Of a stretch of DNA of 64,000 nucleotides, positions 1 through 64,000 are shown one piece after another. Under the pieces are notes generated by a model. The model saw only the letters and a program-made list of their open reading frames with translations, was not told where the DNA came from and did not search any database. The stretch lies in NCBI RefSeq assembly GCF_964188315.1, contig NC_135655.1, positions 27,838,001 through 27,902,000 of the forward strand, written 5' to 3'. Origin of the DNA: Podarcis muralis (Eukaryota). Every line of letters starts with the position of its first letter. The first letter of the stretch is position 1. Made by a program: the position numbers and the translations under genes.

Positions 1-1612
1 AAATAACAAATGTGGAGAAGGGGGGTGGGAATAAGAAGAAAGCACAAATAAAATTAAAAAAACAATTTAGACTCCCTCAAAGAGTCTTTTTAGTGGTCAT
101 GAACTGGCTGATGGAGCTCATTCTTAAACCACCACAGTGGGGAGAATGGGCCAGCTTCCATCTGAAACAGCCACAACAGGCATCTTGGGCGGTGATGACA
201 GTTTGCTGGCCCTAGTAAATTCCCTCTCCTCCCATGCTCAGGAGAGGCTATCTCTAAATAGGGTCGCAGTGAGCTTCTACACCTCTCTTGGCCATTTCGT
301 TGTCTGGAAAGAAATCCACATGCCTTCTTCGTTTTGTTATCATTATGAACATTCTGCATTCTAGCCATGAACTTTGGCCGTTATACTAGGCACCGAGTAA
401 CCGCATAACATACGGGATGTGGTCCCTGTCCAAAGAATTTACAGTCTCTCTAAGGCTGTGCAGTTAAAATCTCCTAAGCTGGATGAGAACTGACAAGTCA
501 AAAGATTAAAGATGTAATAGAGGTGCTTAAGGAAACTAAAGAGTCACGAGATAAGTGTGTGTGTGTATGTGGGGGGGGATCCTGCCAATGAGTCAGCAAC
601 AGATTTTTTTTAATGGAAATATAATCGAAACTATAGGAAGGGAGGACTGGCCCATAGGGAAATAGAAGATTTCCAAATGGGCCATTCAAGGTGGGTCAGA
701 GAAATATAGGAAGTTCTTTCTGTCTCAGAAGAGGCACTATGGCCCTGCTGAGAAATAAAGTTGAAGGGCCTGGGGCTTCTAGCTCCCTTACCAGACACAC
801 TTCCAAATGCCACAAACACTGAGGTAAAGCTTCAACCTTAGCAAGGTGTTTTTTCTTTTCTTTTAAAACTCAAGCTATGCTGACAAATGGATGGGTGAAG
901 GGCAATTCCTGTGCATTATATTCCACAGACATCATCAAATCACCACGGAGTCCTTGCAAGTCTATAGGCACCTAATGTTTGGCAGGAACCTTTCTCAACA
1001 GGAGGCATCAGAGAAGAGTGGACTTGTCTCACTTGTCAGAAACAAGATAGTGGAGCATGATATGGTGTATGCTTTCTCACATTCATATATATTTTATATG
1101 CTGGAAGGTGAAAGGGCGCCTTTGCTAAAACTGCTTTGTTGGTGAGAGAGAGTTGGTTTGTGTTGTCACCTTTGTACATATTTATACAATGCAAGTGAAA
1201 GGGCACATTTGCTATCTTGGCGCTTGGAAGAGGTTATTATGGTGTCATTGTTGATGGTTTCCCAAAGTTGGTCCCCGGGAGTGTTGCAGAGGTGGAAAAG
1301 GGACAGAGAGAATGATAGGCAATATAGATAGCTACTAACAGCAGGCTGACATGTTAGAGTCATTCTTTCTCAATGTGGTGCTTCTCCTTATGCAAAAAGT
1401 CCCTTGTGCAAAGTGCACTGCATGCTATCATAGGAACATAGTTGTAGAAATGTGTTGATTTATCTCATGGAAGTTTGTTGGCCAGGCAATTTAAAACAAA
1501 CTGCATTGCTGTTTCTGTGATTTACTAAAGGATACTCTGTCAAATTAACTTTGGAATGCCATAACACTTTGAATCTAAGTCTTAGATAGTATGGCTAAGG
1601 GCTTGGCAGTCA

Positions 1613-2165
1613 CAGACCCTCCAAGTGTTCCTTTTTTCCAGGGACGTCCCTGATTTAGAGAAGCTGCCCTGGTTTATTATTTGATCCCGGAATGTCCACT
1701 TTTCCTTAGAATGTCCCTATTTTCACTGGTGAAATGTTGGAGGGTATGGAGTTCTCCAACCCTGAGCCATCTGAAGGCAATTCTGTACAGTCAAACCTTG
1801 GTTCCTGAACGGCTCCATTTTGGAACGTTTCGGCTCCTGAACACCGAAACCCCGGGAGTAAATGCTCTGGTTTTCTAACGTTTTTTGGAAACCGAACGTC
1901 TGACACGGCTTCCGCTTGAGTACAGGAAGCTCCTGCAACCAATCGGAAGCCGTGCCTCGGTTGTCAAACATTTGGGGAGCCAGCCGAACGGGCTTCCGGA
2001 ACAGATTATGTTCAACAACCAAGGTTTGACTGTATAGGGAAGGTTTTACTTGTTTTTTTTTTTAAGTTTAATGGTTTATTATGTTTTTATATATTTTGGG
2101 ACCCGCCAAGAGTGGCTGGGGCAACCCAGTAAGATGTGTGGGGAATAAGTAGTAAAATTATCGTT
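1613..2165 (-). mobile_element. Composite non-autonomous TIR element carrying an L2-like 3' tail; interrupted by a Tc1/pogo MITE
   Basis: CAGACCCTCCAAGTG (1613) and ATGTTGGAGGGTATG (~1749) are inverted termini; 1750-2165 is the reverse complement of the L2-like segment at ~62135-62295. Confidence 0.6.
1788..2032. mobile_element. Tc1/mariner-pogo (Tigger-like) MITE
   Basis: Perfect 16-bp TIRs CAGTCAAACCTTGGTT / AACCAAGGTTTGACTG; TA at 1786-87 and 2033-34. Confidence 0.9.
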
Positions 2166-2605
2166 GCCAAATTTCTTATGATGCTTTTATGCTTGGTCAT
2201 CTACTTTTCCCACGGTTCCCATATCGGAAGATCAACATGCATATGTATGGCATCATGGGCTAAGGAGATTAGACCTAAAGGTGTGTGTCTGTGTGGGTTA
2301 GCTGAGAACTTTCTCTGCCCTTTTAATATTCCTGGGGGGAAATATACAAGTGTTGTAAACAAGCAATTCTAAATAAGCCTCCACTATGCAATTTCCCCCT
2401 AAACTGGAGTAAGGCTTTTCTGTTGAATCATCAGAATTGTGAGACTGTGTGCAAAGAAAACCCAAGAGGGGCCACCATTTAATTTTTTGAACACTAGGGA
2501 CAGGGAAAGTCAAAGAAGAATGGGTAACAATACACAGTGGTTACAGATGGCAACTTGCAGTTTGGAGATGGTCCTGAAATTTTGTTAGAGATCTGTAGTC
2601 CCTCT

Positions 2606-2894
2606 CAGTGTTATTTTTCTCAAAAAAGAGGTGCTGGAACCAGTGCTTTTTTCTTAAAAAAATGTTTAGGGGTACTTTCATTTTCCTAACTCATATTGAA
2701 ATACTGCCCCTCAATGAGGCCAAACTCAGAGTCACAAAATGTTTAGGGGTATGTGTACCCCTGTGTGTCCCAGAAAAAAAGCACTGGCCGGAATTCACCA
2801 TGAACACCTCCCTTGCTCTCTTATAATAGCAATGGTGCCCACCTGAGAGGTGCTGGAACTGAGTTCCAGCGAGTTCTGGCTGAAAAAAGTCCTG
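2606..2894. mobile_element. hAT MITE (outer element of a nest)
   Basis: Perfect 8-bp TSD GTCCCTCT (2598-2605, 2895-2902); imperfect TIRs CAGTGTTATTTTTC / GAAAAAAGTCCTG. Confidence 0.85.
2641..2786. mobile_element. hAT MITE (inner); same family as 52062-52210
   Basis: TIRs CAGTGCTTTTTT / AAAAAAGCACTG; degenerate 8-bp TSD GCTGGAAC / GCCGGAAT. Confidence 0.9.
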
Positions 2895-4189
2895 GTCCCT
2901 CTCACAAAACTCTGGTTGTCAGGCTACATTGGGGAGAGAGATTGTTTAAACCAAATTAAGTCAGTTGTATCATAGGGATATCATAGCAAGCAAAGAACAT
3001 TGCACCTAGAATGATGTTTACAGTATAGGAAAGTCAGATGCATATATTGTATGTTCCTTAAAGCAGTTTGTGTGTATATCAGGTTGGTTTAAGTCAAGTC
3101 ATTTGAAAATGCCACTCAACGGTACAGAGAAATTTCTGGAAGTGGATGCTCTATCCTGAACTTGCTTGTTAGCAATTTAATACAAAGATTCACTTGATGG
3201 CAGCTCTGATAGTTTTGGAACCTCTGAGTATTTTTGTTTTGTTTATTTGGGCAACCTGTAGGAGCAACTTTTTACCAAAATCTCTTTTTCCTGTCAGAGA
3301 ATATCTGGAAATTTTCAGGGAGAGGAAGGTTTATCTGCTCTTCCCCCATTCCACCAGGCTTCTAAAGCTTTTAAAATTAACTTCTGGTGAATCCTAATAA
3401 ATTTCACACCTTGTTTTTATAAGGGGGAAAATCTAGTTTACTGTGCCCAACGCTAACAAAATAGCTTAGAGCAGCACTATTTATCTTAACTTAACCACAT
3501 GATTCAAATTTTCTTCATGACATGCAGTCCCCAAAAATATTTTTAGATATCCTGCAGTGACCCCCAACCCAAAATGCAATTAAATAATAGAATTTGTTCC
3601 GTGGGAAAGCTGTGCGGGTTATTATTGAAGCTTAGCAAAGCAGTTTCAGCCATTAATTTGCTTGTGGCAAATTATTTTTGCCGTGTTGGGATTCACCTGG
3701 TAGGAAGCCATTGCTTGGTAGGTGGTCATCTGAATTCACCCTGTGTGTTAATTAGATTGCCAACGTTTTTCTTGGGACCTGCTCCCATGCCGAACAGCTT
3801 GAACTACAGGCATTAACAAGTGACAATTCAGCCTGATTCAAGAAATCTTTTGGCAATTTTTAGTGGTAGCAAGGGCTATAAGGAATTCCAAAATTCAATC
3901 CTACACTTCCTTGGTTGTTTTCACAAGGGAATAAGACACTTCCCCCTCCTCTACAACATCCCATCCAGGAAGCAAAGGACACAGATTTACGGGGGATGTT
4001 TTTTTCTTCTTGCCACAAACCTTCCTGGAATTAATGGCAGCTTCACATTCATTTTAATGGAGCTTGTGCAGGTGGGTTGTGTTAATAATGTAAAAAAAAA
4101 AAATCTGCTTGAAAAAAATAGTAAGGATCCATATCTATAGGCTGACCCCAACAGACCATGGTGCACCAACATCTAACTACGTTGAGCAG

Positions 4190-4345
4190 CATCCTTGGCT
4201 GAGTGGTAGAGCACATGTCTTGCATACAGCCTGAATCCCAGCAGGATCTAAAAGGATCTTTGTTTGCAGGACTTTTGCTTTGGATCTTGGAGAGCTACTA
4301 CCATCCAGAATAGTAGACAATACTTAAGCTACACAATCAGATTCT
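4190..4345 (+). mobile_element. Old tRNA-derived SINE (Squam2/Anolis SINE2-like, name tentative)
   Basis: tRNA-like head TGGCTGAGTGGTAGAGCAC; body GGAGAGCTACTACCA...GTAGACAATACT shared with 5725-5880 and 43420-43550. Confidence 0.5.
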
Positions 4346-4416
4346 CTATAAGATACATAATGTGTCATCTAATATTTCCAGACCGCATCCAGCCAGCTTT
4401 TACTACCCGCTATTGA

Positions 4417-4751
4417 GGGACTCGGGCGGCACTGTGGGTTAAACCACAGAGCCTAGGACTTGCCGATCAGAAGGTCAGCAGTTTGAATCCCCGCAATGGG
4501 GTGAGCTCCCATTGCTCGGTCCCTGCTCCTGCCAACCTAGCAGTTCGAAAGCACGTCAAAGTGCAAGTAGATAAATAGGTACCGCTCCAGCGGGAAGGTA
4601 AACGGCGTTTCCATGCACTGCTCTGGTTTGCCAGAAGCAGATTAGTCATGCTGGCCACATGACCCAGAAGCTGTACCTTGGCCAATAAAGCGAGATGAGC
4701 ACCGCAAGCCCAGAGTCGGTCACGACTGGACCTAATGGTCAGGGGCCCCTT
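4417..4751 (+). mobile_element. Sauria SINE (subtype B)
   Basis: GGGAC..GGCGGCACTGTGG head; core CTAGCAGTTCGAAAGCAC, GCAAGTAGATAAATAGGTACC; TSD TATTGA (4411-16, 4752-57). Confidence 0.95.
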
Positions 4752-5724
4752 TATTGATGTGCAGCTCAAGGGTATATAAGTGGATATGGAGTTCTTTCTT
4801 TTGGTTCAGGCAAGCAACCATTTTTCTCCTTCTGGACTATTTGTGCAGTATGCCCTGTACCGTTTGAGTGTCCAGAAAGGGATAGCTTGAAAATTGGTTA
4901 TGCTGGCTGGATGCCCCTTAAGGGCAATAGCTGCGCCATGATTTGTTTGGGGGCCACAAGAAACACAGGATGAGACTCAAGCAGTTGATAAAAAAAAGAA
5001 AAAAGGCGGGAATGGGCCAAGCTTCCCTGGCTTTATGTAATCCTAATATGATAATCTTCTTCAGTAATTCGATACGTGCCCTTTGCCCTGTGAGGGATAA
5101 TGAGACAAAGTTCCACAGAAAATTAATTTTTAAAAGCCCATGCAAAGCCAAGGGCTTTTTTTTTGTTTTAGAAGAAAGATGTTGGCTCTCGCTTTGTGAA
5201 AGCTCCTTTATCACGCACACAGGGGAGAAGCTTTCACAATTAAAAGTAATGTGCAAAGAAAACCAGTGGTGTTTGAGCAGTGGTTTTAGCTCTATTAGAA
5301 AAAAAAGCACAACTGATTGAATTTATTTAAAGCGTGGTTTGGGATTGTGGCTAGCGGGTGCTCCAGCTCTACAAATAAATGATCACGCCAGCATCACCTT
5401 GGAAAGGGAGAAGAGCGAGCGGCCTCCCTCTGCCAGCCTCTTGCCAAGTTCTAGTTAACCTAGTTACAGTAAAGCCATTGTTGTATATTTAATGGAGCAA
5501 GCCCGCAAATCCACAGAGCATTTAGGATTTGCAGCGAGCGATCGTCACATGCTCTAGCTGCAACAGCTCAGTGGCTTACATGCTATCGGAGGTGGAGGGT
5601 GTCCAGGTGGAAATTCAAGAGACTTGTCAAATTCAAAGACGGTTCTGAAATAAAGGAATGTCTGCACAGGCGTTAGGCTTGTGGATATCTGGATGCATTG
5701 AGAATGGTGTAGCTTGAATGCAGG

Positions 5725-5880
5725 AGCCTGTGAAGCTGTCTTATACTTAGTCAGACTGTTGATCCACCTAGCTCAGTAGGCACCCCTACAGGGGTCTTTA
5801 CTTATTCTACCTGGACATGGCAAGGATTGAAACTTGGACCTTTTGCATGCAAAGGATGTGCTCTACTTACTGGACCACAG
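5725..5880 (-). mobile_element. Old tRNA-derived SINE (Squam2-like, tentative)
   Basis: Reverse complement gives AGTAGAGCACATCCTTTGCATGCAAAAGGTCCAAGTTTCAATCC (tRNA-like head) and tail CTGACTAAGTATAAGACAGCTTC. Confidence 0.55.
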
Positions 5881-7141
5881 TCCTCCTCCAAAGTTGAGCC
5901 AGGGTCACAGGGGTATCTTGCTCTTCATATTATCAGCATAAGCGGGGCCAGTCCTGCCATTAGGTAGAGTGAGGCACCTGCCTCATGCACATAACTGTCA
6001 ACTTTTCAGGTGTGGGGAATATTTGGTCCTCTAGATATCACCAAACTATAATTTCCATCAGCCTCAGTAAGCAGAGGTTATGGCAGTTGCAGCTCAGCAA
6101 TATCTGGAATGGCAAAAATCCCCACACCTGTCCTCTATTTACCTGTGAAGTGTTGGATGGGATGGTTACCCCAGGACAGCACTAAACTCAGTTCAGCCTT
6201 TGATTTGTTTACATATTTAAGGGGTAAATCAGTGGCTGAAGTGAGATGAAACAAGACTTGGCAAAATCTGTGTACCCTGAAGAAGCAGACTGAATATCAG
6301 GATTATATCTGATATGTGAAGTTCAAAAGTTCCACAGAGAAACCCAGTGACCCGTGAGTGATGCAAGACAGTCAGTAAAAGATGCTGGGTTGAAACACCT
6401 TTGGTATGCTTCATTTCTCCAGATAATAAATCCCAACTTAACTGCATAAACAGGTGCTAACAATACTACTTAAGACTGAAAATGATGTACGGTGGTGGGG
6501 AAACTGGAAGCTAAAGGAAAGGCAAATGTGAATATAAGAATTGTAAGAGCAACTTCAGCATGGTGAGACCAAAGGCCTACTATGACCAAGGCCTACTTGG
6601 CCATGGAGGAGTGTTTGCAAAGTGTCTGTGTGGAATGATGGAGGAAGAAGTGCAGGATCCACCCATTTGCTGCTCTATTTTGTTTTGCTGCTGGCCAGTC
6701 ATGTGGAGCAGTAGGCAGGCAGCTACTTAAGTGTGTGTATGTGTGCGCGCACATGCATTGGGGGGTGGGGGATCATGGAAACTGATTTCCATGAATGGAA
6801 GCCAGTTTCTTGGTTTGCTGCTTGAGGGACTTCTTGAAAAGGGGGAGTTGAGGGAAGAAATGCAGTAACTGTCCTGTTTCTGCTGTGCTTGTTTTGCTGC
6901 CTGTGGGCATCTGGAGCAGGCAGTTCCATGAGAAGACCTCATTTGAATATGAGGGTGGGGGACAGAATATGACAACCTTTTCTTGTTTCTGCTGCATGCC
7001 ATACAACAGCGATTGCTCTTAAGTTTTTTTTGGGGGGGGCAGTGCAGACATACCATCATCACATTTTTCTTTATTGTTCTCAAGTTTCTTTCTTGTGGGG
7101 AAGGAAGGCCAGTGCTGAGGGAGAGGGACCCAGTGCAGAGA

Positions 7142-7460
7142 CATCATCATCATCATCATTTAATTAAATTTATATTCTGCCCTTTCTCCCAAAAGGAGCC
7201 AAGGGCAGTAAAAACTGAGTGATGAAACAAGAAAAACATACTTAAAACAATTTCAGGACAGATGCAGGCTGGGACAAACGTCTCCACTTAAAAAGTTTAT
7301 TGGAAAAGCCAAAAAGGCAACAGAGACAGTGCCTGTCTAATATTTAAGGAGAGGAAATTCCAAAAGGTAGATGCCACAAGGCTAAAGGGCCAGATCCTAT
7401 ATTGTGCAGAAAGGACCTCCTGATAACATGGTATCTGCAGAAGGCCTTCGCCTCCATAAC
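7142..7460 (-). mobile_element. L2 LINE 3' fragment
   Basis: (CAT)n/TTTA tail then TATTCTGCCCTTTCTCCC..GGAGCCAAGGGCAG and GGAAATTCCAAAAGGTAGATGCCAC, similar to 33500-33720. Confidence 0.55.
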
Positions 7461-7773
7461 ACAGTGGTTGACTGGGTATATAAGGGCTGAGACAATTTTT
7501 CAGGTCATTGTTGTTATCATCACCATGCCAGGTTGTTTGGGTGCAGGGCAGTTCAAAGGCTTCACCATAATTTTACCATCCTAGTTAGTATCACATTTTT
7601 CCTGGTTGCACCTAAGGGTTCCTTTTGTGTGTATGTGTGGGGGGAGAGCACCAATTCCAGAGGCATCATTGTTATCATTACCTTTTCCTCCTGCTTCGCC
7701 CAAACTGGATTTGGTCCCAAGTTGTTTGGGGAGTGGGTAGCATAGCGCAAAGGCAGAAACATTGCTGTTATCA

Positions 7774-7908
7774 TAAGGTTACCAGATTTTTTTCCCAATG
7801 AGTCTGGGGACACTTTTCAACTTCAGATTAATTCAGTGGATTTTGTAAGGGGACTGACTTGTAAATCCGGCGACTGTCCCTGGGAAACAGGGATGTCTGG
7901 TAACCTTA
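7774..7908. mobile_element. hAT MITE
   Basis: Perfect 13-bp TIRs TAAGGTTACCAGA / TCTGGTAACCTTA; perfect 8-bp TSD TGTTATCA. Confidence 0.92.
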
Positions 7909-8019
7909 TGTTATCATCTCATTCATCCCTAATGTTCACATAGCCATGTTTGTAGAGGTGAACAAATGGAGCTCGTCCAAAAGGGCTGCACACAGGACCC
8001 CATGAGTCATACATTTGCC

Positions 8020-8140
8020 ACTGGTTAAAGTCAAATCTTACCTCTGCCACTGTGTGGTCTTGAAAACATCACTCTCAACATCAGCGATCCTTTTTGAAAC
8101 TGAGGGTACAGATATGATGATGTTTCTCAGAGAACTGTGA
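8020..8140 (+). mobile_element. MIR/CORE SINE fragment
   Basis: CAAATCTTACCTCTGCCACTGTGTGGTCTTG..ATCACT..CTCA.. resembles the MIR core. Confidence 0.45.
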
Positions 8141-8206
8141 GAGATAATATGAAAAAGATTACAGCAAAGCATTTTGTAATTTATATACAGTGTAAACAAT
8201 CCATAG

Positions 8207-8548
8207 GTTTGGGTCTAGTCATGAATGACTCTGGGGTTGCGGCGCTCATCTCACTTTACTGGCTGAGAGAGCCAGCGTTTGTCCGCAGACAGTTTTTCCG
8301 GGTCATGTGGCCAGCATGACTAAGCTGCTTCTGGCGAAACCAGAGCAGCGCACAGAAACACCGTTTACCTTCCTGCTGGAGTGGTACCTATTTATCTACT
8401 TGCACTTTGACGTGCTTTCGAACTGCTAGATTGGCAGGAGCAGGGACCGAACCGCAGGAGCTCACCCCGTCGTGGGGATTCGAACTGCTGATCTTCTAAT
8501 CGGCAAGCCCTAGTCCTTGTGGTTTAGACCACAGTGCCACCCGCGTCC
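8207..8548 (-). mobile_element. Sauria SINE (subtype B)
   Basis: Reverse complement of the SINE core; head ends CAGTGCCACCCGCGTCC; TCCATAG on both flanks. Confidence 0.95.
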
Positions 8549-9014
8549 ATAGTAGTGACTTATTTTAATTTGATGCAACCATGCCAGCAGTAAAAACACA
8601 AGATGGTTTTAGCTGTAGTCGTGACCCTAGTTGAGTCTGCTTGTTTGTACTTGGCTTCTAGCTTGTACAGACTGTCACCCTGTTCATGTGATTTTGTTGC
8701 CAAATCTTGCTTGATTTTTTAAGGCACTCACCATCTATTAATTTGGAGAATAAGTATTTTTAAAAATGTTATCTTTGGAGCTTAGAATTATGACCTGCAG
8801 GGGGGGGGGGAATATAACTGAGCAAAACAAGCTGAGTGCATGTCTGGGTAGCAGGAATATTTGTGGATTTCAGTAGAGATAGAAGCCTTAGTACCAGTAT
8901 CTCTTCCAATGACTTGGCAAACATCTTTGAATGGTCTCAGCCCTTCACTTTTCCCTCTTTCGGCAAATGAAATAATGAAGTCCAACACAAGGATTTTGTG
9001 CAGTCTAATATTTT

Positions 9015-9566
9015 TGTAGAGACATGAAGGCTTGCCAGGACCACATCATGAGCAGCAGTCTGAGCTCAAACCCAGACATGGATGAACCCACCAGCTCCAC
9101 TGGAGCAGTGGCATCACCGGTAACCAACTTGGGCTCCAGCACCATGATTTGGCTTGAGTCCATCAGATTGGGGGCCCTTGAGACAGGGACCCATGAATCA
9201 GGATCTCTGGAGTCCATACTCTCTGAGCTTGCACCCTTGAGGAATTAGGCCTGGAAGCCACATCTCCCCTGTGAGCCTGGAGTCAAAGGAATCCAAAAGC
9301 TTTGAGCTGGACCGGGACCTTTGAGCCTTCAGCCAAGTCCCAGACATTGTTGGAGCAAGTTGTTCACTTGGAGCTTTCCATGGTGCTGTCCCATGGGCTT
9401 CGAGTCAAGGTCAGGACAGGACAAGGTCCTTGAATGAAATGTGCTCATTGGGTATTGGGGGTGGGGAATGAAGGGTGGAAAAAACTCGTTCAGTGAGGAC
9501 AAGGTCAGGGCAGGCTGGAGCCATGGACTTCTTCCTGTCCACATGAAGGACTAGTTGATGTCTCCA
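9015..9566. mobile_element. Possible old solo LTR
   Basis: TGTAGAGACAT...ATGTCTCCA terminal inverted match; GAGTCC/GAGTCAAGG-rich interior; no TSD found. Confidence 0.25.
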
Positions 9567-10391
9567 TCCAGAGAAAAGAAGCTGCCAAAAGCTGCAACAT
9601 TTAATCACACACTAAATGTTTTCCCAGGATGTCTGAATGCACATCCAGCCATGATATCTGTGGCTTGACCTTGCTCAGTTTTCCATGGTCTGATGAAGAG
9701 GGTGATTGTCCAAAACTTGCTCTTTTCAAATGTGTGGTTAGGCCAGTAAAAGGGATCACACCTTCAGCGTCTTGTTTTAAAATTATTTTTGTAAAATGTT
9801 TGGGAAATGATGTAACGGCAAAGGCTGAAATAAAAGGAGAGCTCTCCCTTCCCCCTTGCATTTCAGAAAGAGTATTGGATGCCATTAAGGCAGTGTCAGT
9901 CCAGGGTCAGTATCAAAAGCTGCTAGAGACAGACAGAAAAGGAGTGATGACTGGGACACTTATTTGTAAAAATAATGTACATGCTTGAGTCTAAGGTGTG
10001 GCTGAACTGTTCTAAAGACTTCATTTTTCTTCTAGTTCACAGAAAATCTTCTGTTAAGGAAGAAAAATGATTTGTTTGATTCTGGTTCTGCAGTAAGTTT
10101 TGACTTTCCCCCCACCAGCCTAGCTTGGTTCTGGGGAACAGTGATCTGTCTTCCTGGGGCAGTTTGGCATCAGCCTAGATTGCTGGCACAGCTGTAACTA
10201 TCAGTGCCATTCACTAGAGTCAGATACATTTTCTGGGATTACACCTTTCTTATATTTAAGGGACTTTGTTCATAACAAGCTAACAAGACTTATGGAGTGT
10301 GGCAGACGGCAGAGAGGGGTGGAAACGTCCAATCTTTTCTCAACCCAGTCTGCCCTAACCAGGCATAACAAAGTGACCACCCTCTTTACCT

Positions 10392-10528
10392 GTGTACCAG
10401 GTTTGAGCACTGGACTAGAACTGGGAAGAACCAGGCTCAAATCCTGACTTCTGACATTCACTGGATGGTCTCAGGTCAGATGATCTTGCTCAGCCTGACC
10501 TATCTCTCATTGAGTTGTTAGGAGGATA

Positions 10529-10530
<2 letters not shown>
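10392..10530 (+). mobile_element. MIR-like SINE
   Basis: GAGCACTGGACTAGAACTGGGAAGAACCAGGCTCAAATCC head; CTCAGCCTGACCTATCTC..GTTGTTAGGAGGATAAA core. Confidence 0.6.

Positions 10531-10570
<40 letters not shown>
10531..10570. repeat. (GT)20 microsatellite
   Basis: Direct reading. Confidence 0.98.
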
Positions 10571-10572
<2 letters not shown>

Positions 10573-11234
10573 TGATGATGTACACCAACCTGAGTATAAT
10601 GGATGAACAGCAGGATAAAAATGTAATTTAAAAACTAAATATGTCAAGGCTATCTTTTATCTTTTTCATCTCATTAAAAACAGCAACTGTTTAATAGTTT
10701 CTTATACAAGTCTGCTCAGAAGTTAAATGGGACTTACTCCCAGGTAAGTGGGTCTAAGATTGCAGACTAAGTGCTTGGGGAGGTGGAAGCAAAACCTTCC
10801 AGCCATTTTTGCGGCTGCTTATAGGCCACCCTAATTTTCCTGAAATGAGGACTTTGTCTTACAGGAACAAAATCAACATGCGCAAGATGTGCCTGTCTAA
10901 CTGCAGTGATGAAAGAAACATTCCCGGTTTAACAAAAGGCAATTAGTGTAACTTAAGTTGTACTTTGAATAAAGTTTATTATTGTGCTCTTTTTGTTTTT
11001 GTCTGCCCAGTGGTGCTGGGCTTGGCCTTAAACTTTTGCTAGAGTTTGCTGGTTCAGTCAATAAACTTGAGGCCGTTCTCCACTCTTCATGCTTAATCCT
11101 TTGGTAGAACATTATTCTTTGAGCAGTATTGTGTTGAACACCCACAAGCTATTGAAATTATGCTTACCAACCACCCCTTCCCTAGTTGTCTAGGCAGGCT
11201 TGCTTGAACCTACCAGCAAAATAATTCTCTCTCG

Positions 11235-11620
11235 CGCTCTTATATATGGTTATATGCCCATGATAGCAGTTCACAATGACAATTGCAAACATCACAAAGC
11301 AGGTTTTAAAACTTCACATTTAAAATCTATGAGAGAACATTACAAAACAAGAGAAATACAAAATGCAAATAAAAAGAGAAACAAACAAAAATCAGTGAAA
11401 AAATAAGTTTTTAACTGACACCAACCAAAAATCTGTAAGAGTTTATGGAGACCATATCTGAAGGGAAATGTCGCTCCGTGGTTTGGACACCTGTATCAAG
11501 AACATTCTGCGAAGAAAGCCTGGGTGAAATAAAATAAGTTTTTAACTGATAGAAAAAAATCATAAGAATAACCACATGTCATATCTGGAGTTTGGGCAGC
11601 CTGTATCAAGAAACCCTATC
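11235..11620 (-). mobile_element. Decayed L2-like LINE 3' fragment
   Basis: A-rich stretch followed by AAAGCCTGGGTGAAATAAAATAAGTTTTTAACTG-type sequence typical of reversed L2 ends. Confidence 0.35.
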
Positions 11621-13059
11621 TCAGGTGACCCTTGCAAGACTGAACTCAGTAGGGGGCCTAAATCAAGTCACTGTTGCTTAACTTTATCCTGCTTATGAGT
11701 AGTTTCTTAGGTGATAAGTGAAATGTGCTGCAGCTGCTATAATTTATTCTGACCTTGGCACAGGGCTGGAGTTGGTGCCTTCTGTGTGCCAAAGTAACTC
11801 TACTTCTTACTGAGCAACTGCTGTCTCTTCTCTCATATTCATTCCTTCTCTCCCATTCTGAAACATCATCTATGTTGTTCTCAGAATTTATGCAACTACT
11901 ACAAATTTCTTCTTACTGTTGATCTAAAGCAATGAGTTCTTTTCAAAGATGGAAAGGAAAAAGTGTGTGTGCATGTGCGTGTGTGCGTGCGTGCGTGTGT
12001 ATGGAAAATATAAGAGTGTAGAAGGAGCAAACATCTCATTTTCCATTTGGCACTTCCTACCTAGTCTATTTACTTGCAATTTCTGTTCCATCTCCTGCTT
12101 GGTAAAATGTGGAGCATAGCCTCCAAACTGTAATTTTACCATTATGATTTGCATTCCATGCATTTTTCACTCGTGTTTACTAGATGGGATTTCTCATAAT
12201 ATGCAGCATTTACTGAGCTACACAGAACTGAATCTGAGCCCGGGCACACCTCTAGACCTTGATTTCAATGCCAGGGCTCAATTCTTGTGCAAATGGAGTC
12301 AACAGTAAAAAAGAAAGCTCCTTTGAATAAGTGCAGAACAAGTGTTGAGTGCCATTCTTTTACTATAAAGTAACAGTAACCAGCTTCCACGCGCCTGGAA
12401 TGGGAAGGATATCCAGATGTGTATCATTCTCTCTCTCCCTCTCCCTCTCTCCTGCACACAAAACTCTGCCTAAGAGCCAGGCCTTTACACAATCAATGAG
12501 CTTCCCCCCCAATATATATATATATATGTGTGAATAGCATTCACAGGGGAGCCTGATCAGTTTAAGAATCACAGGGGACAAGAAGGGAGCATGTATTCCA
12601 TACAAAGGCTCCTTCCTCTGAAGCTTCTGTTTGTATCAGGAGGAAGTTCTCAATTGGCAGAAAAGACCTTTCGTTAGAAGGCCATAGAACTAATCCATGG
12701 ATGGCCAGTTGATGGCTAACCTGTCAGAACTGACAGACAATGGATGTTTGTGGCAGTCCTGGATGGAAGCAAAAGGGCCAATGGGCTTGGCTATGGCAGA
12801 GAATCAGGCCGACAATTGTATCTCTAGTGCCCTGCCATCATTTGCTCCTCTGCTTACTAGATCAGTGGCAAAATTGCAACGAGATGCAGAGAGATACATA
12901 TAGCCTCTATAATGACTCTTGGGGCCTCCTTTAATGGAAACACATGCCAAATGTTTGGCCACTAGTACAGTAACTCAGAGTTTCTTTGTGTATGTAAGCA
13001 GGGACACCCATTTGCTCCCCCACAAAAGCAAAATGACTGGGGGATAAGGATAACATTGT

Positions 13060-13210
13060 GGAGGGTGTTGGATTTAGACCAGGCAATCCCAGATTCAAAT
13101 TTCCAATTAGTTGACTTAGACGAATTGCCAACTTTCAACTTAGCCTTCCTCACAAGGATATTGTAAGGATAAAACTGGGGAAGTGTGCACTTTCAGCTTC
13201 TTTAAGGAAG
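13060..13210 (+). mobile_element. MIR-like SINE
   Basis: GTGTTGGATTTAGACCAGGCAATCCCAGATTCAAAT..CCTCACAAGGATATTGTAAGGATAAAA, similar to 10392-10530. Confidence 0.55.
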
Positions 13211-15201
13211 GAAGAAGTGAAAATGTAGCAATAACAATGTTAAAAGTAAACACTTGGCTTATATTGCATTTCAGTTTCATTCCACTTTCTCATGTTTGGC
13301 CTCATACACTCTGGAATCTGCTTACTGACCAATGAAGATGTTGACTGCTGTAATTTACAAATCAGTTAAGCCAAAGTACATACAAGTATGTATAATTTGT
13401 ATAAAGCATATGAATTATGGCCAATTTAGATAAAGTGACTTGAACGAGACTATACCATTTCACATCCCATTTCATCAGTTTAACTGAGATTATCTCTAGG
13501 CTGTGAGAAAATTTCCTTCTGAGTCTCCTGGGCCTTCTAGTCATGAAACCTTTTCTGGTAAAAGGTCACACCATTTTCAAATAATAACTTATCATAAGAA
13601 CTTGAGAACTGCACTGGTGAATCAGACTAAGGAGGATCGATTCCAGCGTTCTGTTTTCCACCATTGGAAGCCAGATGCCTCAGGAGACTGACAGGCAGGG
13701 CCAAAGAAGGCAATGGCCAATTTCTGAGCCCAGTATCAAGTTACTCACTTTGCGGTGAAGTTCCTTCAAGCTAAGCTTGGTTAAGAACTTGGGGAGCTCA
13801 TTAAAGCCTGTCTCACATGAGAGAAAAGATGGCAAAGTTTCCTGATTTCTTCTTCAGCTCAGGCCCAAATCCAAGCTGAAGAAGAATTCCTATCTTTGTA
13901 ATTCCACAGTACATAATTCTGCAGACCCAGACAGGAGAGTATCTGAGAGGCCACACACCATCAGAAGATATCCCAGCAAGGATGGAGCGATTAACCTATT
14001 TCCGATCCATGTCAATTCCACATCACCCTGCATTTCCCTGTCACAAACCACATGAAAAGCTGTGGGTTTTGTACAGTCTTTTGAGCCAACTATATTGAGC
14101 CAACACACATTAGTCTAAAATCTGCATATTTACGTGCATTTTGGGGGCTAAATGCATTGCACAATTTGGGGAAGTGCAAACACTGGATAACAGTCCTTAG
14201 ATCTACAGTACATATGAATTTGGAAAGCACAAATCAGGATGATGTGGAGTGAATGAAATTCTTGAGCATCCCACATTCATGTCCAAGAGCCTTAGTGAAG
14301 TCTCCAAAATAAAACTTATCCAGATGTTCACATCAACCCAGAAGGGGAGGGCATTGCTTTTTAAAGGCAAGCTCCCACAAACCTTTTAGTGTGGGAAAGG
14401 ATGGGCTAATAGCTAACTTAATCTTTTCCAGCAAGGTTACTGACATGCTTCTGAAAGTAAACCAGGGCTCTAAACATATGGGGATTCATTCATTAGTCTG
14501 GGGTTTAGGGTATTGTGACTAATGGAACAAATTCTGCCCCATAAATAGCCGGTGTTCTAAGAAGGAATGCCTAACAAGATTTTTAAATGAGTAGCCTTCA
14601 TTTTGGTGCCTATCGTCTTTCATGGGAAACATTCATCTATTGACGTCTTCAATTCTTCAATGAGTAGCAGATTCCTTGTATAATTGTTGCTTCAGCCTCA
14701 CTCTCCCGCACCCAAGTAATTTAACAAATTGCATTCTGTTTCCCTGTGACTGGAAACTTCCGAGATCACAGTGTTTGCACCCAATGTACATTTTGTTGAC
14801 TGATGTACTTAGATAAGCTCTCTTTTAACACTCTGGCAAAGCAAACCCTGAATTTCTGTGTGGATACTGTATTCTTTTTGTTGTTGTAGGTTTTTGTTCA
14901 AAAATAAGGTAAGCTCTGCAGTTCAGGATCAATGGGTGTATAATACACAGGCAAATACCTTGCTCAAATGCAGTGTTCACATGGAAAAGAAAGAAGATGT
15001 CATTTACTTGTGCTCTCATAGGGTTGTTTTTTTTTAAAAGGTAGTGGGATCCTTAAGTTTTAAATCCCGAAACTCGCCTCTTTAAGCAGCGGTTTTGGTA
15101 CCTGTAGAAGCAGTTAGTTTGTGTAACTTCATCAGCAGTTTGATCTGCAGAAATGAGCAGGCGAAGCATTACTTGATATGATTATAAGAAGGACCACCAA
15201 C

Positions 15202-15600
15202 TAGGGATAGGTGAATCTGTCAATTTCAGTTTCTCTCGGTTCCCTTTTCCACTCTTAAGTTCAGGTTTCCACACCTCCAGAGCAGTATGTGAATTTTCTC
15301 CCTAAAGTCTTCATAACAATTCACCAGCATTTTAATGAAAACTTCTCACAATATAAACATTTTTGCATGCAATTTTGCACAGCACAAACATTTTTGCAAA
15401 GCAGTTCCCCCTAATATAATGCAGTACTGTACTGTATGATTTGTACCAAGATATGCATTTTATGTGCACTCTACCCTGCACATGGCTGGAGAACTGCATT
15501 GCAAAATTCAGAGAAGTACAAATTTCATAAGGTGCTTTGGTCTGTGTAATGCTTTCTGGAAAGTGCGAATTGGGGACATTCGCCTTAAATGTGAACTAAA
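15202..15600 (+). mobile_element. Ancient non-autonomous DNA transposon (TAGGGATGGG-terminus family)
   Basis: Starts TAGGGATAGGTGAATCTGTC; GGAGAACTGCATTGCAAAATT shared with 18900-19198; related to 55418-55824. Confidence 0.6.
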
Positions 15601-16332
15601 TGGAGACACTGACTGGTTCATACAGAGTGAGGAGCAGGGCTATGAAGAAAGTTAGCTACCTAAAGTATTCAGCTACCAATGCACCGATTAGTATGTGTTC
15701 CTTCCTCTTCTTCTTCCATGACTGAGAATTCAGGTTGGAGGGGCACACCACTAATAGGTTTGCAAAATCCTGTCCTGCATGGAACTCTTAACCCCTTTAG
15801 AGCGAGAGCAGATGAAAATGTGATGAAAAGCAGGTTTCTATCCCATTCCACAAAGCTGTTCACTGGGAGAGTGGTTAACCAATGAGGTACCTGCCAGAAT
15901 TCTATGCTGCTTTTGTCAGCCTCAACCAGCATGGTGAATAGTCATGCATAGTCAGTCCACAAGCTTGAGAGATGCTTGTCAGGCACCATCATTATAAATC
16001 TGTAGGTGCCAGCCAAAACATTCCTTTTTTGCCAGGGCTTTGATTTATTTTATTTTTTTATTGCTTTTTCGAAATAACAAGGAGTAATAACCCCCATCTC
16101 CAACCTTACCCCCTTCCCTCAGCCATCCTTCAAACAAGGGTTCATTAGGCCTTTAACGTAAAATTGCTTCCATGAGTAGGTGGGATGTTTTAATTCAAGT
16201 TAGTTGTTTTTTTTAAAGAAATTGTTCCTTCATTTCCCCCACTTCTATGCCAATTTCAATGTACAGTATTCATTCATTGATATATTGTATGTCACTTTGA
16301 CTTATCTTTTTGGGAAAAGAGCAATAAATTAT

Positions 16333-16381
16333 AACAACAACAACAACAACAACAACAGCAACAACAACAACAACAACAACA
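16333..16381. repeat. (CAA)n microsatellite
   Basis: Direct reading; one CAG interruption. Confidence 0.97.
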
Positions 16382-17394
16382 AACAACACTTTTCTCTCTC
16401 CTGAAACTGCTCTGTGAATGTTTGTGTGTAGTGGTGTTTGTTACATGCATTTGTATGTAACATTGATTCTGGCCTTTTTGTAAACTCATCCTAGCAACGC
16501 TCCCTTTACTTTCCTCATCTTTGCCTATTTATTTTGTCCCTCGATTTCTCTGCTCATCCCTGTTATCTCACATCCTATCCTCCCAATGTCTTTCCTCTAT
16601 CACTTAGTTGTCCTTCTCCACTTCACATATTCCTCCCCTCCCCTTATAATCTAAGTTACCTCCGCAGAGAGGATTTTGCAGCTGCTGCAAACTTGGTTAA
16701 GGTTTGAGAGGTTATAAACAGGCTCCAAAGTCAATGAATTTGAATGTTTGAGAAGAAAACATGGTTTTAAACATGTGCCTGTTAGGAAGGTATCTGGGGG
16801 ACTGCTATTTAGATGCAATCAGGAAGAAAGCTGGCTGTGAAAACATTAGCTTTGCATTGAGAATGAATATAACTAGAATATAACTATAGTAAACAAAAAT
16901 AAGCCAGCCAAATACAACGTTGAAGCCTGTTGATAGATGATATACCTTCCTTCTCTGCTCTCCTCTCTCTCATTCAGAAACTATGCCAACACCAGTTGAC
17001 CTGATGCAGGGCAAGTCCTGTATGAATCCAGGATGGGGAATTATCCGTGATCTGATGGATGAGTGCCACTCTCATGGGAAGCAGACATGTAAATGAAACT
17101 AGGGCATAGATGTGCAAATTTGTACATGTATGTTTATACATATACATTTCCGACATTGTTATTTTCACACCAAGGACCGTGTCCCAAATCTCCACTCACA
17201 GTCATTATATATTGCTAGAATGCTAGAAGCTCTTATCTGCTTCTGATCATTTGGTTAGCCCTGTAGAAGGCTAGTAGCAAAAATAAGATACAAAACTGTA
17301 CTATATTAGGGGGTTTATTATTATTTTCCAAATAAAATGTGTGTAATAGGTTGACCACACAGATTGAAATAATAGCAGCTTATTTATTAGGAGA

Positions 17395-17755
17395 GGGACG
17401 CGGGTGGCGCTGTGGGTAAAACCTCAGTGCCTAGGACTTGCCGATCGTAAGGTCAGCGGTTCGAATCCCCGTGGCGGGGTGAGCTCCCGTCGTTTGGTCC
17501 CAGCTCCTGCCCACCTAGCAGTTCGAAAGCACCCCTAAGTGCAAGTAGATAAATAGGTACCGCTTTATAGCGGGAAGGTAAACGGCGTTTCCGTGTGCGG
17601 CGCTGGTGCTGGCTCGCCAGCTGCAGCTTCGTCCCGCTGGCCACGTGACCCAGAAGTGTCTTCGGACAGCGCTGGCTCCCGGCCTCTTAAGCGAGATGTG
17701 CGCGCAACCCTAGAGTCGGACACGACCGGCCCGTACGGGCAGGGGTACCTTTACC
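17395..17755 (+). mobile_element. Sauria SINE (subtype A, CpG-rich/young)
   Basis: Full length; ends CCGTACGGGCAGGGGTACCTTTACC; 13-bp TSD TATTTATTAGGAG. Confidence 0.97.
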
Positions 17756-18759
17756 TATTTATTAGGAGCAGAAAATCCTGCCTTGGTGCTAGTGGCTGGG
17801 ATGTTATTTTCTCCTGTTTATGACTAGTGCTATCCTGAAAGCATGTACCATGTTCACGATGGGCCTCAGTTCCTAAAGGACTCACATTCTAAGTAAGATT
17901 CAAGCACCATAATCATCTCATGGAACTGTGTGTTGCCTCAGAATGCATGTGTAAGACTGCTTGCTGGGGGGGGGGGATCCTGCATGGCAAAGACCAGGGT
18001 GTGAGGCAACTTTAAAACAAGCAATCCTTCAACCTGCATTCTGATTTAGTAGAGCCCTTGAGAAAACTGCGCTAGCATGGGTGAAATGGGCTCTTCTAGG
18101 AGCAGGGATCATGAGAATCAGAGTGGGGGGAAAGAGAAGGAAAGAAAGCCTGCATTCATGACAGTTAAAAAGGCTTTTTTAAAAAAATTCTGAGCATGTC
18201 AGTCATCTTCACACTTCATGCCTTTGGGGAATGTTTTCTGCATGGGAACACTCTCTGTCATTTAATCCCTGCACCCTGGAGAGGATTTGGGGCATGCTTT
18301 AGGATCTATGCAAACTTAGTTGACACAGGGCACCAGGCAGTTCTGTTGGGCCTAGCCACTGCCCCACATGAATAGAGAGTGTACCCCAGAATGGTCCCAA
18401 CACCCCCCCCATGGCTACATGATGTAGGGAAGGTTTTCAAATGGACTTTCTTTTAACATAAATTGATGGAGAAAGGTCGCTGGTGGGCAGCGAAGGACGT
18501 AGTCCCAAGCAAAATCCCCAGAATCTCCAGTTTTGTTTTGTTTGTTTGTTCTTTAAAAAGGATGCCAGTTTTGTTTTTCCATGTTACAGGGGTGCCAACT
18601 TGCCCCCAGGATTGTTGCTGCAATGTGGATGTGCAATGTCACATGCACATGCCTGCTCATATTGTGTGTGATGTCACACGCGTTATGGGCAGGCATGTGT
18701 GTGTGATGTCGCATGTCCATGTTGCAGTGGTTCTTCTTCCTCCTCCTCTCCGCAGCCAG

Positions 18760-18882
18760 CGAGGCATCCTTTTCTGCACACGCTCCTGCAGCCAATCGGA
18801 AGCTGCACCTTGGTTTTTGAATGGTTCCGTGAGTCGAACGGACTCCTGTAACGCATTCTGTTTGAGAACCAAGGTACGACTG
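18760..18882. mobile_element. Right half of a Tigger-like MITE (family of 1788-2032)
   Basis: GCAGCCAATCGGAAGC..AACCAAGGTACGACTG+TA matches the right half of 1788-2032. Confidence 0.75.
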
Positions 18883-18899
18883 TATTTTTTCCCCCCCCA

Positions 18900-19198
18900 T
18901 GGCAAATTCATCAGCATTTTAGTGTGAATTGCTCCTAATGTAGACATTTTACATGCCACATCTTCGCATAGCATCAAATTTTTCTATGCTATTTTCACTA
19001 ATATGTGTACTTCAATGTATATCCTTCTTATATGCATTTTTGTGCACATTACTTGGCTTGGGAACTGCATTGCAAAATTAGGAGAGGTGGAAATTTCAGA
19101 GGATAGTTGTGGTTCAGTCTGCATATTGTTTTAGACAGGGTGTGTTAAGTAGGTTCACCTTTAAATGCAAACTGAATCCAATTTCTCCTCCATCTCTT
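18900..19198 (+). mobile_element. Ancient DNA transposon fragment (family of 15202-15600)
   Basis: CAGCATTTTAGTGTGAATT..GGAACTGCATTGCAAAATT..AGGTTCACCTTTAAATGCAAACTGAAT. Confidence 0.6.
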
Positions 19199-21825
19199 CT
19201 CATAGGGGGGAAAGTAGCCACATAAATATACCTTTAGAACTGATGCGATAAGTTGCTCAGTGCTTCTTTTCTATTTCTCGCATCAACCTGAGTTTCTTCA
19301 GAATGTTCATGTGACTTGCTGTAGTATAAGTATGTGTGGCCAAGAAACTGGAACGAAGGAAGATTGCTAAGTCTCTGTGTGCCTTAGAATGCTGTCGTTG
19401 CAGTTCTCTTTTCTCAGAAAGCCCAGAAAAGCTAAGTCTTGCTATTCAAGAGATTGCAAAAGGAAAACTGCTTAATGTAACAGTGGTGGTCCTGGTAATC
19501 TTAGATGTATTTTTTTTATTAAACATCTGTACACCGACTATTGGCAGGGACAATATTGTATTTACAAAAACTGCTTGAGGAAGCTTTTCTAAAAATCTGA
19601 GTTGTGTGTTTTTTCTCTCTAGCAGTGGGAGATTTTAATCATGCTGCAGATTTCACACTCAACAGAAATCACAAAGCATCCAGTTTTGGCTGAGCTCATC
19701 TAGTCTTAACAGCATATAGAAAATGTCTGCAGCTAAACAGGAAGACACCAGGATGATATGACATAAAAAATAATAATAATCTTGCTTCATTATTTCAATA
19801 AGATTTAAACCAAATCTGCATAAAGGTGTGGTTCCAAAAATCATGTCAAGCTGCATAGAGTTAGGAGATCATCTGCCTTTGCTTCCCAGGCTTTCTTATA
19901 AAAGAAACAAGAGAGAGAGAGATTTGTTTTTCGTTTAGCGCATTTTGGCTCAATTCTGTAGAGAAGATTCACCTGTTGAGAGATCTTGGTGCCATTCTAC
20001 TGGTGGAGATGGAGCTGTGTTGACGTAATGACACTTCTGCCCGTGGAACTCCTCTGGCATGACCTCTGCCTATCCGGATCCTAAAGGGCTTAGGTGGGGT
20101 AAAACTTGCAAAGGGTTAAAATGAACAGATTTTATTTAGTATTAAGACCCATAACTATACAAAACAATATAGAAATTGCCCACAAAGTTCTAAACGCGAA
20201 AGTAACTTAACACACAAGCAATGCAACAGCCTCTTTCGGTGGAAAAAGCGGACTCCTGCTTGAAAACTTTGTAGTCAAATGGTCCAATCTTTGCTTTATT
20301 TAATCCACCAAGGTGGCAGATACTTCAAAGCTGCTTTTTTGCAAACAGCTTTAGTCCCATAACAAATGGCAAACTTTACCATTCAAAGGAACTAGCCCTG
20401 TAATCATAATATAACAAATAGCACCAGATACACAGGAACTGATTGCACTTCCCTTTGCTCCTTAACTATACATGCACATGCATTTAGTTTACCTTATACA
20501 AGGTGATAAGAAGCCAGAAATATTATTCAGCTCTTCAAGAGAAAAAGCTTTAAGTTCCCTCCATCTAGTTCTCCACTAAGTGATTCCACCCTACTAAACA
20601 AGACCTTATTGTTACGTTCAAGTTACTAAAAAGGAGATCTAGCTATAATATTAACAAAGGTTTTAGAAAAGATCATCCTTAAAGCTCACTGAACATCATT
20701 TGCAGTCCCTTACTTAACAGAATTCATAAGAAAGGTACCGTATCTCTCTGATAATGACCCTGGTCGATTGTACACAATGGTGTTTGGGGAAAGTGGGATT
20801 TAGCTTTCCATCCTTAATTATTATTTTTTGCCAATCATCTGAATCCTCTGTGCCTGAAGTGTGATTCCTTCCCTAATCCCTGCTTCATGCATAACTGCAT
20901 ACCAGATAGGACCAACCAGTTTGAGTAGCCCCATCTCTTTCAGAGGAAAAAATGCTTGTTGTGGAAAATTAGTAGCTGTTATATCTTGAGGCAAGGAAGT
21001 TTAGACTGCTTGTAAACCGTTTCTGTCTGATATTAGCGGATGCATGGCTTACAGGAAGAAAAAATCCACTTTGGCTACAACTGAGCTCGTGACTTTGTTA
21101 ATTGGTGTACAACAAATCATTTATTTATGCTGGTTGTTGCTTAAAAGACTCCTAGTCTGCCCTCGGATTTACAATCTAAGAGACATGGCACAAAAGTGAT
21201 TGAGATGAGAGGGAGGAAGAAAACTGCAAATTGGGCGCTAGCTCTAAGTTACAAAATAATGATCAATTATCAGAAGTTTCTATACTTGTATGTTCATACC
21301 TGCCTATATCTCTAGTACAGCAATGGATTTCCAAACAACTTTTGTGGGCCTGTGGTTTTTTAAAAAAACACATTGCCTTCTAGCCCACAACTGTGCGTTA
21401 GGTATAAACACAGTGCAAGACTAACACCTAATTTTCAAAGTGGAAATAATGAAAATGTAAGCCTGTCCTCTATGCCCTTCCATTGGGAACGATGAGTAAC
21501 GATGGAAACAATCATAAGTGTGGGAAACCAGTATAAATTATGCTTAATTTACACTGGGTTGCCAGGTCATATGACTGAGTTAAATGGATTCATGATCCAG
21601 CCTAAATTTCTGCCCACCCTGGTTCTGCCCCTCCAGCTCCCTCAAAATGTCCCCTTTCCAGGGCTTACACTGCTTTAAGATCTTCCAGCCTTAGCTTAGT
21701 CGTCTGAGCACTGTCTGAGCCAAGATGGGGAACTTAGGCTGGCATAGCTGGATTAGCTAGGAACCAGCCAGCCAAGCCAAATATCTGCCATATTTGAACT
21801 TGCTCACCTTGGTGGATCCAGGGTT

Positions 21826-22144
21826 AAAAAGGTAAAGGTACCCCTTCCCGTACGGTCCAGTCTTGACAGACTCTAGGGTTGTGCGCCCACCTCACTCAAG
21901 AGGCCGGGGGCCAGCGCTGTCCGGAGACACTTCCGGGTCACGTGGCCAGCGTTACATCGCTGCTCTGGTGAGCCAGAGCCGCACACGGAAACGCCGTTTA
22001 CCTTCCCGCTAGTAAGCGGTCCCTATTTATCTACTTGCACCCGGGAGTGCTTTCGAACTGCTAGGTTGGCAGGCGCTGGGACCAAACAACGGGAGCGCAC
22101 CCCGCCGCGGGGATTCGAACCGCCGACCTTTCGATCTGCAAGCC
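21826..22144 (-). mobile_element. Sauria SINE (subtype A), 5'-truncated
   Basis: AAGGTAAAGGTACCCC..CCGTACGG tail through GGATTCGAACCGCCGACC; head missing. Confidence 0.95.
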
Positions 22145-23259
22145 TTTTATTAGAGAACAGTGCTTAATATTGCTGGGATCTGAACTGACATGCAAATAAA
22201 ATATAGAAAAATCTGGAATCAGCAGGAATTTGGTTTGGGTACAGATATAAATCTTATAAAATATTCTGCGCAGACCTACAAAAGCAGAATTAAGGATAAA
22301 GACATAATTTCCCCTGCATGTGATTATTAGGATTCAGAATGTTGAGAGAAAGGGAGAGCAAGTCCAGTGCTGTCAGCCAGAATAGCAATTGCTCTATGCT
22401 GAAGGCAGTTTTAGACCTTGTCTTCAGGTAGTGTAGAATGCCTGCACTCCAATAACAATACTGGCTCCCTAGAAAGAAAGCTCTTCTTTATTATTGAGCT
22501 TTGAAAATGAGACGGCAATATTCTGGCTAAATGTTCTACCTTCCAGAGTCATCAATGGCACAAGAGGTATTATCTTTATTAATTGATGCTAAACTGGACG
22601 TGAAACATGGGAACAGGGCCATCCCTCAGTGTTCTAGATCCCCTGTGCAGCCAATTTTTGCTGTTTTTCACCCCTTTCTTTCTTTCTTGCATTCATTAGT
22701 TGATATTTGGGAAACGGGATACAACCGATTGCAAAATATGCCACTGGCTGTGATTGTAAGCAGACATATTTGAAACTTTTATCTGAAACTTACCGAACTC
22801 AGCCAGACTTTCTTTCAAGAAAATGCATTTAGGAGCAGGGTGCTGATCTTATGCAATTTGCTAAGCGCCTGTGTTGATGATTGCCAATAGCTGCTATTCG
22901 TTACACTGCGGCTTCCCCCTACCCTCCTCCAATGCAGTGTTTGTTATTGCATCTGGTCCAAAATCATTTCAGCAACTCTATCAAATTTGATTAGGTTATA
23001 TAAAGGGAGCTTCTGTGCCTTAAAATGCACTGGGGCACATGCTGAGCACCGCGGGGGTGGGGGTGCTGGGGAGGTTTCTTAAATGTGGTGTTATAAGCCA
23101 CACTTCAGCTGACCTTTTCACTTCTTTGCTCTATATTGCTCTTGATTTTCCTTCCTAACCTATTAGGTATCTTACAACGTAATGTGTATAGCAGAGCTTT
23201 GATGTGTGATGACAGGGAGGGAAGTGAAAGGGAGCAAACAGGGGGATGTGAAAAGGAAA

Positions 23260-23261
<2 letters not shown>

Positions 23262-23320
<59 letters not shown>
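23262..23320. repeat. Compound (GT)n(GA)n microsatellite
   Basis: Direct reading. Confidence 0.97.
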
Positions 23321-24308
23321 ATGCATATTAAATTCTCAGCATTGTCTCTAAATCAGAATCTGCATGCTAACTTGAACATTTCCAGATAGAAAAAAATTAT
23401 TGTGTGTTGGGAATACTAAGAGAGTACCTTAGAATATAAACCAAAGCCTTGTTGACTTATGCAAAACTCTAGGGAATTTTGTGATACAATACTGGTTGGT
23501 GCCAGTATATGATAACTACTAGGTTAACTAGGATAACTACTAGTTCTCTTACCCAGCACCTGAAGGAAGTTTTCTTCAACTAAGGATCAAATTTCCACCA
23601 ATCCCATAATTAGCTGCAGAGATAGAGCTTCTGGGCAAGAAACAAAACTTATTTTTTCCCTGTGATAAGCCTCCTTAAATAGCTTTGGCTCTTGTATCTG
23701 ATTCCTAAAGAATCAGGATAAATACTACCTGTGAGAAGAGAGAGTCCATCTTCCCTTCAGGGAAACAAATCTGCTTGTCATGTGATGCTTGTAGGGCCCA
23801 AGTCCTTTCTAGGAGAGTGGGAGGCCTGAGGCGCTGTCTCTTCATTTCACACCTACCATTTTTCTCAGTTAAGGGTGTAATCTTTGTCAGTGTTGATGTG
23901 CCTCCCCTCCATGTGAAGCCCGAAGCCATTGGCCCCACCAACGAAAAATGAACAAAGCCAAATAGTTGATTTCCAACTATTTCTTCTAAACACTTCCATA
24001 TGAACTACCCATATGCCGAGATCTTCCTTGGAGGCTTCTGCTTTATATGTCCCCACAGTTTAGTAGCTGCCAGGCCTGTGCAGCGCCTTCTTTGGAATGG
24101 CACCAAAGCCACAAAACTCCTTCCTTGGGGATGTTTGCTTCTTTACTAGACTGGAGACGCCAGACATAGGTGGCCTTCTTCCAGAGGGCTTCTGGATTCC
24201 TCTGGTTGGCTTTCTCTCTCATTTCTGCTCATTAATAGGGTATTCAATTTTTCAGGATGTGCTTTTGATGTGACACAAGACTCTAGACTGCCATTTATTT
24301 ATTTAAAG

Positions 24309-24616
24309 CAGGGGTGGGCAATCTCAGGCCCAGGGGCCAAATGCTTCTGGCCCTCAGGACTCTCTTCAGACCACATCCCATCACCAGCCCTTCTCAAGCT
24401 TTGTGTTTCATTCCTGCCCTGATTGGAATGTGTCTTTGAACTATGACAATGCCCCTTATTTGATTGGATAGAGGATTGAGAGATGAGTGTGTGTGCTTTT
24501 CTATAGGGGTGGGATGTTATTTACTGTAAATAAGAGTTGCATCAGACACTCTGCTCATTTTTGCCTCTGGCTCTTCCGATCATGGGCATGAACCTCCAAC
24601 ACATTCTCCACCCCTC
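24309..24616. mobile_element. hAT non-autonomous element
   Basis: Perfect 8-bp TSD ATTTAAAG (24301-08, 24617-24); TIRs CAGGGGTGGGCAA / TTCTCCACCCCTC. Confidence 0.85.
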
Positions 24617-24796
24617 ATTTAAAGCATGTTTATTCTGTTCTTCAGTTGGAAAATGCTTCCAGAATGGCTCGTGAATATCAACAATAAAGGGAGAAAAGGT
24701 GGCAGGGGCAAACTCAGATACCCGTTCTTAGCTAATAGTTCTTTTAGTGACCTGAAGGAATGGAAAGATTTGGAGAGGAGTACTCTCATTTTCTCT

Positions 24797-25156
24797 GGGG
24801 ACACGGGTGGCGCTGTGGGTAAAAGCCTCAGCGCCTAGGGCTTGCCGATCGAAAGGTCGCGGTTCGAATCCCCGTGGCGGGGTGCGCTCCTGTTGTTCGG
24901 TCCCAGCGCCTGCCAACCTAGCAGTTTGAAAGCACCCCCGGGTGCAAATAGATAAATAGGGACCGCTTACCAGCGGGAAGGTAAACGGCGTTTCCGTGTG
25001 CAGCTCTGGCTCACCAGATGCAGCTTTGTCACGCTGGCCACGTGACCCGGAAGTGTCTCCAGACAGCGCTGGCCCCCGGCCTATAGAGTGAGATGGGCGC
25101 ACAACCCTAGAGTCTGTCAAGACTGGCCCGTACGGGCAGGGGTACCTTTACCTTTT
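24797..25156 (+). mobile_element. Sauria SINE (subtype A) inserted into a hAT MITE
   Basis: Full length; 13-bp TSD TACTCTCATTTTC (24781-93, 25157-69). Confidence 0.97.
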
Positions 25157-25268
25157 TACTCTCATTTTCCTACTCATATTGAAATACTGCCCCTCAATGA
25201 GGCCAAACCTAGATTCACAAAATGTTTAGGGGTATGCGTACCCCTGCGCCCCCCGAAGAAAGCTCTGA
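25157..25268. mobile_element. Right part of a hAT MITE (family of 2641-2786)
   Basis: CTCATATTGAAATACTGCCCCTCAATGAGGCCAAAC..GAAGAAAGCTCTG. Confidence 0.85.
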
Positions 25269-27072
25269 AGAGGAGGAACCAAAAGCTAACAAAGAGATCT
25301 CTCTCTTTCCTGCAGCCTGATGGAATGGTAAGTAAGAAAGAGTTAGATTTCTTCATAAGCTGGTGTGATGATAACTCCTACTATTTACTGAGGTATGAGA
25401 GATGGATCCAATATAAGTCATGCTCAGTTAATTAGGACTCTCTAGCTAATTAGAACTAGAAATCCACCCCCCGAATAATAATTGAGCTGTTGTGAAAGGG
25501 AAAAGCAGATCATTGGTGGTCCCCATACCACAGTTTATGAAGTTCTCTCCTGGGGCACCTAGTCTTGGGGACAGATTGCTTCTTTGATCAAACCGCTTAA
25601 AAACTTCAAGGAGTTTTTTTAAAAAATAAAACTTCTTATAATAACCACATTCAGCTCAGCCATATATGCATCTGGAGTCGATCACCAAACCCTCCTCTAA
25701 TTAACCATATAATGTTAAATGAAGGGCTGGATTTAAAATACACACAACACACATATTTGGGGGAATTTCTTTGATGGAAGGCCAATGTTCTGAGGAATGG
25801 AAAGTGACAAATACGACACTTGTATTCCAGAAGCGGTCATAAGATGGGAGCACAGTTGTTCTCAGCACTGATGTAAGTTATGTGTGCAGCGGTGCTGGTT
25901 TTAATGAGGGTTGATGGGTAGCAGGGAGAAGATTTTCTGAAACACCCATAATTGGATTAAGGAAGAGAACTCCTTTAATGGATCTTGGACACAGGGGGAG
26001 GTCTTGGTTAAACTCATGAGCCAGAATTCTTTAAAAGTTCCTTGTCTTGCCTTTTGCTACTAGACTAAATCAGACTGAACAGAACTGAGGCTCAGTGCTG
26101 CTTGTGCTTTGCTAGACAGTCTATTGTGATTATTAATGTCATCTCAGGTTCGATTTACACAATGGTTTCCTCACTTTTGTGTCCACCTGCACTTTTACCA
26201 AAAGCTCCTCTTCCTCTCTTCTCCCAGTTAATCTCCATCTCTAGGACTCAGTGGTGGGAGGGAGCACAGAGGAAGAATCACCAGGGCCTAGCCTGTGGTA
26301 TCACCAGGGACAGCCACCACATCTCAGGTTTGGGTCCTGAAATCTTGGCCTGGGGTGCTCTTGACCTGCAACCTTATTGCCCATATTAGCTGGGAAGTGC
26401 ATCACAGTTTGGGCTGGCTCAATATATTTTGCCACCCTAGACAAAGCACAATATAATGCTTCCTCCCCAGTTCACAGACAGAAGTTGACTGGGCTGGCAG
26501 CTGAATCTTAAGCCACATCCACACTATACTTTGAAAGCTTGATGATACCACTTTAACAGCCACGGTTTCTCTCAAAGATCCCTGGGAACTGTAGTTTATT
26601 ACAGATGCTGCAAGTTGTTTGGAGTCCCTCAATTTCCCTTGCAGAGCTACAATTCTCAGAGTGGTTTAGCAACCAGGGAACTCTCGAGAATTCTTTCTCC
26701 AAATTTTTGCCAACTCATTTGTAACCATTATTTGAAGCTTTTTGTGGGTGGAGGTGGGGGGTATTACTTGAAATCACATGTTTTGGCATGTATTGCCATA
26801 TGACCCTCTTAAGGTTGTTTGGTTTGATTTCAATAGCTTTTGAGCCTGGAAAACCTGCAAGAGCAAGTGAGATTTCCAGGACTTCCTGTCAAAATACCAC
26901 AAGAGCATAATTTCTCCTGGTATTTTGTCACTTCTCCTTACAGACCTATGTGGAATCCAGAAGTGGAGAGGCAGCATGGAAATTAAAAAATAGTTGGAAA
27001 GCTGAAAAGTTCACCCAACATTTTGGAGCCACCAAGATGATCCAGTTACAAAATGGGTATTTTTTTTAAGAG

Positions 27073-27119
<47 letters not shown>

Positions 27120-27140
27120 ACAAATGAAAGAAAGAAAGAA
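27073..27140. repeat. (GAAA)n microsatellite
   Basis: Direct reading. Confidence 0.97.
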
Positions 27141-28227
27141 TGTTTGGTGGTTTGTGGTTTCATTTCCAGCTGCAAAATCTGTGCAGGCTTATGCCCAAGC
27201 TTTATCAGTTTCAGCCTTCAGAAGAATACTATCCACCTGCTGTCCAAACATAAATTGTGACCTCACCTAACAAAAATGCATAGGGTGTCAACCCAAAGAG
27301 TTTTGCACAGCTTTCCAGGACTGCCTTCCAATAATGCTTCTTGGTGCTGGGTTGGCCCAGACTAGGCAGCCAGTTTCTGGTTCCTCTTTCACTGCTACCA
27401 TGTGCTTCAGGAATGTTTGTTATTTTGTTGAGGGAAAGTGGGAGATGGATGCTGCATGTTGCTCCAGTTGGGCACATGTGGCACTGCTCCACCAACCTAG
27501 TTCTGACCTCAGTCAATCCCTACCTGTTTACTTTCTTATTTACAACCAGCCAGGGGATGGCCCTGGATGTCACCTGGTTCCTTCTTAGAGCAGGAGGGTT
27601 GTGGATGGAAATAGAATTAGTTGGCTCTTCCTGTCCTTGGCTCTGTCTCCATTGCCCTCCTTGCCTTCCACTTAGCCAATCCCAGTGGGCACTAGCCACG
27701 ACTGATGCCATGTTTCTTAGCTTTCTATAACTTATCCACCATCCCTACTATTTTCCTGAGTTGTTAAGAGGCTTTATGAGAGAATGGTGATTAAGCACCT
27801 TGCACACAAATGGTGTGCCAATGATTCATGATGCTGCTGGCTGCCATTTCCCTCATTTTTGGGTGGCGTGAGAGGGAGGGAGAAGGGGTGAGTTGCATAT
27901 GATCACTAATGGTTTTTAATAGAGTGTGGTATCAAAAGCTCATTTTAAGGGCCTTGCGGGAATGGTCTTTGTTAACTGCCTCTTGGAAGACACCTTTATT
28001 TAGGGATATGTGGTATGTTCTTTACAGAACTGTAATTCAGTTTTAAGAAAGTGTGACTGGCTGCTTACAGTGTACTTTCCTCAACTCTGTTACTGAACCA
28101 GCAGAATAATATAATCTGAGATTGTGTAAGCAATGAAAATTCAGGTGATGGAATTTAGCAAGCTGACTGAGACAGGGCACAGAATCAGGGCAAAGGGATG
28201 CTAAATGGCCTTGAAACCGGATGGAAG

Positions 28228-28385
28228 AATGTGAGAAGACTCTGCTGGATCAGCCCACAGGTCCATCTAATCCTGCATCCTGTTCTCACATTGGCCCATT
28301 AGACAACTGTGCGAAGCCCGTAAACAGGAGGTGAGTGCAACAGCATTCTCTTGCCTTGTGATTCTAAGCAACTGGTATTTAGACA
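28228..28385 (-). mobile_element. CR1-type LINE 3' end
   Basis: CTGCTGGATCAGCCCACAGGTCCATCTAATCCTGCATCCTGTTCTCACA; related to 50505-50640. Confidence 0.6.
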
Positions 28386-28439
28386 TGATGGCCATGCTCT
28401 CAGGTGGCCCTCAGGGCTAAGGTGTTCAGGGCTTTGTGT

Positions 28440-28700
28440 ACTTAGACAAGAACCTCAAATCTGGCTCAGTAGTATATGGGCAGTCAGTGCAGATGGTTTA
28501 CTAGAGGAGTTATATGCTGTTGTCCATCTTCCCTCATCAGCAGTCTAGCTGGTGCTTCTAGACCAGGACCAAGGGCAGCCCCACATAGACTACATTGCAG
28601 TAATCCAGCCTTGAGGCTACAAATGCATGGGTTATAGTGGCTTCGGTTCAGGTGCTCAGCTATTAAGCTATGCTTCATCTCAACCACCATGGGTGGCTTC
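28440..28700 (-). mobile_element. L2 LINE ORF2 fragment
   Basis: My minus-strand translation gives THAFVASRLDYCNVVYVGLP, the L2 ORF2 SRLDYCN motif. Confidence 0.8.
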
Positions 28701-29827
28701 TGGGATCAACTGGCACAATCCAGTCAGTGTTAGGCTATTTATGTCCAAAGTATTTCAGTGGGAATATTTGAATGCATGCTTACCTCTGCCATTAAAGTTA
28801 GTAATGGAAAAAATTTCTATGGTGTGCATCTGCTTGGTTTGAAATTAAACTATTCTCACAAACAGGAAGTAATCCAATTTAATTTCAAACCAATTAAAAT
28901 GTGGGAAAAGGTGTCTCTACCCTATAAGACCTCAGCCGCCTGTATTTTCTACTTATTAGGATGGAACAGTGGGGGTACTCTAGCAAGCCATGACATAGGA
29001 AGCAGATGGATGGATCTCTCTCTTTCCTCCCCTATTCAGCTGCAGTGGCACTCTGGTGGTGACCAAGTGATTGGGAATGGAAAAGGACAGAGACCTCTCC
29101 ACCCCTTTCCTCTCTGAATTTATGATATGGAGCAATTCAAGCCACAAGCGTTCTCTGAGGAATGCTGCTTCTGATGCGGTAGCCCTTAGGGAAACTACAT
29201 TTCTGAGGGACTACTTGTTGGCCTTCTTCCTTTCCCTCTTCCCAATTAAAATCTGAGCCAGATAAGAATTTGGGGAGCAGCAATGTATTGGGAGGGAAAC
29301 ACATGGGAGCAGTTTCACGAATTCTCTTCTAAACAGGATCCAAGACCTCACCTGCTGTAGTGCCAGGCTAACTAGAGAGACCCTCCTTGCTGCAGCAAGT
29401 GAATGTGGTGATAAGGTTTTCCTGTTTGTGACAGTTTAGCACAGAGGAAATTGGAGAATGAGGTTGGAAACATTTTTCCTTTTCTTTGATGAGAGTTCCT
29501 ACTTCATGCTAGCAGTTTATATGGAAACACTTTTTGTGTGTGTGTGAGCTTGTTTGCATTTCTAATTATAAGCTAAAGGTTCCATTTCAGCTGGCTGGAG
29601 TCTTTCTGTAAAAGCTCAATGTGGTCTACAGTTGAATTTATTCTGTAACTATCTATTCCATGACTGTCAAGTAATCTGAGTCAATTGAATATTATGCTAC
29701 TTACTGTTGCTCTTCAGAAGATGTTTGTGTATATGGACCAACACAGCTGCTTCCATTTTAGACTTTAAAGGAGGGTATGGTTATGGGGGCCATCATGATA
29801 AAAAAAATCTGCACTTTATAATTTACC

Positions 29828-30580
29828 TTTTGTTGGCATTCGTCTGCCTTGAGAGATAATGAAGTGTGCCTCTCAGGGTAAAGTCAAACCACTGCATTAG
29901 CAGCCCCAAAGTGACCTCCCCAGGGTGTATGGAAGTCCTGGGCTGCCCAGATGACAAGACCCCTCTCTTGGCCTCACTCTAAAGCAGTGATGGCCAAACT
30001 TGGCCCTCCAGCTGTTTTGGGACTACAATTCCCATCATCCCTGACCACTGGTCCTGCTAGCTAGTGATGATGGGAGTTGTAGTCCCAAAACAGCTGGAGG
30101 GTCAAGTCTGGCCATCACTGCTCTGAAGGAAAGCAGAGCAATATGCCTGGCACCAGCCTGGATGCAGGAGTTGCTGGAAGAAGACGTACAAGGCACCATC
30201 CACTCCAGATTCGTGTAGGGTTTACTCCTAAGTATTTTTGTCTCTTGAAAATATCCCACAAGGCGGTGGAGGTTTATGATCAGATTTTTGCTTCTCGTAG
30301 ATGGGCTACCTTCCCAGATTGACAAGCCTCATCTTCCTCTCACTTATCTCTAAAGCATGTGCAGAAACCACCTTCTTGACTGTTAGACCTACTATTGGTC
30401 TCATCCACTCAATCTACTGGGGCCTGTCTTTGCATGCAGGGGTTGTCCCTAACTCACCATGAGTTTGAGACCTACCAGCTACCCTCATCTGCTTTACCTG
30501 GCCCATTGAAGCTGTTCCTGGGGTGTGGCTGCTGATACATCTTTTAGGAGCCATAGGTGAGAGCTGAGTGCAGGTTGGGG
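29828..30580 (-). mobile_element. Non-autonomous RTE-derived (bipartite) retroelement
   Basis: 3' ~65 bp aligns by eye to the RTE LINE ends at 59130-59200 and 35690-35745; 5' part carries an RTE 5'-UTR-like GGGAAGGTAGCCCATCTACGAGAAGCAAAAATCTGA motif; no long ORF. Confidence 0.7.
29985..30120. mobile_element. Palindromic hAT MITE nested in the RTE derivative
   Basis: 55-bp inverted arms (3 differences) around a 26-nt spacer; 8-bp TSD CTCTAAAG / CTCTGAAG. Confidence 0.92.
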
Positions 30581-31133
30581 ACCAAAGATGGACAAACTGA
30601 CCCCAGTAGGAAAATTATGTTTCCTCCACCAAAGGTACTACCCCTCCCCTAAGACCCCATACACCCCATAGAACTATGTCACTATTGGTGGTCATAATTG
30701 CTGCCTTGTCTTAAGAGATGAGCATTTCAAGCACCTGAAATGAGTCGTGGAGATGTCAGCCGTACCAACATCACTAAATGAAATTAATGGGATTGAAAAG
30801 TGCTGAACGTTGGGTTTCTTTGGGTGACCTGTTGACTGAGCATTCATCTTAATCTGCATGCACAAAGCTTATGTGGTTAGACCATGCCTGGTTTTTATCG
30901 AGCATCCATTCTACTTTGTTTACGGGGTGGTTACACAACAATGGACACTCATCCTGATTTGTTTGTGGAGTGTTTACACCTCGTCTTGTTGATCATTCCT
31001 ACATTGCACACTTTTCAATGCATTTCTCTGTTACTTTCCTAACCACAAAAGGTCTTTTTTTGTGGTTTGTTGCACTAGGGTCACACAGCGCTTTAACCCA
31101 CTTTAATTGGGTTATTGGAAATTGCAGAATGTA

Positions 31134-31392
31134 CCGTATTTTTCGCTCTATAAGACGTACCAGACCACAAGACACACCTAGTTTTTGGAGGAGGAAAACA
31201 AGAAAAAAAATATTCTGAATCTCAGAAGTCAGAACAGCAAGAGGGATCGCTGCACAGTGAAAGCAGCAATCCCTCTTGCTTTTCTGGCTTCTGTGATAGC
31301 TGCACAGCCTGCATTCGCTCCATAAGACGCACACACATTTCCCCTTACTTTTTAGGAGGGAAAAAGTGAGTCTTATAGAGCAAAAAATACGG
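31134..31392. mobile_element. pogo/Tigger-like MITE
   Basis: TIRs CCGTATTTTTCGCTCTATAAGAC / GTCTTATAGAGCAAAAAATACGG; TA TSD; near-identical to 51010-51269. Confidence 0.93.
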
Positions 31393-32039
31393 TAAAAAAG
31401 TATACATTTCCTACAAAAGAAACACAAAACTTTTGATTCCTGAGAATGCTAAGGCTTTTGAATAATAAAAGTGCTGGAGAAGGCAGCAGTGTTTTTTTTA
31501 ATCACGGGTATTTATGGGCATTTCCTTTCTACATGTTGCTTTCCTCCTTCAAACCTAAAGTTCTGATATGTGCTTGAATCCCTCTTGTAAATTACTGACA
31601 GTCATGGGGCACTCTTGTGCAGAATTCCAGGTTTAAGCCTGAGCAGTTCAACTGAAATTTCAGATAGTAGATTTTGATGTTCCTCGGCAGTATAGGACTG
31701 ACACTAAACAACTCCTATGAGTCCCCAACTGGAGTCTGCTGTGATACAGCACAATCCACAAGTAAAAACTAGGGCAGTTAGGAGGATGAACTCAGTCACT
31801 TCCTTGCACTACGTGATGGGAGAAGCTGAATGCACAACTTTAAACTCTTTGACCTTAGTAAAGCATTTCCATTTCAGTCCATTTTATAAAAGTCTTCCTT
31901 AGAACCGAGCTGTAAAACACCTACATCAGATTCAAAGCCCTCAGATTATATCTTTCACAGGACCAATGGCTCTAATTTTTATTCTAAGTGGCCTGGTTTC
32001 TTTACTGTACAGCTTTCAGAAAATGCTGGTGGTAAATCT

Positions 32040-32170
32040 CTTTATCCTGGCCTTTTAAACCCTATTCCTGTGACTGTAATCTGTTTTTAACTGTTTTTTA
32101 TTTTGGAATTTTATATTTTTGTAACTCCTCTGAGACCTGCTAATGTAGGGTGCATAATTAATGTTTATAA
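32040..32170 (+). mobile_element. L2-like LINE 3' tail
   Basis: T-rich stretch then TTTTTGTAACTCCTCTGAGACC..AGGGTGCATAATTAAT. Confidence 0.4.
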
Positions 32171-32172
32171 TA

Positions 32173-32404
32173 CAGGGGTACCTCGGGTTAAGAACTTAAT
32201 TCGTTCTGGAGGTCCGTTCTTAACCTGAAACTGTTCTTAACCTGAGGTACCACTTTAGCTAATGGGGCCTTCCGCTGCTGCTGCCGCACAATTTCTGTTC
32301 TCATCCTGAAGCAAAGTTCTTAACCTGAGGTACTATTTCTGGGTTAGCGGAGTCTGTAACCTGAATCGTCTGTAACCTGAAGCGTCTGTAACCCGAGGTC
32401 ACTG
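32173..32404. mobile_element. Tigger-like MITE (CAGTGGTACCTC family)
   Basis: TIRs CAGGGGTACCTCGGGTTA / TAACCCGAGGTCACTG; TA TSD. Confidence 0.93.
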
Positions 32405-32432
32405 TAATAATGAAAAAATTAAGATAGGTTAC

Positions 32433-33209
32433 TGTCAGAGCTGCCTCAGGTCCCAGCTCACAGAGGACCAACGCCAGTCCGTTGTTATATAAAATAGTCT
32501 TTATTGAAGTTCAGTTTCTCTTTTACAGCCACGGCGCGCAGCTCTACGTCTTAAACCTTAGACCGCCGAAGCTCCGTCTGAGTCTCCTCCCCCCAGACAC
32601 CAGTTTAAGACCCTAGCCTTGCTCCACCTTTCCCTCTGCTCCCTCCTCCTCTGGGTCCTCTTGTCCGCCGAGGTCTTGCCCTTCCTAGACTCTTCTGACG
32701 CTGAGTCCCCTGAGTCTTCGCCCTCCCTCCGGCGGGCTTTAGGACCTGGTTCCCAATCCGGGTTTTCTGCTGTCCCGCGCGCCTGTACATTTGAACTTGG
32801 CGCGCGCGCCCAGCCTGCCACCTTCCTTCTGACCGTTATACTGCTCCTGTCGCTGCTTCCCTCTTCGGGGACGCTAGCTGGGCCTGACTCCTCCTCCCTG
32901 CTTCCCGGAGGAGACGCTGACTCTGACCTATGGGGCTCTTCCCCCCCACTACGCTCTGGTGGGGAAGCTGGTCCTGATTTCCAGCTACTGCTTTGGGAGT
33001 CTCCGCTGGCCCCCTGCTTCTGGTGTGTCCCCCCTGGGACCCCCCTTGCCCTGGCCATCGGCGCCCCCTTCTGGGAATCTTCTGATTCACTGGAGAGGCT
33101 CATGGAATCTCTCGGGTCACTGTCATTCTGCCCTCCGCTGCCCTCAGATTCTTCCCCTTCGCTCTCCATTTCCTCTCTCCCCTGTGCCTCTGCTCCTGAG
33201 CCCCTGACA
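32433..33209 (-). mobile_element. Solo LTR (Gypsy/ERV-type), 777 bp
   Basis: TG...CA ends with 6-bp inverted repeat TGTCAG/CTGACA; 5-bp TSD GTTAC/GTTGC; minus-strand AATAAA at 32500-32505; GC/CpG-rich. Confidence 0.85.
32558..33169 (-). CDS. LTR-internal ORF, 203 aa; Ser/Glu/Gly-rich, basic Arg-rich C-terminus; coding status unproven
   Basis: Uninterrupted frame from LTR nt 2 to TAA, 53 nt before AATAAA; no homolog recognised. Confidence 0.3.
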   Translation of the reverse strand: MESEGEESEGSGGQNDSDPRDSMSLSSESEDSQKGAPMARARGVPGGTHQKQGASGDSQSSSWKSGPASPPERSGGEEPHRSESASPPGSREEESGPASVPEEGSSDRSSITVRRKVAGWARAPSSNVQARGTAENPDWEPGPKARRREGEDSGDSASEESRKGKTSADKRTQRRREQRERWSKARVLNWCLGGGDSDGASAV

Positions 33210-33304
33210 GTTGCTTTTTTAATTCATTGGTTAGCTTAATTTATTTGTAACATTTTAAATCAACTGAATAGGGATACTTGATTAATCGGTAACAATTTGT
33301 AATA

Positions 33305-33346
33305 TACTAATACTAATACTAATACTAATACTAATACTAATACTAA
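33305..33346. repeat. (TACTAA)7 hexamer repeat
   Basis: Direct reading; abuts a reversed L2-like tail. Confidence 0.95.
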
Positions 33347-33464
33347 TAATTTGGTTATTGCTTTATCTTGCCCAAGGCAGCCTAAAACAACTTACAAACA
33401 AGCAAACAAAACAGCCCTACATAGATCTATTTTACACAAACTTATTTACACAGGGAAAGGACAG

Positions 33465-33720
33465 ATGATGATGATGATGATGATATTATATTATATTATA
33501 TTATATTTATTTATTTATTTATTTATGCATGCCCCGCCCATCTGGCTGGGTTTCCCCAGCCACTCTGGGTGGCTCCCAACCAAATATGAAAACAAGATAC
33601 AGCATTAAACATTAAAAACGTCCCTAAACAGGGCTGCCTTCAGATGTCTTCTAAAAGTAAGATAGTTGCTTATTTCCTTGACATCTGATAGGAGGGAATT
33701 CCACAGGGCAGGCGCCACTA
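33465..33720 (-). mobile_element. L2 LINE 3' end with compound (GAT)n/(TATAT)n/(ATTT)n tail
   Basis: CCCCGCCCATCTGGCTGGGTTTCCCCAGCCACTCTGGG..GGAATTCCACAGGGCAGGCGCCACTA. Confidence 0.75.
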
Positions 33721-34918
33721 ATGTGGCCATGAGTACTTATGAATGTGCACACGTTATACAGTTAACCCAAAGGACAGATAGAAGTGTGGATTGTGTATTA
33801 GCTTAAGGCTGAGAACTTTACTTTTTAATAAAGTGCTATTCAGAACAAAATGTTGATTACAAAATCCACAGGTTTTTGCCTTTCCCTCTCACACAGGGGG
33901 GACTTCCTCCCCACCCCTGTGGTGCCTGTTATGATGTATACACACTCCACCTAAAAACCCGGCATTCTTTTTTCTTCTTCAAAATAGTTGTTTTAGTCAT
34001 ATGCAGATTTATTAAACTAGTCCATTAAAACTCATTTGATGAATCAACTAGGATTTCTTTAACTGAGTGACAGCCCTAATTCTCCCCCTCCCCATGTTAA
34101 TTGTGATCACTCTGCTGACAACCCCAGTAAAAAACAACAAAAAAACAACAACTCAAAACCATAGCAGACAGCGTACATTCCAGATGAACAACAAATTGTG
34201 CAATGCACCCAGGAGAATTTTGCAACATACTTGAAGAACCTGTTGCACAGATTGGAAAAATAATACAAGGCAGAACAAAAAATCCTCAATACTTATTTGA
34301 TAAATTCTGTGTTATATGGCAAAATATATTCCAGACAGTTCTCTCTGAGCGTAGGACGGCTCATCAACTGATTCAGTTGGAGCTAAGAGTGTTTTTTGTT
34401 GCATCTGTGGTTCTTAAAATGTTCTATTATGTCAAGGTCTGAGTTACAAATTTTGAATCAGATGAAGCCTGGTTAATGTCTCATTCCAAGGGATCAGGAA
34501 TAACATTCACAGAATGGATCTTATTAGTTCACACATTAACCAGAAATGAAGAAAAAAGTACAATAGACTGGTCTACAAATGCAGAAAACTGAGGGTGGAG
34601 ATGGGCATACAGTGCTTCCAGATTGGAGCTCCTAGCACATCATTGCTGCTGTGATGGAAGCTGCAAGTGGAATTGAAATTACTTCCCACATTTCCGGGGT
34701 GGGTGTGTATTATGTTCTTTTTGTATATACCACCATGTCCTGTCCTAGTGGATATGACATAGCCATGTGGGTGGCAAAGTGTCAATTTACTAGAGCAGTC
34801 ATTTAAAGTCTTTTTTTTAAAACTTTCTGCATTGGATTGCATGGGAAACCAGCCCCCCAAAAGCAGTGTTGAGGGGCAAAGCTCCCCTACCCCTGTCACA
34901 AGTGGCTTTAGCAAGGTA

Positions 34919-35144
34919 CAGTGGTACCTTGGGTTACATATGCTTCAGGTTACACACTCCGCTAACCCAGAAATAGTGCTTCAGGTTAAGAACTTTGCTT
35001 CAGGGTGAGAACAGAAATCGTGCTTTGGCGGCGCGGCGGCAGCAGGAGGCTCCATTAGCTAAAGTGGTGCTTCAGGTTAAGAACAGTTTCAGGTTAAGAA
35101 CAGACCCCCGGAACGAATTAAGTACTTAACCCGAGGTACCACTG
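34919..35144. mobile_element. Tigger-like MITE (CAGTGGTACCTC family)
   Basis: TIRs CAGTGGTACCTTGGGTTA / TAACCCGAGGTACCACTG; TA TSD. Confidence 0.95.
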
Positions 35145-35544
35145 TATCTGAGAAAGTCTACCCATCCTGGCTGCTTCAATCTTGTCCGTTGGAACACTTC
35201 TTTGCATCCACTATATACGTACCTTGTTCTTCCAAGCATAACCTGTTAATTTGTGCATTAACCAAATCGTCCAAGTTTGCACTCAGCTCCTTACCTCCCT
35301 AGCTGTTTTATGCAGAGGGGACCCAAGAAACTGTTCATTGTGCTCTGTACTGTTGCTCTGTTGTTTTACTTTAAGTTCAGAGCATGAGCCGTTCAGCGCA
35401 TGAGCCATGCCAGAGGGGCAAAGAGGAAATGCTCCATCCTCACTGTCCCTCTGGCATGGCCATTTTACTTAGCCAGTCAGGTCCTGTATCCACAGCAGTG
35501 ACTAGAGGAGGAATGACTGCTGGGAGGAGCACAGAGAGAAAGAA

Positions 35545-35748
35545 TGTTGTGGTGCACCTGTAGCAGCAAAACTAGATGCCTTCATCAACCCCACCTGCAA
35601 TAAAACATGTCTTTTCTGTATCTATCTTTACAGACACAGCAGTTGCTGTATCTCTCCAACAGTTTGACATTACCTCTGAAGGCACACCCTTTCATTGTCT
35701 CTGGAGACAGGTGAATGCCAACAACGTAGCTGTGCTCTTAGACCTTGG
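35545..35748 (+). mobile_element. RTE LINE 3' fragment
   Basis: Decayed copy of the zinc-finger end and 3' UTR seen at 59128-59480; ends GAATGCCAACAAC. Confidence 0.75.
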
Positions 35749-36669
35749 GAACGTGTTTCAGCCCCAGGGTTTTAGGATTCCATCACTGCAATAGCTTCTG
35801 CCCATGGAACCTTCACACAGCTAGCTTCTGAGATTGTCATTGTTTGGTATAATTTAATTTTAATGTCCTAAATGAAGCAGACTGTAAATTACGAATTGTA
35901 AATTGTTGTTGAAAATCAAAACTATGCTTGTAGTTCCCATCATTACTGTTGGCTTACTGTACCACACTGTTGGCTTAGTGTACAATGACTACACATCCAC
36001 AATTTTCCCCATATTGCATCATTTTGACCTCTAAAACAAGGCCTAATTTAGTTGTGTAATGAATGTATTGTTGCACTTGGGTAAAGGTTGTCAAGCACCT
36101 TATAAAACTAATCTGAAAGCTGCAAGAAAAGAGCAAGTATACATATTGCATTCCCTGTGAATGGAAGCAGCTGTCTAAATCATATATGGATTCAAATTTC
36201 ACCATCCCATTATCAATTTCATAAATTGAAGCAAGCCACCTTAAATAAACATAATCTTTCACCGTTTATTAAATACACATGGATCCATAGATCCACAGTT
36301 AAACAACTGTAATTCAAAACATTAAAAATTAAATAATTCTGTGTGTTTTACAAGTTCTGTTATTTTATTATCAGAAGCATACAAAATGGTTGAAATATCT
36401 CCTGGTCGACAAGATACTTAAAACAGCATCATCTCTCCCTGCTGAGAGGATGAGTGGCAGTTTAAGGAGCAGTTGTTAAAATATGATACCTCTCTTTAAA
36501 GTAGAAGTAGACAGGATTGTGCATAAAAGCAGCAATGGCAAAACAACAAGAAGGCACCCCCAAGTCTCTGATACCTGCAGTTCAGTTCTAGGTATATCAC
36601 AACTGTCTGTGGCACATATTTTGAAGAGCAAGAAAGATGACACCATGACGGCCATTCAAAGGAAATAAA

Positions 36670-36741
36670 TGCAGTTTGTCCCAAATTTTACCCCTGAAAA
36701 AGAGGATGTGTCCAGGAAAAAGAGGACACATGGCAACCCTG
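36670..36741. mobile_element. hAT MITE right-end fragment
   Basis: GAAAAAGAGGACACATGGCAACCCT resembles the TAGGGTTGCCA TIR class. Confidence 0.5.
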
Positions 36742-38007
36742 TCATGTGACATGACAGACAACCTAATTAACCATTTGTCAAAAGTGAACTAAATTGTGTC
36801 TTCGGTTTTCAGCTGGGTATAATTTGAGGGAGGTAAACTTTAAAAACAGACCTGAGTTTGGGCTGCGCAGGAAATGTTCCAAATCTGTCAAGTCCTTGAC
36901 ATTAAAATTGTGAAAAGGTTCAATTTTGTTCACTGAACCTAGCAGTTATTAGCAAGAATAGAATGGAGGGAAAGAGTGGCAGATTGTCGAAGGTATGAGG
37001 AAGGCAGCTCTCAATAACATTCTATTAACCTGTTTTTCCTTTCATTGGTCTGAAGTCTTTTGGGAACACCTACTGCTGGGTCCCCTTTCAGGTGACAATA
37101 TGTACATTCTTGGGATTTGCAGGAGGTGTGTGTAGACAGTTTGTGTGTTCAATGACCACATGAGGTGAGTGGAAGTAGGATCAGACCTTTTGGCCCTGAC
37201 CATTCACAAAGGTGCTCAGCATATCTTTGGGGTGGGGATGGGGGTGGGGGATTATCTGATAGGAGATTCTGTGAAAAGCAATGCCCTTGATTGCAGATAC
37301 AATCTACAACCCTGTTTCAGAACTTATATGCATGAAGGAGGAAGAGAGGGTGTAAACACATGTTATCCTGACCCTCGCTCTAGTACAGTGTGAACACCCC
37401 TGCCAGGACTGAGCCAGTCCAGAAGCCCCACTGGAATACTTGCCTGGAATGTAGGAACAGGACAGGCCTAGCACATGGTGTCACTGACAGATCACCCAAA
37501 GGCACTGACCTCAAAGTCCAACATTCCTCTGAAATGGAAGTATGCGGCTTGGTGGTGATCCACATGCTTTCATCCTGAAGGGCCTGGTCTCATGAGAGCA
37601 GCTTTACAACTATGGGAGCCTGTGGGGGAAAGGTTTATCATAACCTCCCTGTTCTTTTCTTTTTTTGTTTTTGTGGGGAGCCAGAACAAGCGATTACCAG
37701 CTGCCTGTTCTTTTGTTCAGCCAGAGAGTTCACAGCACTTTCTGTGTCCTCTCTTGGTGTACCTCGAAAGCTCTTCCTGTGATCTTGGTGCTCCTCCACC
37801 ATGTTTGTCCATCTTTTTTCATGCTTCCTTTCCCCACTCACTAAACATATTGAGCAACTGAGACCCTAAGTACCTGTGACATTGCTGTTTGATGTACCAT
37901 AAAAAACCGCAAAGAGCAACCGCTAGAAGGAAGAGGCAATAATGGTCAGGATTGCAGCGGGTGGGATGGGGGAGTTGGTACCAAGGAAGGACTTTATCAT
38001 AATGCAG

Positions 38008-38360
38008 GTAAAGGTAAAGGGACCCCTGACCATTAGGTCCAGTTGTAACCGACTCTGGGGTTGTGGCGCTCATCTCGCTTTATTGGCCGAGGGATCCGGC
38101 GTACAGCTTCCAGGTCATGTGGCCAGCATGACTACGCTGCTTCTGGCGAACCAGAGCAGCACACGGAAACACCGTTTACCTTCCCGCTGGAGTGGTACCT
38201 ATTTTTCTACTTGTACTTTGACATGCTTTCGAACTACTAGGTTGGCAGGAGCAGGGACCGAGCAATGGGAGCTCACCCCGTCGCAGGGATTTGAACCGCG
38301 ACCTTCTGATCGGCAAGTCCTAGGCTCTGTAGTTTGACCCACAGCGCCACCCGCATTCCT
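38008..38360 (-). mobile_element. Sauria SINE (subtype B)
   Basis: Full length; TSD TAATGCAG (38000-07, 38363-70). Confidence 0.96.
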
Positions 38361-39836
38361 CCTAATGCAGATAGTAGCTTCAAAAGCATGATTTTAATCA
38401 GGACTGCAGCAGGGGAGGAAAATGGTCAAATAATTATCCACCTCTCAACTACCAATGGATACTATCTGCAGTTTTAAAAACATGCACATTAAATATAAGC
38501 ACATATTTAATGGCACACTTGGTTTGTCTCTGATATGCCCAGTTTTTGTCCGAATGGAGGCAGGGCTTTCTTTCCTGTATGCTTCCCTTTCTGAAAAGCT
38601 ATCTACTTTCAATAGCATTCCATCTCTAATGGCATGGCATGTCCCCCTGTGCTTTCCACTCTCTTGTTGTTCTGCATTGTATCTGCTTGTGCCCTTGAGC
38701 TCTCAACCCCCCTGAGCAAGGAATTCCATTCTCTGCCTGCCTCTATTTATTGCAAGGCACTCTGCACATTGTTCTGGAACTCTATAAATGACAAAAATGC
38801 ACATAAGAAACTCAAGAGATGGGAGGAGATCATCCCAGGAAAGATGGTGAGTAAAATAAAGTCTTCCCAGGGCATTGATTTGAGGCAAGCTAAAATAAAA
38901 TAAAATAAATATAATTTTTAAAATGATGAGGTTCCCGGTAAGAGACAGGTTAATAAATCTGCCGGGAACTGTTGTTTGAACGGTGAGTAAGCAAAGCCAC
39001 TTGCTGAGGCAGGTTGGGTCTGGGATTTCATAGAATTTTTCTAAGAACTAAGGGTTTGCCTGCTGGGCAACAGGCGTGCTTGCCAGTCAAAGATCAGAAT
39101 GTCACAAAAGTTTAATCTGCCGTGCTTTACCTCCTGCCTCCCTTCCTATTCCTTTATTACTTCTGGTTAAAAAGAAGGAAATCATGTCTATTGACTGAGG
39201 GCTCATGGAATTTCTAGAACAAAGATTAGATTAGGCTGCTGAAATTTCAATGGCCAACTTTCTTTATTTTAAAAAAAGAACCTGAATGACATCAGCAAAG
39301 CTTGGGGGGGGGGACCCCATAATCTGCTACCGAAAACTTCCATTGGCTGCTGCGAGGCCTGTGTCATTTGACATGACGTATCTCTTTCGGTGGCTTTCCT
39401 TCCACACACTGCATCATCAGTCCCTTTCTTGGTATTGGAAATCCCTTCTTCGTGCCCAACAGCATTCCGGTTTAGCAATGCAGCGATCAGCAGTACATTT
39501 TACCGAGCTCCCAAGGGGGCAAGGACGAGGGCCATGGGTATTCAATGGGAGGAGAAAGAGACTGCAGCTGGGAAAGGGAGATGGAGTTGAGATGGAGGAG
39601 TTCGGGGAAAAGGTGAGCAGAAAGCAAGGTGGGTATATTTTCTTTTCCCCACCAAGGAATAATTAACATCACCCAAAACTCAAAATGTGGGAAATCGATG
39701 CGAAGAAACAAAGCACACATTGGTGTGGTGTTTAAAACAATGTATTACTTCAGGATCCCAAAGTAATCTCCAATAAATCCAGAGAGCTGCAGTAGGGAAC
39801 ATAGGAATCTGCCTTATGTCTTGCACTACTGTCTAC

Positions 39837-40440
39837 TAGGCCTGGGCGATATATCAATATATTGCCCAGGACCAGTATGATGGCCAGACCGCGATGGTGA
39901 TTTCACTCAGCGGTATATCACTAGTGAAACCACCACCACTGGTGAGTCCCTCCAGCGCCCAGCACGCCGCGGGAGAAACAAGCTTCAGCCACTCTCTGGA
40001 GGCAGAGGGACTCAGGAGCCATGGCAGTCTCACCAGCGATATACCACTGAGTGAAACCGCCATCATGGTCTGCCCCTCATCCCAGCACAGAGGGAGAGAC
40101 AAATTGTATACAGCTTGTTCCTCTGTTTCTTTAAACTGCTTGGCTGAGGAGCACGCGGCTGCCCTCACCTCAGTCCAGCAATTTTATGGAGTCCCCACCC
40201 CGCCAAAGGCTCCGTTAAACTGCTCCTGATCCCCAGCTGAGGGAGCCCCAATCCTGCCAGCATGCAGGCGGGAGAAGGATTCAGGTTCCCTCAGCTGGGG
40301 AGTGGGAGGTTTTTACGCTCCCTGGCTGAGGTGCACAAATAAGCCCCCATCCTTTCGGTATATGCACGTGCCAGTAGGATGGGAGGTTTGCTCAGCCAGG
40401 GGTTAAAGCCTTCACGCTCCCCGGCTGAGAGGCCGTGCCA
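39837..40440. mobile_element. GC-rich putative non-autonomous DNA transposon with internal inverted repeats
   Basis: Starts TAGGCCTGGGCGATATAT (hAT-like terminus); 41-bp and 14-bp internal inverted repeats; right end not found. Confidence 0.5.
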
Positions 40441-40449
40441 GTGAAGGCA

Positions 40450-40700
40450 AAGGGAGAACTGCTTTCTTTTATAAGTTCTGAATCTTCCAACATTCAACCT
40501 CATTGGATGGCCATGAATTCTAGTGTTATTATGTCACAGGGAGAAAAACCTTTCTCTATCCGCTGTCATTCATAATTATATAAACTTCTGCCACCTCTTA
40601 TTCACCCTTTCTCTAAACTAAAAAGTCCACAAACATTGCAACCCTTGATCATTTTGTTTGCCCTTTTCCGAACCTTTCCCAACTCCATAATACTTTCTGA
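40450..40700 (-). mobile_element. CR1 LINE ORF2 C-terminal fragment
   Basis: Minus ORF MRLNVGRFRTYKRKQF resembles the CR1 ORF2 C-terminal GRFRTDKRKYFFT motif. Confidence 0.7.
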
Positions 40701-41482
40701 GTGAGAGTTATTTCCCTTGGTCTGATCCCATGCTGCTTTGATACCATCGGCAAGAAAGGACCACACCATTTAGCAGATAATGTGGTTCTTTCTTGCAGAT
40801 GTTCCTGGAGCACCATGAGGTCAGATGGTGGTTTAGTGTGTCTAGAGCTGCTCTCGTTGCATATGTATTGGACCTTTGTGATGTGGTACATACAGTAAAT
40901 GGTCACCAAACCACAAATACAGTTTGCTTCCTTAACCTTCCTTTCTGACTCATTTCCTAGAGAAACAATTGGTTGCTGACGGAAATATATTCCCCACATA
41001 ACCACTGCTCCTGTGAGCTAGAGAGGGGAAGTTGGCCAGTGGTGGTAGGAAGTGCAAGGAAATAATATTTCTGTTGAGAAATGTATGGGAATTCTTGGTT
41101 GGATTGGAAGCGGGTTTGAAATCTGAGCTGTAGGCTGCTTTTTATGGGCCAAATGACACTTCAGTTGGGTGGTTTGATCTCACTATGCTTTATTTTCATT
41201 AATGAAATGCAGTCACAGTGGGCTGCCAACTGGATCAGAACTGTCATCCGGGGGGGGGGGAGTGTTTAACCCTTTCCTCCATGGTCATTTTCCCTATCAA
41301 AATCCTCCATTGATTATGGAAATGAAATGGCAAGGTTTTCTTTCCCTCTCTACAACTACTCTGGTCAAATGGTTAGCCCCAAGTCACCTCAGCTGGTGCA
41401 CGGCACTTTGCAAAAAGAAAACGATGGGAAAGCCAATGATGGATCTCTCACAGAACATGTATTTTGGACCTCCATTATGATA

Positions 41483-41849
41483 AGGTAAAGGTAAAGGCAA
41501 AGGTACCCCTGCCCATACGGGCCAGTCTTGCCAGACTCTAGGGTTGTGCGCTCATCTCACTCTATAGGCCGGGAGCCAGCGCTGTCCGCAGACACTTCCG
41601 GGTCATGTGGCCAGCGTGTCAAGCTGCATCTGGCGAGCCAGCGCAGCACACAGAACGCCGTTTACCTTCCCGCTGGTAAGCAGTCCCTATTTATCTACTT
41701 GCACCCGAAGGTGCTTTCGAACTGCTAGGTTGGCAGGCACTGGGACCGAACGACGGGAGCGCACCCCGCCGCAGGGATTCGAACCGCCAAACTTTCGATC
41801 GGCAAGTCCTAGGCGCTGAGGCTTTAACCCACAGCGCCACCCGCGTCCC
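41483..41849 (-). mobile_element. Sauria SINE (subtype A)
   Basis: Full length; 12-bp TSD TCCATTATGATA (41471-82, 41853-64). Confidence 0.97.
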
Positions 41850-42849
41850 GTGTCCATTATGATAGAAACACTGTTTAATTGCATTAACAAAAACATTGGC
41901 TCATAAAAGAGCATTTGCTTGAGGATCCGCTTTCTGGGTTGGTATCTTCCTAACCACTTCTCTCTTCTTCCACACAACTGCTTTCATCCTTTCACTTTCT
42001 GGTATCACTTGAGAGTCAGCAGTTGATTCTGAATTCACCAACCCCTCTGCCCCATGCAGCGATCAATTCTTCTGCCTTCAGGCTAGGGAAGGGGGGTTCT
42101 TGGCAACCTGCCATTGAATGGACCACTCTCGAAGGGCATGTAGCCTGGCACTGACTGCTCTGCCTAGCAGGGGATCCCCAGCAGGAATGGCCCAAACTTG
42201 CCACTGTCACCCAGACCCCTCGCCATCCCAGTATGGAAGAATGACGCTGTTGCTGGAAGGCCAGTGGTTTATCCAGTGCAGTGCCAAGCCACCTATTGAG
42301 TTAGTGCAAGGATATCTGCTTGCACAACAAAAAATCCCCCCTCTCCCTGCTGCTGTTGTGTGGTTTTCACAGATGATAAGTTTATTTGCACACATCTCAA
42401 GTTTTCACCACTGTCTGGCGTGAATTGAAAATTTACTGTCGGACAAACCCCAGCGTGAGCCTCTGTGCATCTCCACATCTCGGTGGGGAAGTTTCTGTCA
42501 GTAAGAGACTTTGGGCAGCTTGTCAGCTGTTACTGATCTTCTGTGTAAGAAACCATTGAAAAGCTTTGAAGGAAATCCAGAGTTCCTTGATATGTCATTT
42601 GAAAACCATACCCCAGTGATAATAGCATGTGAATGACTCAAAAGAGGGCATTTTGGGTTGGCAAAAGTTGGCTTTAGCTGCACCTATCTGGGTTCTAATA
42701 TCCCAGTGACTTTCATCCAAGAGGACACTAAGCTGCCTTCCCAAGTTGTGCTCTTATGAGCAAGGCACTGTGAATACAAAATGCTTCCTTTATTTTCTGC
42801 TCAGTAGAGCTTCCTGTACAGTACAATGAGGTAGAGTTGTTTGCAATAA

Positions 42850-43150
42850 AGGACTGGTGTTGCATGTCGAGTCCTGTGCCCCGTTCCGTTGCTGTCACAC
42901 ACACGTAACTTGCCACATCTCACTGCATTTCATTAACCGTGTTCCTGGAAGTCGTGGCCGCTGTGTAAACAGTTAAGCTTCGAGAATACACTCCTTGGTG
43001 ATGTAATCTGCTTATTTACAACATCTGTCCAGGCATCCCTTGATAACTCGGTTAAAATGGCAATGGTAGTTACATAAGTCCGTTCTGCTCGTATACAGAT
43101 TCTTGGATGATATCACGAAATGCACCAGCCTGTCTTGCAGGGCATAGAAA
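42850..43150. promoter_or_regulatory. Candidate conserved regulatory element
   Basis: No recognised repeat, about 12 CpGs; TTCCTGGAA, TGTAAACA and GTTACATAA motifs. Confidence 0.3.
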
Positions 43151-43419
43151 CAGCTTGTACATTCCCTTGAAGGACTGGCTATATGGGAGACACAGAGTTT
43201 AAATGTTTTTCAGACATAAAAATAACTTATGGGTTTGAAGAGATATGGCAAAGGTTTTCAAGGTTGCACATAATAAGGTACAGAAATGTGGAAATGATTA
43301 TTTTAAGAGGCAGACCAAACAATGCCATGCTACTGCATGCAACCTTTCGCTGACATTTTATTTTATTTTAAAAGCAGAAGTAGTTTCTGAAGACTGCATA
43401 GGTCAGTGATGAGGTAGGT

Positions 43420-43550
43420 AGCTGGTCTCAGGTTCAGTCCTTGGCCTCTCCTAAAAGGGTCTTTGCCTGAGACCTTGGAGAATGCCTGCTAGTCTTAGAT
43501 AGCAGGAGTGGTCCAAATGAACCCACTACTCAGTATATGGCTACTTGAGA
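43420..43550 (+). mobile_element. Old tRNA-derived SINE (Squam2-like, tentative)
   Basis: CAGGTTCAGTCCTTGGC..GCCTGAGACCTTGGAGAATGCCTGCTAGTC. Confidence 0.5.
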
Positions 43551-44699
43551 AATCCTTGAAAAAGAGGGCAAAGTTTTCAAAGTTTTCTGGGGTTCATGGG
43601 TACTGCTTAATGTTCCAGCCACATTTTTCCTGTACAGGAAATATGCCATTATAAAATGCTGGCTTTAGCAATTAAAGTAATGTCTATAACTGAGATCCAG
43701 GCTTGTTGGAATACCTATTCTCAGTACCCACTGAGAAATGGAAATGTGTTTTCCCCCGAGGAAGGGAAGAATGGTTAACTCAAAGGTCTTTTATATTTTA
43801 GGAGAAATAAGTTGATGCGTATTGGGCAATGGAGTTCATCAGTAGAAAGCTGAAACTCATCTGATGCTATCCATGAAATGCCCCAACAATTTCAGAGCAA
43901 AAACATCACCTGATTGCTGCCGCTGACAATGTCTCCATGTAAATGGAAACCGAAGCATCTTCAGGCTTCAATGAATTGAAGTGATTTAACTAATAAACTA
44001 GAGTTAGGTTTGACAGAACAATGCTGGCAATGATCGGTGAATCAAGCCAGAGCTCCTGAGTAAGGGAGGGGGAAAATAAAAGAGTTTCATTCATTAGCTG
44101 TAAGTTATTGTCAGTACCCAAGTCCCGACTGGTAGAAATAACCTCAGCACAATAAGATGCAGTATATTCATTGGAAATAAATTCAGTGCTCTGAGAAGAT
44201 GAAGTGAATAGGGAAGTTACCTATTGGGAGGAGTCTGTATGAGTGATCCAAATCTGGAACTTAATGAGCCCCCAGGAGATTATGGAAAAATAAAGAACCA
44301 CAAGAAGCATTTGATAAAACTAAGGTTGCAGTCATGCTTTGTATGCAGTTACTTGGTCCATCCACCTGGATGGCACTGGTCAGGTTGTCATCTGGCTTGG
44401 AGGGTGGGGAAGACTCATGATTTAAGACGCATTGCTACAATAATGCTACAATATTCATGCATACTTCCCAGGGGTATGGAGTCACATCACATGGAAGCGG
44501 CGATCCCACTTCTGGGTACATGTGTGTGAAGGCTCTATGTTCAGGGTGGAACATGAATCCTTGCATGTGTGAGTTTACAGTGTTCCTGTATGGCCTATGT
44601 TAACCTTGCGAATATGTAGGGGACCTGTATCTTTCAGGCGCCTGTGGTGCCGAAATGGTACATCTGATCCCCTAAATAAGAGCAGTGTGGTTGTGAGCA

Positions 44700-44810
44700 T
44701 GAGTCTGTGCAGATTATAAATAGCACGGCTCATGAAACTGAAGCAAAAATAATCATTTTTTTTTAAAAAAATTGCAATTATTTTTCCAGCTGGAAAAATA
44801 GAGGCACATA
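44700..44810. promoter_or_regulatory. Candidate MEF2 + NFAT/E-box module
   Basis: TTATAAATAG (44714-23); perfect palindrome TATTTTTCCAGCTGGAAAAATA (44779-44800). Confidence 0.3.
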
Positions 44811-45255
44811 GAATGTGCTTGGTAAGGTTGATCAGTTTCAAATGACACCGTAAGTCAGCGAAGAATGAACAATAGAACTTCTGAGACTTGTTCTTAGACA
44901 CCATTGTGCAATAATTACCTGCTTATTTACTGTAAGTTTAAGCTCAGAGCGTCACTTAAAGCTTTACATCTCCCGCGCTGCCAAAATACATGCATGACAG
45001 AAATAAACTAAAACATCATATCCATCCATCCCTGCAAACTAGCTTTAGCAAAACAAAGACCAAGTTGTATACGGCTTCCATGGGCACACCCTGGAGACTC
45101 AATATAGCCATTGTGGGTTTGGCACATTCACTTCCCCGGTGTATTTCACATTCCCAGCTGGAGCGCATGCTGACACCTCTGGGTAACATCAGCCTCCAGA
45201 ATGAAGGCACATGATGCAGTTTTGCTGCAGAAGAAGCTAAGAAGGTTTGTTAAAT

Positions 45256-45504
45256 GAAGAAGAGAAGAAGAGTTTGGATTTGATATCCCGCTTTATCACT
45301 ACCTGAAGGAGTCTCAAAGCGGCTAACATTCTCCTTCCCCTTCCTCCCCCACAACAAACACTCTGTGAGGTGAGTGAGGCTGAGAGACTTCAGAGAAGTG
45401 TGACTGGCCCAAGGTCACCCAGCAGCTGCATGTGGAGGAGCGGGGAACCAAACCCGGTTCACCAGATTACGAGTCCACCGCTCTGAACCACTACACCACA
45501 CTGG
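45256..45504 (-). mobile_element. tRNA-CORE SINE (MIR/Ther1 lineage, Squam3-like) with (CTT)n tail
   Basis: Reverse complement: box A TGGTGTAGTGG, box B-like GGTTTGGTTCC, CORE GGGTGACCTTGGGCCAGTCAC, tail CTCTTCTTC. Confidence 0.88.
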
Positions 45505-45511
45505 ATCTTGC

Positions 45512-45741
45512 CAGTGGTACCTCGGGTTAAGAAATTACCGTAATTCGTTCTGGAGGTCCGTTCTTAACCTGAAAGTGTTCTTAACCTGAGGTACCACTTT
45601 AGCTAATGGGGCCTCCTGCTGCCGCTGTGCGATTTCTGTCCTGAAGCAAAATTCTTAACCCGAGGCACTATTTCTGGGTTAGCGGAGTCTGCAACCTGAA
45701 GCATCTGTAACCTGAAGCATCTGTAACCCAAGGTAACCCTG
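45512..45741. mobile_element. Tigger-like MITE (CAGTGGTACCTC family)
   Basis: CAGTGGTACCTCGGGTTAAG...TAACCCAAGGTAACCCTG+TA; body as 32173-32404. Confidence 0.92.
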
Positions 45742-46383
45742 TATATGCAAGCCACTCTGCAAGCTGAGTGTAATATTTCTTTGGTTAAAAAAAATAAAAT
45801 CCTAATTTTTTGTATATGCCGTTGCATTCCAGCTCTTTGTTTATTTGTACGTCATTACCTTGGGTGTTTGTGTAACAAAAGAGGATTTTTTTCTGCTCCT
45901 TATGGGTTCATCAGCAGCTGGCGCAACAGTCACATTCCTTTCAGTAACACATCATACTTTGTTGCTGTGGATACCGTTGTGATGCTGCAAACAAAGGATT
46001 AGAAAACAACATAGTATTCCCTCTCCCTTTGACCAAAGGTTCTGCTTCCGTAACATATTAGCAAGATGAACACATGGCCTCACAGAAAGAGCCTCTGGAG
46101 GCTGACCATTCCATAAGGCTTTGCTTTTTTGTAATTCTGGCTTATCTAAAATTGCTAATGGGACATTGGAGCCCTATTTTCATCAGGTCTTTGGATTTCT
46201 GTAACGCTTTGGGGGCACCCATAGAGCTATAATGCTAAAAGGAAGCGATATAACTTTATGTTTCTGGTTGCAGAAGTTAATAGGCAATTGTAAAATCAGT
46301 CCTTTCAGCAGAATCTGAATCAGAATGTTCAGGCATAAGTAAGGTCAACATATTCCTAGTAGTTTTAATCTGAACATCTAGGG

Positions 46384-46660
46384 CAGGGGTCGGCAAGGCT
46401 TACCGGGCATGGGCCGGATCACTCCTGCGGAGATCCAGTGCAGTGCGACACCAGAAATTGCTTCTGCGCATGCCCAGATGCAGGAAATCGCACCTGCGCA
46501 GAAGTGATTTTCGGCGTCTGGGCATGCGCAAAAGCGATTTCCGGAGCCATGGAAGAGAGTCCCCACGCCGCACTGCACCGGTTTAGCGCAGCGCATGGGG
46601 ACCTGCCGAGCAGGCAGCACGGTTCAGTGGTGGCTCATGGGCCGGTTAAGCCAACCTCTG
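46384..46660. mobile_element. hAT non-autonomous element
   Basis: Perfect 8-bp TSD ATCTAGGG; TIRs CAGGGGTCGGC / GCCAACCTCTG; internal inverted TGCGCATGCCCAGA. Confidence 0.9.
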
Positions 46661-47216
46661 ATCTAGGGGAAAGAAAAACCAGTATTTGTCTGGTGCACAA
46701 TGCTTGGCCTGAGAAAACCACTGGAGTAAGACCCTGAAACAAATCACACAGTCACAAAACTGCACTTATTTTCAATCTGTATAGCCACTGTTGCCAATCC
46801 AGGTGGAATGTTCAAGCAAACAGATTGAGCATGCACAAAAGAGTGCATGTTGATGCCCAGACCATGAAAATGAACTTGCTTTATTGTGAATTAGTTTGGA
46901 ATCTTCGTTTGAGCTGGATCATTCAAGGGACAAACATCCAAGTAGGACTTTATCCACCACGATGCAATGCTACCCACCCCTAACTTGGACAGCCACTCCA
47001 GAAGCATAGCATGATCAATGGCATTGAAAGCCGCTGAGAGGTTGAGGAGAATTAACGGGGGCAACTTTCCCCTGTCTCTCTACCGACAGAGGTCATCATA
47101 CAGGGTGACAAAAGCAGTTTCTGTGCCCAAACCAAGCCTCAACCCTGATATAGAGCTTGCACCAGGCAATCTGATCTGCAAGCTTAAGGTCCCAGTATAT
47201 TATTAGAGTAGATCAC

Positions 47217-47577
47217 TGAGCCTCTTGGGCTATCTGATCAGAAGATCAGCGGTTCGAATTCCTGCAACGGAGTGAGCTCCCGTTGCTCTGTCCCAGCTCC
47301 TGCCAACCTAGCAGTTCAAAAGCATGCCAGTGCAAGTAGATAAATAGGTACTGCTGCGGTGGGAAGGTCAGCGGCATTTCCATGCACTCTGGCACTGGTC
47401 ATGGTTCTCTGTGCGCCAGTAGCGGTTTAGTTATGCTGGCCACATGACCCGGAAAGCTGTCTGTGGACAAATGCTGGCTCCCTTGGCCTAAAAGCGAGAT
47501 GAGTGCCGCAACCCCATAGTTGCCTTTGACTGGACTTTACCGTCCAGGGGTCCTTTAACTTTACTTTTACCTTACCT
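47217..47577 (+). mobile_element. Sauria SINE (subtype C, older), 5'-truncated
   Basis: 14-bp TSD TTAGAGTAGATCAC (47203-16, 47578-91); subtype-specific GCTGTCTGTGGACAAA. Confidence 0.94.
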
Positions 47578-47719
47578 TTAGAGTAGATCACCCAGTGTGG
47601 GATCAATATACCCTAGCATTATATAAAACTGTCTAAAGTACCAGTTGATCTTAAAATGAGAAAAGGTGCAGTATGGGCAAAGGGGAAGGTGTTAGACTGG
47701 CCAGGAGGAGGAGCCTCAG

Positions 47720-47852
47720 TGCTCTGCATCAGACTCTCCTCCCTTGGAGGTTTTTAAGCAGAGGTTACATGGTCTTCTGTCCTGGATACTTTAGTTGAGA
47801 TTCCTGCATTGCAGCATGTTGGACCAGGTCATTCTTGTGGTCCCTTCCAACT
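47720..47852 (+). mobile_element. CR1 LINE 3' end
   Basis: TTGGAGGTTTTTAAGCAGAGG..TTCCTGCATTGCAG..GGTCCCTTCCAACTCTATGATTCTA. Confidence 0.85.
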
Positions 47853-48831
47853 CTATGATTCTAATGGGCTCCTGAATTGGCAAACCCTTAGCTTGTCGTT
47901 GTTTAGTCGTGTCCAGCTAGAATGCTGTCAAGGCCACCGCCATGGCAGAACTGCCTTTGCTTATTTTCCTACCAGTGTTGAACATTTGCAAAGCATTTCA
48001 GACTTCAGGGAAGAAAAATGGGGGGGGGGGACCAACATCTATAGCTCAGGACAGATCAAAGATTTGTTTTCACAAAGGTCAGATTTTCCATGTCAGGTTC
48101 ATGAACTCTATGAAATAACCTGAGGCTTTGGGATCAAAAAGAGCGAAAAGATGGGAAGGTATTGAAAGAACACATTGTCCACAAGATCAAGACCTCTCAC
48201 TGGGCTCTGGTCTTCTGGCTTTGCCCTGCTGAGCAATCTGAGAATGGGCTTTTGAGCGACATTTAATCAGTTTGACTTACAGGAATGTCACAAAAGAAAG
48301 AAAGTTGTTTCTCAAAAGTTGGAAGTCTGAGAAAGGTCAAAGATCTCCTTGTCTAATTGCATGTCAAGTATTTTGGGGTGGGTGGGGGTGGGGGGCTTTA
48401 TGCATGGAATTTTGGAAGAAAGCACATCGCACAACAATATCACTAGAAATATTTCTTTTTAAACCCTTATTATAATCATATATCATGGAAGCACTTATGG
48501 AATAACTTGTGTAAAACACTCTTAAGGAAAAGTTCATTCATTTGAAAGCTTGGAGATATGTCACACACACACACGTGTGTAACAAACTACAAGGCTAACA
48601 TAAAATCAGTTTATATTCAAAGGAGCTAAAACAAACTCAGTAATTGAGATTGGCTTTCATCGTATGCAAAATTATTGCTCCAAAAAGTAAGAAGTAGATT
48701 TACAATTGCCCATATATAGCTTTGCACTGTAATGTTTCCCACAATTTTCGTGATCACTGCCACTCATGTGACAAATGTGGTATCCCAGTACACAGTTCTT
48801 TCCTCCTATTTGAAATTTAGTGCAACATAGT

Positions 48832-49190
48832 GGTAAAGGTAAAGGGGTAATGGGGACCCCTGACCATTAGGTCCAGTCATGACCGACTCTGGGGTTGTGG
48901 TGCTCATCTCGCTTTATTGGCTGAGGGAGCCGGTGTACAGCTTCCAGGTCATGTGGCCAGTATGACTAAGCCGCTTCTGGCAAACCAGAGCAGCGCACAG
49001 AAATGCCGTTTACCTTCCCACTGGAGCAGTACCTATTTATCTACTTGCACTTTGACGTGCTTTCGAACTGCTAGGTTGGCAGGAGCTGGGACCAAGCAAC
49101 GGGAGCTCACCCCATCGCGGGGATTCGAACCGCCGACCTTCTGATCGGCAAGTCCTAGGCTCTGTGGTTTAACCCACAGAGCCACCCACA
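48832..49190 (-). mobile_element. Sauria SINE (subtype B)
   Basis: Full-length reverse complement of the core and tail. Confidence 0.95.
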
Positions 49191-49420
49191 TACTACTACA
49201 GTGTAAAAGGAACATTAAAAATTGGGACAGAAGTGCTAGCATTAAAACTAATAAAGCTAACGCAATAAACTGGAATGCAGTCTTTGCATCTCAGTGACCT
49301 TTCTAATCACTGAAAGGCAGTTTAAGTATGAGAATGAGGAAAATCACCGAAGCTTCTATTTGTTATTCTTATCACACAGAGAAGTACTCTGGAATGACCC
49401 CTTTAGTGTTTGACTCTAGG

Positions 49421-49545
49421 CCAGCCTTCGCCATCTTAGTGCCCTCCATATTTTGGGACTACAATCCCCATCAGCATGACAGTGGACAAGGATGAAGGGA
49501 GTTGTAGTCCAGCAACACCTCGAAGGCACCAGGTTGGGGACAGGT
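49421..49545. mobile_element. Palindromic MITE (GGGACTACAA..TTGTAGTCC family), diverged
   Basis: TTGGGACTACAATCCCCATC..GAAGGGAGTTGTAGTCC inverted core, as in 29985-30120. Confidence 0.75.
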
Positions 49546-50504
49546 AGAATTAGAAGAAACTGTGTTGGTTGCTTTTTATTTACAGTATTCTGAAATTTAC
49601 ATCCTGACAACCAGTTACTCATGGCCTCTCTAGTAGCTCAAATCTGGAGCTTTTTCTAGCAGTGTATACCGCAGACCCTGGGCACCACTTCAGATCCAGG
49701 TGAGAAGAAGCTTCCGGTAAGGAAACTAAACCAAGTCAAGGGAGAGTTTAAACCCCTCCCCCATTGAATTAAAACAGAAAAATACTGCAAGGGACAACAA
49801 GCCTCAGTTAATGAGTCCTCAAATTTTCTTACAGGATAGTGCATTTATTTGTTACCCTGATCTTAGAGAAAGGTATAAAAATGGAAATCCATCCTATTCC
49901 AAATAAATCTGAGAATAAATGCTCAGTAAATCATAGTGGAAAATAGCTTTATTTTTGATAAACAATAATACTAGAAATAATGGAAATCTTTAAAAAGGAT
50001 TCAGCTATTGCGCCCAAGTAAGTCTTAGATCCTTTCATTTATATGCTGATGAATTTATGCCTCACATTTTGATGGGTTATTGGGTGTCAGCAAGAAAAAA
50101 CCCCTCAACAACCTTCTGTAAGACCTCGTTCAACAGAGTGATGAAGTGCATATTTCATTGTGCTTTTCTGGGGGAGGGGGAAGGAAACCACACTTAGCTG
50201 CAGAAATCCTGCCTTTCATGTTTGAGACACATTTTAATTTGTATGAAATAAGGCTACCATGACTAGAGGATATAAGGCAGCTGTTCTATGCCAGAAAAGA
50301 GCAAAAACAAAACAAAACACCCAAACAAATTATTGAATTATCTTATTGTACGCAAAGATAGCAAAGTTTTCACTCAAAGTTTTCCTGCATGATGTGGCTC
50401 ATTTAGGTCCTTTCTGGGGCTGTTTCTGGGGCTGAGACAGTTTTGATTGCATTGAAGGATGACCTACACTGAGAATAAGGGGAATACATCCATCTTGGTT
50501 GCTG

Positions 50505-50640
50505 GACATAGGAACGTAAGAGCTTCATCAGACCAAAGGCCCATCTTGTCCTGCATCCAGTTCTCAAAGTAGCCAACCAGATGTCTTTGGGACGCCCAAA
50601 TGCAAGACATAAGACATAAGGTGCCTTTTCCCACATTGAT
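50505..50640 (-). mobile_element. CR1-type LINE 3' end
   Basis: ACATAGGAACGTAAGAGC..AGACCAAAGGCCCATCTTGTCC..AGCCAACCAGATG. Confidence 0.55.
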
Positions 50641-51009
50641 GAGGCAGCTGATGGAGGACACATATCTGTTTTCTGCCCAGTGCATCCATTTTGTGGTCAG
50701 TAAAGACACCACACTGTCCTCTTTGTGACTGGCACCCACAGCCCTTTTCAAAATTCCAAATGTGCTCATCTGTGCAAAAACTTTGGCAACCCTGTCTCTG
50801 ATTTATATATATAATGCATTGCTATAATATTATCTGTTCAACTATGAAACCTGTTTTCACCATTGGAACAACTCTGAGTAACATTAGTCTCTATGGTCCA
50901 GCTTCAGCTATCCAAGCCATAGAAACATACCAATTTTATGCAGCAATTCTAACTTCTTGAGATACCAAACCAATGCTCAGAATTTGTAATGCATACAGTA
51001 TTATTGTTA

Positions 51010-51269
51010 CCGTATTTTTCGCTCTATAAGACGCACCAGACCACAAGACGCACCTAGTTTTTTGGAGGAGGAAAACAAGAAAAAAAATATTTTGAATCTC
51101 AGAAGCCAGAACAGCAAGAAGGATCGCTACGCAGTGAAAGCAGCAATCCCTCTTGCTGTTCTGGCTTCTGGGATAGCTGTGCAGCCTGCATTCGCTCCAT
51201 AAGACGCACACACATTTCCCCTTACTTTTTAGGAGGGAAAAAGTGAGTCTTATAGAGCAAAAAATACGG
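51010..51269. mobile_element. pogo/Tigger-like MITE
   Basis: Same TIRs and TA TSD as 31134-31392. Confidence 0.94.
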
Positions 51270-51974
51270 TACTTAAAATCTGTATGCAAATATTACTGGA
51301 AGCTGCAAACATAAGTTCTGACACAATGTGCTTCCCTTGACCGACAAAAGGGGGAAAAAAAGAGACTGAAACCCCCCCTGAAAAAAAGACTGAACTTGTG
51401 ATCCATCATTTGTAAGGAATTTCTGAATGGGACTGCTTATAACTGGTGCCCTTTTTACTGAAGTGTACGTAGTTATATTCTGCCATAAATAAAAGAAACA
51501 TTATGTCCCATCCGGGCACACTCTTTGCATGCTAAGTGAATATTTGGAGTAAATGATGCGTTTTTTGAAATGAATTTTCCATATTCTCCATCGTTCTGTG
51601 CAGAAATGTTCAGGACGTACAGTCATCTATCAGACTAAGCAGAGAAAGTGGAGCATTATTTCATTCCTCAAATTTCTGAGTGCCCACACATCTTTGGTTC
51701 TCATGACTTCCTTATTGTTCAGTCATTTATATCAAAGATGTTTTAGGCATTCAGGAAGTGTATTATTATGCTTCACTGCAGAATGCTGGATTCTATAACA
51801 TCTTTCATTCAAAATGGGTTTCAAAAGAATTTATTGAACACAAAGTTTTTGTTTTTAAAAAATATGGTGTTAGCCACAGCTGTAGTAAAAAGGGGTGGGG
51901 TTTTTTAAAAGGATGATATTTATTTACCGTTAAGATTATTTTTAAATCATCTATGCCAGATGCCCAGATTGGAC

Positions 51975-52017
51975 TGCGTATGCGTACCCCTGTGTCCCCC
52001 CAGAAAAAAAAACACTG
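51975..52017. mobile_element. Right-end fragment of a hAT MITE (family of 2641-2786)
   Basis: TATGCGTACCCCTGTGTCCCCCCAGAAAAAAAAACACTG. Confidence 0.7.
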
Positions 52018-52061
52018 GGTCTGAGATTAAACTGGGGATTAGAGTAATGTGTACATAAGGG

Positions 52062-52210
52062 CAGTGCTTTTTTCTTCTTCTAAAAAAATGTTTAGGGGTA
52101 CTCTCATTTTCCTACTCATATTGAAATTCTGCCTCTCAATGAGGCCAAACCTAGATTCACAAAATGTTTAGGGGTATGCGTCCCCCTGCGCCCCCCCGAA
52201 AAAAGCACTG
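52062..52210. mobile_element. hAT MITE
   Basis: TIRs CAGTGCTTTTTT / AAAAAAGCACTG; perfect 8-bp TSD CATAAGGG. Confidence 0.95.
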
Positions 52211-53714
52211 CATAAGGGCACCAATGTAGCTCCAAAGCACAGGAACACCATGCCATTTCCCTATGCAGTTCCTGGGTTGTCCTCAAGACTCTCTCTCCAA
52301 ATACAACCTTTTATTTTCCCTCATCTTTGTGATGGCACCTCTTCCACCCAAACCAGCAAAAATGCTCAGAAAGAGGCGGACAAACCAACAGATTTGTGGA
52401 TCTGTGGTGGAACATTATTATAAAACCATTCATAACCATATCAGGTAAAAGCAAATTTGTCCTGCTATGCTAGCTGCTGGCTTGGAAATAAGGAAAATGT
52501 TCTAAGTGGCGCTTAAAAAGAAAAAAAGAAAAAGCAAAGCCGTCTATGTTCAAACCAGCCAAAATTGCTCCGGTGGCTTTTTTATTCTGGAGTTTGGCAA
52601 CCATGACATGATCGTCTTGTTAGAAGACCCAAAATGACTGCAGACATCCTGCCCTGACCAGGGAGATCCGGGATATGCTGGCAGAAGTCTAGGAAAAGTG
52701 TATCCTTGCTCTACATAGCTGCGCCTTTCCGGTCAAGCCTTGGCTGTCCTGCTTGAAAGGGATTGCATTGAACAGGTACAATAATAAAGAACAGCTTTCC
52801 TTCAGTGGCTCCTCTGCAAGATCCTATGAAATGAGGCGAGCCCAACTAGAAGAGAAGAGAATCTTGTTGCTATTAGGAGCTTCGCAGCAGCCAAAGATAA
52901 TGCGGTGGCAGTACTAGCAGGAGCTTCACAGACATTGATCAAGCCTTGAACTGGTTATGGCTGTTCATTGTGAGAGGTCTAAGCCAAGCTACAACAGTGC
53001 CAAATGAACATGCAAGACATCAGGGCGCATTACTCTAGGAAGGTCAATTCTGTTTGTATTGCAAGCTCAGAATAGTTCTCATGGGTTTATTTTACTTTCT
53101 CCCTGGATTTGTCAGCGTTATCTTTTGCCAAGCAAAGGCCGTCGTTTCAGAGCTGCTCCTTTGGGCCTGTCACTGACAAAACACTACAAAGACTGATGCA
53201 ATCACACAGGTCCATTTCATTCTGCTATCTAGTCCCCTTCTGTTCTCTAGTAATAATGCCATTGCCTTCTATAAAAAGAGAGATAGCGACAGAAAGTATT
53301 ACAACAGGCTGTGTCCATAATATCTCCTAAACAAATTTGCTCATTGGGTGGTAGGGATATACTGTACTGATTTTGTTTTCTTGTTTTTCTACATTTCCAC
53401 TGTGATTTTTTTAGATACAAAATTATCAGCATTTTAATGCAAATTCCTCCTACTATGCACATTCATGGATGTGGATAGCATGGGTTTCCATCTTTCTCTT
53501 CTGTCCTGGACAAGCCAGAGAAACTCGCTTATGTATGCATCTGTTAAATACAAGAGTAACAAAGTGGATGGGTATTTCTTTGCAAGCAGCCAAGACCTAG
53601 CCAGTCCTCATTCACAAGCCAGGAATGGGGCTTGCTGACACCACTGACTGTTCTACAGCACACACAGTCAATTCATAGGCTCCAACTGCCCAGCTGAAAT
53701 CAAACTTGTGTTGT

Positions 53715-53830
53715 GTAGAAATTTATTATCTCCATCTTACAGATGGAGACACCAAGGGATTATATGATTTGCCCATATTCACAAAGTGCAGGACCTGGAA
53801 TTTAAAACCTAGATATCCTGAACTCTGCTC
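53715..53830 (-). mobile_element. MIR core fragment
   Basis: ATTATCTCCATCTTACAGATGGAGACAC..TTGCCCATATTCAC..GGAATTTAAAACCTAG. Confidence 0.6.
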
Positions 53831-54296
53831 CCAAATGAGATGGATAATCTTAGAGAGCAAGAGAGAGACTCTGTTTTCTGTCTTGTGGAGATAGGATATT
53901 TATACACTTCAGAGTTACCATTCCACAGAAATAAAAAAAAGCGAATGTTTTCTTGCTTGGAAACTGCCTAGTTTTACTCCAATTTAGAGCATTTGTTTCT
54001 GCAAAATAAAGAAATAAATCACACTTGAAATACAGAATAAAGCTACAATCCTTAAAGAATATTTACAGTATCCCTGTTGGTATCTGTTTCAGATTTGGGA
54101 CTCAGCTACATCAGTGAAGAAAAAAAACATTTTATATGAGTTATAACACTGTGATACAATGCTCTGTGGAGTCTTGTCTTTTGCCAACAGGATTTCCCTT
54201 TATGAAGTTTACAGTGTGTTTAACTGAATCACATTTTTTATGTGTCTAGATCCAGCCTCTGATTGAGGTTATGTATATGTTGTTGTTTTAAGCCGA

Positions 54297-54385
54297 TCTA
54301 TATCTATCTATCTATCTATCATCTATCTATCTATCTATCTATCTAATCTATCATCTATCTATCTATCTATCTAATCTATCATCTC
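54297..54385. repeat. (ATCT)n microsatellite, interrupted
   Basis: Direct reading. Confidence 0.95.
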
Positions 54386-54815
54386 TCATCTCTCGCTCTC
54401 TATAGGTTTTTAAACATTGTTTTAATAAATTCACTTGTTTTAACTGTTTTATATATTAAATAATAATAATAATAATAATATAAAAATGCACTCACACTTA
54501 TTTTATATATGTTCGGGGTTATTAGCTAAACTAATAGTGTTAGATCCAAACTTAGCCATCCTTAGAGTAGACCCATTGAAATCAAGGGAGATTCAGTCCC
54601 TTTTTATTTCAGTGGGTCTACTCCAAGCTCGACTTACAGGACCATCCAAACCTTGTCTGGGCAGGTGAAGTGTGGTGGAGCAGAGAAGTCACAGTCTAAT
54701 CCTCAGCTCCAGCCTCAGAACACCCCAGAACATTTGGGGGCTTTCTGAAGGCCCAACTTTGGGAATTTCCACCTGCTCATTTGGAGCTCCATGCCAGCAG
54801 AGTGATGGTGTCATC

Positions 54816-54861
54816 TAAGGTTGCCATACATCCCAGAATTTCTGGAAATATGCCAACCCTA
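54816..54861. mobile_element. 46-bp hAT-type micro-MITE (TIRs only)
   Basis: TAAGGTTGCCATA...TATGCCAACCCTA with inner CCAGA/TCTGG inverted repeat; TSD not clear. Confidence 0.45.
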
Positions 54862-55417
54862 TGCCGTCACTTCATGGGAACAGCCAGCAGAGCAGGGTGG
54901 AGGGAGATCTTGCATTGGATTGATGATTAAGCTTGGAGCCATTCATTGACTTCATTTCAATTCAATTATCATTTTTAAAATTATTGTTGTTAATACTACT
55001 TCTTCATCTACTACTAATAGCAGCACTGATACACAAGCAAAAAAGACAGGTCCTATTTTAACTCTTCCATCAGGAGGACTTAAAAGTGCTTAAGGCTGTG
55101 GTACTAGCCTCTCTTTTCATAGCAGTAGGTGCTATGGAATCTAGCAGGGCTGTCTTCTTTTAGACATGCACTTAAGGTTTACTCCTTGTTAAAAGCACTT
55201 GAAATATATATTATCTGCCTCATTAGATAAATGATAATGAATGCTGATAAATGATAATGTGTGCTTGGTGATTCTCAAAAGGTCATAGTTAGTTTCTTCC
55301 ATTTATTTGCATCTCTCTTTTCCCCAATCCAGATGAATCCCTTATCTAGGTATCCACTGAGCAAATGTTAACAACGTACAGCACGGTGCTATGCAGGTTT
55401 GTTCAAAAGTAAGCCTC

Positions 55418-55824
55418 TGGGGTTGGGTGACTATACCTGAATTTCAGTTTCTCATTTTCCCAGCCTTAAGTTCAGTTCTTCAGAATTTCCACATCCGTTT
55501 TCTGATTCATTTAAAGTCCTCAGGAAAAAATATTCAGCATTTTAGTGCAAATTTTTGCCTAACGTAATAGACACATTTTTGCAAACCAATTTCCCCCTAA
55601 TACCACACACTTTTGTGTGTTATTCTCACAGATATAAGCATTTTTATGTACACTTTATTATGCATATTTTTGTATACACTGCTTGGCTGGAGAACACACT
55701 TGTGAACACACAGAGAAGTACAAAATTCAAGGGATGGGTGTGTTTCACCCTTTGCTTGGGGAAGTGCAAATGATGTAGGTTCACCTTTAAATGCTAACTG
55801 AATTGAATGTCTCTCCCATCCCTA
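55418..55824 (+). mobile_element. Ancient DNA transposon (family of 15202-15600)
   Basis: Shared internal motifs; right terminus CCCATCCCTA. Confidence 0.65.
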
Positions 55825-56284
55825 CAATCCCCACTGTCTTCAATGAAACCTATTCTCTGGTAAGTCTTTTAGGACTGCAACTTGAGGTCCACATGCTCAA
55901 CACGTGTGCCATCCTTTACTGAATTACACAGCGTAGTAAAGGTGAGAGGCACAATGGCTGGTATTTGTTTGTCTATTTTAAAGCACTTGTGGGGGCTGCC
56001 TGTCTGGGGGGAGGCAGAGTGTACATTGGCTTTGTTTCATAGACCAGCAGGGAATGCAAGCCAGTGCCATTAGAGCAGCTGGTGTCAATTTTTTAAAGTG
56101 TTAATGTAAATGGAAAATGTTTTTGTTAAACGGTCGGGTCACAGTAACATATCCTATAATGAATGTCTCTCAGGAATTAACTATCCCCAGCTGGTAATTC
56201 ATACAGCTCATGTATACTCTGTACCATTTTTACAGCATGTTCGGTCTTTGCTAAGTGGTTCACAGCCTTTATTGTATTCAATCC

Positions 56285-56380
56285 CAAAGCAATTCCATGA
56301 GATGAGTTACTGTTGGTCCCATTTTATAGATGGGGAACTGAAGCTGGCAGATGGTGACCTGCCAAAGGACAGAGAATGGG
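56285..56380 (-). mobile_element. MIR core fragment
   Basis: CCCCATTTTATAGATGGGGAACTGAAGCT..GTGACCTGCCAAAGG. Confidence 0.65.
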
Positions 56381-56785
56381 GGACAAACTAACCATTATGT
56401 GCAAAGCTGTGAAACAAAGTCTTGGTATCTTATTTTATTGTTTGAAAGAAAAATGAAAAGCAGATCTCCCTGCTCATTGCTGAGAGTGGTGGTGGGGGAT
56501 TTTGAGCAGAACAGTGCTTGGTACAGAAAGGGTTAAGCTTCACTGCCTTCCTACTGCTACATTCAAAAGAGCACCCTCCTCAGGCTGCTATTCTATATAA
56601 AAATGCAGGTCCTCATTACACACATTGAATACAGGGATGTGGGTGGCGCTGTGGTCTAAACCACTGAGCCTCTTGGGCTTGCCGATCGGAAGGTCGGCTG
56701 TTTGAATCCCCGCAATGGGGTGAGCTCCCGTTGCTCTATTCCAGCTCCTGCCAACCTAGCTGTTCAAAAGCATGCCAGTGCAAGT

Positions 56786-57237
56786 TCAAGTTCTTCTTCT
56801 TCTTCTTCTTCTTCTTCTTCTTCTTCTTCTTCTTCTTCTTCTTCTTCTCTTCTTCTTCTTCGGCGATCACTTGTAGCCAAGTAAGATTGTCTTCCATAAA
56901 CATGGTTTTAACAGTGAGTCCGTAAGTGACTGTGGAGGCCAATTCTGGATCCACACGTCCTTCCACAGTGGGGACATTGGTTTCTGGACGGGAGTTGATC
57001 ACGGTGTGGATTTGCCAAGTGTGCCTTCCTCTTAGCACGTTTCTCCTTTGCATCCTGAGTTTGAGTGTCTTCAAAGCCCATGACACGTTTGGTAAAGGCT
57101 ATTCTCCAACTGGAGCACTCATAGGCCAGTGTCTCCCAGTTGTCAGTTGGAAAAAACTACATTTTTTAAGATTTGCCTTGAGACAGTCTTTAAACCTCTT
57201 TTGTTGACCACCAGCATTATGCTTTCCATTTTCAAGT
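56786..57237 (-). mobile_element. RTE-clade LINE 3' fragment with (GAA)n tail
   Basis: Minus translations KRFKDCLKANLKKC and PHCGRTCGSRIGLHSHLRTH (C2H2 finger); 11-bp TSD CCAGTGCAAGT. Confidence 0.9.
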
Positions 57238-57359
57238 CCAGTGCAAGTAGTGGTGGAAAGGTAAACAGTGTTTCTGTGTGCTCTGGTTTCCGTCATGGTG
57301 TTCCGTTGTGCCAGAAGCTGTTTAGTCATGCTGGCCACGTGACCCGGAAAGCTGTCTGT

Positions 57360-57421
57360 TTGTTTCCTGCTTGGCAGGGGGTTGGACTCGATGGCCCTTG
57401 TGGTCTCTTCCTACTCTATGA
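57360..57421 (+). mobile_element. CR1 LINE extreme 3' end
   Basis: TTCCTGCTTGGCAGGGGGTTGGACTCGATGGCCCTTGTGGTCTCTTCCTACTCTATGA; related to 47790-47852. Confidence 0.8.
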
Positions 57422-57559
57422 CAAATGACGGCTCCCTCGACCTGAAAACCAAGATGAGCACCGCACCCTATAGTTGCCTTTGACTAGACTTAACCATCCA
57501 GGGGTCCTTTACCTTTACCTTTTACAGGGCAGGTTTGTAACTGGGGGAGAGACCAACCC

Positions 57560-57650
57560 TAGAGATTTGCTATCAGCCATTTTAGACAATCCAGAGCTAA
57601 AGGAACAGATGGTCTGACTCAGTTTAAGGTCAGCTTCCTGTTGTGCTTGG
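57560..57650 (+). mobile_element. Tail of an old tRNA-derived SINE (Squam2-like, tentative)
   Basis: TAGACAATCCAGAGCTAAAGGAACAGATGGTCTGACTCAGTTTAAGGTCAGCTTCC. Confidence 0.55.
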
Positions 57651-59127
57651 CCACTGTTAAGAGTCCATTTTCTCAGGAAAAAAACCTTTTGAAATCAGAT
57701 CTTTTCTAGGAAGGGTGATTTCAGTTCACAGTTGAAGCAAGCACCTTCTACAACATGAGCCATCAGCCATTATTTTTCATGAGCAAATAATCCACCTGCC
57801 AATTCAGGCCACTCAAGTTAATCAATATAAAAATGTATAATAGATCAGAGGTATATCTTACACTTATTAACAGATAAATGAGTTGAGGCAGCTTAATGCG
57901 CACCAGCCATGAAGGTGTGGCTTAACAACATCCTATAAATGCCAACAGGTATATAAATATTATAAATAAATAACTATAAACACAATCATAATAAATACTT
58001 CAATCGGTGTCCAGCTTTTTCATTTAATTAAAACATTTTCCTTATTTTCTTCAATATACTGTTTTTGTTTCTTAACAAATACATGCAATCAATGAGAACA
58101 GAATATATGTCATAGTCAGTTTCAAGGACTAAATTCCCCTTAATGCTAACTGACGCTGCACGGGAATTAAGGCTGCATCCTTCAGACCATCTTGCATGAG
58201 CCCTATTATAAGGGGTAAGATTGATTCTAAAGGAGCATTTTCAGGTTTCCAGCTCATATGTTTTCCTTTATAATTATACAGCTTATCTCTTTGTGTGCAT
58301 CAGGGTTAGCCTTTAAGCGATTCTAATGGCGGCTCTTTGCAAACAGCTCATAAAGCAACAGGGGCAGCATTTCCACTAAATTCAATGGGCCTTTTAAAAC
58401 TTCAAGGCCTCTTTCTTTGGCACAGATGATTTCATATTGGTATGCCACTTCAGAGTGGAACAGTGCAACATAATTATTATTATTAAGTCCGTTGCTACTT
58501 TCTCTATTTCTCTCATAAAGTTTAATGAGGCCGAACATTTAGCCCTTCGGTGCCCAAACAATGCAAAAATATCATTCTGCCTTTTTAAAATCATTTTTTT
58601 AAAATAAATAAATAAATAAATAAAATAAACCACTGCAAAGGAGTAATGGTGATGCTGGTGATATTTTATTTCTCTTTGGGCGCCGCAAGTGAGTTCACTG
58701 CTAAGCAAACTCTGCCGCCGCCACTGAGATGATTCCCAGACTTAAATTTAGACATGTGGTAAAGATGCTTGCTTGCTGAATTGGGGCTATTTGTGTTGAC
58801 ATTACTAAACAGATCCAATTTTGTGGAGTATCTGCACCAATTTTAACTCTCTCTTTTTTTGGTATAAAAATAGAGCCCCTTATAGTTGTTGGGTTTTTTT
58901 TTAAAAAAAGTATAACTCTAAGGTTTTATTTTGCATGAGTTAGTGTACTTAACTCCTGAATCATAACCAGGTGCTAAACCATTGAGTCTCATCTTGACTT
59001 ACACACCTTTGTGCCTCAAAATGCATTGAAATGTTAGGCATTTTAAGGCAAACTTTAGGAAGAAGATAAACAGAGAACAATGGGATCTCTGACCAGGTAG
59101 GAAAACATCAGCTTTGAACTCAAATTA

Positions 59128-59480
59128 TATGTTGAGTTGGCATCCGACTGCATCGGAAGACAATGGAAGGGTGCGCCTTTGGGGGTGAGGTCAAACTATT
59201 GGCTGGTTGCAGCACCTGCTGTGGCTATAGAGACTGATGTGGGGGAGACATGTTTCATTGCAGCTGGGGCAGATGAAGGCATCTGGTTGTGCTGCTGCAG
59301 ATGAACCATGGCATTTCTTCTCTCTGCGCTCCTCCCAGAGGTCATTCCTCCTCTGGTCACTGCTACGGATACACAACTTGACTTCCTGTTGCCAGGCACT
59401 ACGGTCGTCTGCAAGGGACTTCCACATGGCAAGGGTCATGTTGCCAGCCTTCATGTCATGTTTGCAGACATCTCAGGGTT
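59128..59480 (-). mobile_element. RTE LINE ORF2 C-terminus + 3' UTR
   Basis: ORF 59191-59454: WKSLADDRSAW..FICPSCNETCLPHISLYSHSRCC (RTE C-terminal zinc finger). Confidence 0.88.
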
Positions 59481-60343
59481 ACAGGTGACACCAGAATTGG
59501 GCTACCACTAGCTGTATTACTTACGGATTCTCCCCAACCTGATTAAAGAACCAATAATCCAGACTCCAAAGCTTTTTGTTTGTTTCGTAAGTGAATACAG
59601 CATTCATTCTTTCAAATGCTGTGCTTTTCCCCACCATCCTGAGATTGCATTCAGCTGATTTTAGAGAACTTTAGCAAGATGTACAGAGTCTGGGCACTGG
59701 AAAATAATGGCTTGCTGCCTAGACAACTTAACAGTAATGCATTCCTATCATTAAACTATGTAACTGGAGTGATATTAATTAGTGAAACCCACATCATAAT
59801 AATTTCATTTAAGAATATTTGCCACCACAGGTTAATGATGCTTGACATTTTGAGGGCTGTTTTTGACATTACTTGTTAATGGAGCTTCTATGATTAAATG
59901 AACACTATCCACTGAAAAAAATATGACAATAATATTTGCTGCCTGTTTAGGATATTTATCTGTAATATAGACTTCTTTATGCATACAAAATCTATGGGTT
60001 TTGTGATATCCCTAGTGGAAGCCTTTTAAAAATTGTTTATAGATTTTTGTTTGAGATTTTTACAATAAAAGACCTCCTGCCTTTCTCATTTATATTTTTG
60101 GTGACATGGGAGATTTGGTAATATATACTGTATAGAAAAAAGAAGAATGGTTATAAAGGAACTATAGTGGGAAGAAAAAAAAGAAAGAAAAAGAAAAGCA
60201 AAACAAAACATGGTATAGTTCATGATGGGAGGTACCAGAGGGAGATACCCATCTTTTTAGTCCACCCAGATTTCTAAGAAATTCTGCCAAATGTAATGCA
60301 ATTTCTCTCACCCCTCTTTCCATGTAAAGTATTTGTTCATAAG

Positions 60344-60698
60344 AGCGACGCGGGTGGTGCTGTGGGTTAAACCACAGAGCCTAGGACTTGCCGATCAGAA
60401 GGTCAGCAGTTCGAATCCCCGCGACGGGATGAGCTCCTGTTGCTTGGTCCCTGCTCCTGCCAACCTAGCAGTTCGAAAGCACGTCAAAGTGCAAGTAGAT
60501 AAATAGGTACCACTCCAGCGGGAAGGTAAACGGCATTTCCGTGCGCTGCTCTGGTTTGCCAGAAGCGGCTTAGTCATGCTGGCCACATGACCCGGAAGCT
60601 GTACGCCGGCTCCCTCGGCCAGTAAAGTGAGATGAGTGCCGCAACCCCAGAGTCGTCCGTGACTGGACCTAATAGTCAGGGGTCCCTTTACCTTTACT
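60344..60698 (+). mobile_element. Sauria SINE (subtype B)
   Basis: Full length; 14-bp TSD TATTTGTTCATAAG (60330-43, 60699-712). Confidence 0.97.
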
Positions 60699-61212
60699 TA
60701 TTTGTTCATAAGCTGTGAGGCCGAAGAGGTTTTTTACCCATTGGTCATCATGAGGAATCTAGAGGCTTTTCTGTTTTCTCCAACTCCCATCAGCCTCATT
60801 CAGCATTGCCAATGGCCATGGGAATCCAACAGCATCTGGAGGACACCTGATTGGGGAAATCTGTGTTTGACTAGGAGGATGCTCTGTGAACCCAGGCTCT
60901 CTATTGGGTAGACATGTCCCATTTTAAAATTATGTGTTTTATAGCAGCATGGAGAAATGTAATATGATAGGATTTGTTTAAGATCATGTTAATTCTTCTT
61001 GTTACTTCTTTCCAGAAATATGCAATGGCAACATAGTCCCAAAAGAGGTGGGAGAAATTAGTCTGCAGTGCTCTGATTCTCCAGCAGTTAGCATTGGTTC
61101 GGATGCCTAAGTGGAAGAGTCATTCAGAGGTCTAGTCTACTCCTTGGAGTATTTCTTGTTGGAAGAGCCTCAGATGAAGATTTAAGATGAAGGTGCCATG
61201 ATCACAGCAAGC

Positions 61213-61277
61213 ATAGAATCATAGACTTGGAAGGGACCACAAGCATTATCTAGTCCAACCCCCTACAATGCAGAAAA
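61213..61277 (-). mobile_element. CR1 LINE 3' end
   Basis: CATAGAATCATAGACTTGGAAGGGACCAC..TAGTCCAACCCC. Confidence 0.8.
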
Positions 61278-61318
61278 CTTGTGACATGATGGTTTAATTT
61301 TGACTTAAGCTCCTTATT

Positions 61319-61319
<1 letters not shown>

Positions 61320-61353
<34 letters not shown>
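61320..61353. repeat. (CA)n microsatellite
   Basis: Direct reading. Confidence 0.97.
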
Positions 61354-61358
<5 letters not shown>

Positions 61359-62088
61359 TGATGGTCAGCCTCCTAGAAGGACCAGCTGCTGGTGCAATTC
61401 CTATTGCAAGTGGTTGTCTATGCAGTCACCCATCCCACCTACCATCCATACCAGAGATGAAGATTTCTTTTTATGCTGCCCTGGTACACACACTGATGGG
61501 AGGCTAATAGTGCTTCATACTACGGCTTTTAATTTTTATTATTCTTGTGTAATCGTCCCTCCTTCTCTATGCAATTTCTTCTTCTTTCCTCATGTTTTCT
61601 CATAAAAAGTGTGCAGAAAGAGAAAATGATGGTAAGACAATTGGCCAGGCATGCCGTTCCACCAGGGCACAACAATTGAAAACCAAAGGAATGTATGCAA
61701 ACAGTTCTCCACATGACAAAACGTGCCTTGACATGTACCACTTCAAGCTGCAAGAGTAGACAATGCACAGTCAAATTCCCAGCAATAAAGGGTGGGGGGA
61801 AATCCCCACTCATAGCAAACTAGGGTATCAGGAAGAAGGCTACAGTTGTGCACTTGACTTCTTTCTGACTTTCTGACTTTCCAAGTTTTCAATGTATGTG
61901 CAGGGAGGTCTGCTGGTTTGATTTTAATAGATGGGAGAACATTCACTACCTGCAGTCCCAAGTAGTAATGGCCAGGAATATTTTATGCTCTCTGCCTCAA
62001 GAAAGGTGTTTTGTTTTTTAGTCTAGGGCTCTCTCAAGGATTCTGTGCTGTTGGTCTCAAGCCTGCGTTTGTGGCCAGACAGAAGCAG

Positions 62089-62426
62089 CATACCCTCCAA
62101 CATTTCTCCAATGAAAATAGGGACGTCCCAGTCCATAATGATAATTTTACTATTTATACTCCACACATCTTACTGGGTTGCCCCAGTCACTCTGGACAGC
62201 TTCCAACATATTAAAAACAACAAAATTAAACATTTAAAAAAACTTCCCTATGGATTATTGCTTTCAGACAGCTTTGGAGTCAGATAACTCCATACCTTCC
62301 GACAATTATTCAGTGAAAATAGGGACATCCTAAGGAAAACGGAACATTCCAGGATCAAATCAGAAACTGGGACGGCTTCTCTAAATCAGGGTTGTCCCTG
62401 GAAAATAGGAATACTTGGAAGGTCTG
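62089..62426 (+). mobile_element. Composite TIR element carrying an L2-like tail
   Basis: CATACCCTCCAAC left end, L2-like segment, second left end CATACCTTCCGAC, right end ACTTGGAAGGTCTG. Confidence 0.7.
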
Positions 62427-62448
62427 AAGCAATTGACAGACCAATTTA

Positions 62449-62679
62449 GAGTGGTACCTCGGGTTACATATGCTTTAGGTTACATACGCTTCAGGTTACA
62501 GACTCCGCTAAACCAGAAATATTACCTCAGGTTAAGAACTTTGCTTCAGGATGAGAACAGAAATCATGCTCCGGCAGTAGGAGGCCCCATTAGCTAAAGT
62601 GGTGCTTCAGGTTAAGAACAGTTTCAGGTTAAGAACTGACCTCCGGAACGAATTAAGTACTTAGCCTGAGGTACCACTG
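62449..62679. mobile_element. Tigger-like MITE (CAGTGGTACCTC family)
   Basis: GAGTGGTACCTCGGGTTA / CCTGAGGTACCACTG; TA TSD. Confidence 0.93.
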
Positions 62680-62752
62680 TATTGGATGTAAATGTAATAG
62701 TGATTTTACTTGGAAGTAACTAATAGTTAAAATAAGAAACTATATCCTAAGG

Positions 62753-62843
62753 CACTACAACTCCCATCAGCCTCAGCCAGCACATTGCTGAGGCTGATGG
62801 GAGTTGTAGTCCAAAAATATGGAGAGCACCAAGGTTGGGAAGG
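62753..62843. mobile_element. Palindromic MITE fragment (ACTACAACTCCCATC family)
   Basis: ACTACAACTCCCATCAGCCTCAGC / GCTGAGGCTGATGGGAGTTGTAGT inverted arms. Confidence 0.75.
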
Positions 62844-63512
62844 CTAGCCAAAGAAACCGAGGCTGGGTGTCAACTTGTAGCGGAATGGAAGAGGAATCAG
62901 GTAAACTGGTAGAATAGACTACAATTTTTTAGTCTTGAAGGTGGAAGCTACCATTTTTAAAGCTCCCAGTAAGAAAACCCTCTGCAAGTAAAAAACCAAG
63001 CCTGGGAGAGAGCAAGAGTGTGCAGGCTTTCTATTTGCAGGGGAAGAGGGTTTGTGTTTTTTTAATGTAGGGGCATGTCTGAAGTCATGGAATCTGTTCT
63101 ACTTCCTTGGCCTTCTAGCACCTCCTTCTGTGCAGACGAAGCCAAGGGACTTGGGAGCCTCAACTCTTGGCCTGCTTCTGAGTGCACCACAGAATAGCCT
63201 TCCTCATTCCATTTAAAAATAAAAATAAAAAGTAGCCAGCGACTTCCTTTACCAGAATCAAATAATAATAATTATTCCACTAAAGGGCAGAGGCTTTTCT
63301 TTGAGGGAATGTGTAATACTAGCTGGGTAAGGAGACGTAAAGCAAACATGTTGGTCGGACCTCACTAGCAGAAAAGGAAAACAAACGTTCTTGAGGGTTT
63401 GCTCATTTTGATTATTGATAGGAACTGTCAAGCAGAAGCTCTCAACAAGCTGCTCATATTGTCTATACAATTATTTTACTTTGCCTGAAGGGCAGCTCAT
63501 TTATTCATCCAT

Positions 63513-63548
63513 TGTGTGTGTGTGTGTACACACACACACACACACACA
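63513..63548. repeat. (TG)n(AC)n palindromic microsatellite
   Basis: Direct reading; symmetric about GTAC. Confidence 0.95.
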
Positions 63549-63693
63549 TTTTTGTTATCAGGCAAGAGACTTGTTCAACTCTAAACATTTAAAGATGCTC
63601 GAGGAAAAGAAAACTTCACAGCTACACAGTGAAGTAAGAATGTTTCTTCAAGGTCATGCTTGCTCACATTTAGGGCCTAACTAGATGTAAAGT

Positions 63694-64000
63694 GGGACGC
63701 GGGTGGCGCTGTGGGTAAAAGCCTCAGCGCCTAGGGCTTGCCGATCGAAAGGTTGGCGGTTCGAATCCCCACGGCGGGGTGCGCTCCCGTCGTTCGGTCC
63801 CAGCGCCTGCCAACCTAGCAGTTCGAAAGCACCCCCGGGTGCAAGTAGATAAATAGGGACCGCTTACCAGCGGGAAGGTAAACGGCGTTTCCGTGTGCGG
63901 CTCTGGCTCGCCAGAGCAGCAATGTCACGCTGGCCACGTGACCCGGAAGTGTCTGCGGACAGCGCTGGCCCCCGGCCTCTTGAGTGAAATGGGCGCACAA
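63694..64000 (+). mobile_element. Sauria SINE (subtype A), runs off the window end
   Basis: GGGACGCGGGTGGCGCTGTGGG head; CpG-rich body like 17395 and 24797. Confidence 0.96.

What the first reader, a model, noticed from the sequence alone, without database searches (positions are those of the whole stretch)
32433..33209. Solo LTR almost filled by one ORF: possible accessory gene carried inside the LTR
Seen: the minus-strand frame is open from the second LTR base through ATG 33169 to TAA 32558 (203 aa from ATG, ~84% of the LTR open), with AATAAA 53 nt after the stop. The product has an acidic Ser-rich N-terminus and a basic C-terminus (KARRRE; KRTQRRREQRERWSKAR) followed by VLNWCL. Established: U3-overlapping accessory ORFs exist (MMTV sag, HIV nef), and Arg-rich motifs act as NLS/RNA-binding elements in Rev/Rex-type proteins. 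Inference: every solo LTR of this family would deposit a complete small gene plus polyA signal. Caveat: the T-poor, GC-rich strand lowers stop frequency, so chance openness is not negligible.
Basis: partly seen in the sequence, partly recalled or inferred. Interest (0 to 1): 0.7.

Follow-up and report, generated by a model that had tools for sequence, protein, structure and literature searches.

The report
Retrotransposon polymerase tail fills its LTR
The long reading frame inside this lone retrotransposon end-repeat is real and conserved, but it is the last 216 codons of the element's polymerase-integrase gene, which runs on through the repeat, so the lone repeat likely carries a headless fragment and not a small gene of its own.

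Summary
The LTR and its open frame are real: 777 nt, TG..CA, 5-bp target duplication, 216 codons, shuffle p 0.0025-0.016. The frame is under purifying selection between subfamilies (dN/dS 0.20-0.43). It is not an accessory gene. The LTR belongs to a 6.6-kb lizard Gypsy element of the Tf1/sushi chromovirus kind. In a younger sister subfamily, 31 of 150 LTR matches sit in frames of 1,557 aa or more; in the four copies read, Pol runs through all of U3 and stops in R, and both scanned hold PR-RT-RH-IN. UniRef Podarcis Pol proteins end in the same tail. ATG 33169 is an internal Met, missing in 4 of 8 subfamily representatives. The predicted promoter lies at the frame's 3' end, so a solo LTR is not expected to transcribe it. 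Weak point: in the window's own subfamily only 6 of 21 junctions are in frame with pol; the rest carry scattered G-run indels. The chromodomain upstream has lost its three aromatic-cage residues. Closest precedent: plant CRM chromoviruses, whose pol enters the 3' LTR. A new variant of a known arrangement; the tail's function is untested.

The parts
32433..33209 (-). Solo LTR of a Tf1/sushi-type Gypsy retrotransposon (subfamily A here)
   Evidence: TG..CA ends and target duplication; 40 genome matches scored at 98-100%, 3,085 first-look candidates; same LTR bounds gag-pol elements
32558..33208 (-). 216 codons plus stop: the LTR-encoded C-terminal tail of Pol/integrase, headless in this solo LTR
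   Evidence: Aligns end to end (61%) with residues 1290-1498, the C-terminus, of a 1,498-aa Pol in UniRef; dN/dS 0.22-0.35 against one copy of each of 7 other subfamilies
33167..33169 (-).
   Evidence: Met in 4 of 8 subfamily representatives, Leu or Thr in the other 4
32604..32608 (-). TATA-like TTAAA, predicted, overlapping the L-N codons of VLNWC
   Evidence: 29 nt upstream of the predicted start; TTAAA/TTAAG/TTGAA at a fixed distance in all 8 subfamilies where the site was found. Function inferred
32569..32579 (-). 11 nt complementary to the primer-binding site: predicted 5' end of the RNA (U3/R border) and self-primer; overlaps the last codons (D-G-A)
   Evidence: PBS after 5' LTRs (24 occurrences) is the exact complement; the pairing is in the predicted fold. 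Start site not measured
32500..32505 (-). AATAAA polyadenylation signal in R
   Evidence: Sequence; conserved in the aligned A and B copies
33210..33214 (-). Target-site duplication, upstream copy (GCAAC)
32428..32432 (-). Target-site duplication, downstream copy (GTAAC)
32562..33239 (+). Open antisense frame without ATG; shares third codon positions with the sense frame, likely its shadow
   Evidence: dN/dS 0.21-0.58, at or above the sense value in all 28 subfamily pairs, and it carries stops in some copies

Best explanation
This is a solo LTR of a lizard Gypsy retrotransposon whose pol frame continues past the integrase and a degenerate chromodomain, across the polypurine tract and through all of U3 to a stop in R, so the open frame is the last 216 codons of Pol and the solo LTR likely holds an untranslated, headless copy of it. 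Shown: the frame continuity in full-length copies, selection on the frame, the domain order. Inferred: the full-length RNA starts about 145 nt before the LTR end, self-primes reverse transcription, makes Gag-Pol by a -1 shift at GGGAAAC, and yields an integrase with a roughly 420-aa mostly disordered extension (chromo-like domain, acidic linker, LTR-encoded tail). Most likely role of the tail, untested: nuclear import or chromatin/nucleic-acid contact through its basic end (RRKV..PKARR..KRTQRRREQRERW). Recombination between the two LTRs leaves the tail without its upstream pol and with the promoter at its far end.
For: Full elements with gag (Ty3_capsid, zf-CCHC) and pol (PR, RT, RH, IN, SH3_Tf2-1) share this LTR. 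tblastn with a tail homologue: 31 of 150 matches lie in open frames of 1,557 aa or more (my count). Four such copies read: one frame of 1,557-1,566 aa ending in the tail, LTR pairs with 0-4 mismatches; both of the two scanned hold PR-RT-RH-IN-SH3. Junction census with queries that stop short of the junction: subfamily C 23 of 28 in frame (1 more unclassified with the same junction). A subfamily-A copy has pol running into the LTR frame with one internal stop. Outside this assembly: UniRef Podarcis Pol proteins and a Logan contig protein; 13 of 24 retrieved proteins with the chromo-like motif carry the whole tail in frame. dN/dS 0.20-0.43 in all 28 subfamily pairs, 0.60-2.12 in the four frames that do not share third positions; tail 0.20-0.31 against linker 0.33-0.52 and RT/RH/IN 0.05-0.09. 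A-B, A-F3 and A-F4 indels in the frame are 30, 48 and 9 nt. AlphaFold2 gave no confident fold (mean pLDDT 40), as expected for a disordered tail though a shallow alignment also gives this.
Against: In the sets pulled with A and B internal queries only 7 of 28 and 12 of 29 junctions are in frame; out of frame is the commonest state there; for strict subfamily A 6 of 21. The indels fall in three different G-runs, differ among copies and do not track relatedness (permutation p 0.67 and 0.59), which fits independent slippage, but the family is star-like and the test weak. An in-frame ATG sits in the polypurine tract just before the LTR in 80 of 85 junctions, so a separate start cannot be excluded by sequence. 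The first 36 LTR codons alone give dN/dS 0.55, 0.34 and 1.44 in three subfamily comparisons (few sites). No protein-level or ribosome evidence. Part of the conservation at the very end may come from overlapping promoter and primer signals.
Confidence: 0.88

Rival explanations
1. In subfamilies A and B the tail became a separate small gene that starts at the ATG in the polypurine tract and overlaps the end of pol, as nef and sag overlap the 3' LTR.
For: Most A and B junctions are out of frame with pol; the tract ATG is present in 25 of 28 and 27 of 29; selection on the tail continues between A, B and their near relatives (dN/dS 0.22-0.43).
Against: The out-of-frame states are several different ones, not one shared state; the same ATG is present in subfamily C where it is an internal Met; it is GTG in 5 of 85 junctions, three of them in one subfamily; no splice joint in two RNA runs, though internal coverage was only 1-4. 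Even if true, solo LTRs lack that ATG.
Confidence: 0.05
2. The G-runs before the LTR are a programmed slippage site, so one element makes a short integrase (ending about 36 codons into the LTR in another frame) and a long one with the tail.
For: The junction is unusually unstable and out-of-frame copies are common in two subfamilies and in one UniRef model.
Against: The alternative frame is not conserved: dN/dS 0.85-1.42 over its 36 codons and its stop moves between A and B; young C copies are mostly in frame; no X-XXY-YYZ site with A/U was sought or seen there. G-run indels also break the tail inside the LTR, at times in one LTR of a pair only, which points to post-insertion slippage or assembly error.
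Confidence: 0.04
3. The coding strand is the antisense one: a Leu-rich protein read from the open plus-strand frame.
For: 225 codons open, dN/dS below 1; LTR reads are strand-biased 5- to 10-fold, direction not calibrated.
Against: No ATG in the window copy; this frame shares third positions with the sense frame, so low dN/dS is expected; its dN/dS is never below the sense value and it has stops in several B copies; the biased reads run into host flank on both sides.
Confidence: 0.02
4. Chance openness from a T-poor, G-rich strand.
For: T is 13% of the strand.
Against: Shuffle p 0.0025-0.016; dN/dS bootstrap intervals all below 0.66; frame kept at 65-73% DNA identity.
Confidence: 0.01

Closest known systems
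Plant CRM-clade chromoviruses (group A; Beetle, CRM) and some Galadriel elements (Bingo1-4, 7)
   Same: Gag-pol frame extends into the 3' LTR; in CRM group A the LTR encodes the integrase C-terminal CR motif, whose gain is linked to loss of the classical chromodomain (passages of PMC3605345, PMC3059260, PMC6317226).
   Different: Animal host; self-priming PBS instead of tRNA-Met; a chromodomain-like segment is kept upstream of the tract; the frame covers all of U3 and the start of R; no similarity to the CR motif was shown.
Tf1/sushi chromoviruses (Tf1, Tj1, Sushi-ichi, Amn elements; V-clade)
   Same: Ty3/Gypsy domain order, SH3_Tf2-1, chromodomain-like C-terminal segment, 5-bp target duplication, PBS complementary to an LTR-internal stretch (self-priming; passages of PMC4600332, PMC6317226); Gag's best solved match is PEG10; GGGAAAC in the gag-pol overlap, the heptamer I recall for PEG10.
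   Different: U3 is G-rich and coding, whereas Sushi U3 is described as T-rich (PMC3601003, section 12); about 360 residues follow the chromo-like segment; the three cage aromatics are lost.
U3-overlapping accessory genes: MMTV sag, HIV/SIV nef (recalled, not checked here)
   Same: A selected coding frame occupies U3 and is followed by the polyA signal.
   Different: Those are separate genes with their own mRNAs; here the frame is continuous with pol.

Membership tests
Ty3/Gypsy, Tf1/sushi chromovirus group | gag then pol with order PR-RT-RH-IN | tested here: met
   Pfam on full-length copies; best PDB match Ty3 Gag-Pol, E 7e-137
Ty3/Gypsy, Tf1/sushi chromovirus group | Chromodomain at the integrase C-terminus | tested here: inconclusive
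   Segment after SH3 matches HP1/CBX chromodomains, best E 0.006; Pfam Chromo E 0.11, below cut-off; the three cage aromatics align to N, K and T
Ty3/Gypsy, Tf1/sushi chromovirus group | PBS complementary to an LTR-internal stretch (self-priming), not to a tRNA | tested here: met
   11-nt exact complement 145 nt before the LTR end; priming itself not testable; no tRNA comparison was run
Ty3/Gypsy, Tf1/sushi chromovirus group | 5-bp target duplication; TGTYANR..CNTNACA ends | tested here: met
   5-bp duplications at 23 of 30 A loci and 22 of 30 B loci; 5' end fits, 3' end fits in B and has one mismatch in A (motif from PMC3601003)
Ty3/Gypsy, Tf1/sushi chromovirus group | RT groups with Sushi-ichi/Amn in a tree | not tested
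   No reference sequences were fetched
LTR accessory gene (sag/nef kind) | Selected coding frame in U3 | tested here: met
LTR accessory gene (sag/nef kind) | Reading frame separate from pol | tested here: not met
   Continuous with pol in 4 of 4 young copies read and 23 of 28 C junctions; mixed in A and B; fused in UniRef
LTR accessory gene (sag/nef kind) | Conserved own start codon inside the LTR | tested here: not met
   Met at the 33169 position in 4 of 8 representatives
LTR accessory gene (sag/nef kind) | Own spliced or subgenomic mRNA | tested here: inconclusive
   No splice joint, but internal depth only 1-4 in two runs
Plant CRM clade, group A | pol extends into the 3' LTR | tested here: met
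Plant CRM clade, group A | tRNA-Met PBS | tested here: not met
   PBS is self-complementary to the LTR
Plant CRM clade, group A | CR motif sequence | not tested
   No CR-motif profile was used; Pfam finds nothing in the tail and the only database relatives are Podarcis or unnamed contigs
Plant CRM clade, group A | Centromeric accumulation | not testable with these tools
   Centromere positions unknown; copies with internal sequence cluster near both contig ends

The most novel reading that the evidence does not exclude
A vertebrate chromovirus has independently arrived at the plant CRM solution: its chromodomain lost the methyl-lysine cage and the integrase gained an LTR-encoded tail that now sets where the element inserts, here chromosome ends. 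The whole U3 enhancer/promoter is thereby dual-coding.
Probability: 0.2. Interest if true: 0.72.

Novelty: new variant of a known kind. Interest (0 to 1): 0.42.

Why it matters
U3 is normally the fastest-changing, non-coding part of an LTR. Here all of it, with the predicted TATA-like box and self-primer, is under protein constraint, and I found no account of this for a vertebrate element in the searches listed. It gives a natural case for how promoter and protein share one sequence, and a candidate integrase targeting tail to set beside the plant CR motif. It also explains why many solo LTRs in these lizards look like small genes and are annotated as hypothetical proteins. As an accessory gene the finding does not stand.

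Tried and rejected
Pfam on the sense and antisense frames: no family. phmmer over 1.84 billion representatives: 4 hits, all of this family. AlphaFold2 on chromo-like segment plus tail, 8 sequences: mean pLDDT 40, not used for a fold search. The ESM Atlas gave no answer, so that comparison is open. Earlier notes of this scan: nothing near or by words. Run search: no holder on record as RNA; two raw bulk RNA runs and one single-cell run of the same species label were laid instead. Short-read contigs did not resolve the G-run lengths, so real slippage and assembly error are not told apart. The first test of junction inheritance was faulty, two copies being mis-anchored; it gave p 0.15 and 0.014 and was redone (p 0.67, 0.59). 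Frame-blind DNA alignment to distant subfamilies split gaps unreliably (14 of 35 gaps a multiple of three); only the close pairs are informative. ORF survival among the 30 best LTR matches (28 of 30) is biased by picking the closest copies and was not used as evidence; in sets picked by internal sequence it is 16 of 28, 15 of 29 and 20 of 28. Paper searches for a prior description returned only plant cases for pol entering the LTR; subscription papers and Repbase are not covered.

Full report
Observation. The feature is as described. The LTR runs 33209-32433 on the minus strand, 777 nt, TGTCAG to CTGACA, between GCAAC and GTAAC. The frame is open from base 33208 to TAA at 32560-32558: 216 codons, 203 from ATG 33169. 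Shuffles keeping base or dinucleotide content reach that length in 0.25-1.6% of 2,000 trials. One antisense frame is open too, without ATG. Pfam finds nothing in either.

The family. A genome search gave 3,085 first-look candidates, of which 40 were scored, at 98-100% identity. Of 30 loci read, 23 are distinct solo LTRs with 5-bp duplications; five share downstream sequence and one has a polypurine tract upstream. Six longer stretches showed a 6.6-kb element: LTR, gag (Ty3_capsid, zf-CCHC), pol in the -1 frame (PR, RT, RH, integrase, SH3_Tf2-1), LTR. Best solved matches are Ty3 Gag-Pol for Pol and PEG10 for Gag. Named database relatives of the tail are all Podarcis, so the host is likely a lacertid lizard (inference).

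Promoter geometry. The sequence after 5' LTRs is the exact 11-nt complement of a stretch 145 nt before the LTR end, window 32579-32569, and the two pair in the predicted fold. This is the self-priming arrangement of Tf1/sushi elements, where the PBS pairs with the 5' end of the mRNA (passages of PMC4600332 and PMC6317226). It puts the predicted start at about 32579, with TTAAA 29 nt upstream. So the frame fills U3 and ends about 20 nt into R; VLNWC overlaps the TATA-like box and the last codons overlap the primer. A solo LTR's own promoter would lie at the end of the frame. The start site is inferred, not measured.

Selection. From 131 distinct LTRs, nine clusters at 65-91% identity were found; representatives of eight keep a frame of 200 codons or more. 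On 94 unbroken real copies compared pairwise, dN/dS in this frame is 0.20-0.43 in all 28 subfamily pairs; the four frames not sharing third positions give 0.60-2.12; the mirror antisense frame gives 0.21-0.58 and is never lower than the sense frame. Bootstrap intervals for the window copy against one copy of each of seven other clusters all lie below 0.66. The alignment was protein-guided, which favours the sense frame slightly; frame-blind alignment of close pairs gave only 30-, 48- and 9-nt indels. The frame is therefore coding.

What it codes. A protein search of the genome with a tail homologue returned 150 matches in a younger sister group (C, about 72% identical to the window LTR); 31 lie in open frames of 1,557 aa or more and 8 more in frames over 1,000 aa (my count). 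Four were read: each has one frame of 1,557-1,566 aa that ends with the tail, and LTR pairs differing at 0-4 sites. Both of the two scanned hold PR-RT-RH-IN-SH3. The tail begins at about residue 1,349 of 1,557. Independently, a 1,498-aa UniRef Pol from Podarcis muralis ends in the tail (61% over all 216 residues), as does a 415-aa protein from an unnamed contig; 13 of 24 retrieved proteins with the chromo-like motif carry the whole tail. These are automatic gene models, and they may come from the same species. ATG 33169 is Met in 4 of 8 representatives and Leu or Thr in the others.

The weak point. With queries ending before the junction, pol and tail are in frame in 23 of 28 C junctions (1 unclassified, 4 out), but only 7 of 28 in the A set and 12 of 29 in the B set; 6 of 21 for strict A. 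The breaks are indels in three G-runs of the tract region; copies differ in which run is altered, and state does not follow relatedness (p 0.67 and 0.59; low power). The frame that pol enters when shifted is not conserved (dN/dS 0.85-1.42). G-run indels also break the tail inside LTRs, sometimes in one LTR of a pair. I read this as slippage after insertion or assembly error, which short-read contigs did not settle. An ATG in the tract (80 of 85 junctions) keeps a small chance for a separate gene in A and B, but solo LTRs do not contain it.

Expression. Two bulk RNA runs (about 12% of each read) cover the LTR at depth 70-260 on the main strand and the internal region at 1-4; LTR reads run into host flank at both edges. 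The unique sequence upstream of the window's LTR has no depth. So the RNA seen likely comes from host transcripts reading through a few other solo LTRs; this locus shows none in these samples. Strand and tissue are unknown.

Mechanism. Shown: frame continuity, domain order, selection. Inferred: full-length RNA, a -1 shift at GGGAAAC, protease release of an integrase with a long extension. The extension has a chromodomain-like segment (HP1, E 0.006; Pfam below cut-off) with all three cage aromatics replaced yet dN/dS 0.06-0.09, an acidic linker (0.33-0.52) and the LTR tail (0.20-0.31). The tail is acidic and Ser-rich at its start and basic at its end, with no confident fold. My best guess for its role is nuclear import or chromatin contact; this is untested.

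Comparison. Pol extending into the 3' LTR is described for plant CRM chromoviruses, where the LTR encodes the CR motif, and for several Galadriel elements (passages of PMC3605345 and PMC3059260); gain of that motif is linked to loss of the classical chromodomain (passages of PMC6317226). This element works like those in layout but is not a member: animal host, self-priming PBS, no CR similarity shown. Sushi-group U3 is described as T-rich (section 12 of PMC3601003), unlike this one. The sag and nef comparison is recalled. Eight paper searches (listings seen, five papers read in passages or one section, no supplements) gave no vertebrate case; Repbase and subscription papers were not covered.

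Verdict. Real and selected, but a Pol tail, not an accessory gene: a new variant of a known arrangement, interest 0.42. The boldest open reading is a convergent LTR-encoded targeting tail. It draws on the lost cage and on clustering near chromosome ends (50 of 76 internal-containing loci outside C20 within 1.5 Mb of an end, 3.8% expected; C solos 5 of 13). A and B solos are mostly dispersed (3 of 22, 1 of 19) and retention bias is not excluded, so I give it 0.2.

Noticed in passing
G000, matches: Copies with internal sequence cluster within 1.5 Mb of contig ends: 16 of 18, 19 of 28 and 15 of 30 outside C20, against 3.8% expected. Solo LTRs: C 5 of 13, A 3 of 22, B 1 of 19. Most 3' flanks are distinct, so mainly separate insertions. 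Samples are top matches, not a census; targeting and retention are not told apart.
   Followed up: partly
G000:C20: 41 of 117 internal-containing loci lie on this 30-Mb contig (2% of the sequence); it may be a non-recombining sex chromosome (inference).
   Followed up: partly
L100, L128, L130: LTRs inserted in or beside (CCCTAA)n telomere-like arrays.
   Followed up: no
L188:5345-5530: Chromodomain-like segment with N, K and T at the three aromatic-cage positions, yet dN/dS 0.06-0.09: conserved but probably not a methyl-lysine reader.
   Followed up: partly
L033, L187, L188 gag-pol overlap: A single X-XXY-YYZ heptamer, GGGAAAC, in each overlap; pol is in the -1 frame.
   Followed up: partly
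L191:5984-6760 (RNA runs X23, X24): LTR depth about 70-260 against 1-4 inside the element, with reads running into host flank on both sides and private variants: host transcripts likely read through a few solo LTRs. Strand not calibrated, tissue unknown, about 12% of each run read.
   Followed up: partly
L035:6846-9624: A subfamily-B element followed by a piece of subfamily-A internal sequence and an A LTR: nested or recombinant copy.
   Followed up: no
L033:5543-9507: Another element with long open frames (231 and 1,153 aa) interrupts the Gypsy copy; its N-terminus looks Copia-like (recalled, not tested).
   Followed up: no
window 32170-32399 and families D1-D18: High-copy interspersed repeats beside the LTR and across the window; they resemble a MITE and Sauria SINEs (recalled, not tested).
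   Followed up: no
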